Source: Firmicutes bacterium UBA3920 (GTDB taxonomy: Bacteria > Bacillota > Clostridia > Caldicoprobacterales > Xylanivirgaceae). Taken from it: DNA of 64,000 nucleotides. Of the stretch, positions 1 through 64,000 are shown in pieces; positions within the stretch are counted from its first letter, which is position 1; each line of letters opens with the position of its first letter. The stretch covers positions 20,587 through 84,586 of the forward strand of contig DGES01000026.1 of the NCBI GenBank assembly GCA_002386065.1, in the 5' to 3' direction. The notes beneath the pieces were generated by a model. The model had not been told where the DNA came from. It ran no database searches and worked only from the letters and a program-made list of their open reading frames with translations. Both the position numbers and the translations under genes were made by a program.

Positions 1-18
1 AATCTGAGAAAATTCAAT

Positions 19-48
19 AATCCCCCCAAGTTGAAACTTGGGGGGATT
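19..48. terminator. GC-rich perfect hairpin, probable intrinsic terminator (strand ambiguous)
   Basis: AATCCCCCCAAG (19-30) pairs with CTTGGGGGGATT (37-48): 12-bp perfect stem, 6-nt loop. A T-rich tract follows on the minus strand. Confidence 0.4.
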
Positions 49-138
49 GTTGGTTCCCATGATGTCGTTATGCTACCTTTTTTACCCGCCTCTTGGCAGG
101 TGGGTATCCTGTTAGCTATTTCTGACTTTCTCTATTTT

Positions 139-378
139 TCATAGAGACTTGTCATACGTAGCTAAACTCCGAATTCCCATATTATCTCTGTGGGTTAAAA
201 AGAGAAGCTTAGCGAGCATCTCAGGAACTCTTTTGCTCTTGCTTCTGTATCTATATATTAATACAAAATAGCTCAATTTGCAATATGATTTTTTAAAGAT
301 TATATTAGATAAGGCTTTACTAGCGTTCCTGTCAGCATAACGAGTACTTCTTATTTCCTTAATCTCTCTTTTATGCAA
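139..378 (-). CDS. hypothetical ORF (79 aa), doubtful, possibly a gene remnant
   Basis: Only ORF in this gap. TTG start, no convincing Shine-Dalgarno, no motif I recognise. Confidence 0.2.
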   Translation of the reverse strand: MHKREIKEIRSTRYADRNASKALSNIIFKKSYCKLSYFVLIYRYRSKSKRVPEMLAKLLFLTHRDNMGIRSLATYDKSL

Positions 379-407
379 TATTGTTAAACTATATACATCT
401 AAAAGGG

Positions 408-439
408 CGTAATAAAAAATATAAGCATTAATATGCTTA
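408..439 (-). terminator. intrinsic terminator downstream of the activase operon
   Basis: TAAGCAT (422-428) / ATGCTTA (433-439) hairpin. On the minus strand it is followed by a T-run (complement of the A-run at 408-420). Confidence 0.5.
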
Positions 440-519
440 CATTGAATATAGAAATTAGATTCTTCTATAGGATATCATTTTAAGTTTTGAAATATTTCTA
501 TTGTGCGATGCTTTATCCA

Positions 520-720
520 TTAAGTTTGATCGATATTTGTGAGTATTTCATCAAATATTTTACATTCACCATCCTCCCAATGTATACATTTCTCACAATT
601 TACCTCGTCATCCAAATAATTATAACTATTTACCAATACAGCGTATTGCTCATATTCCGGACATACTGAGGCTACATAGTGTTTTTGCTCATCGCTTGGA
701 TCTTTTTTAAAATCCAACAT
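520..720 (-). CDS. small (66 aa) Cys-containing protein of unknown function, last gene of the activase operon
   Basis: Internal ATG at 720 is preceded by AGGAAGGTGAAT (good SD). The longer ORF to 822 would overlap the upstream gene. Four Cys (CP...CEKC...GEC). Start chosen from the SD, not the track start. Confidence 0.5.
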   Translation of the reverse strand: MLDFKKDPSDEQKHYVASVCPEYEQYAVLVNSYNYLDDEVNCEKCIHWEDGECKIFDEILTNIDQT

Positions 721-775
721 ATTCACCTTCCTATCTTCGTTTCGACTTAGTATTCCACTAAATAAGGAATATATT

Positions 776-1741
776 CTACTGTGCACTTGTCCACTTACCA
801 CACCTATCTCCCCAGCGTGCAACTATTTGAGAACCTACTTTTATTTCGACTATCTCGCACATATTGGGACATCCATCACATTCAAAACTTGTAGAAACAA
901 AATCATCTTTTAGTCTTGCAAATCCTCTAAATTTTGTTGAATTCGTACTATCCACTTCATCTTTTGCTAATATTGCAGCTCCTAAAGCACCCATAACATC
1001 ATAATTCTCTGGTACAGTTATTTCTGTATTTAACATACTTTCAAATGCGTTTTTTATTCCTCTATTTGCCGCTACTCCCCCTTGAAATACTACTCTAGGC
1101 AAAATTTTTTTGCCTTTTCCCACATTGTTTAAATAATTTCTCACTAAAGCAATACAAAGCCCTCCCACTATATCAGCAATTTCATGACCCATTTGCTGCT
1201 TGTGTATCATATCTGATTCTGCAAATACAGCACATCTACCTGCTATTCTTACTGGTGATTTTGATTCAGTTGCAAGTTTACCAAATTCATCTATAGGTAT
1301 ATTAAGCCTCGATGCCTGCCTATCCAAAAATGAACCTGTTCCTGCTGCACAAACAGTATTCATAGCAAAATCGGTTATTATACCATTCCTTATTATTATT
1401 ATTTTCGAATCCTGACCTCCTATTTCTATAACCGTATTAGTATCAGGTAAAAATGTCAATGCTGCTATACCATGAGCAGTTATCTCATTTTTTACTACAT
1501 CTGCTCCTACAATAGCTCCTGCCAATTCCCTGCCACTTCCAGTACAACCTACACCGGAAATTTTACTATTCAACGGCAAATTCGAAGACAACTTCATTAA
1601 TGATTCTTTAAGTATTTGAATTGGTCGACCTTGAGTTCTTATATAATATTTTTCTAACACAGTTAAATCCCTGTCTATTACAATTATATTGGTACTCACC
1701 GAACCAACATCAATTCCCAAGTAGAGTCCACACTCACCCAT
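776..1741 (-). CDS. BadF/BadG/BcrA/BcrD-type ATPase (2-hydroxyacyl-CoA dehydratase activase-like) with Cys-rich C-terminal extension
   Basis: N-terminal LGIDVGSVSTN actin-fold ATPase motif, GGQDSK, AAGTGSFLD and GGVA motifs typical of HgdC/BcrA activases. C-terminal ECDGCPNMCE segment. Confidence 0.85.
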   Translation of the reverse strand: MGECGLYLGIDVGSVSTNIIVIDRDLTVLEKYYIRTQGRPIQILKESLMKLSSNLPLNSKISGVGCTGSGRELAGAIVGADVVKNEITAHGIAALTFLPDTNTVIEIGGQDSKIIIIRNGIITDFAMNTVCAAGTGSFLDRQASRLNIPIDEFGKLATESKSPVRIAGRCAVFAESDMIHKQQMGHEIADIVGGLCIALVRNYLNNVGKGKKILPRVVFQGGVAANRGIKNAFESMLNTEITVPENYDVMGALGAAILAKDEVDSTNSTKFRGFARLKDDFVSTSFECDGCPNMCEIVEIKVGSQIVARWGDRCGKWTSAQ

Positions 1742-1759
1742 TATATTTTTTCTTCCTCC

Positions 1760-2842
1760 TTATGCCTTTATTTTTCTTTGTTTTATAGTCTCGACAAAGG
1801 CCTCTAAACGCGTATTATAGCCTGCATCACCTGTTATCTCATCTACTGTAAATGTCATTATAGGAATGTCTTTATCCCTAGAAACCGATGGGAGTATACT
1901 CTGTGCTACTACTTCTGGCATACACGCAAAAGGCATAACTTGTATAATCCCATCATAACCTTCCTTTGCATAATTAATAGAATGGGCAATTGTTTGTCTG
2001 GCATGGCCTCCTATGCACATTCCTAAATATTGACGTCCTCTGTGCAATATGATTTTTTCTTTAATTCTAAGCGGTATATCTGGAAGTAGATGGGTTCTAA
2101 CCCACCAGTCTACTTTCATATTTCTACTCACGTGTACACCTAATAAACCCAATTTTCGTTCGATATCTAAGTTTACATAGGGTTCTATTAATGTATAAAT
2201 CTCCCCTACTAATCCTATATAAATGGGTGTATATTCTTCCTTCTCTGGAATCTCCTTAAGTTTCCTACTATATAACTTTAAAAGTTCTGTAATTTTGTCT
2301 GCTCCATGTGTATTATAGACCGTTCTTTCAAACTCATTAAGTATTTTATCTGTATCGCCTTTTATTCTTTCTCTGGCTCTCTTATATACAGCTAGCTCAT
2401 ATAATTTATCACAACTAATTACTATGGGAGCAGCCTTTCTTGCTGCCCGTGATACTGTCTTAAAGTCTTTACCCTCACCAATTTTCTTTAGATTTTCCAT
2501 AAGTTTTGAATAATCTTCTCTAGGAGGATCTAATACAAGAATATCTACATCGTAACCAAGCTCTCGAAGTATTTCTACTTGAACTATGCCATATAATCCA
2601 AATCTACAAGGTCCACAACTACCAGTTATAACTATAGTATCTGCGCCTTTTTCTATGCTTTCTATATAGTTGCCTAAATTAATCTTAAATGGTAAACACA
2701 CAAATTCTGGTGAATATTTGGTACCAAGCTCTAATGTTCTTTTTGTAACTGGAGGAGGAGGAATGGTTTCTATCCCCATCTCTTCAAAAAAAGCTTTTGC
2801 AGGAATATACATCTGGCCCATATGGGGAAATGTCAGTACCAT
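1760..2842 (-). CDS. activase-related protein (DUF2229-like, CoA-enzyme activase family partner)
   Basis: 360 aa, starts MVLTFPHMG with SD GGAGGG upstream. Family resemblance to the uncharacterised partners of BcrA-type activases. Same operon. Confidence 0.7.
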   Translation of the reverse strand: MVLTFPHMGQMYIPAKAFFEEMGIETIPPPPVTKRTLELGTKYSPEFVCLPFKINLGNYIESIEKGADTIVITGSCGPCRFGLYGIVQVEILRELGYDVDILVLDPPREDYSKLMENLKKIGEGKDFKTVSRAARKAAPIVISCDKLYELAVYKRARERIKGDTDKILNEFERTVYNTHGADKITELLKLYSRKLKEIPEKEEYTPIYIGLVGEIYTLIEPYVNLDIERKLGLLGVHVSRNMKVDWWVRTHLLPDIPLRIKEKIILHRGRQYLGMCIGGHARQTIAHSINYAKEGYDGIIQVMPFACMPEVVAQSILPSVSRDKDIPIMTFTVDEITGDAGYNTRLEAFVETIKQRKIKA

Positions 2843-3767
2843 CTTTTTCCCTCCATCTTATCATATCTAAAAATGCTTCTATGCGAGTTTTAACTCCTCC
2901 TTGACCTGTGTGTTCGTCTAATACCAATGTAGTATATGGTATATTAAAGTACCTATTGTTATAGATTTCCAGGAGTTCACCTATAAGAGCATCTACACCA
3001 CAACCAAAACTTGTAAGAAAGATTATACCGTCTACTCGGTAATTTCGCATCATATCCATAGCACTGCCAAATAATCTTCTACCATAACTTAGAAATATTC
3101 TTTTAGGCAGTCGATTACATTCATAATTTATATTTTGAATAGGAATATTTTCGGGATATAAAACTTCATATCCTACTTTTTTTAATTTTTCTGCTAATCC
3201 CATATTTATATAGGTATCATAGATTAAATATGGATGACCTATAATTGCAATAATTTTGGTATTAGAATTTTCTAATTGTTTTAGTTTTACCAGTTGTGAT
3301 TCCCTATATTTGAGTTGACTTAATTCACAGTTTTTGATAAGTTCATTTACCTCTTTTTTGTTTTTTTTCTCCCTTATTGCATATTTAACAAAGCCTTTAT
3401 GTCGTTCTTCAGAATTTTTATATCCATCTATATCTATCACTAACATCTCTTTGTCTTCTATTACACCGGCACCTCGTAACATTTCAGGTAATCCTATAAG
3501 TTTGGGACATACAAACTCTCGCCTCTCTATACTTCTAAATCTAGGAACAAACACTTTATCACATCTTCCTATTAGGTTCAAGACATGACCATGATATAAT
3601 TTAACTGGTATACAAGAATCCTGTACACATGCCAATACACCCATATCAAGTACTGATTTAGTAGTACTATTAGAAAGTATAAGCTCATATCCTAAACTCT
3701 GAAAAAAAGTCTCCCAATATGGATAATTATCATAATACAACAATGATCGTGGTATACCTATTTTCAA
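2784..3767 (-). CDS. activase-related protein (DUF2229-like), first gene of the operon
   Basis: 327 aa, MKIGIPRSLLYYDNYPYWETFF N-terminus typical of this family. Overlaps the next gene by 59 nt in another frame. Confidence 0.7.
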   Translation of the reverse strand: MKIGIPRSLLYYDNYPYWETFFQSLGYELILSNSTTKSVLDMGVLACVQDSCIPVKLYHGHVLNLIGRCDKVFVPRFRSIERREFVCPKLIGLPEMLRGAGVIEDKEMLVIDIDGYKNSEERHKGFVKYAIREKKNKKEVNELIKNCELSQLKYRESQLVKLKQLENSNTKIIAIIGHPYLIYDTYINMGLAEKLKKVGYEVLYPENIPIQNINYECNRLPKRIFLSYGRRLFGSAMDMMRNYRVDGIIFLTSFGCGVDALIGELLEIYNNRYFNIPYTTLVLDEHTGQGGVKTRIEAFLDMIRWREKDGTDISPYGPDVYSCKSFF

Positions 3768-3857
3768 CTAGTTCACTCCCCTAATTTCATATAAGTATAT
3801 TATTAACACTAATAAAAATATTATAACGATTATACAAGACGAAAATTTTGTTTTGTC

Positions 3858-3886
3858 TTGCCTTTACATGAGATGCTTGATATAAT
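3858..3886 (+). promoter_or_regulatory. sigma-A-type promoter for the HPr-like gene
   Basis: TTGCCT (3858-3863), 17-nt spacer, TATAAT (3881-3886), about 45 nt upstream of the ATG at 3931. Confidence 0.45.
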
Positions 3887-3930
3887 TATATTGAAATACA
3901 ATTTTATGCAAATTATAGGAGGTTGGTCTT

Positions 3931-4158
3931 ATGAAAACGGTCAACATTAAATTGTCATTAGCTGAAAATGTTAAAGATTTTGTAAATATTGTCAGCAAGT
4001 ATCCCTATGAAATAGACTTAAGGTCTGGTCGTCATGTCGTTGATGCAAAGTCTATACTGGGAATATTCAGCCTCGATCTTAGTAAGCCTGTAACATTAGA
4101 GATATATTCAGATGATTGCGATGACTTATTAGAAGAGATAAAACCCTTTATTGTTTAA
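3931..4158 (+). CDS. HPr-family phosphocarrier-like small protein (75 aa)
   Basis: AKSILGIFSL segment resembles the Ser46 region of HPr. Short form without an obvious His15 context. SD GGAGG upstream. Confidence 0.65.
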   Translation: MKTVNIKLSLAENVKDFVNIVSKYPYEIDLRSGRHVVDAKSILGIFSLDLSKPVTLEIYSDDCDDLLEEIKPFIV

Positions 4159-4180
4159 AATAAAGTTTTCTCTCTCCAAT

Positions 4181-4210
4181 AACCCCCTATAAAGACCTTT
4201 ATAGGGGGTT
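4181..4210 (+). terminator. intrinsic terminator after the HPr-like gene
   Basis: AACCCCCTATAA / TTATAGGGGGTT inverted repeat. Confidence 0.6.
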
Positions 4211-4324
4211 CTATAATTGATTTTAGGCTTATTAGTCATAGACTAAAAAATGTGTTATAATTATTCAGGTCTAGTATATTAAACTTGAGTAATTTCATGA
4301 TAGCCCTCTTATTTTTTTATATCA

Positions 4325-4350
4325 ATATTGATTATCTAGATAATCAATAT
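4325..4350. promoter_or_regulatory. 26-bp palindrome (candidate operator) just upstream of the DUF4364-like gene
   Basis: ATATTGATTATCT|AGATAATCAATAT is perfectly self-complementary. It ends about 17 nt before the SD GAGGTG (4367-4372). Confidence 0.4.
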
Positions 4351-4378
4351 CACAACATGCAATTTCGAGGTGAATACA

Positions 4379-4900
4379 GTGGATCAAATACATAATATAG
4401 CTAAAAATAAGATAATTATTCTCTATTATATGCAAGCACTCGATATACCCCTTACTAATCCTCAAATAACCCAATTCTTTCTGGAGAATAATATCATACC
4501 TTATTTTGAACTTCAACAATACCTAAGTGAGCTCATTGATACTAAATTAGTCAACTTCCTTGAAGCACGGGATAAATATTTATATAGTATATCACCAACG
4601 GGCACAAAGGTGCTAGAACTTTTTGAACATCGAATTAGTTCTGATTTAAAGCAAAAAATAGATAATTATGCCCATAAAAATCGTAATAGACTTCGAAAAG
4701 AAAGTCAAATAACTGCAGAATACAAAAAACTAGCCGACAGACAATACATAATAACATGCAGGGTTATGGAAGAAGATATGATCCTACTTGAGTTAAAACT
4801 CAATGTGACAGATAGTAAACAGGCAAAACTCATATGTAACAATTGGTTAAATAGAGCTCCTGTGGTATATAAGAATATAATAGCTACTCTTACAACTTAA
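4379..4900 (+). CDS. DUF4364-like putative winged-helix DNA-binding protein
   Basis: ORF track starts at GTG 4370, which lies inside the SD GAGGTG. GTG 4379 has 6-nt spacing. N-terminal KIIILYYMQALDIPLTNPQITQF resembles the DUF4364/PadR-like family. Confidence 0.5.
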   Translation: MDQIHNIAKNKIIILYYMQALDIPLTNPQITQFFLENNIIPYFELQQYLSELIDTKLVNFLEARDKYLYSISPTGTKVLELFEHRISSDLKQKIDNYAHKNRNRLRKESQITAEYKKLADRQYIITCRVMEEDMILLELKLNVTDSKQAKLICNNWLNRAPVVYKNIIATLTT

Positions 4901-4929
4901 TAATGGGCTGTTGCAAAAATAGTCCCTAA

Positions 4930-4977
4930 ATAAAGGGTTATGGCAAAATCATTAATGATTTTGCCATAACCCTTTAT
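4930..4977. terminator. bidirectional terminator between convergent genes
   Basis: About 23-bp perfect palindrome TAAAGGGTTATGGCAAAATCATT|AATGATTTTGCCATAACCCTTTA. Confidence 0.7.
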
Positions 4978-5240
4978 TATTCTTCCTCATCACTATAATT
5001 AGTTATAATTTGAGTAAATAACTGTTCTTTAGAAAGAGTAAGATTTCTCTCCTTAGCTTCTCTTATAAGGGATTGATACAACTCTTTTAATAATTGAATC
5101 TTACGATAGTTTTTATCCTCTAACTCTTCAATCCCATCTTTACTCAAATAACAACTTTCTGCATCTTGCCATTCTCTTATGGTATCCTGTATAAGCTCTA
5201 ATAATCTTCCATTATCTAAATTTCGGCGTTCTGTATCCAT
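4977..5240 (-). CDS. hypothetical acidic helical protein (87 aa)
   Basis: Clean ORF between folC and the terminator. No motif recognised. Confidence 0.45.
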   Translation of the reverse strand: MDTERRNLDNGRLLELIQDTIREWQDAESCYLSKDGIEELEDKNYRKIQLLKELYQSLIREAKERNLTLSKEQLFTQIITNYSDEEE

Positions 5241-5309
5241 GGTATCATCATCCTTTTTCGCAAGGATTTATTCTCCTATCATTTAATTATTATGATGACA
5301 CCACAAAAA

Positions 5310-6599
5310 TCATTCATATTTTAAAAATTTTCTAACTTCACCTATCAAATATATAGAGCCACTGAATACAATTATATCATTTGATTTAACCATTTTTTCT
5401 GCCATACGTATCGCATCGTCTATTCTATTAGCTACCAATATATTATCACAATACATGCCTGCTATTTGAGAAAGTTTATGCGGTTCCATCGCTCGAGGAT
5501 TATTTGGCGATGTAACTATTACTGTATGAGATATAGGACATAATGATTTTAATATCTTGTTCACTTCTTTATCTTTTAATATACCTATAACTAATATAAT
5601 ACGTCTATCCCCGTAATACTGTTTTATAGTATCCGCTAATATTTTAGCACTTGCCTCATTATGAGCACCATCAATTATTATATCAGGATTAGTTCTAATT
5701 TTTTCTAGTCTACCAGGCCATTTTGTAGATGCTAAACCATCTATAACCGCTATATCTGATATGGTAATCCCCATATTATTTAATGCAAATATAGCAGTAA
5801 GTACAGTTATAGCATTTAATATCTGATGTTTTCCCGTAAGGTGGATAGTTATAGTATCTAATTCCCATTCTCCATACGTAAAATTAAATTTTTGTAGACC
5901 GAATTCTGAAAAAAGCATATCAAACTTTGCATCTGCAACATTGTATATAATTGCATTTTTCTTACGAGCTATATCAGAAAGTACTGAAAATACCTCTTTT
6001 ATCTGAGGATAGATTACAACTGGAGTATTGGGCTTTATTATTCCTGCTTTTTCAAATGCTATAGACTCTATACTATCTCCTAATATATTCATATGATCAT
6101 AGCTTATAGATGTAATTATTGTAAGTACAGGATTTATAACATTGGTTGCATCCAATCTACCTCCTAAACCAGTTTCTACAACTGCATAATCAACTTTTTG
6201 TTCTGCAAAATATGTGAAACCAATGGCTGTCACTATTTCAAATTCTGTTGGATGATCATATCCATCTAGTATCATTTTATCGATATGGTTTTTTATATCT
6301 GTTGTAATACGAGCTAATGCGTCTTTGTCTATAAGTTCTAAGTTTACTTGTATTCTCTCCCTAAAATCCTCAAGGTAGGGAGAGGTAAACATCCCTACCT
6401 TGTATCCTTGTTTCTTTAAAACATAGGCTAACATTGCTGCAGTAGAACCCTTTCCATTTGTACCGGCTATGTGTATTGATTTAAATTTATCTTGCGGATT
6501 ATCTAATCTTTTTAGTAATTCACTCACATTTCTAAGGCCACATTTTATACCAAATCTGTTTGTATCATGTATATATTTCAGTGCTTCTTCATACGTCAT
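5310..6599 (-). CDS. folC: bifunctional folylpolyglutamate synthase / dihydrofolate synthase
   Basis: HIAGTNGKGST P-loop of the Mur ligase family, length 429 aa, classic valS-folC arrangement. Confidence 0.9.
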   Translation of the reverse strand: MTYEEALKYIHDTNRFGIKCGLRNVSELLKRLDNPQDKFKSIHIAGTNGKGSTAAMLAYVLKKQGYKVGMFTSPYLEDFRERIQVNLELIDKDALARITTDIKNHIDKMILDGYDHPTEFEIVTAIGFTYFAEQKVDYAVVETGLGGRLDATNVINPVLTIITSISYDHMNILGDSIESIAFEKAGIIKPNTPVVIYPQIKEVFSVLSDIARKKNAIIYNVADAKFDMLFSEFGLQKFNFTYGEWELDTITIHLTGKHQILNAITVLTAIFALNNMGITISDIAVIDGLASTKWPGRLEKIRTNPDIIIDGAHNEASAKILADTIKQYYGDRRIILVIGILKDKEVNKILKSLCPISHTVIVTSPNNPRAMEPHKLSQIAGMYCDNILVANRIDDAIRMAEKMVKSNDIIVFSGSIYLIGEVRKFLKYE

Positions 6600-6628
6600 G
6601 TAATGTCCCTCTCTCTAAGCACATTATT

Positions 6629-9286
6629 TTAATCCATCATTTCATCTAATTCTTTCAATCTTTCTATTACTTTAAATAGTATGGATTCATACTCTTTTTT
6701 CTTTCTTCTTTCTTCTTCAACTATATGTTCAGGTGCTTTCTTTACGAAATTCACATTTTCCAGCTTACTTTGAGCCCTTTTGACTTCCTTTTCCAGTCTA
6801 GCTTTCTCAGATAACAGTCTATCTCTTTCCTTATCAAAATCAATTAAGTCTTCTAATGGTATAAAAATTTGCGCCTTTGATGTAACTGCTGATGCTGTCC
6901 CCTTTGGGATCACATCTTCGCTACTTTCTATTATTATTTCCCCAATACCTGCAAGTTTCTCAAAATATATTGCACCATTTAAAAGCACATCTTCCCAATC
7001 AGGTTGGGAAACAATATACATTTTAGCTTTTTTACCCATGGGTACATCCATTTCTGAACGTATATTTCGTATTGCTCTTATTATATCCATTATCTCTTCC
7101 ATCTTTTCTTCTGCCTGTATATCTATTTCTTCTGTATCAACAGTGGGCCATTTTGCTATCATTATACTCTCATATTGTACGGGCATATGTTGCCAAATCT
7201 CTTCAGTTATAAAAGGCATAAACGGATGAAGTAGCTTAAGGGTATTGGATAATACATACACTAATGTAGACATTGCTACCTGTCTTGCGTCGTCATCGCT
7301 CCCATATAGCCTAGGTTTAACCAATTCTATATACCAATCGCAAAATTCATCCCAAGTAAAATCATATATCTTTTGAGCTGCTATACCTAATTCAAACTTT
7401 TCCATATTATCTGTAACTTCTTCTACAAGGCGATTATATTTACTTATAATCCATCTATCAGGTAATTCCAGCTTTCGAACAGGTACTGGTTTTAGTTCAA
7501 TATTGAGATTTTCAAGATTCATAAGAATAAATCTGGCAGCATTCCAGACCTTATTTGCAAAGTTTCTACAAGCCTCTACTTTTTCCCAACGAAATCTCAT
7601 GTCATTACCTGGAGACGTACCAACAACTAAACTCAATCTCAATGCATCGGCACCATATTTATCAATAACCTCGAGAGGGTCAACACCATTACCCAAAGAT
7701 TTACTCATTTTCCGCCCCTCTGAATCCCTTACAATACCATGTATAAACACATATTCAAATGGTATCTCGCCCATGTGAGCAAGTCCAGAAACAATCATTC
7801 TTGCTACCCAGAAAAATATTATGTCATAGCCTGTTACAAGCACATCAGTTGGATAAAAATATTCAAGTTCAGCCGTTTTATCTGGCCAACCTAAGGTTGA
7901 AAATGGCCATAAGGCAGAACTAAACCACGTATCAAGTACATCTTCGTCTTGCTTAAAACTAGAAGCTCCACACTTAGGACAATTTTCTGGTTTAGATCTT
8001 GCAACTACCATTTCATTGCAATTTTCACAATAATATGCAGGTATTCTATGTCCCCACCATAGTTGCCTTGAAATACACCAATCCTTTATATTTTCCATCC
8101 AATTAAAATATATCTTGCTAAAACGTTCAGGTATAAATTTTATCTTACCTTCTTTAACGACATCAATTGCAGGTTTTGCAAGGGGCGCCATTTTTACAAA
8201 CCACTGTCTAGAAACTATAGGTTCTACAGTGGTGTGGCACCTATAGCAATGACCTACATTATGCTTATGGGCCTCTATTTTATGAAGAAATCCTTGCTCT
8301 TTTAAATCTGATACTATCTTTTGCCTTGCCTCATATCTATCCATACCCACATATTTACCTGCATTATCATTCATTGTAGCACTATCATCCATTATACGTA
8401 TTTGAGGCAAATTATGGCGCAATCCTATTTCAAAGTCATTTGGGTCATGAGCCGGAGTTATCTTAACCACACCTGTACCAAACTCCCTATCTACATAGCT
8501 ATCTGCTATTATAGGTATTTCTCTATTTACAAGAGGAAGCAGAATTTTTTTACCTATTAGATGAGAGTATCTTTCATCATCTGGATGTACAGCAACTGCC
8601 GTATCTCCAAGCATTGTCTCTGGACGGGTGGTAGCAATTATAACACTTTCATTAGAATCTATAATTGGATATTTTATATACCAAAAATATCCATTATCTT
8701 CCTCATATTCTACCTCCGCATCTGAAAGAGCTGTTTGACAATCGGGGCACCAATTTATTATCCTATCTCCTCTATATATAAGCCCTTCTTCATAAAATCT
8801 TACAAATACTTCTGTTACAGCCCTACTACAACCTTCATCCATGGTAAATCTCTCTCTAGACCAATCACAAGAAGAACCTAACTTTTTAAGCTGTTCTACT
8901 ATTCGACCACCATATTGCTCCTTCCATTTCCAAGCCCTTTCCAAGAAAGCTTCTCTTCCAAGATCGTGTTTTGTAAGACCTTCTTTTTTTAGTTCTTCTA
9001 TTATTTTTACCTCAGTAGCTATACTGGCATGATCTGTCCCTGGTAACCAAAGAGCAGCATACCCTTCCATACGCCTCCACCTTATTAGAATATCTTGAAG
9101 TGTGTTATCAAGGGCATGTCCCATATGCAATTGGCCTGTTATATTAGGCGGCGGCATCACTATACAATATGGGTCTTTTTCTTCATCTACTTCTGCTTTA
9201 AAATAATCATTTTTCATCCACATATCGTAAATTCTATCTTCAACTTTACTAGGATCATATGTCTTGGCAATTAATTTATTTGACAT
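6629..9286 (-). CDS. valS: valine--tRNA ligase
   Basis: 885 aa. HMGHALDN (HIGH) and KMSKSLGN (KMSKS) motifs. C-terminal coiled coil. Confidence 0.97.
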
Positions 9287-9504
9287 AGTTTTAACCTCCC
9301 ATTTTATTTTTAAAGTAACCTATTCCCAACTTGAATGTGAAAACTACTATTTTTAAAAATAACACTATTTTCTTTAACTCATGAAAAAATAGTACAATAT
9401 CATTCCAACCGTATATATTAATCTATAACCTATGAATACTACAATCTATTTCCATCATTCATTATCTAAAAAACGCCCTATTATAAAAAAATTCCATAAA
9501 ATAA

Positions 9505-9745
9505 TAAAAACCTCCATCCCTATTAAAGGACGAAGGACTTCTCTTCGCGGTACCACCCTAATTTCTACAATAGGCATCCTATTGTAGACTCTCAAATACC
9601 ATATCGATGGCAATCGCTTGACCTACTGCCATTCAGTCAAGTAACTCAGAAGCGACATTCCACTTACTTAATACTTGAGAAACCTCTCAGCCCATGGGAT
9701 TCTCTCTCTTTTAATATGTAAAGTGTACTCCTCTTCTTCATAGTT
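9505..9745 (-). promoter_or_regulatory. T-box riboswitch leader of valS (probable Val specifier GUC)
   Basis: On the minus strand: AGAGAGA / GCUGAGAGG stem I elements; GGAAUGUCGCUUCU with a GUC triplet in the specifier position; canonical T-box AAUUAGGGUGGUACCGCG (complement of 9546-9563); a terminator hairpin plus U-run ending near 9506. Confidence 0.85.
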
Positions 9746-9829
9746 AAAATCATATTATTTTATCAATCTATATTGACACTTAACAACTATTATTTATCAA
9801 GTTAAACAACTCTATACAACATTTATATG

Positions 9830-9906
9830 TGGTCGGGGTGACAGGACTTGAACCTGCGACCTTCTCGTCCCGAACGAGACGCGCTACCAAGCTGCGCTAC
9901 ACCCCG
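9830..9906 (-). tRNA. tRNA-Pro (anticodon CGG)
   Basis: Hand-folded cloverleaf: acceptor CGGGGTG/CACCCCG, anticodon loop TTCGGGA, T-loop TTCAAGT, encoded CCA. Confidence 0.9.
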
Positions 9907-9911
9907 GCAAT

Positions 9912-9987
9912 TGGAGCCAACAAAGGGACTCGAACCCTTGACCTGCAGTTTACGAAACTGCTGCTCTACCAACTGAGCTATGTTGGC
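9912..9987 (-). tRNA. tRNA-Thr (anticodon CGU)
   Basis: Hand-folded cloverleaf: acceptor GCCAACA/TGTTGGC, D-arm GCTC/GAGC, anticodon loop TTCGTAA, T-arm AAGGG TTCGAGT CCCTT, encoded CCA. Confidence 0.9.
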
Positions 9988-10077
9988 ATTATTATTGAAT
10001 CCGGTAATAGATTATACCATATTTCAAGCTGGTTGTCATCCATTTTTAAATTTTATAACTATTATTAGGATAAAAAA

Positions 10078-10179
10078 TTGAGTTCCCACATTTTTTATAA
10101 AACCATCATGAAGCATTATAAGTTAATCCGTTCTACAAACTTATAAATTTTTGTTTTATCTTTTGTGGAAACTCAAAAA
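10078..10179. repeat. palindromic intergenic element (two inverted arms of a dispersed ~26-nt repeat); may terminate the PAP2-like gene
   Basis: Left arm TTGAGTTCCCACATTTTTTATAAAAC (10078-10103). Right arm GTTTTATCTTTTGTGGAAACTCAAAAA (10153-10179). Related arms at 20202, 34206, 45734 and 60073/60189. Confidence 0.5.
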
Positions 10180-10247
10180 TCAAAAAAATAATGAAATTAG
10201 CCTTAAAAACGCAAAATAAAACTAAAATTCGAAATAATTCCTGAACT

Positions 10248-10916
10248 TTATTGGAAATAGGCTACAGTCTTTTCTCTATCTTTCTCTGTCTCCACTAATT
10301 GAGGCAACAGATATATGGAAAAATATAAAACTCCAGATAATACAATAGCCCATATAACATCTAATACTGAGTGTTGCTTTATTAATACCGTAGATGCACA
10401 TATAAAGAGCATAATACCTAATGAAGTAAATCTTAAGATTCGATTTTCTTTAAACGGCTCATATCTAATGAGAGCAATATGTATTGCAATAGAGTTTAAC
10501 ACGTGTATACTAGGGGCTACATTAGTGGGAGTATCTTTTTCATATATATTCTTAATGGCTTTTGAAAAGATATCATCAGCAGTAATAACAGGGCGAAGAT
10601 TCTGTCCATTAGGTAAAACTGTATATACAGTATAACATATAACCATGCCAATAAATATAAATAAAAATAATCTATAATAATCTTTTTTAGATACAAAACC
10701 TAGATATATAAATCCAAAAGCCATATATATATACCAAAATAGATATGGTACTACAAATTCTTTAACAAATGGAATCTTAAGGTCTATTGGCGAAAACATA
10801 ATATATTTAGGTACAACTGTCTTCTCGCAATATATAAACCATATATATAATATTCTAAAGAGGATAAGCAATAGAAAATGTCTGTATTGTTCCCATATTT
10901 TTTTCAAGACAATCAC
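10248..10916 (-). CDS. PAP2-superfamily membrane phosphatase-like protein
   Basis: Multi-pass membrane protein with NLRP ... PSIHV ... HSVLDV, matching the tripartite PAP2 signature. Confidence 0.65.
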   Translation of the reverse strand: MIVLKKIWEQYRHFLLLILFRILYIWFIYCEKTVVPKYIMFSPIDLKIPFVKEFVVPYLFWYIYMAFGFIYLGFVSKKDYYRLFLFIFIGMVICYTVYTVLPNGQNLRPVITADDIFSKAIKNIYEKDTPTNVAPSIHVLNSIAIHIALIRYEPFKENRILRFTSLGIMLFICASTVLIKQHSVLDVIWAIVLSGVLYFSIYLLPQLVETEKDREKTVAYFQ

Positions 10917-11114
10917 CTCCTAATTTTTTAATTAATTGCTACATCATAATCCTGCATCTCCCAGATATTTTATAACCTTTGTTTTAAAATTTTGTTAATT
11001 TATCCTTACATTTTTATAACAACTTATATAATAATTTATATTCTTTGGCATACTTGTAAAAAATCATAGTATATTTTAAAATAAAGGTATGCCTTAATAT
11101 ATGGAGGGTAAAGC

Positions 11115-13280
11115 ATGAACACCAAAAAATTTGTTTTACTTTTATGTCTCACCATAACGATAATATTGTTTCTTTTCAAAATATATTGGATAAAAACTGA
11201 CCGTGCTAAAGAAAAAATTAGTCTTTTTTTTAATGCAGTTTTAAGCAAAGATGATATGTCATATGAAGAACATATACACCCACATTATGAAGGAAATCTA
11301 GAACTCATCAACTTTTTATATGAAAATAGAGACTATATAACATATGATATTATGTCAACTAAAATAATTAATACAAGGGAATATAAAGTATTAGTTACTC
11401 TCCAGTATAAAAATAATAATATTCCCTTGACTTTTATAGTTGAAAAATTTAATAAAAAATTGTGCATCAGTCATATACCCAATTATAAATTTATACCTGC
11501 TGCCCTATTTCTAGAGAAAGACAATCATAATATAACTGTAGATATTCAAGGGAAAAAAGTATCTTATATATGTAAATATCCCTTCTCTACAGAAAAATGG
11601 ACTCCTATATCCCTACATATAATAGATAATTATATATTCTATCATGAAATATTAGAAATGCATAATGTATCAAAAGTGCTTCAAAGAAATTATGAGGTTA
11701 TTGAAGATATATATGTAGGAAACATACAAGTAGTTAAAAATATACCCATCTATATGAGTGGAAATGATGAAGTTATCTATTCCAATTATGACAATATACC
11801 CATTGGTACAGAAAATATATACATATATTCCGATGATAACAACATAGGACAGTTAGCCATATTAGATCGTCAAAAACTACCTAAAAATAAAATAAGGGTA
11901 CTCTTAAATGACTCATCATATAAAAACAAATATCATGAACAAATCAGTCTTATACTTGGTACTTCATGCATAATAAAAGAATATAGTGGTGTCGTACCAC
12001 AAAAATTTCATTTTGAAGAAGGTGATGAACTTCTATTCAAAACAGGCAGTAACGGTATTGACTTGTACTATAAAGGAAACATACTTTCTACAACTTCTCG
12101 TAGATGGCATATAGAGGGAAATGATGATAATATCTTTTATATAAAAGATATTAAAAGAGAATTTAGCAAACATTTAGATAAAGGTACCTGCTATAAAGGG
12201 AACTTAGAAATAGCAATAGGGGTAGAAGGCCTAATTTTAATAAACGAGCTAGATATAGAAAAATACCTATATTCCGTTGTAACAAGTGAAATGCCTGTTG
12301 CTTTTGGATTAGAAGCACTCAAAGTACAAGCCATAGTTGCACGAGCATATGCCGTAGCTGCTATAAATCGCTCCGGTTTTGCCATATATGGTGCCCATCT
12401 AGATGATAGTACAGCAAGTCAAATGTATAATAATATAGAAGAGAGTCCTATAGCTATAGAAGCAGTAAATAGCACATGTGGATTAGTTCCATTTTTTGAA
12501 GATGAAATAGCAGACACCCGTTTTTTTTCGACTTCATGTGGTTATACAGCTGAATATAGTGAAGTATGGAGCGATAGCGAAGGTAAATTCCCAGGGATTC
12601 AAAAACCTTATCTTCGAGCAAAGCCTCAATACATAGGTGATAGTCCAAGCCTTCACAATGAAGAAAACTTTAGAGCTTTTATAGATAATATAAATAATAC
12701 ATCATTCGATCGATTCTCTCCTATGTTTCGATGGTCAGTAAAATTTTCAAGGGAACAGTTGGAAAACTCAATAGCCTATAATCTCCCCATTGTTCAAGAG
12801 GAAGATCCTAATTTTATACTCACCTTCGTAGGCGATAATAAATATGAATATGAGACAATACCTGATGACATTGGTAAACTCTTAAATATAACCGTTACCA
12901 AACGAGGACAAGGTGGTAATATAATGGAGCTTGAAATATCTACTACAAGTGGTATCTACAAAGTAAAAAAAGAACTCAATATAAGAAATGTAATAAAACC
13001 AATAGATTATATAGATAAAAACCCAGTAGAATTGAAATGTCATGATGGAACCATAAGAGAAAATTTCCCTCTGCTTCCAAGTGCCTTTGCATATATAGAT
13101 ATTGAGCGAGATACTGATGGAAATATAACCTACATAACAGTTGTAGGAGGAGGTTATGGACATGGAGTAGGTATGAGTCAATATGGGACTTATGGACTCT
13201 GCCTACTCGGGAAAAATTATATAGAGATACTTGAACACTATTATCCAGAATGTGAATTGAAAAAATATAATCTTAACTAA
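11115..13280 (+). CDS. SpoIID/LytB domain-containing protein
   Basis: 721 aa, N-terminal signal/TM. EALKVQAIVARAYAV and STSCGYT motifs of the SpoIID/LytB amidase-enhancer family. Confidence 0.85.
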   Translation: MNTKKFVLLLCLTITIILFLFKIYWIKTDRAKEKISLFFNAVLSKDDMSYEEHIHPHYEGNLELINFLYENRDYITYDIMSTKIINTREYKVLVTLQYKNNNIPLTFIVEKFNKKLCISHIPNYKFIPAALFLEKDNHNITVDIQGKKVSYICKYPFSTEKWTPISLHIIDNYIFYHEILEMHNVSKVLQRNYEVIEDIYVGNIQVVKNIPIYMSGNDEVIYSNYDNIPIGTENIYIYSDDNNIGQLAILDRQKLPKNKIRVLLNDSSYKNKYHEQISLILGTSCIIKEYSGVVPQKFHFEEGDELLFKTGSNGIDLYYKGNILSTTSRRWHIEGNDDNIFYIKDIKREFSKHLDKGTCYKGNLEIAIGVEGLILINELDIEKYLYSVVTSEMPVAFGLEALKVQAIVARAYAVAAINRSGFAIYGAHLDDSTASQMYNNIEESPIAIEAVNSTCGLVPFFEDEIADTRFFSTSCGYTAEYSEVWSDSEGKFPGIQKPYLRAKPQYIGDSPSLHNEENFRAFIDNINNTSFDRFSPMFRWSVKFSREQLENSIAYNLPIVQEEDPNFILTFVGDNKYEYETIPDDIGKLLNITVTKRGQGGNIMELEISTTSGIYKVKKELNIRNVIKPIDYIDKNPVELKCHDGTIRENFPLLPSAFAYIDIERDTDGNITYITVVGGGYGHGVGMSQYGTYGLCLLGKNYIEILEHYYPECELKKYNLN

Positions 13281-13285
13281 CGGAG

Positions 13286-14563
13286 ATGATAAACATGAAT
13301 ATAGATGCAATTCCAACTGAGGTTACAACTGTATTGAAACGTATTATGGATAAAGGACACGAAGCATATATCGTAGGGGGTGCCCTTAGAGATTATATAT
13401 TGAATAGACCTATACAAGACTGGGATATTGCCACTTCCCTCCTGCCAAATGAGATCGAGGCTACATTTAATGATGTTCATAAAGTAATAGTTGGAAAACG
13501 ATTCGGCACAATACAAGTTTTCATAGACAATACTCCCATTGAGATAACAACCTATCGCACAGAAGAATGCTATAGGGACTTTCGTCATCCAAGTAATGTG
13601 AATTTTACAACAAATATATATGAAGATCTTAAGAGGCGAGATTTCACCATGAATTCCCTAGCCTTTAATCCATTACTAGATAGAAAATCTTTTGTAGATC
13701 CATATGGAGGCTATCAAGATATTAAGAATAAGATTATAAGAACAGTAGGTAATCCCAATGAGAGATTTTTTGAAGATCCTCTGCGTATGATGCGAGCAAT
13801 ACGATTCGCATCTCAACTGGGATTTAATATAGATAAAGACACTCTATCTGCCATAGATAACAATAGCAAACTCATAAAAAATATATCAGCAGAACGAATA
13901 AAAGAAGAATTAGAACAGATATTGTTAGGCGAATTTACAAGCAAAGCCATTATTCTACTATATTCGTTGGGTATTCAAGAACATATTATACCTGAATCTA
14001 GAATCCTGATTGATCAGTCATATATGGAATATATAGCCTCTTATATTGACAAGTGTTCCTATAATATTGTTGAAAGACTATGTATGTTTCTAATATGGAC
14101 TACTAAATTAGAAGATAGAAAGACTATTATAAATAAAATTCTCAAGCGACTGAAATATGACAACCAAACAAGACAAGATGTAATAAATATATTATCTACT
14201 TTAGATACACCCATAAATTATGATTTAGCACCATATTTTATAAGGAAGACAATGGCAAGTATTGGCGTTAAAAATACTATCACAATGCTCAATTTGAAGG
14301 AATTGCTAGAATGCCAATCTAATAATATAAGTAAATTGAAAAAAATAGCTTTTATCATACTCAAAGAAAATCACCCTATATCGAGATCTCAACTTGAGAT
14401 AAATGGACATGATATAATGAAATTGGGTATAGGCGTTAAAGATGAACGTCAAATAGGGCAAGCACTGAATATGGTATATGATTGGGTACTTATGGAGCCT
14501 ACGTTAAATGACCGTAATATACTTATTGAAAAATTAAAAAGACATTATAAAGATAAAAAATGA
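13286..14563 (+). CDS. cca: CCA tRNA nucleotidyltransferase (poly(A) polymerase family)
   Basis: IVGGALRDYIL...DWDIAT head-domain motif, RRDFTMN, RAIRFA. Confidence 0.85.
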   Translation: MINMNIDAIPTEVTTVLKRIMDKGHEAYIVGGALRDYILNRPIQDWDIATSLLPNEIEATFNDVHKVIVGKRFGTIQVFIDNTPIEITTYRTEECYRDFRHPSNVNFTTNIYEDLKRRDFTMNSLAFNPLLDRKSFVDPYGGYQDIKNKIIRTVGNPNERFFEDPLRMMRAIRFASQLGFNIDKDTLSAIDNNSKLIKNISAERIKEELEQILLGEFTSKAIILLYSLGIQEHIIPESRILIDQSYMEYIASYIDKCSYNIVERLCMFLIWTTKLEDRKTIINKILKRLKYDNQTRQDVINILSTLDTPINYDLAPYFIRKTMASIGVKNTITMLNLKELLECQSNNISKLKKIAFIILKENHPISRSQLEINGHDIMKLGIGVKDERQIGQALNMVYDWVLMEPTLNDRNILIEKLKRHYKDKK

Positions 14564-14580
14564 TTCTATTCTTTAAGAAT

Positions 14581-15615
14581 TTAATCTCTTGTAGTTACAG
14601 GAAATAGAGCCATATATGTTATAAATATCAACCCAATAATACCTAGTATTGGATAAAATATAGAAACTATATTTGAAAATCCAAACTTTGCAAATAGTGA
14701 AATTATAATGATCATACATATGAAAACCACATTTTGCAGATAGCTTGGTACGAATCTTTCTAAAATTGAAGTTATTGAAAATAGATTAGCAATAAGCGTA
14801 GTAAATATGGCACCCCACAACATAAGCACATAACACCATCCAAATATAGGATTCACTGTCTTGGCAATATCTAGGAGAGGCATCTCCCTTAGAGATATAT
14901 GGGGCATATATGCAAAAATACAATAGTTAGATATAAATAGCATAATCCCTATCACTAGTCCTCCAATATAGCCTCCCCGTCTAGATATAAAACTGTTTTC
15001 AATTCTATTCCCTAAGGGTGCCATTACACCTATACATAATATTGTATTATACGATGTATATATAAGAGATGACTTAAGAGAGTTAAATAAGGATTTTAAT
15101 GATATCATACTGCAGTTATGTAAATTTACAGGAAATTCTATATGATATACAAACAATATAATGTCAAACAAAAGTATCATAGGTATTATAATTATATTTG
15201 CATTTAAAAGACCGTCTAACCCATTTATTATGGCCAATACTGCAAATCCTGCTGTTATTAATATGCACAGCCAATAATATTTACTAAACAAAGCGCCGGC
15301 GCCGGCAAACATTGCAACAGATATAATCACATATACTATGAACAGATATATATCAACAAATGGTGCCAGTCCTTTAAATATATCCTTAATCATATCACCA
15401 TAACAGTTGACATTAAGTTTCCGTCCTAGTACTAATATATTACTACCAATACACATAAATAACATAGTAGATATCAATAGCGACACATAAGATATTTTCC
15501 CATAATTTGTAAAAAATATGCATATTTCACGCCCTGATGCAAAGCCGGCACCTATAACAGTCCCTATATATGTGGATGCAACCTTAATGACATATTTAGA
15601 TTTCTCCCTATCCAT
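14581..15615 (-). CDS. YkvI-family membrane protein
   Basis: Polytopic. VASTYIGTVIGAGFASGREI N-terminal motif resembles YkvI-type transporters. Confidence 0.6.
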   Translation of the reverse strand: MDREKSKYVIKVASTYIGTVIGAGFASGREICIFFTNYGKISYVSLLISTMLFMCIGSNILVLGRKLNVNCYGDMIKDIFKGLAPFVDIYLFIVYVIISVAMFAGAGALFSKYYWLCILITAGFAVLAIINGLDGLLNANIIIIPMILLFDIILFVYHIEFPVNLHNCSMISLKSLFNSLKSSLIYTSYNTILCIGVMAPLGNRIENSFISRRGGYIGGLVIGIMLFISNYCIFAYMPHISLREMPLLDIAKTVNPIFGWCYVLMLWGAIFTTLIANLFSITSILERFVPSYLQNVVFICMIIIISLFAKFGFSNIVSIFYPILGIIGLIFITYMALFPVTTRD

Positions 15616-15716
15616 ATATAATATTACCCCCCTTTGAATATTGAAATACTATTAACAGAATATTCAAAAGGGGGCTTCATCATACATCTTATAATTAATT
15701 CTTACAGCATGCTTTC

Positions 15717-17429
15717 CTATATCTCTATAATCTTCTCCAGTTTTTTAAGATTATTATTTATACTATTTGGAGTTATATTATAAAGTCTAGCTAATTCATT
15801 TTTACTCACATCTATATCATGTTGCGTACAATAATAATATTCCAAAGTAGCAGCCCAAGTTTCAATTTTATATATTCTTGGAAGTCTATCTGGATATAGC
15901 GATTTTATAAACCTTGACCATATCTCCTCTATATAATCTTCATATCCTGTTTCATATCTCTCTGCCATAGTTTCTATAGTAAACTCAAAAACCTTCTTAT
16001 ATTTACTAGGAAGCTCTATCTTGTTTAAATCAATTATACTCACCTTTACTTCCACAACACTATCATTTATATACGCAACATATGGTTCTTTCGCATCCAT
16101 ACGCTTTAAATATGCTAAAGCTTCTCTTTTTTGCTCATCTTTTTCATTCCTCTTTAGTATATAATTCCTCAAAAAATTCTCAGCTTTACCATCTTTAAAG
16201 TTAGATACTGTAGCAAGAATCGCCCTTTTTATTATATCATCATTTAAAGCAATTCCCCAGTTAAAAAGATTGTATATAGTATCATCCTCTAACCATCTTT
16301 GCCTTTGTTCCTCAGAGGGCATATTGATGTATTCATTTATCCGCTTAACCCTATTTACCATTTCATCATAGGGAACCTGGTAGTTATAAGATATCTCCTT
16401 AATTTCTCTTTGACCCTTCAATACTTGAAGAGTATAACGTCTATAATACGCACTTATAGTATTCCTAGGAGAGATCTTACTTACTTTGTCCCAATATGAT
16501 AGAGCTTCACTATAGCGTTTTAAATTAAAAGATGCAACTGCGATATAATGTAGAACTCTAACGTCATATGGCTTATACTGAAGAAGTAACTTCAAATATC
16601 TATAAGCTTCACTATGCCTTTTAAGTTCACATAGTGTAACAGCGATTTTGTGTATATCTTCTCCATCAGTAATAGACATATCCATAAGGCCTTGTATATA
16701 ATCTTCAGCTCTCTCCAATTCTCCATTTTCGTGTAAGAAAAGGGCCATATTACAAAGTGCATGTACATTTAAAGGAAAATCTTCTAACATTTTTAAAGTA
16801 GTATCAATTGCATTATCCAAATCGCCTATACAAAAATATGCTAGAGCAAGGTTGTTCCTTGCAAATACCATAGAAGGATCACGCTTTACCACTTTTTTTA
16901 GTTGCTTTATTGCCTTTTTATACTCGCCCCGATCCATGAATATTTTACCTTTATTAGCCATATCATATAGTTGTTCATCTTCTAAATCTATATCCTCTAA
17001 TGCTTGAAAAAAGAATTCTTCATCTTGTAGTATGGCAAGTAGATATCTAGCATCTTCTGAGTATATTCCATTATTATCAACCTGAAGATATTTGTCAAAA
17101 CATTCTTCGGCCTTATTAAAATCCTGCAACCCTAAAAAATTACATCCTAACCCAAAGTAACAATCAGAAAGTACCTTTTTTCTGCGAAGCATCGAAAATA
17201 ATATCTTATTAGACTCTTCAAAATAGTTCATCTCCGTAAACGTATCTGCCAAGTCCAACATATAATTAAGATTATCCGGGTCTTTCTCCACAGCTTTTCT
17301 GTAAAAGTTTAGAGCATCTATATATTGATTATTCTCCTCATATTTTTTTGCTTTTCTATAAAAAAATTCACCATCTTGGTCAAATGGTATAATTTTCCCC
17401 TTAGCCTTTGCAAATAATTCTCTAGTCAT
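15717..17429 (-). CDS. tetratricopeptide-repeat protein
   Basis: Repeated A..Y/F..A....P 34-residue TPR pattern through the N-terminal two thirds. 570 aa. Confidence 0.75.
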   Translation of the reverse strand: MTRELFAKAKGKIIPFDQDGEFFYRKAKKYEENNQYIDALNFYRKAVEKDPDNLNYMLDLADTFTEMNYFEESNKILFSMLRRKKVLSDCYFGLGCNFLGLQDFNKAEECFDKYLQVDNNGIYSEDARYLLAILQDEEFFFQALEDIDLEDEQLYDMANKGKIFMDRGEYKKAIKQLKKVVKRDPSMVFARNNLALAYFCIGDLDNAIDTTLKMLEDFPLNVHALCNMALFLHENGELERAEDYIQGLMDMSITDGEDIHKIAVTLCELKRHSEAYRYLKLLLQYKPYDVRVLHYIAVASFNLKRYSEALSYWDKVSKISPRNTISAYYRRYTLQVLKGQREIKEISYNYQVPYDEMVNRVKRINEYINMPSEEQRQRWLEDDTIYNLFNWGIALNDDIIKRAILATVSNFKDGKAENFLRNYILKRNEKDEQKREALAYLKRMDAKEPYVAYINDSVVEVKVSIIDLNKIELPSKYKKVFEFTIETMAERYETGYEDYIEEIWSRFIKSLYPDRLPRIYKIETWAATLEYYYCTQHDIDVSKNELARLYNITPNSINNNLKKLEKIIEI

Positions 17430-17510
17430 ATCATTCTCCTAATTCTATAAATTTTTGCAAGGGTTAAGCTCCATGCCTCTCTTAAGGTATGATTATAACA
17501 TAAAATCAAT

Positions 17511-18410
17511 TTAAGTGCTAGATGCTTGTCTTATAAGCTCTTTAAGTTCGTCAGCATTAAAATTATATTTTTTATTACAGTAATGACATACTAATTCGGC
17601 TTTACCATCATTTTTTAATATATCTTCTAATTCTTCCTTACCAAGACTTATAAGAACAGATTCTAAGCGCTTTCTATTACAATCACATTTAAACAATACA
17701 TCTAGATATTGATTGATTTTTAACCCATATTCTCCTATAATGTCTTCCAGTATATTCTCTGGTGTCTTGCCATTTGCTATTTGAGTAGAAACCGGAGTTG
17801 TTTTTGATAATTTCTTTTCTATATCCTCTATAAGTTCATCAGGCGCACCAGGCATAGGCTGTATTATAAAGCCACCAGATGCTTTTATGCTTAGATCAGG
17901 ATTTACCAAAACTCCTAAAGCAGTAGCAGAAGGTTGCTGTTCTGATACAGCAAAATAATATGTTATGTCTTCAGCTATTTCTCCCGTTACAATATCAACC
18001 TGTCCTATGTAAGGCTCTTTCAATTTATAATCCTTTATTACAGTCAATTTTCCATTCGTGCCTACTGCACCTGCAACATCAAGTTTTCCTTCAGAATTTA
18101 ATGGTAAGTCGACAAAGGGATTATCCACATATCCTTTTACCATACCTTTTGCATTTGCCACAACTACTATACTCCCAATGGGACCTCCTCCCTTTATTAT
18201 AATAGATAGGGTATCTCTTTCATTCTTTAGATCTATCGCCATCATAGATGCAGCAGTCATAGTCCGTCCTAGGGCAGCAGAGGCAATCGGATATAAATTA
18301 TGTGTTTTTCGAGCCGTTTCTACCATCTGTGTAGTCTGTGCTGCAAACGCTCTTATATATCCCTCTGCTGCTGTAGCTCTAATTATATAATCTTTCATAT
18401 GTTTAAACAC
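17511..18410 (-). CDS. hslO: Hsp33-family redox-regulated chaperone
   Basis: 299 aa. C-terminal zinc centre CDC...CHYC. Confidence 0.92.
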   Translation of the reverse strand: MFKHMKDYIIRATAAEGYIRAFAAQTTQMVETARKTHNLYPIASAALGRTMTAASMMAIDLKNERDTLSIIIKGGGPIGSIVVVANAKGMVKGYVDNPFVDLPLNSEGKLDVAGAVGTNGKLTVIKDYKLKEPYIGQVDIVTGEIAEDITYYFAVSEQQPSATALGVLVNPDLSIKASGGFIIQPMPGAPDELIEDIEKKLSKTTPVSTQIANGKTPENILEDIIGEYGLKINQYLDVLFKCDCNRKRLESVLISLGKEELEDILKNDGKAELVCHYCNKKYNFNADELKELIRQASST

Positions 18411-18426
18411 CCCAATATTATACTAT

Positions 18427-19164
18427 TTACATTTTTTGCGCAATAAATACCCATCTATGACTATCTATCTTAGGAGAATCAAAAGTTAAAGGATTAAATA
18501 CCTGGATGTTTGAAAAACCGGAATTTGCCAAAAAAGTCTTTACATCATTTAAGTTATAGGCGCGTTGATAATGAGTTTCATCAAAACGTCTATATCGATA
18601 TCCTTCTTTTACAAAAAAAGTTAAATCCATACAGCATATATCATCCTGTTCATCAAACGTATTAAACCATATAAAACTTATATCTTCACTTGCATCTGCC
18701 ATTATATTATCTTTAAGTACTTTGCTTAATTTATAATAAGAACTAATATCAAATAGTAAAATTCCCTGTCTGTTTAAAAGTTCATATATTTTTTTGAATA
18801 TAGATAGGAGCTCTATATCTGAAAGAATATAATTAAAACCATCACACATACATGTAATAGCATCAACCGGTCTATGTAATGCCAGATTTCGTATATCCTG
18901 ATGAATAAAAGGAATATCAAGTCCCCTATTTAAAGATTTTTCCTTTGCCACATATAACATATCCTCAGAATTATCTATCCCTATTATATTATATCCCTTC
19001 TCTGCAAGGAGAACCGTCATATTACCTGTACCACAAGCTATATCAACTACTGTCGATGGTGTATTATTCAATTTTCCAAATATCTTTTCAATATAATCGA
19101 CCCATTTATTATATCCGTAATCTTCCATTAATTTATCATAGACATAGGCAAAATTATTATATAT
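18427..19164 (-). CDS. class I SAM-dependent methyltransferase (start uncertain; conserved N-terminus extends upstream of the first ATG)
   Basis: VVDIACGTGN motif I. The in-frame sequence upstream of ATG 19128 reads IYNNFAYVYDKL, typical of this family. It is preceded by SD GAGAGGTGA, with only an ATA codon (19162-19164) at proper spacing. Confidence 0.75.
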   Translation of the reverse strand: MYNNFAYVYDKLMEDYGYNKWVDYIEKIFGKLNNTPSTVVDIACGTGNMTVLLAEKGYNIIGIDNSEDMLYVAKEKSLNRGLDIPFIHQDIRNLALHRPVDAITCMCDGFNYILSDIELLSIFKKIYELLNRQGILLFDISSYYKLSKVLKDNIMADASEDISFIWFNTFDEQDDICCMDLTFFVKEGYRYRRFDETHYQRAYNLNDVKTFLANSGFSNIQVFNPLTFDSPKIDSHRWVFIAQKM

Positions 19165-19186
19165 ATCAAATCACCTCTCAATCTAT

Positions 19187-20095
19187 CTAGTTAATTTGAT
19201 CATCTATATCATCCTTATTACCGTTGATATTATTTTCTCTACTCTCAGAATTAATATCTTGCCCTAATTTATTATCATCATCTAAAACAATGTCTTCATC
19301 ACTCTTAGCACCTTCAATATTCTTATTTAAATATTTATCAAATACCCAATTGGCATAGGATATAGAAATTAACATAGGCAGAGTAAAACCTATAATAAAC
19401 ATTGGTAAAACATAAAATCTTATTGATAGATAAAAAATTGCCATTGATATTACAAAAATAAATATAGTCCTGGGCAACTCTACAATCGTAAATATCAAAG
19501 CATTTTTATATATCTGTTTAATTTTTAATTTGTATGTGACGAGCATGGGAAATATGAACATATTCATCATTGCGAATATAATTCCCATCATCAATATAAA
19601 ATATCTAGGGATTAGATACCATTTACTATCGGCCACAGCAAGCTGCGTATATACAAACAGGGCTGTATAAAATAGCATTAGAGCTACACCGTTTATGAGC
19701 ATTATTAGAAGACTTTCTTTCCAATTTTCTTTCCACGCATCCTTGAAATCACTAAATATCCAAGCATGTTCGTCTTTAGCCCAGTTTCGTATTACATAGG
19801 TCACTCCAGCAGTAGCTGGACCTGCTATTACTAAGCAAGGTATGAGAATCAAAAAATAGTCTAACCCAAGTACTGCTTCTACATCAGTATGTGCCATTAC
19901 AAGCCCTTGCATATATGTCCATAAAATCGTAGGTATCCAAAATATTGAATACATAAGATTTAATTGAATAAGTTTCCAAAACCTTACCTTTAATACAGTA
20001 AAGAAAAGTTCAAATCGATTATCTGGCATATCTTCTAGTTTTAAATCTGGCTTTCTTGGATCGCCATAATACATTCTATTAAAAAACTTACCCAC
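19187..20095 (-). CDS. YesL/DUF624-like membrane protein with acidic C-terminal tail
   Basis: FFTVLKVRFWKLIQLNLMYSIFWIPT N-terminal pattern, several TM helices. Confidence 0.55.
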   Translation of the reverse strand: MGKFFNRMYYGDPRKPDLKLEDMPDNRFELFFTVLKVRFWKLIQLNLMYSIFWIPTILWTYMQGLVMAHTDVEAVLGLDYFLILIPCLVIAGPATAGVTYVIRNWAKDEHAWIFSDFKDAWKENWKESLLIMLINGVALMLFYTALFVYTQLAVADSKWYLIPRYFILMMGIIFAMMNMFIFPMLVTYKLKIKQIYKNALIFTIVELPRTIFIFVISMAIFYLSIRFYVLPMFIIGFTLPMLISISYANWVFDKYLNKNIEGAKSDEDIVLDDDNKLGQDINSESRENNINGNKDDIDDQIN

Positions 20096-20201
20096 ATTCA
20101 GTCAATCCTTCCCTATTTGAATTTTATTTCACAATAATTATTTAAAATTCATTGCACTACTTATTGTAACAATATTTAGAATATAGTTCAATAGAAATAA
20201 A

Positions 20202-20228
20202 CTTTGAGTTTTTACAAAAAATTAAAAC
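20202..20228. repeat. solo arm of the dispersed intergenic repeat
   Basis: CTTTGAGTTTTTACAAAAAATTAAAAC aligns with the 10078 arm and with the reverse complement of 60189-60214. Confidence 0.45.
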
Positions 20229-20349
20229 AAAATAAATAAATCCATAAATTACATTGACTTGTAATATTTTTCAACTGTTTGCAATGTTGAATACCAAAGT
20301 TGTTGACTTATCTATATCTTAGAAAAAAGCAAATACTAAAAAACAAAAG

Positions 20350-21498
20350 CTAAAATTTTAAAACAATATCCAATAAAGTCTGTATACCTATGAGAAGTAT
20401 TTCTTCATCAAAATTAAACTTATTACTATGGAGGGGATATACATGTCCATGATTCTTATTTCGTGCTCCAAGTAATATGAGAACACCTGGTATTTCCCTT
20501 TGATAATAAGAAAAATCTTCTGCTATCATTACTGGCTTAGCATCTACCACTATTTCATCCGATAATATTTTTTTTAGTCTATTTACCAATTCATAGTCAT
20601 TATATACAACTGGATAATATGTTATTTCCTCAAATTTACCCTTTACCCCATGGGAAAGTTCTAATCCTTTTAGTAAATCTTTTATATCTTCTTTTAAAAG
20701 ATTATATGTTTCATCGTTAAATGTCCTTATTATACCCTCTAAAAGCACATTCTCAGCAAGTACATTTCTTTCCGTACCGCCCTCCATATGCCCTATAGAA
20801 ATAAGTGTAGTCTCTAAAGGATCCACTCGTCTAGTCACGAGACTCTGCAATGCACATACTAAATGACTAGCTGCAACTATGCCATCTGCTCCTTTATGAG
20901 GCATTGCTCCATGGGAACTCTTGCCCTTTAGATATATATCAAACTCTGCGGTTTGAGCCATTAGTGGACCTGATCTAATACCCAATTTCCCCTGTTCTAT
21001 ATGAGGAAAAATATGAAATGCAAATATAGCATCAACTTTCGGCTCTTTTAGTACTCCTGCTTCTATCATGGGAAGGGCACCACCAGTTGTTTCTTCAGCT
21101 GGTTGAAATATAAATACAATATTATGCCTCAATACATCCCTATTAAGTGAGACCCATTCAGCCAGTCCCAACAATATAGCCATATGACCATCATGACCAC
21201 ATGCATGCATTCTTCCTGATATCTTAGAAGAAAAAACAAGTCCACTCTTTTCTTCTATTGCTAAAGCATCCATGTCTGCTCTAAAAGCAAGAGTGGATAT
21301 AGAATTTTTTGCATATATTACTCCTTTTACCCCTCCAGATAAAGTTTCTATCTTATGAAAATTAAGTCTTTCAAGTTCATTTATTATATACTCTCGTGTC
21401 TTTTCTACATCAAAATCTAATTCAGGGTACTGATGAAACCACCTTCTATGTTTTACAACCCTATCTTTTAAAACATATACATCATCTCTTATATTCAT
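20350..21498 (-). CDS. M20-family amidohydrolase (M20D; N-acyl-amino-acid / N-acetyl-diaminopimelate deacetylase-like)
   Basis: HACGHDGH metal-binding motif, 382 aa. Confidence 0.85.
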   Translation of the reverse strand: MNIRDDVYVLKDRVVKHRRWFHQYPELDFDVEKTREYIINELERLNFHKIETLSGGVKGVIYAKNSISTLAFRADMDALAIEEKSGLVFSSKISGRMHACGHDGHMAILLGLAEWVSLNRDVLRHNIVFIFQPAEETTGGALPMIEAGVLKEPKVDAIFAFHIFPHIEQGKLGIRSGPLMAQTAEFDIYLKGKSSHGAMPHKGADGIVAASHLVCALQSLVTRRVDPLETTLISIGHMEGGTERNVLAENVLLEGIIRTFNDETYNLLKEDIKDLLKGLELSHGVKGKFEEITYYPVVYNDYELVNRLKKILSDEIVVDAKPVMIAEDFSYYQREIPGVLILLGARNKNHGHVYPLHSNKFNFDEEILLIGIQTLLDIVLKF

Positions 21499-21729
21499 AC
21501 CTTTCTTCCTATCCTTCCTACTTAAAACTGCAAACTGCTATTAATAACCTATATTCAACATAAAATCTTTTTATCCTTTTTAATACTACGGATCTACATA
21601 TTCCAAATTGTATTAATATTAGAATAACCAAGTTAGTGTATAATTTTCGTGGGCAATTGATTTTCAGGAAGAAAAAGGTGCCAATAAAAACTTGACACAC
21701 ATGAATAACCAATTGCTAGTTTAAAATTT

Positions 21730-21758
21730 TTGACATATACAATCTCGAGTGATATAAT
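21730..21758 (+). promoter_or_regulatory. consensus sigma-A promoter upstream of the L-box
   Basis: TTGACA (21730-21735), 17-nt spacer, TATAAT (21753-21758). Confidence 0.5.
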
Positions 21759-21846
21759 GGATTAAAGTTTTGACAGAGTTTAATTGATGTTTATACGTTG
21801 ATTTTTAATTTAATTAAAAAGAAAAATTAACTATTAAATACTAGCA

Positions 21847-22110
21847 GTCTAGAGGAGCGTTTTTCAAGAGTAGATCAAGCTTTAAGCTTATGGGGGCTAT
21901 ATAGAAGTTTGATTGAAAGGGGAAAACGCCGAAGGGAGAGAGAACACCCATAACTTTCCCCCTGATCCCTGGGTAAATAACCCTTGGATTGTCACTAATA
22001 TTTATTTGTATATTAGTGGAGCGCTGACTGCTTTCGGCTACAAAGATTAATTTACTTGTGTAGATATATAGTAGTGCGGAAGCGGCTGGCTCATTCAGCC
22101 GCTTTTCTAA
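21847..22110 (+). promoter_or_regulatory. lysine riboswitch (L-box) with terminator
   Basis: AGAGGAGCG...TCAAGAGTA...GAAAGGGGAAAACGCCGAAGGG...CCTGGG...TGTCACT...TGGAGCGCTG match conserved L-box segments. Terminator AAGCGGCTG/CAGCCGCTT plus T-run at 22080-22108. Confidence 0.85.
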
Positions 22111-22198
22111 TCTATGATGAAAAATAGGCGCATATTTGATTATCTACACATAACATGACAATATAAGTTGAAAAAATCTTTTACTGGGAGGAAAAACT

Positions 22199-23200
22199 AT
22201 GAAAAAATATAACTTAGCTATTGTAGGAGCTACCGGTATGGTAGGTAGGAAGTTTTTAGAAATATTAGAGGAACGAGACTTACCTATAGATAAATATTAT
22301 CTATTTGCATCAGCCCGTTCAGCAGGAAAAAAAATCAAATTTATGGGTAAGGAGCATACAATAGAAGAACTAAATGAAACCTGTTTTGATGACAAAAATA
22401 TAGATATTGCGTTGTTTTCAGCTGGTGGTTCAGTAAGTGAAGTTTATGCTCCCATTGCAGCAAAAAAAGGAATAGTTGTAATAGATAATAGTAGTGCATG
22501 GCGTATGCATGAGGATGTCCCACTTGTAATACCTGAAGTAAATCCTGAAGATATATTAAAACACAAGGGAATAATTGCAAACCCTAATTGCTCTACTATC
22601 CAAGCAGTGGTAGTTTTGAAGCCACTACATGATCGATATAAAATTAAAAGGGTCATATATTCAACTTATCAAGCCGTATCCGGCGCCGGCGTAGCAGGCT
22701 ATAATGATCTTAAAAGAGGTATGGATGGGAAAACTCCTAAAAAGTTTCCCCATGCTATATTTTCCAATTGTATACCTCATATTGATGACTTCTTGGATAA
22801 TGGATATACAAAAGAAGAAATGAAGATGATAAATGAAACATGTAAAATTTTGCACGACAAAGACATCAAAATAACTGCTACCACTGTAAGAGTTCCAGTA
22901 TTTAATTGTCACAGTGAATCAATAAATATCGAATTTGAGAGGAGTTTTGATATAGACGAATTAAAGGATACCCTCTCACAAGCCCCAGGAATTGTGGTAC
23001 AAGATGATCCTGATAACGCTATCTATCCCATGCCCTCAAATGTAGAAGGAAAAGATCAAGTCTATGTGGGAAGAATAAGAAGAGATTACAGTGTGGAAAA
23101 TGGTGTAAATCTATGGGTAGTAGCAGATAATATCAGAAAAGGTGCTGCTACTAATACTATTCAAATTGCAGAAAAACTTATTGAATACTTAGAGAACTAA
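22199..23200 (+). CDS. asd: aspartate-semialdehyde dehydrogenase
   Basis: IVGATGMVG NAD(P) motif and NPNCSTIQ active-site Cys motif. Confidence 0.95.
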   Translation: MKKYNLAIVGATGMVGRKFLEILEERDLPIDKYYLFASARSAGKKIKFMGKEHTIEELNETCFDDKNIDIALFSAGGSVSEVYAPIAAKKGIVVIDNSSAWRMHEDVPLVIPEVNPEDILKHKGIIANPNCSTIQAVVVLKPLHDRYKIKRVIYSTYQAVSGAGVAGYNDLKRGMDGKTPKKFPHAIFSNCIPHIDDFLDNGYTKEEMKMINETCKILHDKDIKITATTVRVPVFNCHSESINIEFERSFDIDELKDTLSQAPGIVVQDDPDNAIYPMPSNVEGKDQVYVGRIRRDYSVENGVNLWVVADNIRKGAATNTIQIAEKLIEYLEN

Positions 23201-23229
23201 AAGTATATTAAAGAAAGGTGTGGATTAAT

Positions 23230-24108
23230 ATGAGTATTTTTAAAGGTTCGTGCGTTGCCCTATCAACTCCATTTACTAGTGATGGCATAAATTACGCCAC
23301 ATTTGGCGAACTTATAGATTTCCAAATTTCAGAAGGTACAGATGCCATATTAGTATGTGGTACTACAGGTGAACCCCCTACTATGACATTAAAAGAAAGA
23401 AACGAGGCAATCAAATTTGCCGTTGATAGAGTAAATGGTCGAATTCCCGTAATTGCTGGCACCGGTGGTAATAATACAAAAAGTGTAATAGAAGCTTCCA
23501 TCGAAGCACAAAAACTAGGTGTAGATGGTTTACTTATAGTAACCCCTTATTATAATAAAACTACCCAAAAAGGACTCATAGCCCACTATACTGCAATTGC
23601 TGAATCGGTAGAGCTGCCTATTATAATATATAATGTACCTGGCAGAACTGGACTTAACATGACTCCTACTACCTTATACGAATTATCGAAAATAGAAAAC
23701 ATAGTAGGCATAAAGGAAGCAAGTGGAAATATATCTCAAGTAGTAGAAATGGCTAGGCTATGCGAAGGTTCAATAGATCTATATTCAGGTAATGATGATA
23801 TGGTAGTTCCTCTATTATCAGTAGGTGGAAAAGGTGTCATATCTGTAGTTGCCAATATAGCACCAAAAGACACCCATGAGATGGTATATAGCTTCTTAAC
23901 GGGAAACATTGAGAAAAGCTATAAACTCCAATTTAAACTCAAACCATTGATAGATGCACTATTTCTTGAAGTAAATCCCATTCCAGTAAAAGCAGCTTTA
24001 AATCTCATGGGATTCAAAATGGGCAGTCCGCGTCTTCCACTCATAGAGATATCAGACGATAACTTGAATATATTAAAACAACGTATGGAAGAGTATGGGC
24101 TCTTATAG
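23230..24108 (+). CDS. dapA: 4-hydroxy-tetrahydrodipicolinate synthase
   Basis: MSIFKGS..., VCGTTGE motif, GIKEASG. ATG 23230 preferred over GTG 23218 because of the SD AAGGTG position. Confidence 0.95.
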
Positions 24109-24132
24109 AAAATATAAGGAGTGAATATACCA

Positions 24133-25356
24133 ATGATAGATATTATAATACATGGATGTAATGGGACTATGGGACAAGTAGTTGCCAACACAGCAATATC
24201 TGATTCTGATATAAATATTGTAGCAGGTATTGATATGTGTCCTCAAGCTAAGGACAATCCCTTCCCTACTTATGACTCACTAGACGAATGTGAAGTCGGC
24301 TGTGATGTCATAGTTGATTTTTCTAGACACGATGCAGTGGTGCCTATGTTGAGTATAGCTGCCCAGAAAAAAATTCCAGTAGTGATAGCTACAACTGGAA
24401 TTTCGGACAAAGATAAGTCCTTCATAGAAGAAAAATCGGATGTGATTCCCATATTCATGGCATCCAATATGTCTGTAGGAGTAAATCTTATGTATGAACT
24501 TATAAGACGTTCTGCTACTGCACTCTCCGATGATTTTGATATTGAAATAATAGAAAAACACCACAATCAAAAGATAGATTCCCCAAGCGGAACTGCGTAT
24601 ACCATGGCTCACATTATAAACGAAGTTTTTTCAGGGCGTAAACACTTCTCCTATGGAAGACATTCTCAAAATGCCAAACGCTCAAAAGATGAAATAGGTA
24701 TACATGCTATAAGAGGAGGTACTATAGTAGGAGAACATAGTGTTTTATTTGCTGGTGTAGATGAAATATTGGAAATCAAACATACTGCATACTCAAAACA
24801 AATATTTGCAGTCGGCGCCCTAAAAGCAGCTAAGTTTCTTAAAGCTGTTAATAAACCAGGGCTATATGATATGACCGATATGATGGCCCATGAAAGTTTG
24901 GTTACTAGTGTATATACAGAACAAGATATAGCTATGATAACACTAAATAGTTTGCCAAATTCATCTGAAATAATAGCTAAAATATTTAAAGCTTTGGGAG
25001 AACATAATATAAATATAGATATGATAAGCCAAACTGCCCCAGTAAATAGCAGGATTAACATATCCTTCACTTTACCTGAAGAAGATTTAAATAAGGCTAT
25101 AGAAATAACAGGGCCATTTAATACACAAATACCAGAACTTCGTACTGATGTATTTGCCGAAATATGTAAGATAACAGTGGAAGGACTTGGCATGGAAAAA
25201 TATGCAGGGGTAGCCGGAGATGTATTTAGCACCATGGCTAAGAACAATATCAATATAAAGATAATAACTACTTCTGAGACAAAAATATCTTTTATTATTG
25301 ATGCCGTAGATGAAAGTAAGGCAGTACAAGCCATAAAAGATACATTTAATTTATAG
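24133..25356 (+). CDS. dapB: 4-hydroxy-tetrahydrodipicolinate reductase fused to a C-terminal double ACT (aspartokinase-regulatory-like) module
   Basis: DapB core with EKHHNQKIDSPSGTA motif in about the first 255 aa. The last ~150 aa resemble the aspartokinase ACT pair (CKITVEGLGMEKYAGVAGDVFSTMAKNNINIKIITTSETKISFIID). ATG 24133 has a better SD than GTG 24121. Confidence 0.88.
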   Translation: MIDIIIHGCNGTMGQVVANTAISDSDINIVAGIDMCPQAKDNPFPTYDSLDECEVGCDVIVDFSRHDAVVPMLSIAAQKKIPVVIATTGISDKDKSFIEEKSDVIPIFMASNMSVGVNLMYELIRRSATALSDDFDIEIIEKHHNQKIDSPSGTAYTMAHIINEVFSGRKHFSYGRHSQNAKRSKDEIGIHAIRGGTIVGEHSVLFAGVDEILEIKHTAYSKQIFAVGALKAAKFLKAVNKPGLYDMTDMMAHESLVTSVYTEQDIAMITLNSLPNSSEIIAKIFKALGEHNINIDMISQTAPVNSRINISFTLPEEDLNKAIEITGPFNTQIPELRTDVFAEICKITVEGLGMEKYAGVAGDVFSTMAKNNINIKIITTSETKISFIIDAVDESKAVQAIKDTFNL

Positions 25357-25360
25357 AACA

Positions 25361-25400
25361 ATCGGGTAGGAAGCAGATAAATACCTGCCTCCTGCCCGAT
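25361..25400. terminator. bidirectional terminator between dapB and cobO
   Basis: ATCGGGTAGGAAGCAG / CTGCCTCCTGCCCGAT imperfect 16-bp inverted repeat, 8-nt loop. Confidence 0.6.
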
Positions 25401-25415
25401 TAAATAAATAAACGG

Positions 25416-25949
25416 TTAAAACTCTATGCCCTTTCTTGCCATCACACCATCGTCTATATAGTGTTTTATTGGTCTCATCTCTGTCACTAGATGAGCCTTA
25501 TCTACTATAGCTTGTGGTGCCCCTCGTCCAGTAAGGACAAGTTCCATATCCTCTGGTTTCTTATCTATTAGATCACATACTTTTTCTACACTTATAAGTT
25601 CGCTGTGTATAAGGGACATTGCTTCATCTATTATTAATATGTCACATTCTCTATTCTTCATTATCTCTTCTATTCGGGTAATGCCTTCTTTTATATCTGT
25701 TATTAATATGGCTTTTTCTTTGTCAGTTAGCTGATGTAAAAATTTACTACTTGCACCATATCTCATTATTTTAAAACTAGGTGCCAAAGTTTTAGCTGTT
25801 TCAAGCTCTCCTGTATGCATTCCTTTGAAAAATTGTATCATTATGACCTTAAGTCCTCTTCCAACTGCACGTACTGCAAGACCTAGTGCTGCAGTTGTCT
25901 TCCCTTTTCCGTCACCAGTATATATCTGTATGTATCCCTTATCCAGCAT
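25416..25949 (-). CDS. cobO: cob(I)yrinic acid a,c-diamide / cob(I)alamin adenosyltransferase (CobA/CobO/BtuR family)
   Basis: IQIYTGDGKGKTTAALGLA P-loop typical of the family, 177 aa. Confidence 0.88.
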   Translation of the reverse strand: MLDKGYIQIYTGDGKGKTTAALGLAVRAVGRGLKVIMIQFFKGMHTGELETAKTLAPSFKIMRYGASSKFLHQLTDKEKAILITDIKEGITRIEEIMKNRECDILIIDEAMSLIHSELISVEKVCDLIDKKPEDMELVLTGRGAPQAIVDKAHLVTEMRPIKHYIDDGVMARKGIEF

Positions 25950-25955
25950 GCAACC

Positions 25956-27218
25956 TCACACCTTTTTACCTATATCTTTTCTATAATGCATATCTTTGAA
26001 TTTTATTTTTTCTATATGAGAATATACGGTCTTATAGACAGATTCCAGATTATCACCTACTGCAGTAATGCCTAAGACTCTACCTCCAGCTGTATAATAC
26101 TTCCCATTTTTCTTTTTGGTACCTGAATGAAATATGAATATATTTTCATGTTTTAAAATATCTTCTATGCCTTTTATTTCATAGCCTTTTTCATACTTCT
26201 TAGGATATCCACCTGATGCCAATATAACACATAAAGCGCTCTTATCTTGCCATACCACATCTATTTCATGTAACCGTTCGTCTATTATTGCTTCAAATAT
26301 CTCTACTATATCAGTTTCCAAAAGAGGAAGCAATGCCTGTGTTTCCGGATCACCAAATCTTGCATTATACTCAAGCACTTTAGGTCCATTATCTGTAAGC
26401 ATAAGTCCAAAATATAATACACCTTTGAATAATCTATCTTCCTTTTTCATAGCTTCTATAGTTGGTATAAATATATTTTTTATGCAAAACTTCTCTATTT
26501 CTTCAGTATAATAAATACTCGGAGAAAATGCACCCATTCCACCTGTATTAGGCCCTCTATCTCCATCATATACTCTTTTATGATCTTGAGCACTGGGCAT
26601 TGGTACTATTGTGGTTCCATCAGTAAAACACAGGATTGAAACCTCTGGTCCTTCCAAAAATTCCTCTATTACAATCCGTTCCCCTGACTTACCAAAGGTT
26701 TTATTTATCATACAGTCATCCACAGCTTTTTTAGCCTCAGTAAGATCGTTAGCTATTATAACTCCCTTTCCAAGGGCAAGTCCATCAGCCTTTATAACTA
26801 CTGGATAATTGCAATGTTTAAGAAAATATATTGCATCTTCTCTGTTGTCAAAAACCTGAAAATCAGCAGTAGGAATATTATACTTTTTCATGAAGTTTTT
26901 AGAAAATACCTTACTTCCTTCAATTATAGCTGCTCTCTTATTTGGCCCAAATGCTCTAATGCCCCTTTTAGTAAGTTCATCCACCATACCCATGGCAAGT
27001 GGATCATCTGGTGCCACTACAACTAAATCTATTTCTTTTTCTTCTGCAAAATCTACTATTCCATTTATATCGGTAGCTTTTATGTCTATACATTCCGCTA
27101 AATCCGATATCCCTCCATTCCCTGGAGCACAATATATCTTAGAAACTTTGGGACTCTTGCTTATTTTCCACACAAGGGCATGCTCTCTACCACCACCACC
27201 AACTACTAGTATATTCAT
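25956..27218 (-). CDS. purD: phosphoribosylamine--glycine ligase
   Basis: MNILVVGGGGREHAL N-terminus, ATP-grasp fold length 420 aa. Confidence 0.95.
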   Translation of the reverse strand: MNILVVGGGGREHALVWKISKSPKVSKIYCAPGNGGISDLAECIDIKATDINGIVDFAEEKEIDLVVVAPDDPLAMGMVDELTKRGIRAFGPNKRAAIIEGSKVFSKNFMKKYNIPTADFQVFDNREDAIYFLKHCNYPVVIKADGLALGKGVIIANDLTEAKKAVDDCMINKTFGKSGERIVIEEFLEGPEVSILCFTDGTTIVPMPSAQDHKRVYDGDRGPNTGGMGAFSPSIYYTEEIEKFCIKNIFIPTIEAMKKEDRLFKGVLYFGLMLTDNGPKVLEYNARFGDPETQALLPLLETDIVEIFEAIIDERLHEIDVVWQDKSALCVILASGGYPKKYEKGYEIKGIEDILKHENIFIFHSGTKKKNGKYYTAGGRVLGITAVGDNLESVYKTVYSHIEKIKFKDMHYRKDIGKKV

Positions 27219-27252
27219 AAAATCACATCCTTTTTATGTCTAGTTTCTGCAA

Positions 27253-28800
27253 TTAATGCTTAAAATGTCTCATAGAAGTAAATATCATAGCTATGCCATA
27301 TTTATCACAAGCTTCGATGGATTCTTTATCTCTTATAGAACCTCCTGGCTGTATTATTGCTGTAATACCTGCTTTAGCTGCTGCCTCTACACAATCAGGA
27401 AATGGGAAAAATGCATCAGAGGCCATAACCGCACCTTTTACATCATCACCACCACGCTCTATAGCATTTAGAGCTGCCCATATCCTATTAACTTGTCCTG
27501 GACCTATTCCAAGTGATCTCTTGTCTTTTGCAATCACAATTGCATTGGATTTTGTATGTTTCACTAATTTCCAAGCAAAAATTAGATCTTCCATTTCTTT
27601 TTCAGTAGGTTGTTTTTTGGTTACTACTTTTAGTTCTTCCTTAGATGGAAGTAATTTGGTATTCCACTCCTGGAGAAGTAATCCACCATATACTCGCTTA
27701 AAATCCCATGTACCTTCAGGAATATGAGTGGATATATCAGGAAGTTCTAATATCCTTATATTAGTTTTTTTAGATAGTATCTCCAGTGCATCATCCGTAT
27801 AAGAAGGAGCTATAACTATCTCTATGAATATCTTATTTATTTCTTCGGCAGTTTTTTTGTCTATCTCTCGATTAGCAGCAATTATACCTCCAAATATAGA
27901 TACGGGATCTGCTTCGTATGCTTCCACATATGCATCATATATATTATCTGCAGATGATACTCCACATGGATTGGAATGTTTTACTGCAACGACTGTAGGT
28001 TCATCAAATTCTTTTAACAGATCAATTGCACCATTTGCATCATTTATGTTGTTAAATGAAAGTTCCTTGCCATGTAGTTGTCGAGCACTCGTCAATGCAC
28101 CAGCCACATTATCAACTTCTCTGTAGAATACCGCTCTTTGATGAGGATTTTCTCCATAACGCATATCTTGTGCCTTTTCAAATGTAAGAGTCAATAACTC
28201 TGGGAACTCATCTTTACCTGCTTGTTTTCTTAAATAGTCAAATATGAGGGCATCATAATGAGCAGTATGTTCAAATACTTTAATAGCCAGTTCAAATTTG
28301 GTATCTAAACTTATATTACCATTCATCTCAAGCTCTTCTACAACTCTATTATAGTCATTAGGATCCACTACTACTGTGACATCTCTATAATTTTTTGCAG
28401 CTGCTCTGAGCATTGATGGACCACCTATGTCAATATTTTCAATCGCCTCTTCAAGAGTTACATCTTCCTTTAATATGGTATCTTTAAAAGGATATAAATT
28501 TATAACTACAATATCTATAGGGGTTATATTAAGTTCTTTTAACTGTCTCATATGTTCTTTATTATCCCTCATAGCCAAAATTCCAGCATGTACTTTAGGA
28601 TGAAGAGTCTTCACCCTTCCATCTAGACATTCTGGAAAACCAGTTACATCCGTTATATTGGTAACTTTAACACCTGCATTTTTTAATACTTGTGCTGTGC
28701 CTCCTGTAGACACAATTTCGAAATTTAGTGAACTCAATTTTTTGCCTAACTCTACAATACCTGTTTTATCAGATACACTAAGAATTGCTCGTCTCTTCAT
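27253..28800 (-). CDS. purH: bifunctional AICAR transformylase / IMP cyclohydrolase
   Basis: [19 protein letters not shown]-like N-terminus, C-terminal RHFKH. ATG 28800 is 9 nt from GGAGG; the track start TTG 28809 is too close to the SD. Confidence 0.95.
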
Positions 28801-28823
28801 ACATAACAACCTCCAAAAAGAAT

Positions 28824-29444
28824 TTATTCTAAAATTTTAACCTTTCTTCCCTCAACTACAAGTTTTCCTTCGACTAATAGAGAAACTGCCTTGGGCAGCA
28901 ATTCATGCTCCACCTCTAATACACGCTTTGACAGAGACTCTACATCATCATCATAGTAAACTTCAACTGGCTTTTGCAATATTATTGGACCTGTATCAGT
29001 ACCCTCATCTACAAAATGAACAGTCGCTCCACTTATCTTTACACCATAATCTAATACACTCTGATGTACCCTCATTCCATAATATCCCTTCCCACAAAAT
29101 GAAGGTATAAGAGATGGATGTACATTTATTATGCGATTAGGATATTTTTTTATTATATCTGAAGACAATATATTTAAATAGCCTGCAAGAACTATAAAAT
29201 CCGTATTATACTCTTCTAATTTTTTAATAAGAACCCTGTTAAACGCATCCATATCTTTATAGTCTTTTTTAGATATATAGTAAGTTGGTATACCATGTTT
29301 CTGGGCCCTAACTAATCCATAAGCATCCTTTCTGCTTGATATTACAACTCCTATTTGGGCATTTATATTTCCTGCCTCTATATTATCTATGAGTGCTTGC
29401 AGATTAGATCCCCCTCCTGATATTAAAACAGCCAACGTCTTCAT
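28824..29444 (-). CDS. purN: phosphoribosylglycinamide formyltransferase
   Basis: [16 protein letters not shown] and [10 protein letters not shown] motifs. Confidence 0.92.
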
Positions 29445-30472
29445 GACTTAAACACCACTTTGCCTTTACCTTTTTTGACACTGCCAATCACACGGCTATC
29501 ATACCCTGCCTTTGAAAGTATATTTATAACTCCATCACAACTACTTTCTGGACAAGCCATAACCATACCTATCCCCATATTAAATGTATTATACATCTGA
29601 ACATCGTCTATATTTGCCCATTCTTTTAATAACTTAAATATAGGTTTTATTTCCCAACTACCAAGTATTATCTCTGCATCCATATCATTAGGAAGCATTC
29701 TAGGAATATTTTCTATGAAACCTCCCCCTGTTATATGAGATAATCCATGTATTTCATAATTTTCTAATACTTCTAAAATCCCCTTTACGTATATATGGGT
29801 GGGAATTAAAAGCTCCTCTCCAACGGTATGACCTAAGCAATCATAATAATCATCAATTCGATTTTTCTCTTCTAATACGAGCCTTCGAACTAATGAATAG
29901 CCATTACTGTGTACCCCTGAAGACATAATACCTATAAGGACATCCCCTTCCTTTACAGCTGAACCATCAATTATATTAGATTTATCTACTATTCCTACAG
30001 CAAATCCTGCTATATCATATTCTCCTTCATTATAAAAACCTGGCATTTCAGCAGTCTCACCACCTATAAGAACACAATCTGCCTTCTTACAACCCTCTGC
30101 CACTCCCTTAACTATCTCTGCCATCTTCTCTGGTATAAGTTTTCCTGTAGCAATATAATCAAGAAAAAACAGGGGTTTCGCTCCTTGACAGATTATATCA
30201 TTTACACACATAGCTACACAGTCTTGTCCTATAGTATCGTGTTTATCCATAATAAACGCAAGTTTTAGCTTGGTACCTACACCATCTGTACCTCCAACTA
30301 AAACCGGAGCTTTTATATCTTCTAAATCTAATGCATATAATCCACTAAAACTTCCAACTTCTCCTAGTACATTATCGTTATATGTTTCCTTTATATATTT
30401 TTTCATGAGATTTACTGCCTTGTAACCTGCATCAACATCTACGCCTGCATCTTTATACGTTATTCCACCCAT
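29441..30472 (-). CDS. purM: phosphoribosylformylglycinamidine cyclo-ligase
   Basis: [13 protein letters not shown]-terminus, GTDGVGTK motif. Confidence 0.95.
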
Positions 30473-30478
30473 AGTTTC

Positions 30479-31876
30479 TCAACACCTTCCTTCACATTCC
30501 ATAGGATATTCTCTATTAAAACAACCTAAACAAAAACTACAACCACTACTCTCTACCGTTCTTAAAAGACCATCTATACTTAAATAACTAAGAGTGTCTG
30601 CACCAATCTCTTCGCAAATCTCTTCCACAGTAGACGAAGCCCCTATGAGCTCGTCCCTATCAGGAGTATCGACACCAAAAAAACATGGATATTTAATAGG
30701 AGGCGAACTAATACGCATATGAATCTCCTTAGCTCCTGCTAATCGCAAGAGCTCTACTATCGCCTTACTAGTAGTACCCCTAACTATAGAGTCGTCTACT
30801 AATACTATACGCTTGCCCCTAACTAATCGACTAAGGGCATTTAGTTTTATTCTTACACTTTGTTCCCTTATAGCCTGTGTAGGTTTTATAAATGTCCGAC
30901 CCACATATCTGTTTTTTATGAGTCCTTCCCTATATGGAATACCTGATTCCTCTGCATAACCCAATGCAGCAGTAGTCCCTGAATCGGGTACACCTACCAC
31001 TATATCTGCATCTACAGGATTTTCCCTGGCAAGTATGCGTCCTGCATCTCTACGAGCTTCATATACACTTATACCATCTACTATGCTATCTGTCCTTGCA
31101 AAATATACAAATTCAAATATACAAAAAGAAGATTGCAGAGGTACTGGAGTTTGTATAGATTTAAGACCTTCCTTTGAGATTATTATTATTTCACCTGGCC
31201 TTACATCTCTTATATATTCAGCACCAATGGCATCAAATGCACATGTTTCTGAAGCTAAAACATAAGAATTCTTTAGTTTTCCAAGGACAAGTGGTCGTAT
31301 CCCATGGGGATCTCTTATGCCTATCAGGTTATCCTGTGTCATTATTACAAGAGCATAGGAGCCTTTTATACTATTTAACATTATTTTTAACGCTTTTTCT
31401 AAACCTTCATCACTAGAACGAGCTATTATATTTGCCATTACTTCACTATCTGTAGTTGTTTGAAATATTGCACCTTTTTCTTCAAGTTCCTCTCTAATAA
31501 TATGAGCATTGATAAGTGTGCCATTGTGAGCAAAAGCCATATTACCTTTTTTGTATTTAGTTACAAGGGGTTGGGTGTTTTGAGGAAAATTTTTTCCCTT
31601 GACAGAATGTCGCACATGTCCTATAGCAATACTACCAATCTTAAGTGCTTTGAGAGATTCTTCAGTAAATACTTCAGGTACCAAACCCATTTCTTTGTGA
31701 TATACTATATCGTTTCCATTAGATACTGCTATACCAGCACTTTCTTGCCCCCTATGCTGAATTGCATAAAGGGCAAAATAGGTAAGTAAAGCTATATCAT
31801 GTCCATCCTTATCAAATATACCAAATACTCCGCATTCATCCTTTATTTTATCTAGCAAAGACAAATCTCCTTCCAT
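30479..31876 (-). CDS. purF: amidophosphoribosyltransferase
   Basis: Propeptide followed by the CGVFGI Ntn nucleophile, PRT motif VLVDDSIVRGTT, C-terminal Fe-S Cys ligands. Confidence 0.95.
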   Translation of the reverse strand: MEGDLSLLDKIKDECGVFGIFDKDGHDIALLTYFALYAIQHRGQESAGIAVSNGNDIVYHKEMGLVPEVFTEESLKALKIGSIAIGHVRHSVKGKNFPQNTQPLVTKYKKGNMAFAHNGTLINAHIIREELEEKGAIFQTTTDSEVMANIIARSSDEGLEKALKIMLNSIKGSYALVIMTQDNLIGIRDPHGIRPLVLGKLKNSYVLASETCAFDAIGAEYIRDVRPGEIIIISKEGLKSIQTPVPLQSSFCIFEFVYFARTDSIVDGISVYEARRDAGRILARENPVDADIVVGVPDSGTTAALGYAEESGIPYREGLIKNRYVGRTFIKPTQAIREQSVRIKLNALSRLVRGKRIVLVDDSIVRGTTSKAIVELLRLAGAKEIHMRISSPPIKYPCFFGVDTPDRDELIGASSTVEEICEEIGADTLSYLSIDGLLRTVESSGCSFCLGCFNREYPMECEGRC

Positions 31877-31907
31877 GATCTATTTTTATATTTAAAAACA
31901 ATAAATT

Positions 31908-32405
31908 TTATACATCTATTATCGCTTTTTGCAATTCTTTGTCTTGTTCTTTTACTTTATCTGCCATAAATATCCTATAATCTTTAAGTGCTTCTGAAAT
32001 ATCTTCATATTTTAATGCTAATATCTCAAGTGCCATTAGAGCAGCGTTCTTAGCCCCATTTATTGCTACGGTAGCCACTGGTATACCAGTAGGCATTTGT
32101 ACAATAGACAATAGGGAATCTAGCCCGTCCATTGTAGATGATTTTATAGGTAATCCTATAACAGGTAATGTGGTGTATGCTGCCAATACTCCTGGAAGAT
32201 GGGCTGCCTTACCTGCTGCCGCTATTATGACCTCAAAACCTCTATTCTCAGCTTCCTTTGCAAAATTAGCAGCTTCATCTGGTGTACGATGAGCAGACAT
32301 AACCCTTGCCACCACTTCTACATTAAATTCTTTTAAAATGTGTATAGCATCACTTACTATTGGTAAATCTGATTTACTTCCCATGATAACTGCAACCTTT
32401 GCCAT
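31908..32405 (-). CDS. purE: 5-(carboxyamino)imidazole ribonucleotide mutase
   Basis: [10 protein letters not shown] and SAHRTP motifs. Confidence 0.95.
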
Positions 32406-32426
32406 ACGAAAACCTCCTTAATTGGT

Positions 32427-32460
32427 ATGCCCAATCAACCTATTTAAGTTGATTGGGCAT
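32427..32460 (-). other. 13-bp perfect hairpin between the permease gene and purE, with no U-tract
   Basis: ATGCCCAATCAAC (32427-32439) / GTTGATTGGGCAT (32448-32460). Not followed by a T-run on the minus strand, so probably an RNA-stability or partial-attenuation element rather than a full terminator. Confidence 0.4.
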
Positions 32461-32467
32461 GGATAAA

Positions 32468-33883
32468 TTACATGAATTTTGCAAGTAATACAAATCTCAA
32501 AATAAATAATACTACAAATACATACATTATGGGATGAACTTCCTTGGCTTTACCTTTTACTATTTTAACTAATGAATAAAATATAAATCCTGCAGCAATT
32601 CCATTTGCTATACTATAGGAGTAAGGCATAAGAACCATTGTGACAAATGCAGGAAGTGCTTCTTCTATATCATCAAAATTTATATTCTTTATAGAACTCA
32701 TCATAAGTACACCAACTATTATTAAAGCTGGAGCCGTTGCAGCACTTGGTATAATACCTGCTATAGGAGCTAGAAATATAGAAATTAGAAAGAGTATTCC
32801 CACTACAACTGCAGTAAGGCCTGTTCTACCACCTTCACTCACACCTGCACTACTCTCTACAAAAGTTGTAACAGTAGATGTTCCAAGTACTGCACCTACA
32901 CATGTAGCTATAGCATCTGCCAACATAGCTTCATTGCCCCTAGGTAAATTACCTTCTTCATCTAGAAAACCAGCTTTGTTAGCCGTTCCAATTAAAGTCC
33001 CCATTGTATCAAACATATCTACTATAAAAAATGAGAGTATAACAGTAATCACAGATATTAAGCTGGCAAAAACTCCATTTCCCGTAGACAGCAATCCTTT
33101 AAAATCCATCTTCATAAACGTAGGCTTCAATGTTATCTCGCTAAGAGAAAAGCCAACGTTTACATTTGTAACTCCCATAGGTATACCTATTATAGTAGTA
33201 ATAATTATACCTAAAAAGAGAGCACCCTTAACTTTTCGAACCATTAGAATAGATGTAATTATAAGACCTATTACCGCAAGTAATATAGCAGGAGATGCAA
33301 AGTCACCAAATTCCAATACTTGAGATCCTGCATTGTTCACTGCTTCTATCATAGCAGCTTTATCTAAAACCTCAGCCTCATTTATTATGTCAATTATTGG
33401 TCCCTGATTGACGTGAATAATACCTGCATTATTAAAACCTACAAATGCAATAAATAGACCTATTCCAGCACTAATTGCATTTTTTAAAAAAAGAGGTATC
33501 GATTCGACAACAGCTTGTCTCACACCTGATAAAGTTATTATTATAAATATTATACCGGATATAAATACTGCAGCTAAAGCCTGTTGCCATGTATAACCCA
33601 GTCCAAATACAACACTAAATGTAAAAAATGCATTTAATCCCATCCCTGGTGCCTGAGCGAAAGGATAATTGGACATGATGCCTGTAAGTATACTACCTAC
33701 TGCAGCCGCTAAGCATGTAGCTATCATTACACTATGAAAATCCATTCCCGTTTGAGATAAAATATCAGGATTTACGAATATTATGTAAGCCATTGTAAAA
33801 AATGTGGTTATACCTGCTATTACTTCAGTTTTGATATCTGTGCCGTTTTCTTCTAACTTAAAAAAGTTATTCAATTTTTCCAT
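32468..33883 (-). CDS. pbuG: NCS2/AzgA-family purine (guanine/hypoxanthine) permease
   Basis: FFKLEENGTDIKTEVIAGITTFFTMAYIIFVNP N-terminus closely resembles PbuG/PbuO-type permeases. Polytopic, 471 aa. Gene symbol is tentative. Confidence 0.85.
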   Translation of the reverse strand: MEKLNNFFKLEENGTDIKTEVIAGITTFFTMAYIIFVNPDILSQTGMDFHSVMIATCLAAAVGSILTGIMSNYPFAQAPGMGLNAFFTFSVVFGLGYTWQQALAAVFISGIIFIIITLSGVRQAVVESIPLFLKNAISAGIGLFIAFVGFNNAGIIHVNQGPIIDIINEAEVLDKAAMIEAVNNAGSQVLEFGDFASPAILLAVIGLIITSILMVRKVKGALFLGIIITTIIGIPMGVTNVNVGFSLSEITLKPTFMKMDFKGLLSTGNGVFASLISVITVILSFFIVDMFDTMGTLIGTANKAGFLDEEGNLPRGNEAMLADAIATCVGAVLGTSTVTTFVESSAGVSEGGRTGLTAVVVGILFLISIFLAPIAGIIPSAATAPALIIVGVLMMSSIKNINFDDIEEALPAFVTMVLMPYSYSIANGIAAGFIFYSLVKIVKGKAKEVHPIMYVFVVLFILRFVLLAKFM

Positions 33884-33940
33884 AAAATTATTCCTCCTTC
33901 TTTTTTAACTTAGATTCCTTAGCCTATTATTTTCCTCCTC

Positions 33941-34115
33941 CCCAAAAATAATAAAGCACATGACCTTATTTTGAGTGAACATGTGCTTTATCATATATTC
34001 CGACTTAATAATCAGAATATAAAAATGCATTTAAACCACAATCCACTCATAGTAGAGCAATTTTCGGTTGCCCCGTAGAAACTCCCAGACCATATTACTG
34101 GGGATATATGAGTTG
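33941..34115 (-). promoter_or_regulatory. purine riboswitch, guanine class, with terminator expression platform
   Basis: Minus strand: ACTCATATATCCCCAGTAATATGGTCTGGGAGTTTCTACGGGGCAACCGAAAATTGCTCTACTATGAGTGG. P1 is TCATA/TATGA, and a C precedes UAUGAG at the specificity position. Downstream hairpin AAAGCACATG/CATGTGCTTT (33953-33989) plus U-run. Confidence 0.9.
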
Positions 34116-34316
34116 TGCTCTCTTGACATATTTATACTATCAAAACACTATAAAAAAGTCAATCATGTATTTGAACGTTTTTTTGTTTTTTGGATAAATC
34201 GTTCGGTTTTTATTTTTATGCGTTGAATCTCCAGCTTTTTTAAATATCCATAATCGATAAAAATACATGTCAGTGATAGATCAAAGCACTTTGCAAACAT
34301 ATCATTCCACCTTTAC

Positions 34317-34388
34317 CCATGCGTCCAGCAAGTCAATTATCCATGCGTCCAGCAAATCGATTATCTAGGTGTCCAGCAAATCGACTAA
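34317..34388. repeat. 3 x 24-nt direct tandem repeat in an ORF-free region
   Basis: CCATGCGTCCAGCAAGTCAATTAT / CCATGCGTCCAGCAAATCGATTAT / CTAGGTGTCCAGCAAATCGACTAA. Units 1 and 2 differ at 2 of 24 positions; unit 3 differs from unit 2 at 5 of 24. Confidence 0.8.
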
Positions 34389-34490
34389 CATCTTAAATTA
34401 AGATATTAGTTGCATTTTATTAATATTGGGTATATGTATTTATAGACGTCTAATTTATGAGTCAAGTCCATAATAGTGTGTAAATTTCCT

Positions 34491-34700
34491 CGGTATTCCA
34501 GTCAGCAAGATGTGGAACTTTTTACTACCTGCTGAACCGAAGCGTTTATGCCGCGAAAGCTGTTGATAATGAGTACATGGCATGTTAGGCTAATTGCCGG
34601 GCATTACTATACCGACATAGCCTTACCCCTGTAGGCAGAGGGATGCCCCTGATGCCTATAAACATGCCATGAGAGGCTCGTTGTCAACAGACCGTGGAAT
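34491..34700 (+). other. GC-rich, heavily base-paired element: candidate structured ncRNA (plus strand) or small palindromic insertion
   Basis: Nested long-range helices: 34560-34573 with 34677-34690 (14 bp, two U-G wobbles that only work on the plus strand); 34576-34586 with 34661-34671 (11 bp perfect); 34587-34590 with 34654-34657; 34599-34604 with 34643-34648. Also a 5' hairpin at 34491-34539. About 50% GC by hand count, against a much more AT-rich background. Confidence 0.35.
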
Positions 34701-34875
34701 AAATACGTAGGTAGTAGTATTAGGCAGAAGGACAAGATTACCAGGCATAAAAACTTCGAAATATTCCTAGAGGAATTGAGAAACCAGGAAGGTCTAATAA
34801 CAGATTTTGAGGAAGATAAAGTAAAAGTTGTTTTTAAAAATGGAATAGAAATTTAGGATTAGTTAATGACTACTG

Positions 34876-34919
34876 AATAGAGTCTATGAGAATATTTTAA
34901 CATCTGCATAGACTCTATT
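34876..34919. terminator. hairpin terminator downstream of the anti-sigma-like gene (also faces the plus-strand element)
   Basis: AATAGAGTCTATG (34876-34888) / CATAGACTCTATT (34907-34919), 13-bp perfect stem. Confidence 0.55.
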
Positions 34920-34927
34920 TAGTAAAT

Positions 34928-35704
34928 CTATTTAAGCTTAAATCTCACTATTTTCTTAATTTCTTCTAAATCTTCTGCATGAGCCAAAGAAGGATAAGCT
35001 TCTTTATTAAAAATCAAGCCTTTGTTCGATTCTAGAAACACCCAACGTTCTCCATCTGCTAGCCCATATTCTGCAAGCTCTAATAGTACCAACTCTTTCC
35101 CATTCTCCTCTCTAATAGAATTTTCATTATATGTTATGGGCATAAATATTCCTTTTCCACCTACAACCATTTGAGAAGAAATACTGGTCTCAGAGACATG
35201 GATATTTGTATCTATGGGACCTGGTAATAGAATTTTAACGGTGTTTCCTTCTACAAGATCTCCTCTTATAACATCAGTAACATTAATATAAGCGATAGCA
35301 CGATAATCTTTATATCCATCATAATCACATTCTATATTGCGAATATCATCCACAATGCCTTCAAAAGCAACTATTTTTAAATCAGCATATTTTTCTCCAA
35401 ATAATTCAGTTTCCATTAGCCATTCAATATCTCCACTACTTGCTACAGCAGGTGGATTCTCAACATATCTTACATTGACTCCCTTAGATAATTCAAGAGG
35501 AAGATTTCCATTATCGCTATTAAAAAAAGACATAGATATTGTTACAATCAAAGCCAAGCTAGCTAGGATAGCTGCAACTTTAAAGTAGAATATTGGTTTT
35601 TTACTTATAATTTTAGTATGTTCTTTTTCTCCTCTTGGTTCAGCCTCAATGATATATTTGTCATCAATGTCGCCAATAATATTCAAAAGTTTTCTATTTT
35701 TCAT
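34928..35704 (-). CDS. single-pass membrane protein, putative anti-sigma factor / sigma-associated protein
   Basis: Start overlaps the sigma gene stop (ATGA). N-terminal LLNIIGDIDDKYIIEAE motif, common in partners of clostridial ECF sigmas. One TM helix, then an extracytoplasmic domain. Confidence 0.55.
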   Translation of the reverse strand: MKNRKLLNIIGDIDDKYIIEAEPRGEKEHTKIISKKPIFYFKVAAILASLALIVTISMSFFNSDNGNLPLELSKGVNVRYVENPPAVASSGDIEWLMETELFGEKYADLKIVAFEGIVDDIRNIECDYDGYKDYRAIAYINVTDVIRGDLVEGNTVKILLPGPIDTNIHVSETSISSQMVVGGKGIFMPITYNENSIREENGKELVLLELAEYGLADGERWVFLESNKGLIFNKEAYPSLAHAEDLEEIKKIVRFKLK

Positions 35705-36264
35705 AATGAAATCCCTTCTTTCTCTAATTCTCTTTTCAGTTTTTTTCGAATTCTAAAGAGGATTGATTTTACTTTGCTATCAGTAAATCCGTAGTCCTCC
35801 CCTATTTCTTTAATACTGCTTCCGTACCAATAGCGGCGAACAAAAACTTTACGTTGACTTCTATCTATACCCCCAAGAAAATTATTAATTACTTCTATTA
35901 GGTACTTCTCGTCCATTATGTTTTCAACATCTGATTGGGCAGAAGGTATAGATTCTTCAAGCTCTGATAAAATCAGATCAATTTGTCCTCCACCACGTTT
36001 ATCTACAGTTCTTTTTTCTAGATAATTTAAGGAAAGATTACGGGTGATTTTGCCTAAAAAGGTGCGTAAATTGGAAGGCCTCGCTGGTGGAATTGCACCC
36101 CAGGCTCTCAAAAAAGTATCACTAACACATTCTTCAGCATCCTCATTATTTTGTAGAATTCTTATAGCTATTGTGTAGCAATATCTTGAATATTTTACCC
36201 TTACTTCACTGATAGCTATTTCTGATCGTTTCCAGAATAAATTAATAATTTTATCATCATCCAT
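35701..36264 (-). CDS. ECF-type sigma-70 family RNA polymerase sigma factor
   Basis: Region 2 (DAEECVSDTFLRAW) and region 4 HTH (SIKEIGEDYGFTDSKVKSILFRIRKKL), 187 aa. Confidence 0.85.
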   Translation of the reverse strand: MDDDKIINLFWKRSEIAISEVRVKYSRYCYTIAIRILQNNEDAEECVSDTFLRAWGAIPPARPSNLRTFLGKITRNLSLNYLEKRTVDKRGGGQIDLILSELEESIPSAQSDVENIMDEKYLIEVINNFLGGIDRSQRKVFVRRYWYGSSIKEIGEDYGFTDSKVKSILFRIRKKLKRELEKEGISL

Positions 36265-36267
36265 TTA

Positions 36268-36295
36268 AACACCTCCCTAGGAACACCTCCCTAGG
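36268..36295. repeat. perfect 14-bp tandem duplication covering the sigma gene Shine-Dalgarno
   Basis: AACACCTCCCTAGG AACACCTCCCTAGG. On the minus strand this gives CCTAGGGAGGTGTT twice, immediately 5' of TAAATG. Confidence 0.9.
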
Positions 36296-36321
36296 TTTAA
36301 TTTTAAAAGCCTTCACTTATA

Positions 36322-36349
36322 TACACCGAAAACATTGCATACGGTTGCA
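36322..36349 (-). promoter_or_regulatory. candidate ECF-type promoter upstream of the sigma gene
   Basis: Minus strand TGCAAC-N15-CGGTGTA resembles ECF -35 (xGxAAC) / -10 (CGT) patterns. Weak evidence. Confidence 0.25.
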
Positions 36350-36604
36350 TTATTTTAAAATACGTTTCAAAAAAATAATGACATTCTTTTATGTCACTAT
36401 AATACTCCAACAATATTCATTTTTAAATAAATTCTGCCTCTTTATCACTGCACACCCCTTTTTCAATTTGCACACCCATATGCACAGTACCTTTTAGGAT
36501 AATTAAATTGTATCAATCTCTGCAAGATTATATCTATGTTCTTACCGTCTTTGATACAATTCTATAAGCAGAAATTTATATGTTGGTAGATCCCATTTAG
36601 CAGA

Positions 36605-36627
36605 AAAGCCCTTATATCAAGGGCTTT
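36605..36627 (-). terminator. intrinsic terminator of the defence-like cassette
   Basis: AAAGCCCTT / AAGGGCTTT hairpin. On the minus strand it is followed by TTTTCTGC. Lies about 175 nt downstream of the 979-aa gene. Confidence 0.6.
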
Positions 36628-36802
36628 ATAGGATTTAGATTTAATTTAAGGAATATCCTTAATTAAATACTCTATTGAAATTCAAACAAATTTAACTAAA
36701 TTTATTCTACTATATTTCTTATTGCACACTTATATGATACTTGATGATACTTGTCATATGAATAATTAAAAAGTATAGGAAAAATTAAAAGGTTTCAAAA
36801 AT

Positions 36803-39742
36803 CTAGCCTTCAAATTCTTCTATAATTCTTTCTACATAAGCCAATCGTCCACGACCTAAAGCAGCATAATAAGTAGCGTGTTTTCTACAAGCATCTATCG
36901 CTTTCTGTAAAGCTAGTTCGCCATAGTCTTCATAGATAGCCTTTAAAAAATATCTAGTAGAGTATTCATTAAGAGTTCTTGTATATCTTTCACCATTCAT
37001 CATGGCATAAAAAGCTGAAATATAATCTCCTGCTGAACCAGGGTTCATATTGACTTTATTCGCAATTTCTTCTTTACCCTCTGTTCTCCCCAACTCTCCT
37101 TTAAAGACTTTTTTAGAAATTATGTAAGCATAAGCCACCATTTCACTAGTGATACTATTATTCTCTATATACAGATTAGCCCCCGTATCTATTTCCTCTA
37201 AAGTCGATTTCAATTTATCAAATTGTAGGATTAACCATTTGAAATTCTGTAAATATAACTCTGGATTAAATACATCTGTTTCTATAGAATGTAATATCCT
37301 TCTCGCGGTGCTAGTCTTACGACTTGTATACCATTCAAGTTCATAACCATATATTTTTTCTATTTCATCCTTCAAGAATTCTAACCTCTTAAAAGTTTCT
37401 GGTTGATGAACATAAATACCGATGCGTAAAATATTTTGTTTCATAATTTGAAAAAATATATAATAATCACTATTTCCAATTGATACATCATAGCTATTAG
37501 AATAAGAGGGAGTTTGAGAAGCTATATCTTCACCTCGGTCAATGGACTTGCAGTAATCGACAAAACTGCTCCAAAAATTAAATCGTTGCTGTTGGGTGTC
37601 TGTTAGCTCTTCATTTTTAAGTGAAGAGTTATTAGCTGTTCCAACTATATCATTTGTTGTAGGTTCTGGAATTTCTGGCACCTCATCTCTTTCTTCATTT
37701 ACAAAACCAATATGGAGTAATTCATTTTTTTGTTCTGCTGTAAAGTTGAGACCCCACCTACTTTCCATAAATTCTAAAAGTTTTAGCCCTCTATTTAATA
37801 TCGATTTAGGAGTCCAGTCTTCTTCTATAGCCACCTCTATCTCTGAATGCGATCCATTAATATAACCTCTTCTTTTTGATGAAGGGTTCTTTTTATCAGG
37901 GAAACTATCATTTTGCAATGAAGAATTTATGCTCTGCGCAAGGGGTAATAGATTACCTAAACTAGCGGACAAAATCTTTATTTCATCTTCATTAAAATGA
38001 CGAATTTGATTACGCCAATACCATTTAGTTGGTGTCTGCGGCAAAATATGTTCAATTGTAATTTTGTCTTTTTCAACCTTTGAAAACATCTGCCAGTCTA
38101 TTTTTTGAATATTGTTCTTAATAGATAAGTGGCTTTCGTACTCATATAAAAAATATCTTAAATCTCGCCAGCCATAAAAGCCTAAACCAGAATCGAATCG
38201 TCTATCTGTTCTAGCTATAAAGCTTGCTATAATTGAATTTAAGTCATTATCTATTGTTTCCATTAAATCATCTGCCACAGAGTTTAGACTTATTTTTCTC
38301 TGTAAAACATCTCTTGCCTTATTGTAATAATAGCTACTTTTATAGCTGGCATTATATCCTGCCATTCGGAAACAAAGAAATATAAATCGTTCTATTTCTT
38401 TAAAAAGTAAAACACGTTCCTCCGCCCCAACTTCATTTTTGAGAGACAAAGATATAGCTACTAATGGTCTAAAATATCCAATTCCAATTCTATTTAATTT
38501 ATTAATCCATTGTTTTTCCTCGTCAGTCAATTCATCACTATCATGGGGAAAATAAGTATAATACCAGTATTCTGCGATCTCCTTTAGACTATTCACATAA
38601 GCATTTATCTCATTTGGAGCTAATTCACTTACTAGGATTGTTTCCTCTTCCGTATTTCCTATTACATCCTCATCTTCAAATTCTTCATCTTCAGTTTGAG
38701 GTTCAGCTATTTCATTCTCAATTACTACAGGATGCTTATTAAATACATTTTTTGAAGAGAATTTATTCAATAAAAATTTAATGTAGTCATCGCCTTTTCT
38801 ACGAGTATATTGAAAGTATACCGTCCAATGAGCCCTTAAAAATTCATCATCAGATAAAGGATGGTTTTGATTTCTTCCTAGTTGATAGTAGATTTCTTTC
38901 CAAGCATCATTGATATTCTTTCTTAATTGTCCTTTATCCTTATCGTCTAACTGTTCATCATCAAACAAAGTTGTTAAATAAATAAGTCTATTTTTTAAAA
39001 GTTCTAAATTACTAAGTTTTTTTCCTCTATTATTCATAGTTTCAAAGGCCACAAAAACATCGTAATCATCTTCAATTTCATGTAAATTAAACATTAATTT
39101 TAATGTAAGCCTTTTGTATAAACTTTCAATTCCAGGCATTCCTTCTACTTCAAACAAAGATTCAAGGTTTCTAGCAAAGAACTTTTTTGCATACATAAGA
39201 TTTTGAGTATAATAAGTTTCAACAATTGTTCCACCAAATTGTTCTTCAAATATTTTATATTTTAAATAATTATAGCTAGGATTATCTAGCTCATATCCAA
39301 ACATATATGTTTTAATCAGATTTTCTGGTGGACGGCTCTTCACTATGTATTTTTCTGTAATAGCTTTGATAGATTCAAACCCTATGAATATCTGGTCATC
39401 AGATTTTCCTTGGTTTTCTTCTAGCTTCTTAATAAAAGATATTATCTCATACATAAGTATAGAAAACGTGGTTAATCTTTGCTGACCATCTACAATATGA
39501 TATGCTTTATAACCAATATCAATCAACCAGCTGTCTTCTCCCCATAAACATAAATCTTTTTTATTAACTTCTTTTAAAGACAAAAGTCCAGTATAGTGGT
39601 ATCTATCTTTATGAAGATTTAATAAATCTTCCCAGAAATCTACTAGCTGTTCTTTCTTCCAAGCATATCCTCTTTGATAATCTGGTATTCTAAACAGTCT
39701 ATTTTGAAATAATGTTGATAAAGAAATTAATTCATTTGACAT
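36803..39742 (-). CDS. 979-aa GmrSD-like fusion: DUF262 (ParB-like NTPase) + DUF1524 (His-Me/HNH nuclease) + DUF4268-like + unassigned C-terminal module
   Basis: RIPDYQRGYAWKKEQ and DGQQRLTT (DUF262). ITIEHILPQTP...LGNLLPLAQSINSSLQN (DUF1524). FNFWSSFVDYC...YIFFQI...LRIGIYV...LEW segment (DUF4268-like). The last ~130 aa are not recognised. Confidence 0.85.
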   Translation of the reverse strand: MSNELISLSTLFQNRLFRIPDYQRGYAWKKEQLVDFWEDLLNLHKDRYHYTGLLSLKEVNKKDLCLWGEDSWLIDIGYKAYHIVDGQQRLTTFSILMYEIISFIKKLEENQGKSDDQIFIGFESIKAITEKYIVKSRPPENLIKTYMFGYELDNPSYNYLKYKIFEEQFGGTIVETYYTQNLMYAKKFFARNLESLFEVEGMPGIESLYKRLTLKLMFNLHEIEDDYDVFVAFETMNNRGKKLSNLELLKNRLIYLTTLFDDEQLDDKDKGQLRKNINDAWKEIYYQLGRNQNHPLSDDEFLRAHWTVYFQYTRRKGDDYIKFLLNKFSSKNVFNKHPVVIENEIAEPQTEDEEFEDEDVIGNTEEETILVSELAPNEINAYVNSLKEIAEYWYYTYFPHDSDELTDEEKQWINKLNRIGIGYFRPLVAISLSLKNEVGAEERVLLFKEIERFIFLCFRMAGYNASYKSSYYYNKARDVLQRKISLNSVADDLMETIDNDLNSIIASFIARTDRRFDSGLGFYGWRDLRYFLYEYESHLSIKNNIQKIDWQMFSKVEKDKITIEHILPQTPTKWYWRNQIRHFNEDEIKILSASLGNLLPLAQSINSSLQNDSFPDKKNPSSKRRGYINGSHSEIEVAIEEDWTPKSILNRGLKLLEFMESRWGLNFTAEQKNELLHIGFVNEERDEVPEIPEPTTNDIVGTANNSSLKNEELTDTQQQRFNFWSSFVDYCKSIDRGEDIASQTPSYSNSYDVSIGNSDYYIFFQIMKQNILRIGIYVHQPETFKRLEFLKDEIEKIYGYELEWYTSRKTSTARRILHSIETDVFNPELYLQNFKWLILQFDKLKSTLEEIDTGANLYIENNSITSEMVAYAYIISKKVFKGELGRTEGKEEIANKVNMNPGSAGDYISAFYAMMNGERYTRTLNEYSTRYFLKAIYEDYGELALQKAIDACRKHATYYAALGRGRLAYVERIIEEFEG

Positions 39743-39768
39743 TTAGGCACTTCCTCCCTTCGATGACA

Positions 39769-40653
39769 TTAGTCCTCATTATTCTCTATTTCCCTTAAAG
39801 TTCTTCCTTTTTCATCTAGCCACATAATTATTCCATTAGCACTAGCATATGTCACAAAACCTGCTGCAGCGGATGGGCTAGTAAAAAGAGTGTCCTCAAT
39901 CAACACCCCATCTTTAACCCTATCAGTATATTTGTTTCTCAAATTAAGTATAGTTTCTGGGCAACTTTTAGTAGGACTAACTGAAACCGATGCATCTTTA
40001 TAAACAACAAATCCTTCATTTGTCCTTCTACCCTTGGCTTCAGCTTTAGTTGTTTTCAAGACTAACAATGGCTCATCATTAATTTCAACATCTTCTTCTA
40101 CCTTATGAGTTGGCTTTTCCTCTAATGAGTCAAAAACCCTATGCCCGAATGTCCCCATAACTATTTCAGCATATTCTATAAATTCTTCTAGTTCACTCTC
40201 TTTTTCTTCAGTTACATGGCCAGAGGCTGGGTTTACATTGTTTTTAACATTATATCTTTTAGCATCTTTGGCTAAATTAAAAAATCTGTTTTCTAAATAA
40301 CTTATCTCAGTTGGTCCAAAAGAATTATTTGATGTAGTAAAAACAATTGCTTCCATCCAATAGTCTTTGTTCTCATCCCTTTTATGCTCCTGTAGACGAT
40401 AGAGAATACCTTCACCATTTTTCCTCGCTCCTGCTTGACCTATATAAACAATATTTTCTCCTGTATCATCAGATATCCCAAACAAGAAATATACTCCACT
40501 TTGTTTAAGATCTTCCCGTTCTTTACATTTATCAAGTTCTGTCCTAGGTATTTTATATGCAACTACTGTCCAGTTAGCGAGAGTGCATTTTATCCTTCCA
40601 ACAGCTGTCCCATCCATAAGAAATAAATTAATACTTTTACCACGTACCGCCAT
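39769..40653 (-). CDS. GIY-YIG-like nuclease with C-terminal DUF4357-like domain
   Basis: GVYFLFG...IVYIGQAG...LQEH...ISYLENRF (GIY-YIG pattern). C-terminal GFVVYKDASV...FTSPSAAAGFVTYASANG resembles DUF4357. SD AGAGGTGAG upstream. Ends 26 nt before the next gene. Confidence 0.78.
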   Translation of the reverse strand: MAVRGKSINLFLMDGTAVGRIKCTLANWTVVAYKIPRTELDKCKEREDLKQSGVYFLFGISDDTGENIVYIGQAGARKNGEGILYRLQEHKRDENKDYWMEAIVFTTSNNSFGPTEISYLENRFFNLAKDAKRYNVKNNVNPASGHVTEEKESELEEFIEYAEIVMGTFGHRVFDSLEEKPTHKVEEDVEINDEPLLVLKTTKAEAKGRRTNEGFVVYKDASVSVSPTKSCPETILNLRNKYTDRVKDGVLIEDTLFTSPSAAAGFVTYASANGIIMWLDEKGRTLREIENNED

Positions 40654-40731
40654 ATTTGCTCACCTCTTTATATACACTTTAAATTTATTGCTTTATATAA
40701 AATTGATGATTTAACCAATTTAGTTATTTTC

Positions 40732-41097
40732 TTAGGCATAAGAATCACTTCCTAGCGGTTTAACATTATTGGCTTCAAGCATTTCATTTATTTCATAAAT
40801 GCTATTTACAGCACACGCCCCTAATATACATTTATAAATATACCCCTCTTCCTTCATGGAGTTAAGTTTAAAATCTGACTTATCTAATAACATTTCAGCT
40901 TCGGGTACTGGCAACTTTAAACCGACACATAAGCCCAATATAGATTGTATCGAAGTGGGATATTCTTCCTCATTCCTTAAACGCTGAATAGTTCTTTCAC
41001 CTACAAGTGAAACATCAGCTAATTTTTTATTAGTCATTTTTCGTTCTTCCATAAGCATTACTAATGTTTCTGCAAATGATCCTGGATACCTACGCAT
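40732..41097 (-). CDS. XRE-like helix-turn-helix protein (likely real start inside the chimeric 286-aa ORF)
   Basis: FAETLVMLMEERKMTNKKLADVSLVGERTIQRLRNEE is an N-terminal HTH typical of small Firmicute regulators. The start (M at 41097, alternatively 41160) is uncertain because the frame is open up into the hsdM remnant. Confidence 0.45.
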   Translation of the reverse strand: MRRYPGSFAETLVMLMEERKMTNKKLADVSLVGERTIQRLRNEEEYPTSIQSILGLCVGLKLPVPEAEMLLDKSDFKLNSMKEEGYIYKCILGACAVNSIYEINEMLEANNVKPLGSDSYA

Positions 41098-41302
41098 AGC
41101 ATCAGCTTTTTTCTTTGCACTCTGTATCTGATTGAGAAGAGAAGAATTATGAGCATTCATCTCAAATGAAAACTCTACGCTTGAAGGTTGTATCTCAGCT
41201 TTTGCTAGAAAATAAGAATAATTCTTTTGATTATAATATACCGATTCATAGATATAACCTTTTTTAAATACTAAACAGCATCCATCAATATTTGCCAAAG
41301 CT

Positions 41303-41878
41303 TGATCATAGACTCTACCATTGTAAGACTCTAATATTTCAACTAACGTTCTCACTATGCTTGAAGGTGTGTAGAACTCCCCCGCTCTTCTCCCTTCTTG
41401 TTCTGCAAACATTGCTAGACAATACTCATAAGTTCTACCTAAAACATCCTTTTTATCTCTATAATCTGATAATGGGATATTCGAAAATATGTCTACTACT
41501 TCCCCCAATCTTCTCTTGTCTAATTTAGGTCTAGAGAAGTTTTTCGGCAAGATCCCTTTTAATCTGTTATTCTTTCTTTCTATTGCCACCATAGCTTTGC
41601 CTTATTTCTGGCTTGTTAGAATGTTTTGCTATATAGTCCCATCTGGCTTCCTCTGGCACATAGAATATGTTTTCTACCAAATATTCATCTCTTTCCTCCT
41701 CAAACCCTGCGCCTTCTTCTACTAGCTCTTGGTATTTCTCCTCGAAGCTATCTGATATATATTTTAAAAATATAAGTCCCAATACTACATGTTTATATTC
41801 AGAGGCATCTATATTACCTCGTAATTTATCCGCTGCCTGCCAAATTTTCTTTTCAAAACCTAAGTCTGCTGTATTCAT
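41303..41878 (-). pseudogene. hsdM: type I restriction-modification methylase (HsdM) remnant: frameshifted and 3'-truncated
   Basis: HsdM N-terminal domain (KIWQAADKLRGNIDASEYKHVVLGLIFLKYISD). The frame breaks near 41602-41604: removing one A from GAAATAAGG restores PEIGKAMVAIE. It continues as LKGILPKNFSRPKLDKRRLGE...EFYTPSSIVRTLVEIL...RVYD, then loses similarity exactly where motif I (DPACGSGG) should begin. Confidence 0.8.
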
Positions 41879-42010
41879 TGGTATGTAACCCCTCCTACTA
41901 TCCTTATTATGTGACTATAGCACTTAGCACCCTGAAATTCCAAAGAGCACTGAATGTTCATATATACCTTTAGTGAATTTATTGTATCATAGTGTGAGGT
42001 TGTATTTCAA

Positions 42011-42295
42011 TTATGGCATTAGAAAATCTGTTATATCAGCAGCACCAATTGCAAATATATATTGCAAAGTTTCAAATAGTAAACTCGTTTCTGCTATGGG
42101 AATAACTTTCCTTATAAAACTCCAATCAGGTTTTAGTATAGATATGTAAATTCCGAAGGGAACAAAAACAAGAACATTAAGATAGATTTCTGTATAATCA
42201 ATTTTATCATTAATAATAACCGACTCTGAAAAAGGTATTAAATTAACTTTTCGAATAGCATATAAAATAAACCTTATAACAGCTATTTCTGCCAT
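42011..42295 (-). CDS. VanZ-like family fragment (94 aa)
   Basis: NLIPF, NVLVFVPFG and ETLQYIF..G..DITD motifs of VanZ-like proteins. Shorter than usual and without a clear SD, so possibly a remnant. Confidence 0.5.
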   Translation of the reverse strand: MAEIAVIRFILYAIRKVNLIPFSESVIINDKIDYTEIYLNVLVFVPFGIYISILKPDWSFIRKVIPIAETSLLFETLQYIFAIGAADITDFLMP

Positions 42296-42428
42296 TATAA
42301 GGTTTGTGTTTACTACTCCAGCCGTAGGTTATGGACTTCTACCTCCTTACAGTCGGTACAAGCCTCACCAACCCTGGCAGGGGCAATACCTACAGTTCAA
42401 ACTTCACTATCGTTCGTTTCACTGGGTA

Positions 42429-43952
42429 CTACTCCCACTCAATTGTTGCAGGTGGTTTATTGGATATATCATATACCACCCTATTTACATGGTCCACTTC
42501 TGTAGTTATCCTGTGAGATACCTTCTCTAAAACGTCATAGGGAATCCTAACCCAATTTGCAGTCATGCCATCCACACTATTTACCGCTCTAAGTGCTACC
42601 GTGTAATCGTAAGTTCTTCCATCACCAGATACGCCTACACTTTTCATAGATGTAAGGACAGCAAAGTATTGCCATATTTCCCTTGCAAGACCTGCTTTTG
42701 CAATTTCTTCCCTATATATTGCATCTGCCTCCTTGAGGATATGGAGCTTTTCTTCTGTTATATCACCAATTATCCTAACAGCTAGCCCAGGTCCAGGAAA
42801 TGGCTGCCGCCAGACTATCTCCTCAGGCATTCCAAGTTCTAAACCAACTTTCCTCACTTCATCTTTAAATAGTTGTCTAAGTGGTTCTATTATACCTTTA
42901 AACTCAATATTATCAGGTAATCCGCCAACATTGTGATGACTCTTTATAATACCTTTTCGTCCTATGCCACTTTCTATGACATCAGGATATATAGTACCTT
43001 GTACTAAATAATCTACTTTACCTATTTTTAGAGCTTCTTCCTCAAATACCCTTATAAATTCTTCACCTATTATCTTTCGTTTGAGCTCAGGATCTGTCAC
43101 TCCCTTTAATCTGGAAAGAAATCTATCTTTGGCATCTACCTTTATTATATTTAAATTAAACTTCTCTTTGAAAAAATTAACTACTTCTTCTCCTTCGTTT
43201 TTTCGTAAAAGTCCATGATCTACAAATATGCATATAAGTTGATCGCCTATCGCTTTGTGCACTAAAACTGCAGCCACAGAACTATCTACACCACCTGATA
43301 AACCGCAAAGCACTTTTCCATCCCCGACTTTTTCTCTTATATCATTTATAGAACAATCTACAAAATTACTTGTAGTCCAATCATCCTTACAACCACATAT
43401 ATTGTATACAAAATTTTTTAATATTTTATCATTATCATTAACCTCCGGATGAAACTGTACTCCATATATTTGACTTTTTTTATTTTCAAATGCAATTATA
43501 GGATATTTTTCTGTATAACCTATTGCGTCAAACCCTTGAGGTAGAGATTTTATATAGTCCACATGAGCTAACCAATATCTATTTTTTCTATCTAACCCAG
43601 TAAATAATTCGCTATCTGTATCTAAATATACTGTTGATTCGCCATATTCACGATCTTCAGACCTTTTTATACATCCATCCAATAGATAGCAAATTACCTG
43701 TGCGCCATAACCGATACCCAATATGGGCACCCCTAGATTGAATATTTCATTAGAAAAATGAACAGTGTTCTCACATTCAGAGCTAATATTCCCCGATAAT
43801 ACTATTCCTTTAATATCTTCCAAATTAATTTCTTCTATCGAAGCATTATATGGTATAAGCTCACAATATACATTCATTTCTCTAATTTTTCTAGCTAATA
43901 GTTGGCTATATTCTCCTCCAAAATCCATTATTAGAATTGTCTGCCTTTTCAT
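42429..43952 (-). CDS. guaA: GMP synthase (glutamine-hydrolysing type) with degenerate glutaminase motifs
   Basis: ATP-PPase motif [11 protein letters not shown]-terminal [11 protein letters not shown] 43952 follows GAGGAGGG. The GATase nucleophile position reads GIGYGAQ rather than G-x-C-Y-G-x-Q. Confidence 0.93.
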
Positions 43953-44015
43953 TTCATCCCTCCTCATATAATATGTTTTTAAGCTGCACATTTTGTGCAG
44001 CTTAGAAATATATAT

Positions 44016-45590
<1,575 letters not shown>

Positions 45591-45733
45591 CTACCTTACG
45601 ATAAGAATTAAAAGAGATTGTCAGTTTGTTTAATGTAGTGGATAAGAAAATAAATAATTGCAATTTATCCTTCACCATACATTATTAGTGTGTATTTTAT
45701 CAAAATAGCAGATTACTGTCAAGAATGCTGGAT

Positions 45734-45759
45734 CTTGAGTTTCTAGAAAAAAATAAAAT
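45734..45759. repeat. solo arm of the dispersed intergenic repeat
   Basis: CTTGAGTTTCTAGAAAAAAATAAAAT aligns with the arms at 10078 and 20202. Confidence 0.4.
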
Positions 45760-45934
45760 TATAGGAATCTAGCAATCAGATCGATATATGTTTTTTTACT
45801 AACTGTTTTAAATGTTAAAATCTAAAGTCATTAATTTAAAAAATTAAAAGACTATTATAAATCCATAATAAAAAATATACAAAATTTTTATTGTAAATAA
45901 TAGTAGCAAAATATAAATATCTTTTAAAATGCAA

Positions 45935-45996
45935 AGAGCCTGTAATCTAACCTTGGATAACGAAAAACGCAGAACCAAGTTTGTTTAACAGGCTCT
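45935..45996 (-). terminator. compound hairpin downstream of fabF, probable terminator
   Basis: Outer stem AGAGCCTGT/ACAGGCTCT, inner CTTGG/CCAAG. On the minus strand it is followed by TTTGCATTTT. Confidence 0.4.
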
Positions 45997-46037
45997 AAAA
46001 TTTAATATATACGTATATATTACTACCAGCTAAGATA

Positions 46038-47276
46038 TTAATCAAACCGCTTAAATAGTAAACTAGCATTTTGTCCACCAAAACCAAATGAATTGGATAT
46101 AGCATATTGTATATTTGTCTTCCTGCCATTATTAGGCACATAATCAAGGTCACAGTTGGGATCAGCAGTCTCATAGTTTATAGTGGGATGAACGTATTGA
46201 TTGACAAGTGAAAGCACAGTTGCAACGGCTTCTATACCACCGGAAGCTCCAAGCAAATGGCCTGTCATAGATTTAGTAGAGCTTATACATAATTTATATG
46301 CATGATCACCAAATACGGTCTTTATTGCCATTGTTTCAAACTCGTCATTATATGGGGTAGATGTACCATGGGCATTTATATAATCTATCATATTAGGTTC
46401 AATACCTGCATCTTGAATAGCAAGTGCCATTGCCCTAGCCGCACCTTCCCCTTCAGACGCCGGCGCAGTTATATGATAGGCATCTGCTGTAAGCCCGTAA
46501 CCAACTACTTCAGCTAATATATTTGCATCCCTCTTTATTGCATGTTCATAATCTTCTAATATAAGAATACCTGCACCTTCTCCCATGACAAATCCATCTC
46601 TATCCTTATCAAAGGGACGACTTGCACCTTTTGGATCTTCATTTCGCGTAGATAATGCCCTCATAGCACAAAAACCAGCTAAGGCAAGGGGTGTTACAGC
46701 TGCTTCGCTACCTCCAGCTACTATCACATCTGCTCTATCATCTTTTATCATCCTATAAGCTTCACCAATGGCATTAGTCGCCGACGCACAGGCCGTCACA
46801 ACCGTGGTATTCACTCCTTTAGCTTCTATGGCAATAGCTATTTGACCTGCAGCCATGTTTGATATCATCATAGGAACAAAAAATGGACTTATCCTACCTG
46901 GCCCCCTTGATATAAGTTTTTCTTTTTGTTCTTCCATAGTTTCTATACCACCAACACCAGTACCTAGCACTACACCAAGACGTTCTTTATCTATTTGTTT
47001 CATATCAAAGTTGGCTTCTTGCATTGCCATACGCGTTGCTGCCATTGCATAATGGGTATATCGATCCATACGCCTAGCATCTTTTTTATCCATATAATCT
47101 TCAGGATCAAAATTATCTACACAACCAGCAAACTTAGTTGAAAAATCAGTAATATCAAAGCGAGTTATTGTATCTATCCCACTCTTACCTTTACATAATG
47201 ATTCCCAAAACTCCAAAACAGTATTCCCCAAAGGGGATATAACACCCATTCCAGTTACTACTACCCTTCTATTCAT
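46038..47276 (-). CDS. fabF: beta-ketoacyl-ACP synthase II
   Basis: 412 aa. Active-site ACAS Cys region, HGTSTP and GHLLGASG motifs. Confidence 0.95.
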   Translation of the reverse strand: MNRRVVVTGMGVISPLGNTVLEFWESLCKGKSGIDTITRFDITDFSTKFAGCVDNFDPEDYMDKKDARRMDRYTHYAMAATRMAMQEANFDMKQIDKERLGVVLGTGVGGIETMEEQKEKLISRGPGRISPFFVPMMISNMAAGQIAIAIEAKGVNTTVVTACASATNAIGEAYRMIKDDRADVIVAGGSEAAVTPLALAGFCAMRALSTRNEDPKGASRPFDKDRDGFVMGEGAGILILEDYEHAIKRDANILAEVVGYGLTADAYHITAPASEGEGAARAMALAIQDAGIEPNMIDYINAHGTSTPYNDEFETMAIKTVFGDHAYKLCISSTKSMTGHLLGASGGIEAVATVLSLVNQYVHPTINYETADPNCDLDYVPNNGRKTNIQYAISNSFGFGGQNASLLFKRFD

Positions 47277-47404
47277 AAAAACCCTCCGAGTTTCTAATCT
47301 AGATTTAAATGGTATTTCACAGGGACTTACAACTTATCCCTGTGAAATACTTCACACCTGCTCTTAATTCAGGCCAAATTATCATAAATCCAACTATATA
47401 CTTA

Positions 47405-47638
47405 CTATGCATGATCTTTAATATAGTTGACAACGTCTCCTACTGTAGTTATCTTCTCTGCTTCTTCATCTGGAATTTCCATATCAAATTCCTCTTCTAA
47501 TGACATTATGAGTTCCACAACATCCAATGAATCAGCACCTAAATCATCGATAAAAGTAGAATCCATCTCGATTTTATCAGGCTCTATACTCAACTGATCT
47601 GCAATTATATCTCTAACCGTATCAAATATATTATCCAC
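47405..47638 (-). CDS. acpP: acyl carrier protein
   Basis: [14 protein letters not shown] phosphopantetheine site. GTG 47638 is 6 nt after GGAGGGGAGGTG and gives 77 aa. Confidence 0.9.
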
Positions 47639-47678
47639 TTCTCTCACCTCCCCTCCAATGGGCACTATATTGATAATA

Positions 47679-48425
47679 TTATATTATCATACCACCGTCA
47701 ACGTTTATTACTTGCCCTGTTATATAGCTACTCTGATCTGATGCTAAAAACGCTACTACTTGAGCAACTTCTTCAGGCTTTCCATATCGTTTTAAAGGAA
47801 TATTCGATAATATACTCTCTTTTATTTTATCGTCTAATGTAGCTGTCATATCTGTGTCTATAAATCCTGGAGCTATTACATTTACTCTTATGCCCCTTGG
47901 AGCTAACTCCTTTGCCATAGATTTTGAAAATCCAATTATACCCGCCTTTGCAGCTGCATAATTACTTTGACCTACATTCCCCGTTATCCCTATTACAGAA
48001 GATATATTTATTATACTTCCATGACGTGCCCTCATCATATGCCGAACTACTCCTTTAGTGCAGTTAAATACTCCCTTTAAATTAGTATCAATTACATTAT
48101 CCCAATCTTCTTCCTTCATCCTAATAAGTAAAGAGTCACGTGTTATACCGGCATTATTTACTAGTATGTCTATTCCTCCAAATTCATCTAATGCCTCTTT
48201 TATCATTGCATCTACGTCTTGACTAGATGCGACATTTGCCCTTATGATAAGTCCTTCTCTTCCCATCTCATGCAACTCGTCTAATACTCCTTGGGCACCT
48301 TCTTTATCTTGGGAATAGTTTATTACAACATTAGCTCCCAGTCTTCCTAAGTGCAATGCAATCTCCCTACCTATTCCCCTTGAAGCCCCTGTCACCAGTG
48401 CCGTTTCACCCTTTAAATCCATCAT
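47679..48425 (-). CDS. fabG: 3-oxoacyl-ACP reductase
   Basis: TGASRGIG and YAAAK SDR motifs. Confidence 0.95.
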
Positions 48426-48426
48426 A

Positions 48427-49359
48427 TCATTCCAACTCCTTTAGTGTCTTCTCTAGGCTCTTCATATCCTCTACATTATAACCTATTACATTTCTATCTA
48501 TCCTCTTTAAGAAGTTTGTAAGAGTCTTACCCGGCCCTAGCTCTATAAATATATCAGCACCAGCCTCTATCATATATTCAATACTTTGTTGCCACCTTAC
48601 CGGATGGGTAACTTGCTTTATTAATAGTTCCCTTATATGCTCCCCACTGGTTGAAGGCTTGGCCTCTACATTAGATATAACAGGTATAACAGGATCTTTA
48701 ATTTCTATCTTATCTAACTCATCTTTTAATTTAACCGCAGCTGGCTCCAATAGTGAACAATGAAAAGGCGCACTTACAGAGAGCGGAATAGCCCTCTTAG
48801 CTCCCATATCCTTCGCAAGTTCACATGCCTTCTCAACTGCTTTAATCTGACCAGACACTACAATCTGACCTGGACAATTATAATTAGCTGCTTCCACTAT
48901 ACCTACATCTGACGCCATAACACAACATTTTTTAACTTCCTGTTCCGATAATCCTAAAATTGCAGCCATGCCTCCTTCTCCTAGAGGAACAGCTTCCTGC
49001 ATAAACTTACCCCTCTTTTGTACTAGACTAACACCATCTTTGAAAGCAATACTTTCTGCTGCTGTCAATGCACCATATTCACCTAGACTCAATCCTGCTG
49101 TCATATGAGGTCGTATCCCATTAGATTTAAGTATACTACAGGCAGCTACACCCATCATATAGACAGCCGGTTGCGTATTTTCAGTCTTTTTTAACTCATC
49201 TTCTGGCCCATTAAAACAAATGTCTACAATATCATACCCCAATATATCATTTGCCAAATCAAATAATTTCCTTACTTCGCTAAAATTTTGGTATAGATCC
49301 TTTCCCATACCCACATATTGAGCTCCTTGTCCTGCAAATAAAAATGCAATTTTCCCCAT
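48427..49359 (-). CDS. fabD: malonyl CoA-ACP transacylase
   Basis: FAGQGAQ and GLSLGEY motifs. Confidence 0.95.
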   Translation of the reverse strand: MGKIAFLFAGQGAQYVGMGKDLYQNFSEVRKLFDLANDILGYDIVDICFNGPEDELKKTENTQPAVYMMGVAACSILKSNGIRPHMTAGLSLGEYGALTAAESIAFKDGVSLVQKRGKFMQEAVPLGEGGMAAILGLSEQEVKKCCVMASDVGIVEAANYNCPGQIVVSGQIKAVEKACELAKDMGAKRAIPLSVSAPFHCSLLEPAAVKLKDELDKIEIKDPVIPVISNVEAKPSTSGEHIRELLIKQVTHPVRWQQSIEYMIEAGADIFIELGPGKTLTNFLKRIDRNVIGYNVEDMKSLEKTLKELE

Positions 49360-49376
49360 AGTTACACCTCCCTATC

Positions 49377-50372
49377 CTATTTACACCATCTGAGCATACA
49401 GGCTGCCCAGGTTAGTCCGCCACCAAATGCCACTAATACAAGTCTATCACCTTTTTTTATAGCCTTCGTTCTAGATGCCTCATCTAATGCAACAGGCACC
49501 GAAGCAGCCGACATATTTCCATATCTATCTAAATTCACATACACCTTTTCTTCTGGTAAATTCAGTCGCTTTCTAGCTCCTTCAATTATACGAATATTTG
49601 CCTGATGAGGTACTAAAAAGTCCACATCTTTTTTTGTTAACCCTGCAAGTTCTACCACTTGTTCTGAAGCCTTTGCCATAATCCTAACAGCAAATTTGAA
49701 TACCTCACTACCTTCCATCTGTACATAATGAAGACCATTTTTGACTGTTTCCAAAGATGCAGGTTTTCTAGAACCACCAGCTTCTAATAAGAGGTGTTTT
49801 CCTCCTTCCCCATCAGCACCCATACAATGGGATAAAATCCCATAACCTTCTTCTACTCTGCTCACAACTGCAGCTCCTGCCCCATCTCCAAAGAGCACAC
49901 ATGTATTCCTATCCTTCCAGTTTAAAAATTTACTCAAACACTCGGCACCGATTACAAGTATATTTTTATGTACTCCAGTCATTATAAATTGACTAGCAAC
50001 TATAAATCCATATAAAAATCCAGAACATGCAGCTTCTAAATCAAATGCTGGACAATGATCTGCCCCTAGATTTGATTGTACCAAACAAGCTGTAGACGGA
50101 AAATTCATGTCTGGAGTGACAGTTGCCACTATTATCATATCTATATCAGATGGTTCCAACCCTGCATCATCTAGTGCTCTACGTGCAGCGACAGTTGCTA
50201 AATCAGACGTAGCCGTATCTTCGTCTACCACACGCCTTTCACGTATCCCCGTCCTTGACACAATCCATTCATCTGATGTATCTACCATCTTTTCTAAATC
50301 CTTATTTGTAATTATATTTGGTGGAAGGCAACTACCTGTACCTATTATACCTGCATTATATAGTTTATTCAT
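49377..50372 (-). CDS. fabH: beta-ketoacyl-ACP synthase III
   Basis: AACSGF active-site Cys, HQAN, GNMSAAS. Confidence 0.95.
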   Translation of the reverse strand: MNKLYNAGIIGTGSCLPPNIITNKDLEKMVDTSDEWIVSRTGIRERRVVDEDTATSDLATVAARRALDDAGLEPSDIDMIIVATVTPDMNFPSTACLVQSNLGADHCPAFDLEAACSGFLYGFIVASQFIMTGVHKNILVIGAECLSKFLNWKDRNTCVLFGDGAGAAVVSRVEEGYGILSHCMGADGEGGKHLLLEAGGSRKPASLETVKNGLHYVQMEGSEVFKFAVRIMAKASEQVVELAGLTKKDVDFLVPHQANIRIIEGARKRLNLPEEKVYVNLDRYGNMSAASVPVALDEASRTKAIKKGDRLVLVAFGGGLTWAACMLRWCK

Positions 50373-51376
50373 TTTAAATCACCTTCTAACTCACTAATTA
50401 GTTCAACCGTTCTATCTACAACACCATGTTTTGCAAACAGTATTGCCTGACCTATCGCATTTTTTACCGCATGTCTATTAGAACTCCCATGCATTTTTAT
50501 TACTCCTCCATTTATGCCTAAAAGTGGAGCACCACCATATTCTGTGTAATCCATGGTTTTCTTTATATTTTTAAATGCAGGTTTTGCAAGACCTGCTCCA
50601 AGTTTAGTTAAAGAATTTTTGTTTAGTTCTTTTTTTAGCATAATAAACATTGCCTGCGCCATACCTTCAATGAGTTTTAAGATAACATTTCCTACAAACC
50701 CGTCACACACTAACACATCTACTTCTCCATAGAGAATATCCCGAGCCTCTATATTTCCTACAAAATTTATCTCTTTTGATTCTTTTAATTTTTTAAAAGC
50801 AGCCTTCGTAAGCTCATTTCCCTTGTTTTCCTCTACTCCTATATTAAGAAGGCCTACCTTTGGATTTGACTTTCCTCTAACTTTATCCATGTATATGGAA
50901 CCTATCACGGCAAATTGAACTAAATTCTCAGGCTTACAGTCGGCATTAGCTCCTGCATCTATAAGTAACATCTCCTCTTTTAAAGTAGGAATTGTAGGTG
51001 CCAACGCCGGCCTTCCCACCCCCTTTATCCTACCTATCTTCAGTAGGCTTCCTGCCATTAAAGCTCCCGTATTACCAGCTGATATAAACACATCACTAGG
51101 ATTCTTTCTAATATATTCTAAACCCTTAACCATAGAAGAATCCTTTTTTTTCATGACAGCATCTACAGGCGGATCATCTGCATATATTACATCATCTGCA
51201 TGCATTATTTCAAACTTTGACATATCTGCCCCTTCATCTGACAATATCTTTTCTAATTCGGCTTCTTTTCCTATCAATACTATCTTATCCATATTAAATT
51301 CTCGTACTCCATCTATGCAACCACGAACTATCTCAAGAGGTGCATTGTCACCACCCATAGCATCAACCAATATCAT
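50369..51376 (-). CDS. plsX: phosphate acyltransferase
   Basis: VDAMGGDNAP N-terminal motif. 4-nt overlap with fabH. Confidence 0.95.
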   Translation of the reverse strand: MILVDAMGGDNAPLEIVRGCIDGVREFNMDKIVLIGKEAELEKILSDEGADMSKFEIMHADDVIYADDPPVDAVMKKKDSSMVKGLEYIRKNPSDVFISAGNTGALMAGSLLKIGRIKGVGRPALAPTIPTLKEEMLLIDAGANADCKPENLVQFAVIGSIYMDKVRGKSNPKVGLLNIGVEENKGNELTKAAFKKLKESKEINFVGNIEARDILYGEVDVLVCDGFVGNVILKLIEGMAQAMFIMLKKELNKNSLTKLGAGLAKPAFKNIKKTMDYTEYGGAPLLGINGGVIKMHGSSNRHAVKNAIGQAILFAKHGVVDRTVELISELEGDLK

Positions 51377-51389
51377 CAGCTATCCCTCC

Positions 51390-51962
51390 TTATTTCTTGT
51401 CCCCATCTATAGATACTAATATAAATTTACCTCTAAATGCCTCTTCTTGACCTATCCGAGTCTTTACCCACACAAAAAACTTATTACCCCGCTGCCTCAT
51501 TACTTCAGCTTTTGCAATTAATTTATCACCTGAATATATGGGAATCTTATATTTCACATTTGCGACACCAGTAAGTGCAACTTTTGCATCTATTACAGCT
51601 ATTGCTAGAGACTCTGCTTGGGCAAATATATAATGTCCTCTTACTATTTTAGAACGTTCAAATACCATGCTGTCATCTGTCTGTAACATAGATATTGCAC
51701 TCTTGCCAAGCTCTAAATCAATGAGCTCTCCAACTATCTCTTTTCCTTCTATAGACCTTAATTTGCTGTGGTTTCGCTTTGCTACATATTTTAATCTTTC
51801 CCTTAACTCTGGGATCCCCAATTCAAGACGATCCAATCGAATAGTCTGTATACTAACTGAAAAATAATCACACAGTTCCTCATCTGTCATAAATGGGTTT
51901 TCTCTCAGGAGCTCTTTTAATGCTTTTTGCCTCTGTCTCTTTGGCAATATACGTTTTGCCAA
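51390..51962 (-). CDS. fapR: fatty acid / phospholipid synthesis transcription factor FapR
   Basis: [37 protein letters not shown] closely mirrors the FapR HTH. C-terminal hot-dog fold. Confidence 0.9.
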
Positions 51963-51988
51963 CTATAGTCACCTCTTAGTAATGGATA

Positions 51989-52005
51989 TTAGTACCTACT
52001 ACTAG
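51989..52005. promoter_or_regulatory. candidate FapR operator
   Basis: TTAGTACCTACTACTAG matches about 13 of 17 positions of the Bacillus-type FapR box as I recall it (TTAGTACCAGGTACTAA). Sits immediately downstream of the -10. Confidence 0.45.
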
Positions 52006-52006
52006 T

Positions 52007-52035
52007 AGTATATACTATCTTTCCTTATCTTTCAA
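52007..52035 (-). promoter_or_regulatory. sigma-A-type promoter of the fapR-fab operon
   Basis: Minus strand TTGAAA, 17-nt spacer, TATACT. Confidence 0.5.
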
Positions 52036-52216
52036 TATTTTTTTATTTGTTTTATAAAAACAATAAAATGAAAAAACCTAGGCAAGCTTATATCATTTTT
52101 AATTCTATTAATTTTAAATTACATTAAGAACTGTTTTATATAATTAAATAGTTATATAAAATAAGACCAAAATTCAGTTGGTAAAGAATTTCCAGCTGAA
52201 TTTTGGTCTTATTTTA

Positions 52217-52396
52217 TTATTCAACCTCTATCACTTGTCGCCCATTATAATATCCGCATTTTTTGCATGCTCTATGAGGACGTCTAAATTCACCACATTG
52301 TGGACATTCCACCATATTAGATGCCTTATACTTCCAATTGGCTGCTCGTCTCATCCTCGATTTTGACTTAGAAGTTTTTCTCTTTGGAACTGCCAT
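52217..52396 (-). CDS. rpmF: 50S ribosomal protein L32 (59 aa; below the ORF-track cutoff)
   Basis: Hand translation gives MAVPKRKTSKSKSRMRRAANWKYKASNMVECPQCGEFRRPHRACKKCGYYNGRQVIEVE. SD GAGGAGGTG upstream. Confidence 0.95.
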   Translation of the reverse strand: MAVPKRKTSKSKSRMRRAANWKYKASNMVECPQCGEFRRPHRACKKCGYYNGRQVIEVE

Positions 52397-52402
52397 AGCT
52401 TG

Positions 52403-52927
52403 TTACACCTCCTCACTGTCAGAAGGCAAGAGCTTTTTAAGCTCTAAAAGCCTTATATCTATGTCATCATCTCTATCACAGTTACATTTATGTCTATTGA
52501 GATTAGTGCCACATTTAGGACATAAGCCTTTACAATCTAAAGAACATACCCGCTTTATAGGTAATTTTAATAAGGTATATTCATATACTATTCTGTCAAG
52601 TTCAACTCTATTTCCAGTATAGGTAAATAAATCAGGATCATCATTTTCCATAATATCTACTCTACTACTCAATTTTACAAAAATAGATTGATCAATTTTA
52701 TGAGTATAAGGTTCTAAACATCTACTACATGGTATGACTATTTCTCCATGTATACTCGCTGACAGATAGAGATAATTCCTTCCATTAGTAAATTTACCCT
52801 CAACATCAAATGGTGAAAGGAAAGAAAGCTTATCTCCTTGGTATACCGTGTTTTTAAATTTTACCTCTCCGGAAAACTCTTTCTCGGCACCTCTCTCATT
52901 TATTATGTCAGACACATTGACAATCAT
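52403..52927 (-). CDS. yceD: YceD/DUF177-family protein
   Basis: C-terminal CSLDCKGLCPKCGTNLN...CNC motif. Classic yceD-rpmF pairing. ATG 52927 follows AGAGGTGA. Confidence 0.85.
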   Translation of the reverse strand: MIVNVSDIINERGAEKEFSGEVKFKNTVYQGDKLSFLSPFDVEGKFTNGRNYLYLSASIHGEIVIPCSRCLEPYTHKIDQSIFVKLSSRVDIMENDDPDLFTYTGNRVELDRIVYEYTLLKLPIKRVCSLDCKGLCPKCGTNLNRHKCNCDRDDDIDIRLLELKKLLPSDSEEV

Positions 52928-53000
52928 TAAAATCACCTCTAAAAGATAGACGGATTAATTATATAGATACAACAAAGATTTGTCAAGCACCTGAAAGACA

Positions 53001-54212
53001 CTATTTTAAACCTAGAAGCTCTACTGTATCTCTTGCAATCATTAGCTCTTCGTTTGTAGGAATTACATATACACCAACTTTAGAATCAGATGCAGAAATT
53101 TCCCCTTCAGCTCCACAACCAGCTGCTATTTCATTGTTTTTCGTCTTATCAATCTTAACACCAAGATACTCCAATCCACTACATGCATCTTCCCTAATAG
53201 AAGGTGTGTTTTCTCCAATCCCTGCAGTGAAAACTATATAATCAAGTCCTCCCATTGCAGCTGCATATGCCCCTATATATTTCTTCACACTATAACTAAA
53301 CATATTCAAGGCTAATTGAGCTCTTTCATGGCCGTCAGCAGCAGCCGCCTCTAAATCTCTAAAATCGCTACTTATACCTGATACACCTAATACTCCTGAT
53401 TTCTTATTCATATATATATTCATCTCATCAGTAGATAATTTTTTTCTTTCCATAAGGCAAGTTACAATTGCCGGATCTATGCTTCCACATCTACTTCCCA
53501 TTGGCAGCCCTTCTAAAGGAGTAAGACCCATACTAGTATCTATACATTTCCCATCTTTCACAGCTGCTATACTTGAGCCATTACCTAAGTGACAGGTTAC
53601 CATTTTAGTTCCCTCGGCATCCTTATTTAGCAATTTTAATAACCTCTTTGAAACATATCTATGTGATGTTCCATGAAAACCATAGCGTCGTATTGAATAT
53701 TTTTCATAATCTTCATAGGGAATGGCGTACGTATAAGCTTCTGGAGGCATGGTCTGATGAAATGCTGTATCAAATACAGCAACCATTGGTGTATTAGGCA
53801 TAACCTGTTCACAGGCCTCTATACCCATCAAATTGGCAGGATTATGCAATGGACCAAGTTCAAAATTTTCTTTTATTACCTTCTTTACTTCTTCATCAAC
53901 AACCACAGATTCAAATATTTTATCCCCCCCATGGAGAACTCTGTGTCCTACAGCAGCAATCTCATCCATACTTTTTATTACACCATATTCAGGATGGACA
54001 AGAGTCTCTATTACAAGTTCCATAGCTTTAGTATGATCCTTTATATCTTTAGATATTTTTACCTCCGGTTTACCCATTGGTTCATGTTTTAAAACAGGAT
54101 CTTCTATCCCTATTCTTTCAACATTACCCTTCGCTAGTATACTTTCATCTTCCATTTCTATAAGTTGATATTTCAAAGACGAACTTCCTGCATTGACAAT
54201 TAATACGTTCAA
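53001..54212 (-). CDS. ackA: acetate kinase
   Basis: VLIVNAGSSSLKYQL N-terminus, HLGNGSS, TAGIGEN. Confidence 0.97.
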   Translation of the reverse strand: MNVLIVNAGSSSLKYQLIEMEDESILAKGNVERIGIEDPVLKHEPMGKPEVKISKDIKDHTKAMELVIETLVHPEYGVIKSMDEIAAVGHRVLHGGDKIFESVVVDEEVKKVIKENFELGPLHNPANLMGIEACEQVMPNTPMVAVFDTAFHQTMPPEAYTYAIPYEDYEKYSIRRYGFHGTSHRYVSKRLLKLLNKDAEGTKMVTCHLGNGSSIAAVKDGKCIDTSMGLTPLEGLPMGSRCGSIDPAIVTCLMERKKLSTDEMNIYMNKKSGVLGVSGISSDFRDLEAAAADGHERAQLALNMFSYSVKKYIGAYAAAMGGLDYIVFTAGIGENTPSIREDACSGLEYLGVKIDKTKNNEIAAGCGAEGEISASDSKVGVYVIPTNEELMIARDTVELLGLK

Positions 54213-54335
54213 TTTGCACTCTCCTTTTTTACAATGATCTTATTATAATTTAAATCAAATAAATTAAAAGTAATTATTACATAATTTAAACATGTATTTT
54301 ACTCCCATTTGATTTATTGAAATCCTACATGTATA

Positions 54336-55328
54336 TTATAAATTCTGAGCCTGAACAGCTGTAATAGCTATTACATTTACTATATCATCTACACTACAAC
54401 CACGAGATAAATCATTAACAGGTTTTGCTAATCCCTGACAAATAGGACCTATAGCAACTGCATTTCCAAGCCTCTGTACTAACTTATAGCCAATATTTCC
54501 TGATTGAAGATCTGGAAATATAAGTATATTTGCTTTGCCTGCAACCTTACTATCCGGCGACTTTAATTTGGCTACACTTTCCACTAATGCTGCATCAGCT
54601 TGTAACTCACCATCTATATCGGTATCCGGCGCCATCTCTTTTGCATATTTAGTTGCCTCAACTACCTTGTCCACTAATTCATGGCGGGCACTACCTTTAG
54701 TTGAAAAAGAAAGCATTGCCACCTTCGGATCCAATCCTACTAAATCTTCACCAGTCTTAGCAGTGGTTACTGCGATTGCCGCCAATTGTTTAGAATCAGG
54801 ATTTGGATTTACTGCACAATCAGCAAATAGTAATATACCATCATGTCCATATTCTTTGTATAAAACTTCCATTATAAAACAACTAGATACCACTGGTATC
54901 CCTGGAGCAGTCTTTATTATCTGCAATGCAGGCCTTAGTACATCTCCCGTTGTATTTATAGCACCAGCTACTAAACCGTGGGCATCTCCCATTTTCACCA
55001 TCATTGTACCATAATATAATGGATCCTTTACAAGGTTCTTTGACTCCTCTAAAGTCAATCCTTTATGTTTTCTAATAGTTACTAACTGTTCTACATAGTC
55101 ATCGTATTTCTCTGATCTTTCTGGATTGATAATAGTAATTTCAGATGTATCAACATCTTTAACTTTTGACTTTATTTCATCCTCATTGCCAAGTAATACT
55201 ACATCTGCTAAACCTTCTTTATCAGCTATAACTGCAGCCTTTAACGTCCTCTCCTCTGTGCCTTCTGGTAGTACAATAATCTTTTTAGAGCATCTTGCCT
55301 TGTTCTTAATAGATTCTATTAATCCCAT
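54336..55328 (-). CDS. pta: phosphate acetyltransferase
   Basis: 330-aa PTA_PTB-type enzyme, IVLPEGTEERTLKAA and SRGCSVDDIVN motifs. Confidence 0.93.
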   Translation of the reverse strand: MGLIESIKNKARCSKKIIVLPEGTEERTLKAAVIADKEGLADVVLLGNEDEIKSKVKDVDTSEITIINPERSEKYDDYVEQLVTIRKHKGLTLEESKNLVKDPLYYGTMMVKMGDAHGLVAGAINTTGDVLRPALQIIKTAPGIPVVSSCFIMEVLYKEYGHDGILLFADCAVNPNPDSKQLAAIAVTTAKTGEDLVGLDPKVAMLSFSTKGSARHELVDKVVEATKYAKEMAPDTDIDGELQADAALVESVAKLKSPDSKVAGKANILIFPDLQSGNIGYKLVQRLGNAVAIGPICQGLAKPVNDLSRGCSVDDIVNVIAITAVQAQNL

Positions 55329-55969
55329 TTTATATCCCCTTCCTATATCACTTATATTGCTACAAATTCATATAACGCATGTTTTTGCTCCTGCTTCACA
55401 CAACTAGAAGCCCTTCATTGCCAATTCAAGTGCTGACCTTAGCAAAGAGCCATATATATCAGCCAATTTTTCTTCTATACAAAGATATTATTCCCTTAAA
55501 GAACCATAGTGTTGTACATTTTTTCTTTTATATGAATAATATTTTTAAATTATCGATATAATTAGTTAGTTTTATAAAATCGGCCCCCTAGTTTTGAACT
55601 GGCTAAATATTATAATAGGGTCATTTTATAACCACTAATCTATGAGTAAAATCACAAATTAGTGGTTACTATACCCCAAAATTTATCAAAACCCATTATA
55701 TATTCTACATAAATCGCCAAAATCCTCTTTTTATTGAATACTTATATTTTAAAACATCACTTAATTAATAAAATACACTTCTTTTTTCAATATATAATAT
55801 AATACATATTAGAAACACTTTTTTCTTTAAATTTTTCTACAGTTTTCTACATGTTATCTTTATAAACCTTATATTAAGAATTAAAGATATTCTTAACCTT
55901 TAACTATACACTACAGGAATATTGTACTATAATAATGGAAACTATACAAATTTTATGGAGAGGAATTAC

Positions 55970-57229
55970 ATGAAAGTATTAGGAATAATAGCTGAATATA
56001 ACCCTTTTCACAATGGACATCTATATCATCTTATGGAGTCTAAACGAATAATAAATCCTGAATATGTAATTGCTATAATGTCAGGAAATTTCACTCAAAG
56101 AGGTGAACCGGCATTATTCGATAAATGGATAAGAACAGAAATGGTATTAAAAAATGGCGTTGACATAGTCATAGAACTTCCTACAGTTTATGCATGCCAA
56201 ACTGCAGAACTCTTTGCACAAGGAGGTATACAACTTTTAAATTACTGTAATGTAGTAACACATATGAGTTTTGGCAGTGAAATTGGAAATATAGAGCCTT
56301 TATATGATATTGCGAAAATACTCATAGATGAACCCATAGAATATAGACATCTACTTAATTTATATTTAGATAAAGGTCTTTCGTATCCATCTGCACGCAA
56401 TAACGCCCTTTTAGAATTGAAAGATATATATAACATGAACATATCCAAGTGCCAGTTAAACAAGCTTCTGACAAGTCCTAATTCCATACTTGGACTTGAA
56501 TATATAAAAGCACTCATAAACACAAATAGTTCTATAATACCCATATCTTTCCCTAGAAAGGCTGTAGAGTATCATGACAGAAATATAGTAGGAAATATAG
56601 CTAGTGCAAGTGCTATAAGAGAAAAACTTAAAACTTCAAGGTCATTAAATCCTATACAACAATTCATACCCAAACTATCTTTTTATATATTAGAAAAAAA
56701 TATATCAAAGGATATGGGTCCTGTATTTATAGACAATCTAGAACAGCTAATACTTGGAACTCTCAGAAGAATACCATCAGAAGAATTAGCCTCCATAATG
56801 GATGTGGAAGAGGGTTTGGAAAATAGAATAAAGAGATATGCTGCAGAAGTTTCTTCTTTAGAAGAGCTATTAAATAAGATAAAGACAAGGCGTTATGTAC
56901 TCACACGAATACAACGAATACTTATAAACATGCTACTTGATATTACTACACATAAGGTTAAGCTCTATAACAAAGCCGGCGGACCTCAATATATTAGAAT
57001 CTTAGGTTTTCAAAAAAGGGCACTTCCCCTCATGCAAGAGCTCAAAGACAAAGCAATGGTACCTATAATAACAAAATCAGCCCATTATCAAAGAGAAAAT
57101 AATACTCTTCTTAAAGATATGTTTTTAACGGATGTACTTGCTACTAATATATACAGATTGGGCATTCCAAATCCCATTTATAGAAGTGGTGGAGTAGATT
57201 TTAAAAAACCTCCTGTCATAATTCCATGA
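55970..57229 (+). CDS. tmcAL: tRNA(Met) cytidine acetate ligase (YlbM/UPF0348 nucleotidyltransferase)
   Basis: MKVLGIIAEYNPFHNGHLYHL HIGH-like motif. ATG 55970 follows GGAGAGGA. Confidence 0.8.
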   Translation: MKVLGIIAEYNPFHNGHLYHLMESKRIINPEYVIAIMSGNFTQRGEPALFDKWIRTEMVLKNGVDIVIELPTVYACQTAELFAQGGIQLLNYCNVVTHMSFGSEIGNIEPLYDIAKILIDEPIEYRHLLNLYLDKGLSYPSARNNALLELKDIYNMNISKCQLNKLLTSPNSILGLEYIKALINTNSSIIPISFPRKAVEYHDRNIVGNIASASAIREKLKTSRSLNPIQQFIPKLSFYILEKNISKDMGPVFIDNLEQLILGTLRRIPSEELASIMDVEEGLENRIKRYAAEVSSLEELLNKIKTRRYVLTRIQRILINMLLDITTHKVKLYNKAGGPQYIRILGFQKRALPLMQELKDKAMVPIITKSAHYQRENNTLLKDMFLTDVLATNIYRLGIPNPIYRSGGVDFKKPPVIIP

Positions 57230-57309
57230 TATGAATTTTTCTGCGCATAGTCTTACTCCAATTTTAATAGATATTATATTGTAGCAGTATAATATATCGG
57301 AGGAGACAT

Positions 57310-58482
57310 ATGGAGCCATATATTCATAAAAAAATTCAATTTTTTATATTTTTAGTTTTAATCATAGGGATAATAATTATATTCTTTGCCTATCCTCAAC
57401 TCATATTTGAGGGGGCAACCAAAGGTATGGATACATGGATAAAAGTGGTTATTCCTGCCCTTTTCCCTTTTTTTGTTGCAGCTGAAATTATGATAACCAT
57501 GGGTATAGTAGATTTTGTATCTGTACTACTCTCACCTATAATGGAACCCCTATTCGGCTGTTCTGGAAGTAGTTCATTTGTATGGGCAATGAGTATAACA
57601 TCAGGATATCCTACCTGCGCCCATCTTGTCACTTCTCTCATAAAACAAAAAAACATTAATACTTTAGAAGGTCAAAAGATACTCGCATTTGCCTCAACCT
57701 CAGGACCACTTTTTATGTTAAGAGCAGTTGGAATAGGCATGCTAGACAGTCCCGGCGCAGGTAGAATAATAGCCTTTAGCCATTATTTTTCTGCCTTAAT
57801 TATTGGATTTTTATTTAAATATTATGGAAAAAATTCCTGTCAAAAAAAGAACATATCAAATAAAGACATACCTACATTACATAAAGCTATGGAAAGTATG
57901 TATGTTGCCAGAAAAAAGAATACTCGAAACTTGGGACAGATAATAAGGGATAGTATAAAAAATTCATTTGAAACCCTCGTAATAGTGGGAGGATTTTTAA
58001 TTATATTCTCTGCATTAACTCCACTTGTAATTAAAATATTTCCAGCCAACCATGATTTTTTAAATGGGCTAATTTCCGGTATGCTGGAGATGACAACTGG
58101 ATGTATGACTATCAGTCAAAGCTCTATGCCTCTTCCAGAAAAAATAGCATGTATATCTTTTATCATTGGCTGGAGTGGATTATCAGTGCATTGCCAAGTC
58201 ATCAGTATGATAAGTGAAACTAGTATTTCAATTAGCATTTATGTAGTTACAAAACTATTACATGGCATATTATCGGCAATTATCGGATTAACAATTTCAA
58301 ACATACTATACATAGATTACATTCAAACCTTTAATCCCATGCCAACTGTCAAGACTTTGTCATGGACGTCTATAACACAATACTCTTTAAAATTTTTATC
58401 TTTGACATTATTCATATTGTTAGTCCTAGGGATGTTTGTGATCCTATTACATAAATTACATAAAAAGTATAATGAAAGATAA
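57310..58482 (+). CDS. ylbJ: sporulation integral membrane protein YlbJ-like (nucleoside-recognition domain)
   Basis: Polytopic. GMDTWIKVVIPALFPFFVAAEIM motif. Synteny with coaD/rsmD/ylbM as in Bacillus. Confidence 0.7.
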   Translation: MEPYIHKKIQFFIFLVLIIGIIIIFFAYPQLIFEGATKGMDTWIKVVIPALFPFFVAAEIMITMGIVDFVSVLLSPIMEPLFGCSGSSSFVWAMSITSGYPTCAHLVTSLIKQKNINTLEGQKILAFASTSGPLFMLRAVGIGMLDSPGAGRIIAFSHYFSALIIGFLFKYYGKNSCQKKNISNKDIPTLHKAMESMYVARKKNTRNLGQIIRDSIKNSFETLVIVGGFLIIFSALTPLVIKIFPANHDFLNGLISGMLEMTTGCMTISQSSMPLPEKIACISFIIGWSGLSVHCQVISMISETSISISIYVVTKLLHGILSAIIGLTISNILYIDYIQTFNPMPTVKTLSWTSITQYSLKFLSLTLFILLVLGMFVILLHKLHKKYNER

Positions 58483-58489
58483 AGTGTTA

Positions 58490-58939
58490 TTATTTTTTCA
58501 TAGATTTTAGTTGTTTTCTATTTTCTACCAACATTTCAAGTTGGTTTCGAATATAACTTTCTACCTCATCCAGCAGTCCATCCGCATAGTCCCTAGCTCC
58601 AAGACGTATTTCTTTAGCAGCATTCTGCGCATTTTCTATTATCTCCCTCGACTGCTGATAAGCCTTCTGTGTAATCTCATTTTCCTCTATGAGATTTCTC
58701 ATATGCTGTTCTGCCTCTTCTACTATAAGTTCTGCTTGTTTCTGAGCATCCATGAGAATTCGTTGTTTTTCATTTTTTATCCATTCAGCCTGCCTTATTT
58801 CATCTGGTAGATTAAGCCTTATGTCCTTTATAATATCAAGACATGTATCCCTATCGATAAGTGCCTTCCCAGTAAATGGCATAGTGTTCCCAGCCTCTAA
58901 CTCATCTTCAAGAGCATCTAAAAGATCTAGTATATTCAA
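58490..58939 (-). CDS. hypothetical coiled-coil protein (149 aa)
   Basis: Highly charged heptad-like sequence. Follows coaD on the same strand. Confidence 0.5.
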   Translation of the reverse strand: MNILDLLDALEDELEAGNTMPFTGKALIDRDTCLDIIKDIRLNLPDEIRQAEWIKNEKQRILMDAQKQAELIVEEAEQHMRNLIEENEITQKAYQQSREIIENAQNAAKEIRLGARDYADGLLDEVESYIRNQLEMLVENRKQLKSMKK

Positions 58940-58958
58940 AACTCTTCCCCCTTAAATA

Positions 58959-59441
58959 CTATTCATTTCTAAGTTTAGCTTGAACATCATATAAAATTTC
59001 TTCAGGAATTAGCTCTTTTATACATCCACCTAACTTGCCAATTTCCTTCATCATGCTTGAACTTAAAAACGAATATTTATAACTTGTCATCATAAAAAGA
59101 GTCTCTATTGATGGATCTAGCTTTCTATTCATAAGTGCCATTTGAAATTCATATTCAAAATCGGATATGGCTCTCAGACCCTTTATTATAACTGAACATT
59201 TTTTTTCTCTGGCATAGTCTACTAATAGACCTTCAAAATGATCAACTTCTACATTGGGCATTGATTTTACAACCCGCTCTAAAAAATCAACCCTCTCATC
59301 TATGCTAAACGTAGGCGTCTTATTCGGATTTCTTGCAACTGCTACAATAACTTTATCAAAGATCTTTGAAGAACGTTTTATTACATCAAGATGACCATTT
59401 GTCACTGGATCAAAACTACCTGGATATATAGCTATATTCAT
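58959..59441 (-). CDS. coaD: pantetheine-phosphate adenylyltransferase
   Basis: [19 protein letters not shown] motif. Confidence 0.95.
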
Positions 59442-60010
59442 TTAAAATCTCCTTTCTTGTATAAACTTATCCCTGTATTTCCATACTTTCTAGTATCTAT
59501 TTTAATCAACTCTTCTACATTATTAGGCATCTCATTTTTGTAGTCATGTTCCACAACCACTACACCTTGCCTATCCAATATATCGGCATTTAATATAGCC
59601 AATAAAACACTTTTTTCAATATTAGCATTATAGGGGGGATCCATAAATATTATATCAAATGCGTCTCTCTCTTTTGACAAATCATCAATAGCTTTAAATA
59701 CATCCTTTTTGATTATATGTATCATAGAAACGCAATCTAAATTTCGAGCATTTTTTTCAATGACACTTACGGCTTTCCTATTTTTTTCTATAAAAACGGC
59801 CTTACTACTACCCCTACTTAGTGCTTCAAATCCCATATTGCCTGTCCCAGCAAATATGTCGAGTACAGCACTTTCGTATAATTTATCTCTTAACATGTTA
59901 AAAACCGCTTCTTTAACCCTATCAGAGGTAGGTCTTGTATTAGAAGAACCTTTTATAGAAATAAGTCTTCTGCTTTTCCACCTACCAGATATAATTCGCA
60001 AACCTGGCAC
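59438..60010 (-). CDS. rsmD: 16S rRNA (guanine966-N2)-methyltransferase
   Basis: [27 protein letters not shown] and DPPY motifs. Confidence 0.9.
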
Positions 60011-60072
60011 CCCCTTGTTCTATTATGCTAATTTTAACATAATTTTAATTTATGAACAAGCTCTCGACTTTA

Positions 60073-60214
60073 TTGGAGCTTCCGCATTTTTTTCTGAATC
60101 ATAGATAAATCAATACCTTTAGTGTTTAATATGTAAACATCAAATAAAACACTACAAATCAATGCGTTTTATAGACTCGTATAAATGCGTTTTATTTTTT
60201 ACGGAAACTCAAAC
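60073..60214. repeat. larger palindromic copy of the dispersed intergenic repeat
   Basis: Left arm TTGGAGCTTCCGCATTTTTTT (60073-60093). Right arm GTTTTATTTTTTACGGAAACTCAAAC (60189-60214), which matches 10153-10178 at 22 of 26 positions. Internal duplication AATGCGTTTTA at 60171 and 60184. Confidence 0.45.
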
Positions 60215-60462
60215 TAACATTATATAGAATTTGCGATGTGTTATTGAGGATTATAAAGATAATACTATACACTAATGTTCTATTCCCGCCATATTAAAGA
60301 TTTAAAAATCAAATAATACTAATAATTATAAATTACCGCTTTATTATTAGATAAAATTCAACTAAAATGAATATTTTTTTATTTTTTAGTAATAATATAG
60401 ATGTTAAATAAATTATTATTTAACATCCCCCATAGAGCTCTTCCTTCAATTTCTCCTCTCCC

Positions 60463-60492
60463 AAAGCTGATGTATTATCATCAGCTTTTTTT
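60463..60492 (+). terminator. orphan plus-strand intrinsic terminator (no annotated plus-strand gene upstream)
   Basis: AAAGCTGATG / CATCAGCTTT 10-bp stem followed by TTTTTTT. Confidence 0.5.
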
Positions 60493-60535
60493 ATTATAGC
60501 CTTTTGAATCACAAAAATATCTATGTAGTATTACT

Positions 60536-60575
60536 AAAAACATATAGGGAAGGGCGCCCTTCCCTATATGTTTTT
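60536..60575. terminator. bidirectional terminator downstream of the SASP gene
   Basis: CATATAGGGAAGGGC|GCCCTTCCCTATATG perfect palindrome, flanked by an A-run and a T-run. Confidence 0.7.
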
Positions 60576-60586
60576 ATATGAATTTT

Positions 60587-60796
60587 TTATTTGCCAGCCA
60601 TCTGTCTTTGTGCCTGTTCTATCATCCTCTTAACCATATATCCACCAATATATCCAGCTTCCTTAGCTGTTAAATCTCCATTATAGCCTTGCTTAAGATT
60701 TACACCAACCTGACTTGCTATTTCGTATTTCATATTATCTAGTGCTTGTCTTGCTTCAGGAACTAAAGTTTTATTATTTCTATTAGTATTAGGCAT
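60587..60796 (-). CDS. alpha/beta-type small acid-soluble spore protein
   Basis: LVPEARQALDNMKYEIASQVGV...GDLTAKEAGYIGGYMVKRMI matches the SASP signature. 69 aa. Confidence 0.92.
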   Translation of the reverse strand: MPNTNRNNKTLVPEARQALDNMKYEIASQVGVNLKQGYNGDLTAKEAGYIGGYMVKRMIEQAQRQMAGK

Positions 60797-60885
60797 ACTC
60801 TATTTCACCTCCTATTGGTACGAGTGTACTATTAATTTAACCAATAGGATTTTTTTTTACACTAGTAATATTTACAAATATATAG

Positions 60886-62940
60886 TCAATTCATTACAAT
60901 ATCTAAAGTTTTTGCATTAAATTCTTTATATATATACTCCATAACCTCATCAAACTCTGGGTTACCTCGTGTGTTTACTACCTTTTCCACTGCCTGCTGA
61001 GCCAATTTTAAAATATCCATATCTCTTGCCAAATTAGCAATTTTGAATTCTGGTAAACCATGTTGGCGTATTCCAAATATGTCACCCGGTCCTCTAAGTT
61101 CCAAATCTTTCTCGGCTACAACAAATCCATTATCAGAATGAACCATTATGCTCATCCTCTCTCTTATCTCTTTGCTGGTAGCATTGGCTATAAGAATACA
61201 ATATGATTGATGTTCGCCTCTACCTACTCTGCCCCTTAATTGATGGAGTTGGGCAAGACCAAATCGTTCCGCATTTTCTATAACCATTACAGTTGCATTA
61301 GGCACATCTACACCAACCTCAATTACAGTGGTAGAAACGAGTACTTGCGTCTCTCCTTTTGAAAATTTTTCCATGACTCTTTCCTTTTCTTGTCCTTTCA
61401 TCCTACCATGAAGAAGGTCTACATTTAGTCCCTTTAAAGCTCCATTTTTCAATTTATCAAATAATTCTACTGCAGCCACTGAATCTATCTTTTCTGATTC
61501 TTCAACTAATGGACATACAACATAGGCCTGTCTGCCCTCTCCTACCTGTTTCCTTACAAATGCATATACTCTATTCCTTATAGATGGAGGAACATGATAT
61601 GTCTTTATAGCCTTTCTTCCTGGTGGTAGTTCGTCTATTATAGATATATCCAAATCACCATATAATATAAGTGATAATGTACGTGGAATAGGTGTAGCAG
61701 ACATCACCAACATATGTGGTTTTTTACCTTTTGATAACATAGTAGCACGTTGTCTGACCCCAAAACGATGTTGTTCATCTGTCACCACAAGCCCTAATTT
61801 TGCAAACTCAATATCCTCCTGTAATAATGCATGAGTACCTATTATTATGTCAATATCTCCTGATCTTAAATCTACCTTTAAAGCATCCTTATCAGACTGA
61901 GAAAGACTTCCTGTTATACATTTTATCGTTACATCTCTTTTTGCAAATAATTGAACAAATGTTTCAAAATGCTGCTTGGCAAGTATTTCAGTAGGCACCA
62001 TAAATGCTCCTTGATAACCACTTTGTACTGCACAATATAGAGCTATTGCTGCTAATATAGTCTTTCCAGATCCCACATCACCTTGAATTAGTCTATTCAT
62101 ATTTTTCCCACTTTTTATATCTGCATATATTTCATCTAAAACACGAAATTGTGCATCTGTTAGCTTAAATGGAAGACTATCTATAAAATCATCTATTTCA
62201 TCATGAGTCCAAGAAAACTTAATACCTTCCTCTTCCGTCTGAGTTTCCATTTTTATTAATTTAAGTCCCATATTTATGAAAAAAAACTCCTCAAATACTA
62301 ATCGCCGCCTTGCTTCTTCTAGTGCAGTTTCATTTTTAGGAAAATGTATATTATATAAAGCAAAATTTTTCTCTGCCAAACCATATTCTTTTCTTATAGT
62401 AGCAGGCAAAAAATCATATAACTGATTATTTATTTTTTGCAGAGCCCCATATACCATTTTTTGCATATCCCTTTGAGTCAGTCCTTTGGTAAGAGGATAT
62501 ATGGGAATTATCTTGGGTACATCATGTTTTTGTGGATGATATTCTTCTACAGTAGGCATTACGATCTGTGTTTCGCCATATCTCTTATCTATCTTCCCCC
62601 GAACAAAATATTTTTTATTACTGGAATATATATTACGCCTATATGGCTGATTATACCACACGCATTTTATCTCTCCCGTATCATCAAACGCATCCCATTT
62701 TACTATAGTAAGCCTTTTTTTTCTTATGATCTTGGGTGGTCCTCTGAACTCGACTACAGTCGAACTCTCAGAACCATGTTTGAGGGATGAAACACTCTCT
62801 ATATTTCCCCATATCTCATAATCACGAGGAAAAAAATATAAAGCATCTTCGATTGTATATATCCCTAGCTTATTTAGTAATGCATAGCGTTTGGGACCGA
62901 TACCCTTTATGTATTGTACACTTTCTTTTAGGGATTCCAT
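60886..62940 (-). CDS. recG: ATP-dependent DNA helicase RecG
   Basis: Wedge domain, GDVGSGKT Walker A, DEQHRFG, QLRGRVGRG motifs. 684 aa. Confidence 0.95.
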   Translation of the reverse strand: MESLKESVQYIKGIGPKRYALLNKLGIYTIEDALYFFPRDYEIWGNIESVSSLKHGSESSTVVEFRGPPKIIRKKRLTIVKWDAFDDTGEIKCVWYNQPYRRNIYSSNKKYFVRGKIDKRYGETQIVMPTVEEYHPQKHDVPKIIPIYPLTKGLTQRDMQKMVYGALQKINNQLYDFLPATIRKEYGLAEKNFALYNIHFPKNETALEEARRRLVFEEFFFINMGLKLIKMETQTEEEGIKFSWTHDEIDDFIDSLPFKLTDAQFRVLDEIYADIKSGKNMNRLIQGDVGSGKTILAAIALYCAVQSGYQGAFMVPTEILAKQHFETFVQLFAKRDVTIKCITGSLSQSDKDALKVDLRSGDIDIIIGTHALLQEDIEFAKLGLVVTDEQHRFGVRQRATMLSKGKKPHMLVMSATPIPRTLSLILYGDLDISIIDELPPGRKAIKTYHVPPSIRNRVYAFVRKQVGEGRQAYVVCPLVEESEKIDSVAAVELFDKLKNGALKGLNVDLLHGRMKGQEKERVMEKFSKGETQVLVSTTVIEVGVDVPNATVMVIENAERFGLAQLHQLRGRVGRGEHQSYCILIANATSKEIRERMSIMVHSDNGFVVAEKDLELRGPGDIFGIRQHGLPEFKIANLARDMDILKLAQQAVEKVVNTRGNPEFDEVMEYIYKEFNAKTLDIVMN

Positions 62941-63064
62941 CTCCTTCCTCCTTTCCCTATGTTTGTTCGAGATTTTTTATAGCCCTGCTACATCTCTAAA
63001 TTAATTAATAATCTCAGTTTAAAGCTTAGCACAAAATTCAACTATTTTCGTATCTTTCTATATA

Positions 63065-63088
63065 AAAAAGGAGGGTATCCTCCTTTTT
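63065..63088 (-). terminator. hairpin terminator at the end of yloV
   Basis: AAAAAGGAGG GTAT CCTCCTTTTT. Overlaps the stop codon by 2 nt. Confidence 0.55.
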
Positions 63089-64000
63089 ATTCAACAGATA
63101 TTATATAATAATAAAGTGGTTGTTTACCGGGATATATCTCAACATCAATATCCGGATATTTCTCAGATATATATTCTGCGATCGACTGAGCATCTTCCTC
63201 TGAAACATCAGCACCATAATAAAGAGTAATTATATCTGCATTATCATCTAGCATTTTATCTATCAGTTTTTTTGTAGCATCAGATATATCGTTATCTACA
63301 ACTAGTATCTTTCCATCACATATGCCAATTATATCATCTTTGTTAATTGTCATACCATCAAAATTTGAATCCCTTATAGCGTAAGTTACTTGTCCTGTGA
63401 TAACTGTATCTAAAGCCTCTATCATATTTTTTATATTTGTATCTACGTCCACATCAGGATTATATGCTATCATAGCGGCTAAGCCCTGAAGAATTGACTT
63501 ACTAGGGATTACATGTATTTTTCTATTACTCATTTCAGCAGCCTGCCTTGCCGATAATATTATGTTACTATTATTAGGAAGTATAAATATTTCCTCTGCG
63601 TCCACCTCATCGATTGCCTTAAGTATATCATCTATACTTGGATTCATAGTCTGTCCACCCTCTACCACATAATCGGCTGACAGATCTTTAAAAATAGAAA
63701 CTATACCATCTCCAATAGCTACTGATACTATACCCATCTTTTTAGTAAATTTCTTTTTAACAGACTTTTCTTCCGTCTGCTGCTCCGTAATATGCTCAAG
63801 TTCTCTATGCTGTAATGACATATTGTCTATCTTTATAGCCGATAACTCACCATATTCTAGGCCTAATTGTAATACCTGTCCTGGTGCATTAGTGTGTATA
63901 TGAACCTTTATAATGTCATCATCAGTCACAAATACTAAGGAATCTCCTAGTTCTGTAAGTTTTAGCCGTAGTTTTTCTATGTGGTACTCATTTATATAGG
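63087..64000 (-). CDS. yloV: DAK2 domain fusion protein YloV (C-terminal part; gene continues beyond the window)
   Basis: The frame is open to the window edge. VHIHTNAPGQVLQLGLEYGELSAIKIDNM and the DegV-like C-terminal half are typical of YloV. Synteny with recG. Confidence 0.85.
   Translation of the reverse strand, partial: YINEYHIEKLRLKLTELGDSLVFVTDDDIIKVHIHTNAPGQVLQLGLEYGELSAIKIDNMSLQHRELEHITEQQTEEKSVKKKFTKKMGIVSVAIGDGIVSIFKDLSADYVVEGGQTMNPSIDDILKAIDEVDAEEIFILPNNSNIILSARQAAEMSNRKIHVIPSKSILQGLAAMIAYNPDVDVDTNIKNMIEALDTVITGQVTYAIRDSNFDGMTINKDDIIGICDGKILVVDNDISDATKKLIDKMLDDNADIITLYYGADVSEEDAQSIAEYISEKYPDIDVEIYPGKQPLYYYIISVE

Follow-up and report, generated by a model that had tools for sequence, protein, structure and literature searches.

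Two sequence signatures, RSB and CS-6, are the literature hallmarks of single-strand origins (sso; PMC5703833, PMC4598088). RSB, published as 5'-TTATGCCGAGAAAATTT-3' (PMC4598088), is part of the palA/ssoA type of origin. Such an origin measures approximately 160 nt, takes up its fold in the single-stranded state, serves as a recognition and priming site for RNA polymerase, and functions in one orientation only (PMC5703833; PMC4595007). Single-strand origins have also been described outside plasmids, namely in ICEBs1 (sso1) and, as sso-like sequences, in further ICEs (Wright et al. 2015, PMC4595007). Here we compare with these systems a GC-rich folded segment found in a 64,000-nucleotide stretch of DNA, hereafter the window, to which all coordinates refer unless another sequence is named. 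An initial annotation had proposed the segment as a candidate novel structured RNA. That reading was not borne out, as the core is homologous to ssoA/palA, which is reported to act as folded single-stranded DNA, and the segment probably does not represent a new RNA. In our judgement it is very probable that positions 34460 to approximately 34733 constitute the orphaned right end of an IS256-family element, carrying at 34540–34707 an ssoA/palA-homologous module of approximately 170 nt.

The element is real, conserved and made up of several helices. G+C had been counted correctly at 85 of the 170 nucleotides in 34531–34700, which is exactly 50%, the flanks having 32% and 28% and the window as a whole 34%; likewise, no open reading frame of 60 or more amino acids occurs in 33884–34927, the longest there being 52 amino acids. 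Folded as RNA, the plus strand of 34480–34710 reached −91.3 kcal/mol with a z-score of −6.9 (none of 200 shuffled sequences did as well), and the z-score of the minus strand was −5.2. Folding of the core (34540–34707) as DNA gave z-scores of −6.9 for the plus strand and −4.9 for the minus strand. Two helices of 14 and 11 bp that the annotation had proposed were recovered independently by a repeat finder, and a further hairpin which it had placed at 34876–34919 is present at 34871–34924, with arms of 18 nt that are 94% complementary.

Using an alignment of 20 distinct copies, RNAalifold together with a curated structure yielded five helices on the plus strand. The basal helix P1 (34545–34555 with 34693–34703), which bears the diagnostic sequence and had been overlooked, has 99% of its alignment cells paired. 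In P2 (34560–34574 with 34676–34690) the proportion is 99.7% over the 20 copies and variation is confined to changes between Watson-Crick and G.U pairs, and in P3 (34576–34586 with 34661–34671) it is 97%. P4 (34588–34591 with 34595–34598) was likewise obtained from RNAalifold and the curated structure, and P5 (34599–34608 with 34639–34648) shows compensatory changes at three pairs (G-C to A-U, U-A to C-G and C-G to U-A). Over all helices 95% of cells are paired vs. 34–51% when the partners are slid by 1–3 columns. Three helices proposed from the sequence of the window are thereby kept across 20 relatives, namely the 14-bp helix 34560–34573/34677–34690, the 11-bp helix 34576–34586/34661–34671 and, with compensatory changes, the helix 34599–34604/34643–34648. 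Family conservation is absent from the proposed extension 34587–34590/34654–34657 and from the small hairpin 34607–34610/34617–34620. The proposed 5' hairpin (34491–34539) is also unconserved in the family; in the lineage of the window it occupies a variable spacer (34495–34539, plus strand) that is rich in indels, missing from some copies and only 26% identical between lineages. Further afield, P2 is compensated in the plasmids pC194, pT181 and pE194, and P3 retains complementarity with a wholly unlike sequence both in pC194 and in locus L047 (UGUAUAUGGC/GCCAUAUACA).

The folding strand was first argued from two T-G pairs in the 14-bp helix, and the argument holds for the family, P1–P3 containing 86 G.U cells and not one A.C cell. 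Conservation of P1–P3 within the family is too high for double changes. All 11 of the 11 variable pairs alternate between Watson-Crick and G.U on the plus strand with pairing of that strand preserved, and such an 11-to-0 split has, by our own calculation, a probability of approximately 0.0005 if transitions had no strand preference. Since the one-sided helix changes all keep G·T on the plus strand and none gives A·C, it is the plus strand that folds. A contig from the same digester sample (L009, 6755–7237) differs from the window by seven substitutions, all within 34513–34662 and several of them breaking helices, with no substitution in the 288 nt to the right; these differences probably reflect the mixing of different IS copies during assembly and not real variation at the locus.

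The folded core carries counterparts of ssoA/palA sequences on its plus strand. An RSB-like box, TTATGCCGCGAAAGCTG, occupies 34546–34562, is identical to the published RSB at 13 of 17 positions and varies little or not at all across 21 copies. Its partner arm, CGTGGAATAAA (34693–34703), pairs with 34545–34555 in P1. Counted from the ATGCCG of RSB, TTGGAATAAA lies at +141 to +143 in the palA plasmids pC194, pT181 and pE194. The succession in pC194 is TTTATGCCGAGAAAA, TAGCGT at +65 and TTGGAATAAA at +143, pT181 and pE194 having all three elements as well with the hexamer at +50 to +64, and that in the window is TTTATGCCGCGAAAG, TAGCCT at +70 and GTGGAATAAA at about +145 to +146. The TAGCCT hexamer (34618–34623, plus strand) lies in the apical domain and agrees with the CS-6 consensus TAGCGT at five of six positions, an imperfect match; CAGCGT stands in its place in other lineages. 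Its distance from RSB is +70 nt here vs. +50 to +65 nt in the palA plasmids, and whether it is single-stranded depends on the correct apical fold.

A covariance model made exclusively from IS-family copies (R1) matched palA of pC194 with 43.1 bits (E approximately 1e-9), of pT181 with 35.6 bits (E approximately 6e-8) and of pE194 with 28.5 bits (E approximately 4e-6), all three E-values being rough because calibration was shortened. The matches span model positions 1–168 and retain P1–P3 by compensatory changes. In 118 kb of searched sequence R1 found nothing further beyond the palA elements and the window's own element, and it did not match pUB110, the sso of which we take to be of the ssoU type. 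The predicted DNA fold of pC194 palA has the same architecture as the window core. Based on the order and spacing of the markers, together with the full-length R1 matches, we assign the core to the ssoA/palA family. A diverged, stand-alone sso core is present in L047 (858–1005, minus strand), where RSB and its partner arm are nearly identical and P3 and the apex are replaced by a different complementary sequence. It lies in a 2.5-kb stretch that has no ORF above 94 amino acids and no transposase.

Copies of the element were found in 32 other loci, 70–96% identical to it and all sharply bounded at 34460 (AGTCAAGTCC...). A scan of species-representative genomes with a 20-mer gave one further copy, in a Tissierellia MAG (96% identical over 34456–34732, with unrelated flanks), and a metagenome scan gave 31 further loci, mostly from anaerobic digesters and bioreactors. 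Among 27 copies 24 distinct left flanks were seen. Look-ups of two flanking proteins moreover led to contigs from many independent assemblies that end inside the element, and their breakpoints coincide with differences between the window copy and another copy. To the right of approximately 34733, most other copies run into a gene of 403 amino acids on the opposite strand, which matched Transposase_mut in Pfam with an E-value of 3e-132. Full copies measure 1551–1593 bp, have imperfect terminal repeats and consist of the left repeat (GATTAAGTCTATATAATGGTGTAAA...), the transposase, approximately 250 nt of non-coding sequence and the right repeat (...TTTACACACTAATTTGGACTTGACT).

The window copy corresponds to positions 1–287 of a full copy of 1591 bp, that is, to the part between the stop-codon region and the right terminal inverted repeat (IRR). 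The IRR, AGTCAAGTCCATAATAGTGTGTAAATTTCCTCGGT (34460–34494, minus strand), is approximately 90% identical between lineages and matches the left repeat ...TTTACACCATTATATAGACTTAATC of full copies. At the other end, a remnant of the transposase stop-codon region (34720–34727, minus strand; reverse complement CTGCCTAA) can be aligned with the stop codon that ends the 403-aa transposase in L036 and elsewhere, and homology to full copies ceases about 6 nt past it. Neither a transposase gene nor the left inverted repeat (IRL) was found in or near the window copy. The fragment (34460–34733, approximately 275 nt) is a solo right end in which the missing transposase was oriented on the minus strand, and L048 is a second orphan copy. 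A MITE-like palindromic insertion had been offered as a fallback explanation. This was right insofar as the DNA is repeated and present in many copies; however, the fragment is no MITE, because it possesses only one terminal inverted repeat, and we therefore regard it as an orphan IS end. On the right, the fragment stops a few codons into the transposase 3' end. The 96% identity to a transposase-linked copy suggests that the deletion was recent and that the solo copy is a recent relic. Target-site duplications of 8–9 bp were seen in none of 10 full copies, for which metagenome contigs crossing a 1.6-kb repeat may be chimeric. An association with the ECF sigma pair or the nuclease cassette, which had been raised as worth checking, was not seen, and the flanks of other copies are unrelated.

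Several observations were made at the ends of the IS. The right tip bears an outward TTGACT (34460–34466) and the left tip GATTAAGTCTATATAAT (e.g. L021 1930–1959); circularised with about 6 bp between them, the tips would form a putative TTGACT-N17-TATAAT junction promoter. A junction promoter of this kind is expected of copy-out-paste-in elements. At the truncation point, 34735–34758 is an inverted partial copy (13/15) of CGAAGCGTTTATGCC (34538–34552, the 5' arm of RSB), and since RSB was originally described as a site of plasmid recombination, the orphaning deletion may have gone through this copy. In L036 (296–2342), an ORF and a tyrosine recombinase of approximately 299 amino acids lie directly beside a full sso-bearing IS copy, and from its translation only the ORF would be read as a rolling-circle-type (IS91-family) transposase.

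The fragment lies between a purine permease gene and an anti-sigma gene, in a window of chromosome-like content (pur operon, guaA, tRNAs). Neither a rolling-circle plasmid nor an ICE context was found at the locus, and we know of no regular single-stranded phase for a chromosomal location. This setting is a matter of context and has no bearing on the homology of the sequence. On one side, a purine riboswitch aptamer (34030–34131, minus strand; 81 bits with Rfam) precedes a Xan_ur_permease gene (32468–33883) and a purE-purF-purM-purN-purH-purD operon, and between the IS end and the promoter of this riboswitch there are three tandem direct repeats of 24 bp (TTAYCCATGCGTCCAGCAARTCRA, 34313–34384). 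The repeat motif recurs nowhere else in the window at up to two mismatches (0.06 occurrences expected by chance) and could be an iteron-like or regulator-binding array. On the other side, an open frame at 34662–34858 (plus strand; ...KITRHKNFEIFLEELRNQEGLITDFEEDKVKVVFKNGIEI*) has no start codon before 34776 and is followed by the hairpin at 34871–34924. At contig ends, gene callers report it as a partial gene of 59 amino acids. Pfam returned no match for it, and a gene destroyed by IS insertion and deletion may have left it behind as a 3' remnant. Beyond it, between the pur operon and guaA, an island at 35701–41878 (minus strand) holds the ECF sigma and anti-sigma pair, a 979-aa GmrSD_N/GmrSD_C/DUF4268 protein, a DUF4357 protein and two type I hsdM fragments, and looks like a decayed defence island. 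The window also holds a 6S RNA, a T-box, a lysine riboswitch and two tRNAs.

The absence of any match to a riboswitch or other RNA family, as stated in the initial annotation, was upheld by covariance models up to an E-value of 10. Rfam searches at gathering as well as permissive thresholds returned nothing for the window element, full IS copies, L047, the IS of Geobacillus described below or five plasmid loci. Group II intron domain 5, hammerhead and hairpin ribozymes, k-turns, retrons and omega/bridge-RNA were considered by eye and set aside, each for want of its defining sequences, of Rfam support or of an adjacent gene. BLAST of 34300–34930 gave no match in phages and, in plasmids, only a 35-nt match to an Anaerococcus plasmid that led nowhere; viral contigs scanned with a 20-mer from the element yielded none. 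The earlier rejection of cis-regulation of a downstream gene also stands.

A structured ncRNA could nonetheless be made from the plus strand, antisense in full copies to the 3' end of the transposase mRNA, and affect expression of the transposase or work in trans. RNA would suit the fold and the asymmetry in G.U pairs as well as single-stranded DNA does, and two promoter-like sites could be invoked. One is the TTGCAT-N17-TATGTA pointed out initially at 34410–34438, upstream of the element, of which the sequence is present but the score is weak and under the threshold of the promoter scanner. The other, TTGAYA-N17-TGnTAGGCT, is conserved on the 5' arm and is also weak (8/12 for TTGATA-N17-TGnTAGGCT), below what the scanner reports; the scan of the element for sigma-70 promoters and intrinsic terminators found nothing. 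However, the helices begin approximately 85 nt inside the IS end, and because each insertion has different DNA upstream of that end, the copies have no promoter in common whose transcript could include P1, while an RNA from the internal site would begin only after the 5' arms. The homologues are reported to work as single-stranded DNA, an Rfam match is absent, and the polarity of the motif relative to the transposase is reversed in the Geobacillus relative. We therefore consider an ncRNA quite improbable and favour a single-strand origin within the IS.

Mean pairwise identities among six IS lineages bear on whether this origin is maintained. At transposase third codon positions identity is 50%, and for transposase amino acids it is 83%. 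The values are 97% for the RSB arms, 94% for P3, 90% for the IRR, 62% for the apical domain and 26% for the spacer. From the contrast between the RSB arms and the third positions we conclude that the module is under selection and, as judged from these identities, the sso base is under strong purifying selection exceeding that on the terminal repeat. Among the closest plasmid-borne IS256 relatives (approximately 63% amino acid identity), the one sampled from Paenibacillus and that from Thermovirga have a mere 40–70 nt between stop codon and IRR, so the module is not essential for transposition. That such close relatives manage without it, that the window copy is an orphan chromosomal fragment, and that RSB was historically a recombination hot spot (PMC5703833), which favours capture, would all suit an inert palindromic passenger or relic, i.e. 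an sso captured once from a plasmid and hitch-hiking without function in the IS or in the window. Conservation of the RSB arms and P3 between lineages in which synonymous sites are saturated, decay of the directly adjacent spacer, and helix substitutions that all preserve pairing make such a passenger very improbable.

Its position adjoining the terminal repeat, along with which it is conserved, could alternatively mean that the module acts as duplex DNA, in the form of sub-terminal binding sites for transposase or a host factor, an insulator or a terminator. The module also occurs, however, on rolling-circle plasmids without this IS, no T-run terminator was found, and a duplex site leaves the strand-asymmetric conservation of G.T and the compensatory changes unexplained. 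We regard this as the least probable of the explanations considered and highly unlikely.

Folding of the plus strand most likely happens as single-stranded DNA primed by host RNA polymerase. By homology with the experimentally studied ssoA, we infer that the module has a priming function and that it serves either the IS itself or its carrier replicons. The plus strand, once single-stranded, would fold into a long imperfect hairpin (P1-P2-P3 and the apical domain), to the base of which (RSB, P1/P2) host RNA polymerase would then bind. A short primer RNA would be made, ending in the apical domain near the CS-6-like hexamer, and its extension by DNA polymerase would convert single-stranded into double-stranded DNA. 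A start set by the conserved but weak TTGAYA-N17-TGnTAGGCT motif would lie approximately 28 nt ahead of the CS-6-like hexamer on the template arm.

Why an IS should maintain an sso is a matter of speculation. Our preferred, though doubtful, proposal is that the lineage keeps it because copy-out would yield a single-stranded circle of one IS strand, on which the sso would prime the complementary strand. If this holds, the circle strand would be antisense to the transposase, and the left end would be the cleaved donor end. Transposition of the IS256 type is described as proceeding via double-stranded circles, which counts against a single-strand origin in the IS. Alternatively, the sso may benefit plasmids or ICEs that carry the IS. 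Literature searches on structured RNA or sso in IS256, and on the motif strings, found nothing relevant, and an sso inside an IS256-family element appears to be a context unreported in the literature searched.

An IS256-family relative in Geobacillus offers a further view of the module. Its insert of approximately 180 nt contains the strings CGTGGAATA and ATGCCGCGAAAG, which suggested the RSB box of staphylococcal palA, and the comparison was tested on pC194. The element, in Geobacillus thermodenitrificans pGeo12b (L052, 1949–2160) and also on Parageobacillus plasmids, bears a circularly permuted version of the unit formed by P1, the internal loop and P2, in which a variable hairpin caps P1 and P2 is left open. 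The permuted hairpin has transposase-sense polarity, opposite to that in the lineage of the window, and a distinct hairpin comes after it. Either this IS family became associated with an sso-like module a second time, independently, or the first association has been rearranged.

BLAST with the Geobacillus region located the permuted hairpin, approximately 60 nt long, in 207 plasmid records from Proteobacteria, Actinobacteria and Firmicutes, the hosts including Pseudomonas, Burkholderia, Arsenophonus, E. coli, Salmonella, Vibrio and Arthrobacter. It follows the formula GTCAAGGGG-AC-CGTGGAATACC-[variable hairpin]-GGATATGCCGCG-AAAG-CCCCTTGAC, its cap hairpin covaries, and it is present, unannotated, in up to three copies per plasmid. 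Leading-region-type or relaxase genes are its neighbours (L055–L059). As its orientation with respect to relaxase genes varies (it differs between L056 and L058), we make no claim on transfer-strand logic. The hairpin is absent from Rfam, and its core string appeared in no paper of the literature searched. In addition to the single-stranded-circle proposal, and with the same doubt, we put forward that the permuted RSB hairpin is an undescribed cross-phylum signal for priming or promoter activity on single-stranded DNA. Its occurrence on many Gram-negative and actinobacterial plasmids suggests that the priming module extends well beyond the Gram-positive rolling-circle plasmids from which it was defined.

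For annotation, these results remove a false lead to a novel ncRNA. Origins of the ssoA type are recognisable from RSB, CS-6 and the TGGAATAAA partner, and are left unannotated by Rfam and in the plasmid gene tables examined. A single-strand origin under strong purifying selection in an IS with a DDE transposase is unexpected, and raises the question of whether copy-out-paste-in elements, or the replicons that carry them, depend on dedicated priming signals on single-stranded DNA.

Among systems with comparable properties, the Frpo/ssi promoters of conjugative leading regions are folded single-stranded DNA recognised by host RNA polymerase for a primer or transcript. The stem of the window element holds a -35-like TTGAYA; points of difference are its -10-like hexamer, which is weak and under scanner thresholds, and the lack of similarity to the published Frpo sequences of F and ColIb-P9. 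The sso elements of ICEs are a precedent for plasmid-type single-strand origins on integrated mobile elements (PMC4595007). However, sso1 of ICEBs1 resembles the sso of pBAA1 and not ssoA. ICEs moreover have a known rolling-circle and conjugative single-stranded phase, unlike IS256-type elements, for which we know of no single-stranded DNA phase. With its IS256-family relatives the sso-bearing lineage shares the Transposase_mut DDE transposase, imperfect terminal repeats of approximately 25–35 bp and tips of which the right one has an outward -35 that faces a TATAAT on the left one, and it differs from them in an extra structured non-coding region of approximately 250 nt between stop codon and IRR. 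The closest comparison is with ssoA/palA (pC194, pT181, pE194 and, by literature, pMV158/pLS1). The window core departs from these origins in 4 of 17 RSB and 1 of 6 CS-6 positions, in the unrelated sequences of P2, P3 and the apical domain, and in its location in an orphan IS256-family fragment on a chromosome and not on a plasmid. It shares with them a non-coding, strand-specific, imperfect hairpin of approximately 165 nt that has RSB at its 5' base and, at like spacing, the TGGAATAAA partner at its 3' base, and its apical domain holds a candidate counterpart of their CS-6 hexamer.

Follow-up and report, generated by a model that had tools for sequence, protein, structure and literature searches.

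A candidate defence locus with two putative nuclease genes beside a dead type I restriction-modification operon

The 64,000-nucleotide stretch of DNA analyzed here (the window) contains two adjacent nuclease-like genes beside the remains of a type I restriction-modification (R-M) system. The question is whether these genes belong to named defence systems, and whether they work singly, together, or as companions of the lost R-M system. A defence role for the locus is the most reasonable reading. As a whole, the locus is best read as two self-sufficient modification-dependent (type IV-like) nucleases, the cargo of a decayed integrative element, and we consider this moderately probable.

Intact genes and remnants

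The two genes, G3 and G2, are intact, co-directional ORFs on the minus strand, separated by a gap of 26 nt in the ORF list. G3 (36803–39742) encodes a GmrSD-family protein of 979 aa, and G2 (39769–40653) encodes a protein of 294 aa with GIY-YIG-type motifs and a DUF4357/RAMA-like domain. The SD sequences of the G3 and G2 ORFs are GAAGGGAGGAAG and AAAGAGGTGAG, and 78 nt separate G2 from the ORF upstream. The initial annotation described three co-directional genes, each with its own SD. This is correct for G2, G3, and the gaps of 78 and 26 nt, but the third, an 'HTH gene' at 40732–41097, was rejected as a separate gene – it has no SD, lies inside a 286-aa ORF, and is the tail of a YgjP-like gene. 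An HTH_26 match is under the Pfam cut-off (19.9 vs. 22 bits).

The first ca. 98 codons of the 286-aa ORF (40732–41592) are hsdM, and the remainder is the 3' end of the YgjP-like gene. This YgjP-like/M78/HTH remnant (40732–41299, minus strand) is a pseudogene piece of about 190 codons. Locus L091 has a YgjP-like gene of 853 aa whose 3' end (6295–6864) shares 95% DNA identity with it, starting at ca. 41300 in the window, and a deletion has joined the remnant in frame to truncated hsdM. PHROG 4031 matches only the C-terminal end of the remnant. The hsdM gene (41300–41878, minus strand) is both truncated and frameshifted, with fragments at 41567–41878 and 41300–41592. It has Pfam matches to HsdM_N and N6_Mtase, the latter covering positions 2–81 of 311, and a PADLOC match to MTase_I, and it stops at ...RVYD(Q)A, the start of methyltransferase motif I. 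The type I R-M system adjoining G2 and G3 is dead: only the two hsdM fragments are left, hsdS and hsdR have been lost, and the ygjP-like gene is mostly missing. The locus is in a variable island beside this dead system, as was first noted.

A terminator-like hairpin (AAAGCCCTT/AAGGGCTTT; 36605–36627, minus strand) with a 9-bp stem and a 5-nt loop is found 176 nt past the G3 stop. The hairpin said to close the cassette is present, and its stem is followed by TTTTCTG. Loci L001, L094, and L097 also have a comparable hairpin. Upstream of the hsdM remnant there is a promoter-like site (TTGAAA-18-TACAAT with TG; 41981–42010, minus strand), which by its sequence is a possible origin of read-through transcription into G2 and G3. 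Across the region, promoter-like matches are no more numerous in total than in shuffled sequences.

Domains and relatives of G3 and G2

Pfam places three domains in G3: GmrSD_N (DUF262), a ParB-like NTPase domain, at aa 9–253 (window nt 38984–39718); GmrSD_C (DUF1524), an HNH nuclease domain, at aa 526–657 (37772–38167); and DUF4268 at aa 720–850 (37193–37585). DUF262 contains the DGQQR motif and DUF1524 the EH...N HNH motif. DGQQRLTT and EHILPQ are invariant among aligned homologues, as are residues D85 G86 Q87 Q88 R89 and E564 H565 in an alignment of 20 of them. The last 129 aa (aa 851–979; 36806–37192, minus strand) have no match in Pfam and are helical in the AF2 model (pLDDT ~90). This tail is a mobile domain without annotation, found in 796 representative proteins – elsewhere it is alone, or fused to HNH, PLD/NgoFVII-type, McrB-like AAA_5, or NOV_C domains. 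About half of the close relatives of G3 (ca. 855 aa) lack the tail, and others have PF23870, PF24698, or DUF6508 tails. The Pfam domains and invariant motifs bear out the original assignment of DUF262, DUF1524, DUF4268, and a tail, and by sequence G3 belongs to the GmrSD-type enzymes, enlarged by extra modules. It has more than 6500 homologues, and neighbours of G3 homologues include R-M, Mrr, and Cas9 genes; the NCBI name for its relatives is 'DUF4268 domain-containing protein'.

In PADLOC, G3 matches HEC-06, Orf5, SspE, and mREase_IV, and its DUF4268 part matches PDC-S11. Like the GmrSD type IV enzymes (Eco94/EcoCT GmrSD; HEC-06), G3 combines in one polypeptide a DUF262 (DGQQR) at the N-terminus and, after a long helical linker, a C-terminal DUF1524 HNH (EH...N), and it adjoins or is embedded in other defence systems. 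Unlike them, it adds DUF4268 and the helical domain past the nuclease. The GmrSD-like HEC-06 protects against phages, and DGQQR and EH mutants lose this protection (bioRxiv 10.1101/2024.01.29.577857); its models are ca. 560 aa and match G3 mainly over the N-terminal 310 residues (7–316) plus a second stretch. The domain order of G3 is exactly that of the DUF262-DUF1524-DUF4268 architecture of Machnicka et al. 2015 (PMC4619093), apart from the additional tail with no Pfam family, and GmrSD proteins are known to carry DUF4268 or DUF4357 as additions. BrxU and SspE, GmrSD-like proteins with solved structures, have DUF262 and DUF1524 in common with G3. When PDB sequences were searched with a profile, a 'DUF262 domain-containing protein' (9jfl, E 3e-7) and SspE (E 3e-4) matched over the N-terminal domain. 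Unlike in the settings of BrxU and SspE, no BREX or sspABCD genes are near G3 among the window ORFs, and the similarity is confined to DUF262. DUF4268 is also found in MdgA/MdgB, modification-dependent nucleases that defend against T4 but not T4-GT7, for which it was proposed as a substrate-recognition module (bioRxiv 10.1101/2025.02.28.640651). Compared with G3, MdgA/MdgB have other nuclease domains, as single-domain partners and not GmrSD. The DUF4268 model weakly resembles YbjN and secretion-chaperone folds (E 0.03), which is uninformative on DNA binding.

The GIY-YIG-type core of G2 is at about 40249–40506 and the C-terminal DUF4357/RAMA-like domain at about 39778–40068, with DUF4357 placed at aa 250–286 by Pfam. 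GVYFLFG, VYIGQAG, and ISYLENRF are invariant in an alignment of 66 homologues. Of the earlier description of G2 as GIY-YIG plus DUF4357, the motifs and DUF4357 stand, but the GIY-YIG call is weaker than it was stated, coming from the motifs, the predicted order of strands and helices, and NCBI naming. None of the Pfam GIY-YIG models is significant for the family (GIY_YIG_2 has E 0.15 in 3 of the 66 members), a profile search of PDB sequences gave no confirmation of the fold, and Foldseek against the PDB found nothing. RAMA matches overlap DUF4357 in 47 of the 66 relatives, all below threshold (14–17 bits vs. the Pfam cut-off of 35). RAMA domains are fused to URI(GIY-YIG), ParB, HNH, T5orf172, and McrB, with predicted m6A discrimination (Iyer, Zhang, Aravind 2016, PMC4738411). 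Like these fusions, G2 would combine a nuclease with a small restriction-associated reader in R-M neighbourhoods, though its reader is DUF4357 in Pfam.

G2 is a full-length match to the PADLOC candidate PDC-S14 (model PDLC04925, E 6.6e-108). PDC-S14 is a single-gene phage defence candidate, and PDC families were defined as genes lying within type I RM, BREX, or DISARM systems (Payne et al. 2024 preprint). The match is end to end, and the place of G2 at the tail of an R-M operon is what the discovery method would imply; here, however, the R-M system is dead and G2 is followed by a GmrSD gene. The initial annotation held that the locus matches no named system, unless profile searches were to say otherwise. 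They do: G2 is PDC-S14 and G3 matches the PADLOC models given above. The architecture of G3 was also published in 2015 (PMC4619093), and nuclease–RAMA fusions in 2016 (PMC4738411). As both gene families are already catalogued, this is a plausible but fairly ordinary candidate defence locus of modest novelty.

A mobile block and its proposed function

G2 and G3 move as a 4.1-kb block, from the G2 start codon to 36533, which is found behind differing upstream operons with 85–88% DNA identity. The 3' end of the block falls exactly on the crossover of a serine-recombinase att site, whose central GA is at 36533–36534. This 56-bp att-type site (36506–36561, minus strand) is AATTGTATCAA-AGACGGTAAGAACATA-GA-TATAATCTTGCAGAGA-TTGATACAATT. 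One and the same att arm adjoins at least four different methyltransferase families, with junctions at motif I or motif IV. In the window, the site is un-recombined and the integrative element is decayed; of a large serine recombinase gene, the C-terminal 57 codons remain (34728–34853, plus strand), 53% identical to a recombinase in L174 (tblastn, E 3.8e-9). Some ICEs use serine integrases to integrate within hsdM (Ambroset et al. 2016, PMC4701971), and the locus shares with them the serine recombinase and the disrupted type I methyltransferase gene. Unlike in those ICEs, the att arm recurs beside several methyltransferase families, and in the window the element has decayed and its att site is un-recombined.

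In the favoured reading, what survives at the locus is the tail of a type I R-M operon that has decayed, and the operon itself would once have been cargo at one end of the element, which a large serine recombinase would have driven. G2 and G3 are each most likely a self-sufficient restriction nuclease with no need for a methyltransferase of its own. In G3, the DUF262 ParB-like NTPase (DGQQR) would drive or license cutting, the DUF1524 His-Me (HNH) nuclease would cut the DNA, and DUF4268 and the helical domain, both non-catalytic, would probably aid the choice of target, e.g. phage DNA with modified bases. G2, as a GIY-YIG-type nuclease joined to a DUF4357/RAMA-like domain, would cut DNA with a foreign modification pattern, because domains of the RAMA-like class are predicted readers of adenine methylation or of other modified bases. 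The two genes would be co-transcribed as well as travelling together, and their products probably act in parallel, each against phages that escape ordinary R-M through DNA modification. Both genes are intact although hsdM is truncated and hsdS and hsdR are gone, which is consistent with enzymes that do no harm when no cognate methyltransferase is present.

Self-sufficient enzymes or partners

The G2 and G3 families have thousands of members each, mostly one without the other, and members of both commonly close type I/III R-M operons at their 3' end. Nevertheless, the pair recurs, with gaps of 0–30 nt or overlapping codons, behind at least 8 different upstream contexts, including type I (the window/L091, L021, and L159), type III (L094/95 and L030), and type IIG-like (L092 and L177) systems and loci with no R-M (L175/176). 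All relatives with at least 80% identity retain the pair, and the identities of G2 and G3 drop together across pairs. This recurrence could mean functional coupling: G2 and G3 would then be one cooperative two-protein system, either a sensor and an executor or a hetero-complex in which the combined reader domains set specificity. Persistent adjacency, retention, parallel divergence, and a sharp-ended block moving as a unit are all consistent with such a system, but shared inheritance on one mobile block accounts for the correlated divergence as well. A DUF4357 gene is upstream in only 3 of 61 G3-seeded loci, and a GmrSD gene is downstream in only 6 of 56 G2-seeded loci, so 'tightly coupled', as the pair was first described, applies to its recurrence and its movement and not to the families at large. 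In addition, a nuclease and a putative reader are present in each of the two proteins, the GmrSD-like HEC-06 and BrxU function as single genes, and PDC-S14 was defined as a single-gene candidate. We regard a cooperative system as unlikely.

It is more doubtful still that G2 serves type I/III R-M systems that methylate adenine, as an accessory reading their m6A marks – e.g. to cut unmarked DNA or to back up the R subunit – and is here left-over baggage of the dead hsdMSR operon. G2 often follows hsdR or res and could thus act together with such systems: of 48 genes directly upstream of G2 homologues, about 20 encode type I/III restriction subunits or YgjP/HsdS companions (ResIII, HsdR, T1R_D3, RE_endonuc, YgjP-like, or HsdS). 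The RAMA class is by definition linked to adenine methylases and restriction enzymes, and the PDC families derive from R-M-embedded genes. However, once the methyltransferase is destroyed, a nuclease restrained by its methylation should be lethal or decay, while G2 is intact with all conserved residues present, and 22 contigs from several samples carry the identical protein at this locus. A GIY-YIG gene that always travels with hsdM/hsdS/hsdR, a case raised at the outset, would agree with those 20 or so neighbours but not with a G2 that outlived its R-M, nor with pairs that have no R-M nearby (L175). G2 homologues also occur in phage genomes.

The self-sufficient reading of G2 has one further rival, a very improbable one, in which G2 is a homing-type endonuclease mobilising the cassette and not a defence gene: some GIY-YIG enzymes are free-standing homing endonucleases and the conserved block starts exactly at the G2 start, but the locus has no intron or intein context, the serine-recombinase att site accounts for the 3' end of the block, the C-terminal domain of G2 is of a restriction-associated reader type, and its homologues are often at R-M operon tails.

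Layout of the island and remains of a type I operon

An island of about 8 kb on the minus strand lies between guaA (42429–43991) and a purine riboswitch (34030–34131). It contains two intact genes: G2 (39769–40653, minus strand), which encodes a GIY-YIG-type protein of 294 aa with a DUF4357 domain, and G3 (36803–39742, minus strand), which encodes a GmrSD-family protein of 979 aa. Each has a strong SD sequence, 26 nt separate them, and a terminator-like hairpin with a 9-bp stem followed by TTTTCTG (36605–36627) closes the unit. A promoter scan gave 40 promoter-like sites in the region and 40.1 in shuffled sequence, so that without an excess over shuffles the suggested promoter is a candidate only.

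One edge of the island is the riboswitch (minus strand, 81 bits), upstream of a xanthine permease/pur operon, and the other is a 94-aa VanZ-like ORF (42011–42295, minus strand) adjoining guaA. In streptococci, ICEs are known to integrate at the guaA 3’ end (PMC4701971). The source of the window is an uncultured Clostridiales bacterium from anaerobic digesters; the identical locus is present in GCA_012840745.1 and in the Foulum biogas metagenome, and 22 contigs from several samples have an identical G2.

The type I R-M system next to the two genes is dead, as initially annotated. Its hsdM is reduced to the N-terminal ~195 codons with a frameshift, and neither hsdS nor hsdR was found at the locus. 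The ORF upstream of G2 spans 41592 to 40732 and begins with ~98 codons of hsdM (N6_Mtase profile positions 2–81 of 311, ending ...GRVYD); a second hsdM fragment (HsdM_N, 41567–41878) is out of frame. Downstream from about 41300, the window DNA is 95% identical to L091, one of the genome, metagenome and viral loci (L-numbers) fetched for comparison. The counterpart in this metagenome locus makes up the final ~190 codons of an ORF of 853 aa, which lies behind an intact hsdR and has a YgjP-like metallopeptidase domain; an 851-aa homologue in L037 additionally has a weak M78 match. The junction of hsdM with L091-type sequence indicates that a deletion took out hsdS and hsdR together with the 3’ part of hsdM and most of the ygjP-like gene, leaving an in-frame chimera.

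The end of this chimera had been read as a stand-alone HTH gene (40732–41097). No SD was found before the ATG at 41097, and the DNA identity with L091 reaches 200 nt upstream of this supposed start. The 121-residue “HTH protein” matches PHROG 4031 at its C-terminal end only, and is 73–76% identical to the C-termini of 851-aa proteins (L032, L037, L043, L046, L077). It is a pseudogene remnant of the 851–853-aa kind of protein. The initial annotation of three genes thus retains the two intact ones and loses the third.

A large YgjP-like and M78 protein with a C-terminal HTH, or its M78-HTH part, recurs at the tails of type I R-M operons, immediately before G2 homologues or an Mrr-GmrSD pair. Occurrences are in L091 (4303–6864), L118, L150, L152 and L159 (upstream of G2 homologues), and in L032/L037/L043/L046/L077 (6468–9023).

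Domains of the two proteins

Pfam places GmrSD_N/DUF262 at aa 9–253 of G3 (E 3.8e-29), GmrSD_C/DUF1524 at aa 526–657 (E 8e-18) and DUF4268 at aa 720–850, and gives nothing for aa 851–979, the tail. Both catalytic motifs are present – the DGQQR motif (D85 G86 Q87 Q88 R89) is invariant in 20 sequences, and E564, H565, N597, N606 and N611 of the (D/E)H...N motif are invariant – and the multi-domain reading of G3 with a further tail stands. The DUF262–DUF1524–DUF4268 order was published in 2015, with DUF4357 as an alternative GmrSD add-on that also partners GIY-YIG and T5orf172 domains (PMC4619093), and DUF4268 occurs in the modification-dependent nucleases MdgA and MdgB (bioRxiv 10.1101/2025.02.28.640651). 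More than 6500 homologues of G3 were scored, the tailed forms having ~980 aa and the tail-less ones ~855 aa; they come from Bacillota, Chloroflexota, Bacteroidota and one archaeon, at 55–90% identity. A scan of NCBIfam gave no family for either G2 or G3.

Among PADLOC models, the N-terminal part of G3 matches HEC-06, Orf5, SspE and mREase_IV, and DUF4268 matches PDC-S11, a phage-defence candidate (PDC). The HEC-06 match (E 1.2e-50) is in two stretches, the best of them aa 7–316 against positions 13–291 of 569. HEC-06 is an experimentally validated GmrSD-like defence protein in which DGQQR and EH mutants are inactive (bioRxiv 10.1101/2024.01.29.577857), but G3 is 400 aa longer. SspE models match only aa 13–115, and no sspABCD phosphorothioation genes were found between 30 and 48 kb of the window. 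BrxU is embedded in a BREX locus, whereas G3 is not: its neighbourhood contains no BREX genes, and a profile search of PDB sequences recovered no BrxU structure.

The C-terminal part of G3 (DUF4268 and tail) was modelled with a pLDDT of 83.5. In the model DUF4268 has an alpha/beta fold, in which a helix is followed by three strands and then helices; in Foldseek it is weakly similar to YbjN/AmyR and to secretion chaperones (E ~0.03). We had presumed a PD-(D/E)XK nuclease fold for this domain, and the modelled order of helix, strands and helices does not support it. The tail (36806–37192, minus strand) is a 129-aa helical bundle in the model and found no match in the same Foldseek search.

An exhaustive phmmer search found the tail in 796 representative proteins, many of them stand-alone and of ~120 aa. 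It is a widespread, mobile and unannotated domain. Ten of the proteins were scanned for partners: seven are fusions to nuclease or restriction-type domains (three HNH, three PLD/NgoFVII-type, one NOV_C), one is fused to a McrB-like AAA_5 domain, one has a weak sub-threshold XH match, and one is a 121-aa stand-alone protein with no Pfam domain. Because target-recognition domains of type IV restriction enzymes typically have such partners, we infer that the tail is a new candidate target-recognition domain of restriction nucleases. Its presence is not correlated with that of G2: in L021 and L159 the G3 paired with G2 has no tail, and L002–L006, L012 and L036 have a tailed G3 but no G2.

G2 matches the PADLOC model of PDC-S14 (PDLC04925) end to end (E 6.6e-108, aa 1–292 against positions 13–296 of 301), and also PHROG 12629. 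The PDC systems are 145 candidates taken from genes found inside type I R-M, BREX or DISARM loci (Payne et al. 2024 preprint). More than 5400 homologues of G2 were scored, under the NCBI name “GIY-YIG nuclease family protein”; a search of phages found three, at 29–40% identity. The conserved residues are G53 V54 Y55, Y70 G72, R77/R86 and E116/E121 N122, and the catalytic motifs of both G2 and G3 are invariant in our alignments. In the G2 model (pLDDT 81), an N-terminal sheet precedes a strand-strand-helix-strand-helix core bearing the GIY, YIG, R and E–N residues, followed by a long helix, a disordered linker and a confident C-terminal domain of ~100 residues that includes DUF4357 (Pfam, aa 250–286). 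Pfam GIY_YIG_2 matches 3 of 66 family members, at best with a non-significant E of 0.15; Foldseek of the model against the PDB gave nothing below E 0.1, and the family profile gave chance matches only against PDB sequences. A GIY-YIG nuclease fold is likely from the motifs, the predicted order of strands and helices and the NCBI name.

The RAMA profile (PF18755) overlaps DUF4357 in G2 with 14–17 bits, below the gathering cut-off of 35.2, and covers the DUF4357 region in 47 of 66 relatives, again sub-threshold (E up to 5, best 9e-5). The C-terminal domain of G2 appears to resemble RAMA, a likeness and not membership. RAMA was defined as fused to URI, ParB, HNH, REase, T5orf172 and McrB in adenine-methylating R-M systems, and is predicted to discriminate m6A (PMC4738411).

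G2 and G3 keep every conserved residue though the only methyltransferase of the island has been destroyed. A nuclease restrained by the lost methylation would be expected to cause cell death or to decay, while a modification-dependent nuclease would be expected to do neither. This survival without a methyltransferase, the GmrSD precedent and the reader-type domains lead us to infer that both proteins are type IV-like, cleaving modified DNA with no need of a cognate methyltransferase. Judged by its sequence matches, the locus consists of known kinds – a GmrSD-DUF4268 type IV enzyme and PDC-S14. An unnamed, novel system had been proposed for it; the end-to-end PDC-S14 match and the domain order already in print do not support this. 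Interest in the locus comes from the tail, a restriction-associated domain that lacks annotation, and from the recurrence of the pair as a mobile block. Should the predictions be borne out, the locus would provide a compact, “stripped-down” pair of methyltransferase-independent restriction nucleases from an uncultured Clostridiales bacterium of anaerobic digesters, and a first handle on PDC-S14, on the long GmrSD-DUF4268 clade and on a helical domain shared by many restriction-type nucleases. Enzymes of this sort are useful reagents in the detection of modified bases, and they help to explain how bacteria answer phages that evade R-M through DNA modification.

Association of G2 and G3

In a G3-seeded set of 80 genome loci, 61 could be scored for the gene immediately upstream of G3, and DUF4357 was present in it in 3. 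Other frequent G3 neighbours are HsdR/Res (about 11), Mrr (5) and methyltransferases. In a G2-seeded set of 80 metagenome loci, GmrSD is the commonest family downstream of G2, yet it is found at only 6 of 56 loci; upstream, a type I/III restriction subunit, a YgjP-like protein or HsdS is found in about 20 of 48. From these counts, therefore, the two families are mostly apart, both favouring the 3’ tails of R-M operons.

The pair itself recurs in at least eight different upstream contexts: type I with YgjP (the window and L091), type I (L021), type I with an M78 protein (L159), type III (L094/95 and L030), type IIG-like with S (L092), the same with DndD-like/DUF87 (L177), unknown genes (L097), and no R-M at all (L175/176). 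All relatives with at least 80% identity keep it. The DNA of L092, L094 and L097 shares 85–88% identity with the window over a stretch that starts no more than 14 nt to either side of the G2 start codon (40641–40667) and stops at 36533; outside these limits it is unrelated. This recurrence and the sharp limits indicate that the pair is a facultative module moving as one block. The tight coupling proposed earlier is right in part: it holds for this block, but in the families at large a partner is the exception. Another reading is that G2 is baggage of type I R-M operons; the type I/III subunits and companions often found upstream favour it, but the pair without any R-M in L175/176 does not.

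G2 and G3 more likely act in parallel and independently than in cooperation, because each protein has its own predicted nuclease and reader and single-gene relatives are functional. A plasmid search with the whole block found only distant DUF262 genes, at 65–70% identity over parts of G3.

In L001 (JAAYSY010000314.1), the DNA is 95% identical to the G2–G3 block of the window, and the G3 protein 96%. This contig is binned as Bacteroidales, while the window genome belongs to the Clostridiales; the match reflects either a very recent transfer or a mis-binned mobile element.

Putative attachment site and methyltransferase genes

The shared block DNA stops in the middle of a 56-bp att-type site (36506–36561, minus strand), AATTGTATCAA-AGACGGTAAGAACATA-GA-TATAATCTTGCAGAGA-TTGATACAATT, with perfect 11-bp inverted ends. 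In other loci its left half (the P arm) is joined after the GA, always in frame, to 3’ parts of methyltransferase genes that start at motif I or IV. These junctions are at DPCMGSGH of a PglX-like gene (L001, 3794–3813), DPCCGSGG and DPACGSGS of HsdM-like genes (L003, 3689–3708; L007, 15025–15044), EPACGTGNFF of a 1500-aa methylase-helicase (L094/95; L094 12098–12117) and motif IV DPPYNTG of a Mod-like gene (L097, 7230–7249). The left arm is thus joined to at least four methyltransferase families (motif I P.CG.G or motif IV PPY). In viral contigs L171 and L173, only short remnants follow the left half (EPCCDIG..., DPACNTG...) before the sequences diverge. The right half (the P’ arm) is joined in L174 (306–332) to an N-terminal methyltransferase part ending ...FTPDHICDFMCKVVGVNKHSRVLD, 2–5 kb from two large serine recombinase genes. 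All junctions fall at the central GA, and the window and viral contig L172 have the un-recombined site.

The C-terminal 57 codons of a large serine recombinase (34728–34853, plus strand; 53% identical to L174, E 3.8e-9) remain in otherwise ORF-free DNA between a 258-aa gene and the riboswitch, and this remnant indicates that the island is a decayed recombinase element. At least a dozen of the fetched loci have homologous recombinases in the vicinity of a G2 or G3 relative. The junctions, the recombinases and the shared central dinucleotide all point to the 56-bp site as a putative large-serine-recombinase attachment site. G2–G3 would then be cargo at one end of a serine-recombinase element, decayed in the window, and the element would insert into methyltransferase genes where the Asp-Pro of their SAM-binding or catalytic motif is encoded. 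This suggests an element family that targets methyltransferase genes. That the conserved 3’ end is a relic of one ancestral methyltransferase gene was rejected in view of the reciprocal junction in L174 and of the un-recombined site.

ICEs with serine integrases insert into hsdM in streptococci (PMC4701971). A limited literature search found no description of one att arm targeting several methyltransferase families, and for the biology of mobile elements these fusions may matter more than the cassette itself. Two overlapping genes to the right-arm side of the site (together 34928–36264, minus strand), an ECF-type sigma-70 gene of 187 aa and the 258-aa gene, probably belong to the element and not to the host.

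A joint reading, which we consider improbable, is that G2–G3 is a module of two nucleases dedicated to attacking modified DNA, with modified adenine read by one arm and modified cytosine by the other, and that it travels as end cargo of serine-recombinase elements whose integration into methyltransferase genes knocks these out, so that self-marks vanish; and, separately, that the tail is a new family of modification readers common to HNH, PLD, McrB-like and NOV_C restriction nucleases. If it were true, knocking out the resident methyltransferase would remove the self-marks open to the cargo nucleases, and the choice of target and the cargo would be functionally linked in an inter-element warfare over the host methylome.

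The junction of hsdM with the ygjP-like gene reads ...TATGATCAA/GCTTTGG in the window and GACTAT/GCTTTGG in L091. An origin of this junction by the recombinase was rejected as unproven, and the sequence is not that of the P’ arm; a microhomology deletion appears to fit better. The hsdM break (41299–41310, minus strand; L091 6280–6300) lies a few bases from the motif I Asp-Pro, the position the att site uses elsewhere; on its other side is the middle of the ygjP-like gene, with a possible GCTT microhomology.

Two GGTGTGCA motifs ~20 nt apart adjoin the right arm in the window (36449–36476, minus strand) and in L174 (about 350–400), and similar ones are found on the flanks of the site in L001 and L171; they may serve as accessory or promoter elements. 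In L007 (13074–20855), the att arm is joined to a 5’-truncated hsdM, followed by a 346-aa ORF that by eye looks like a member of the RhuM family. On the far side of the arm are a 619-aa ORF, presumably like a double Dam-type methylase, and ORFs that by eye resemble a McrB/McrC (LlaJI-type) system.
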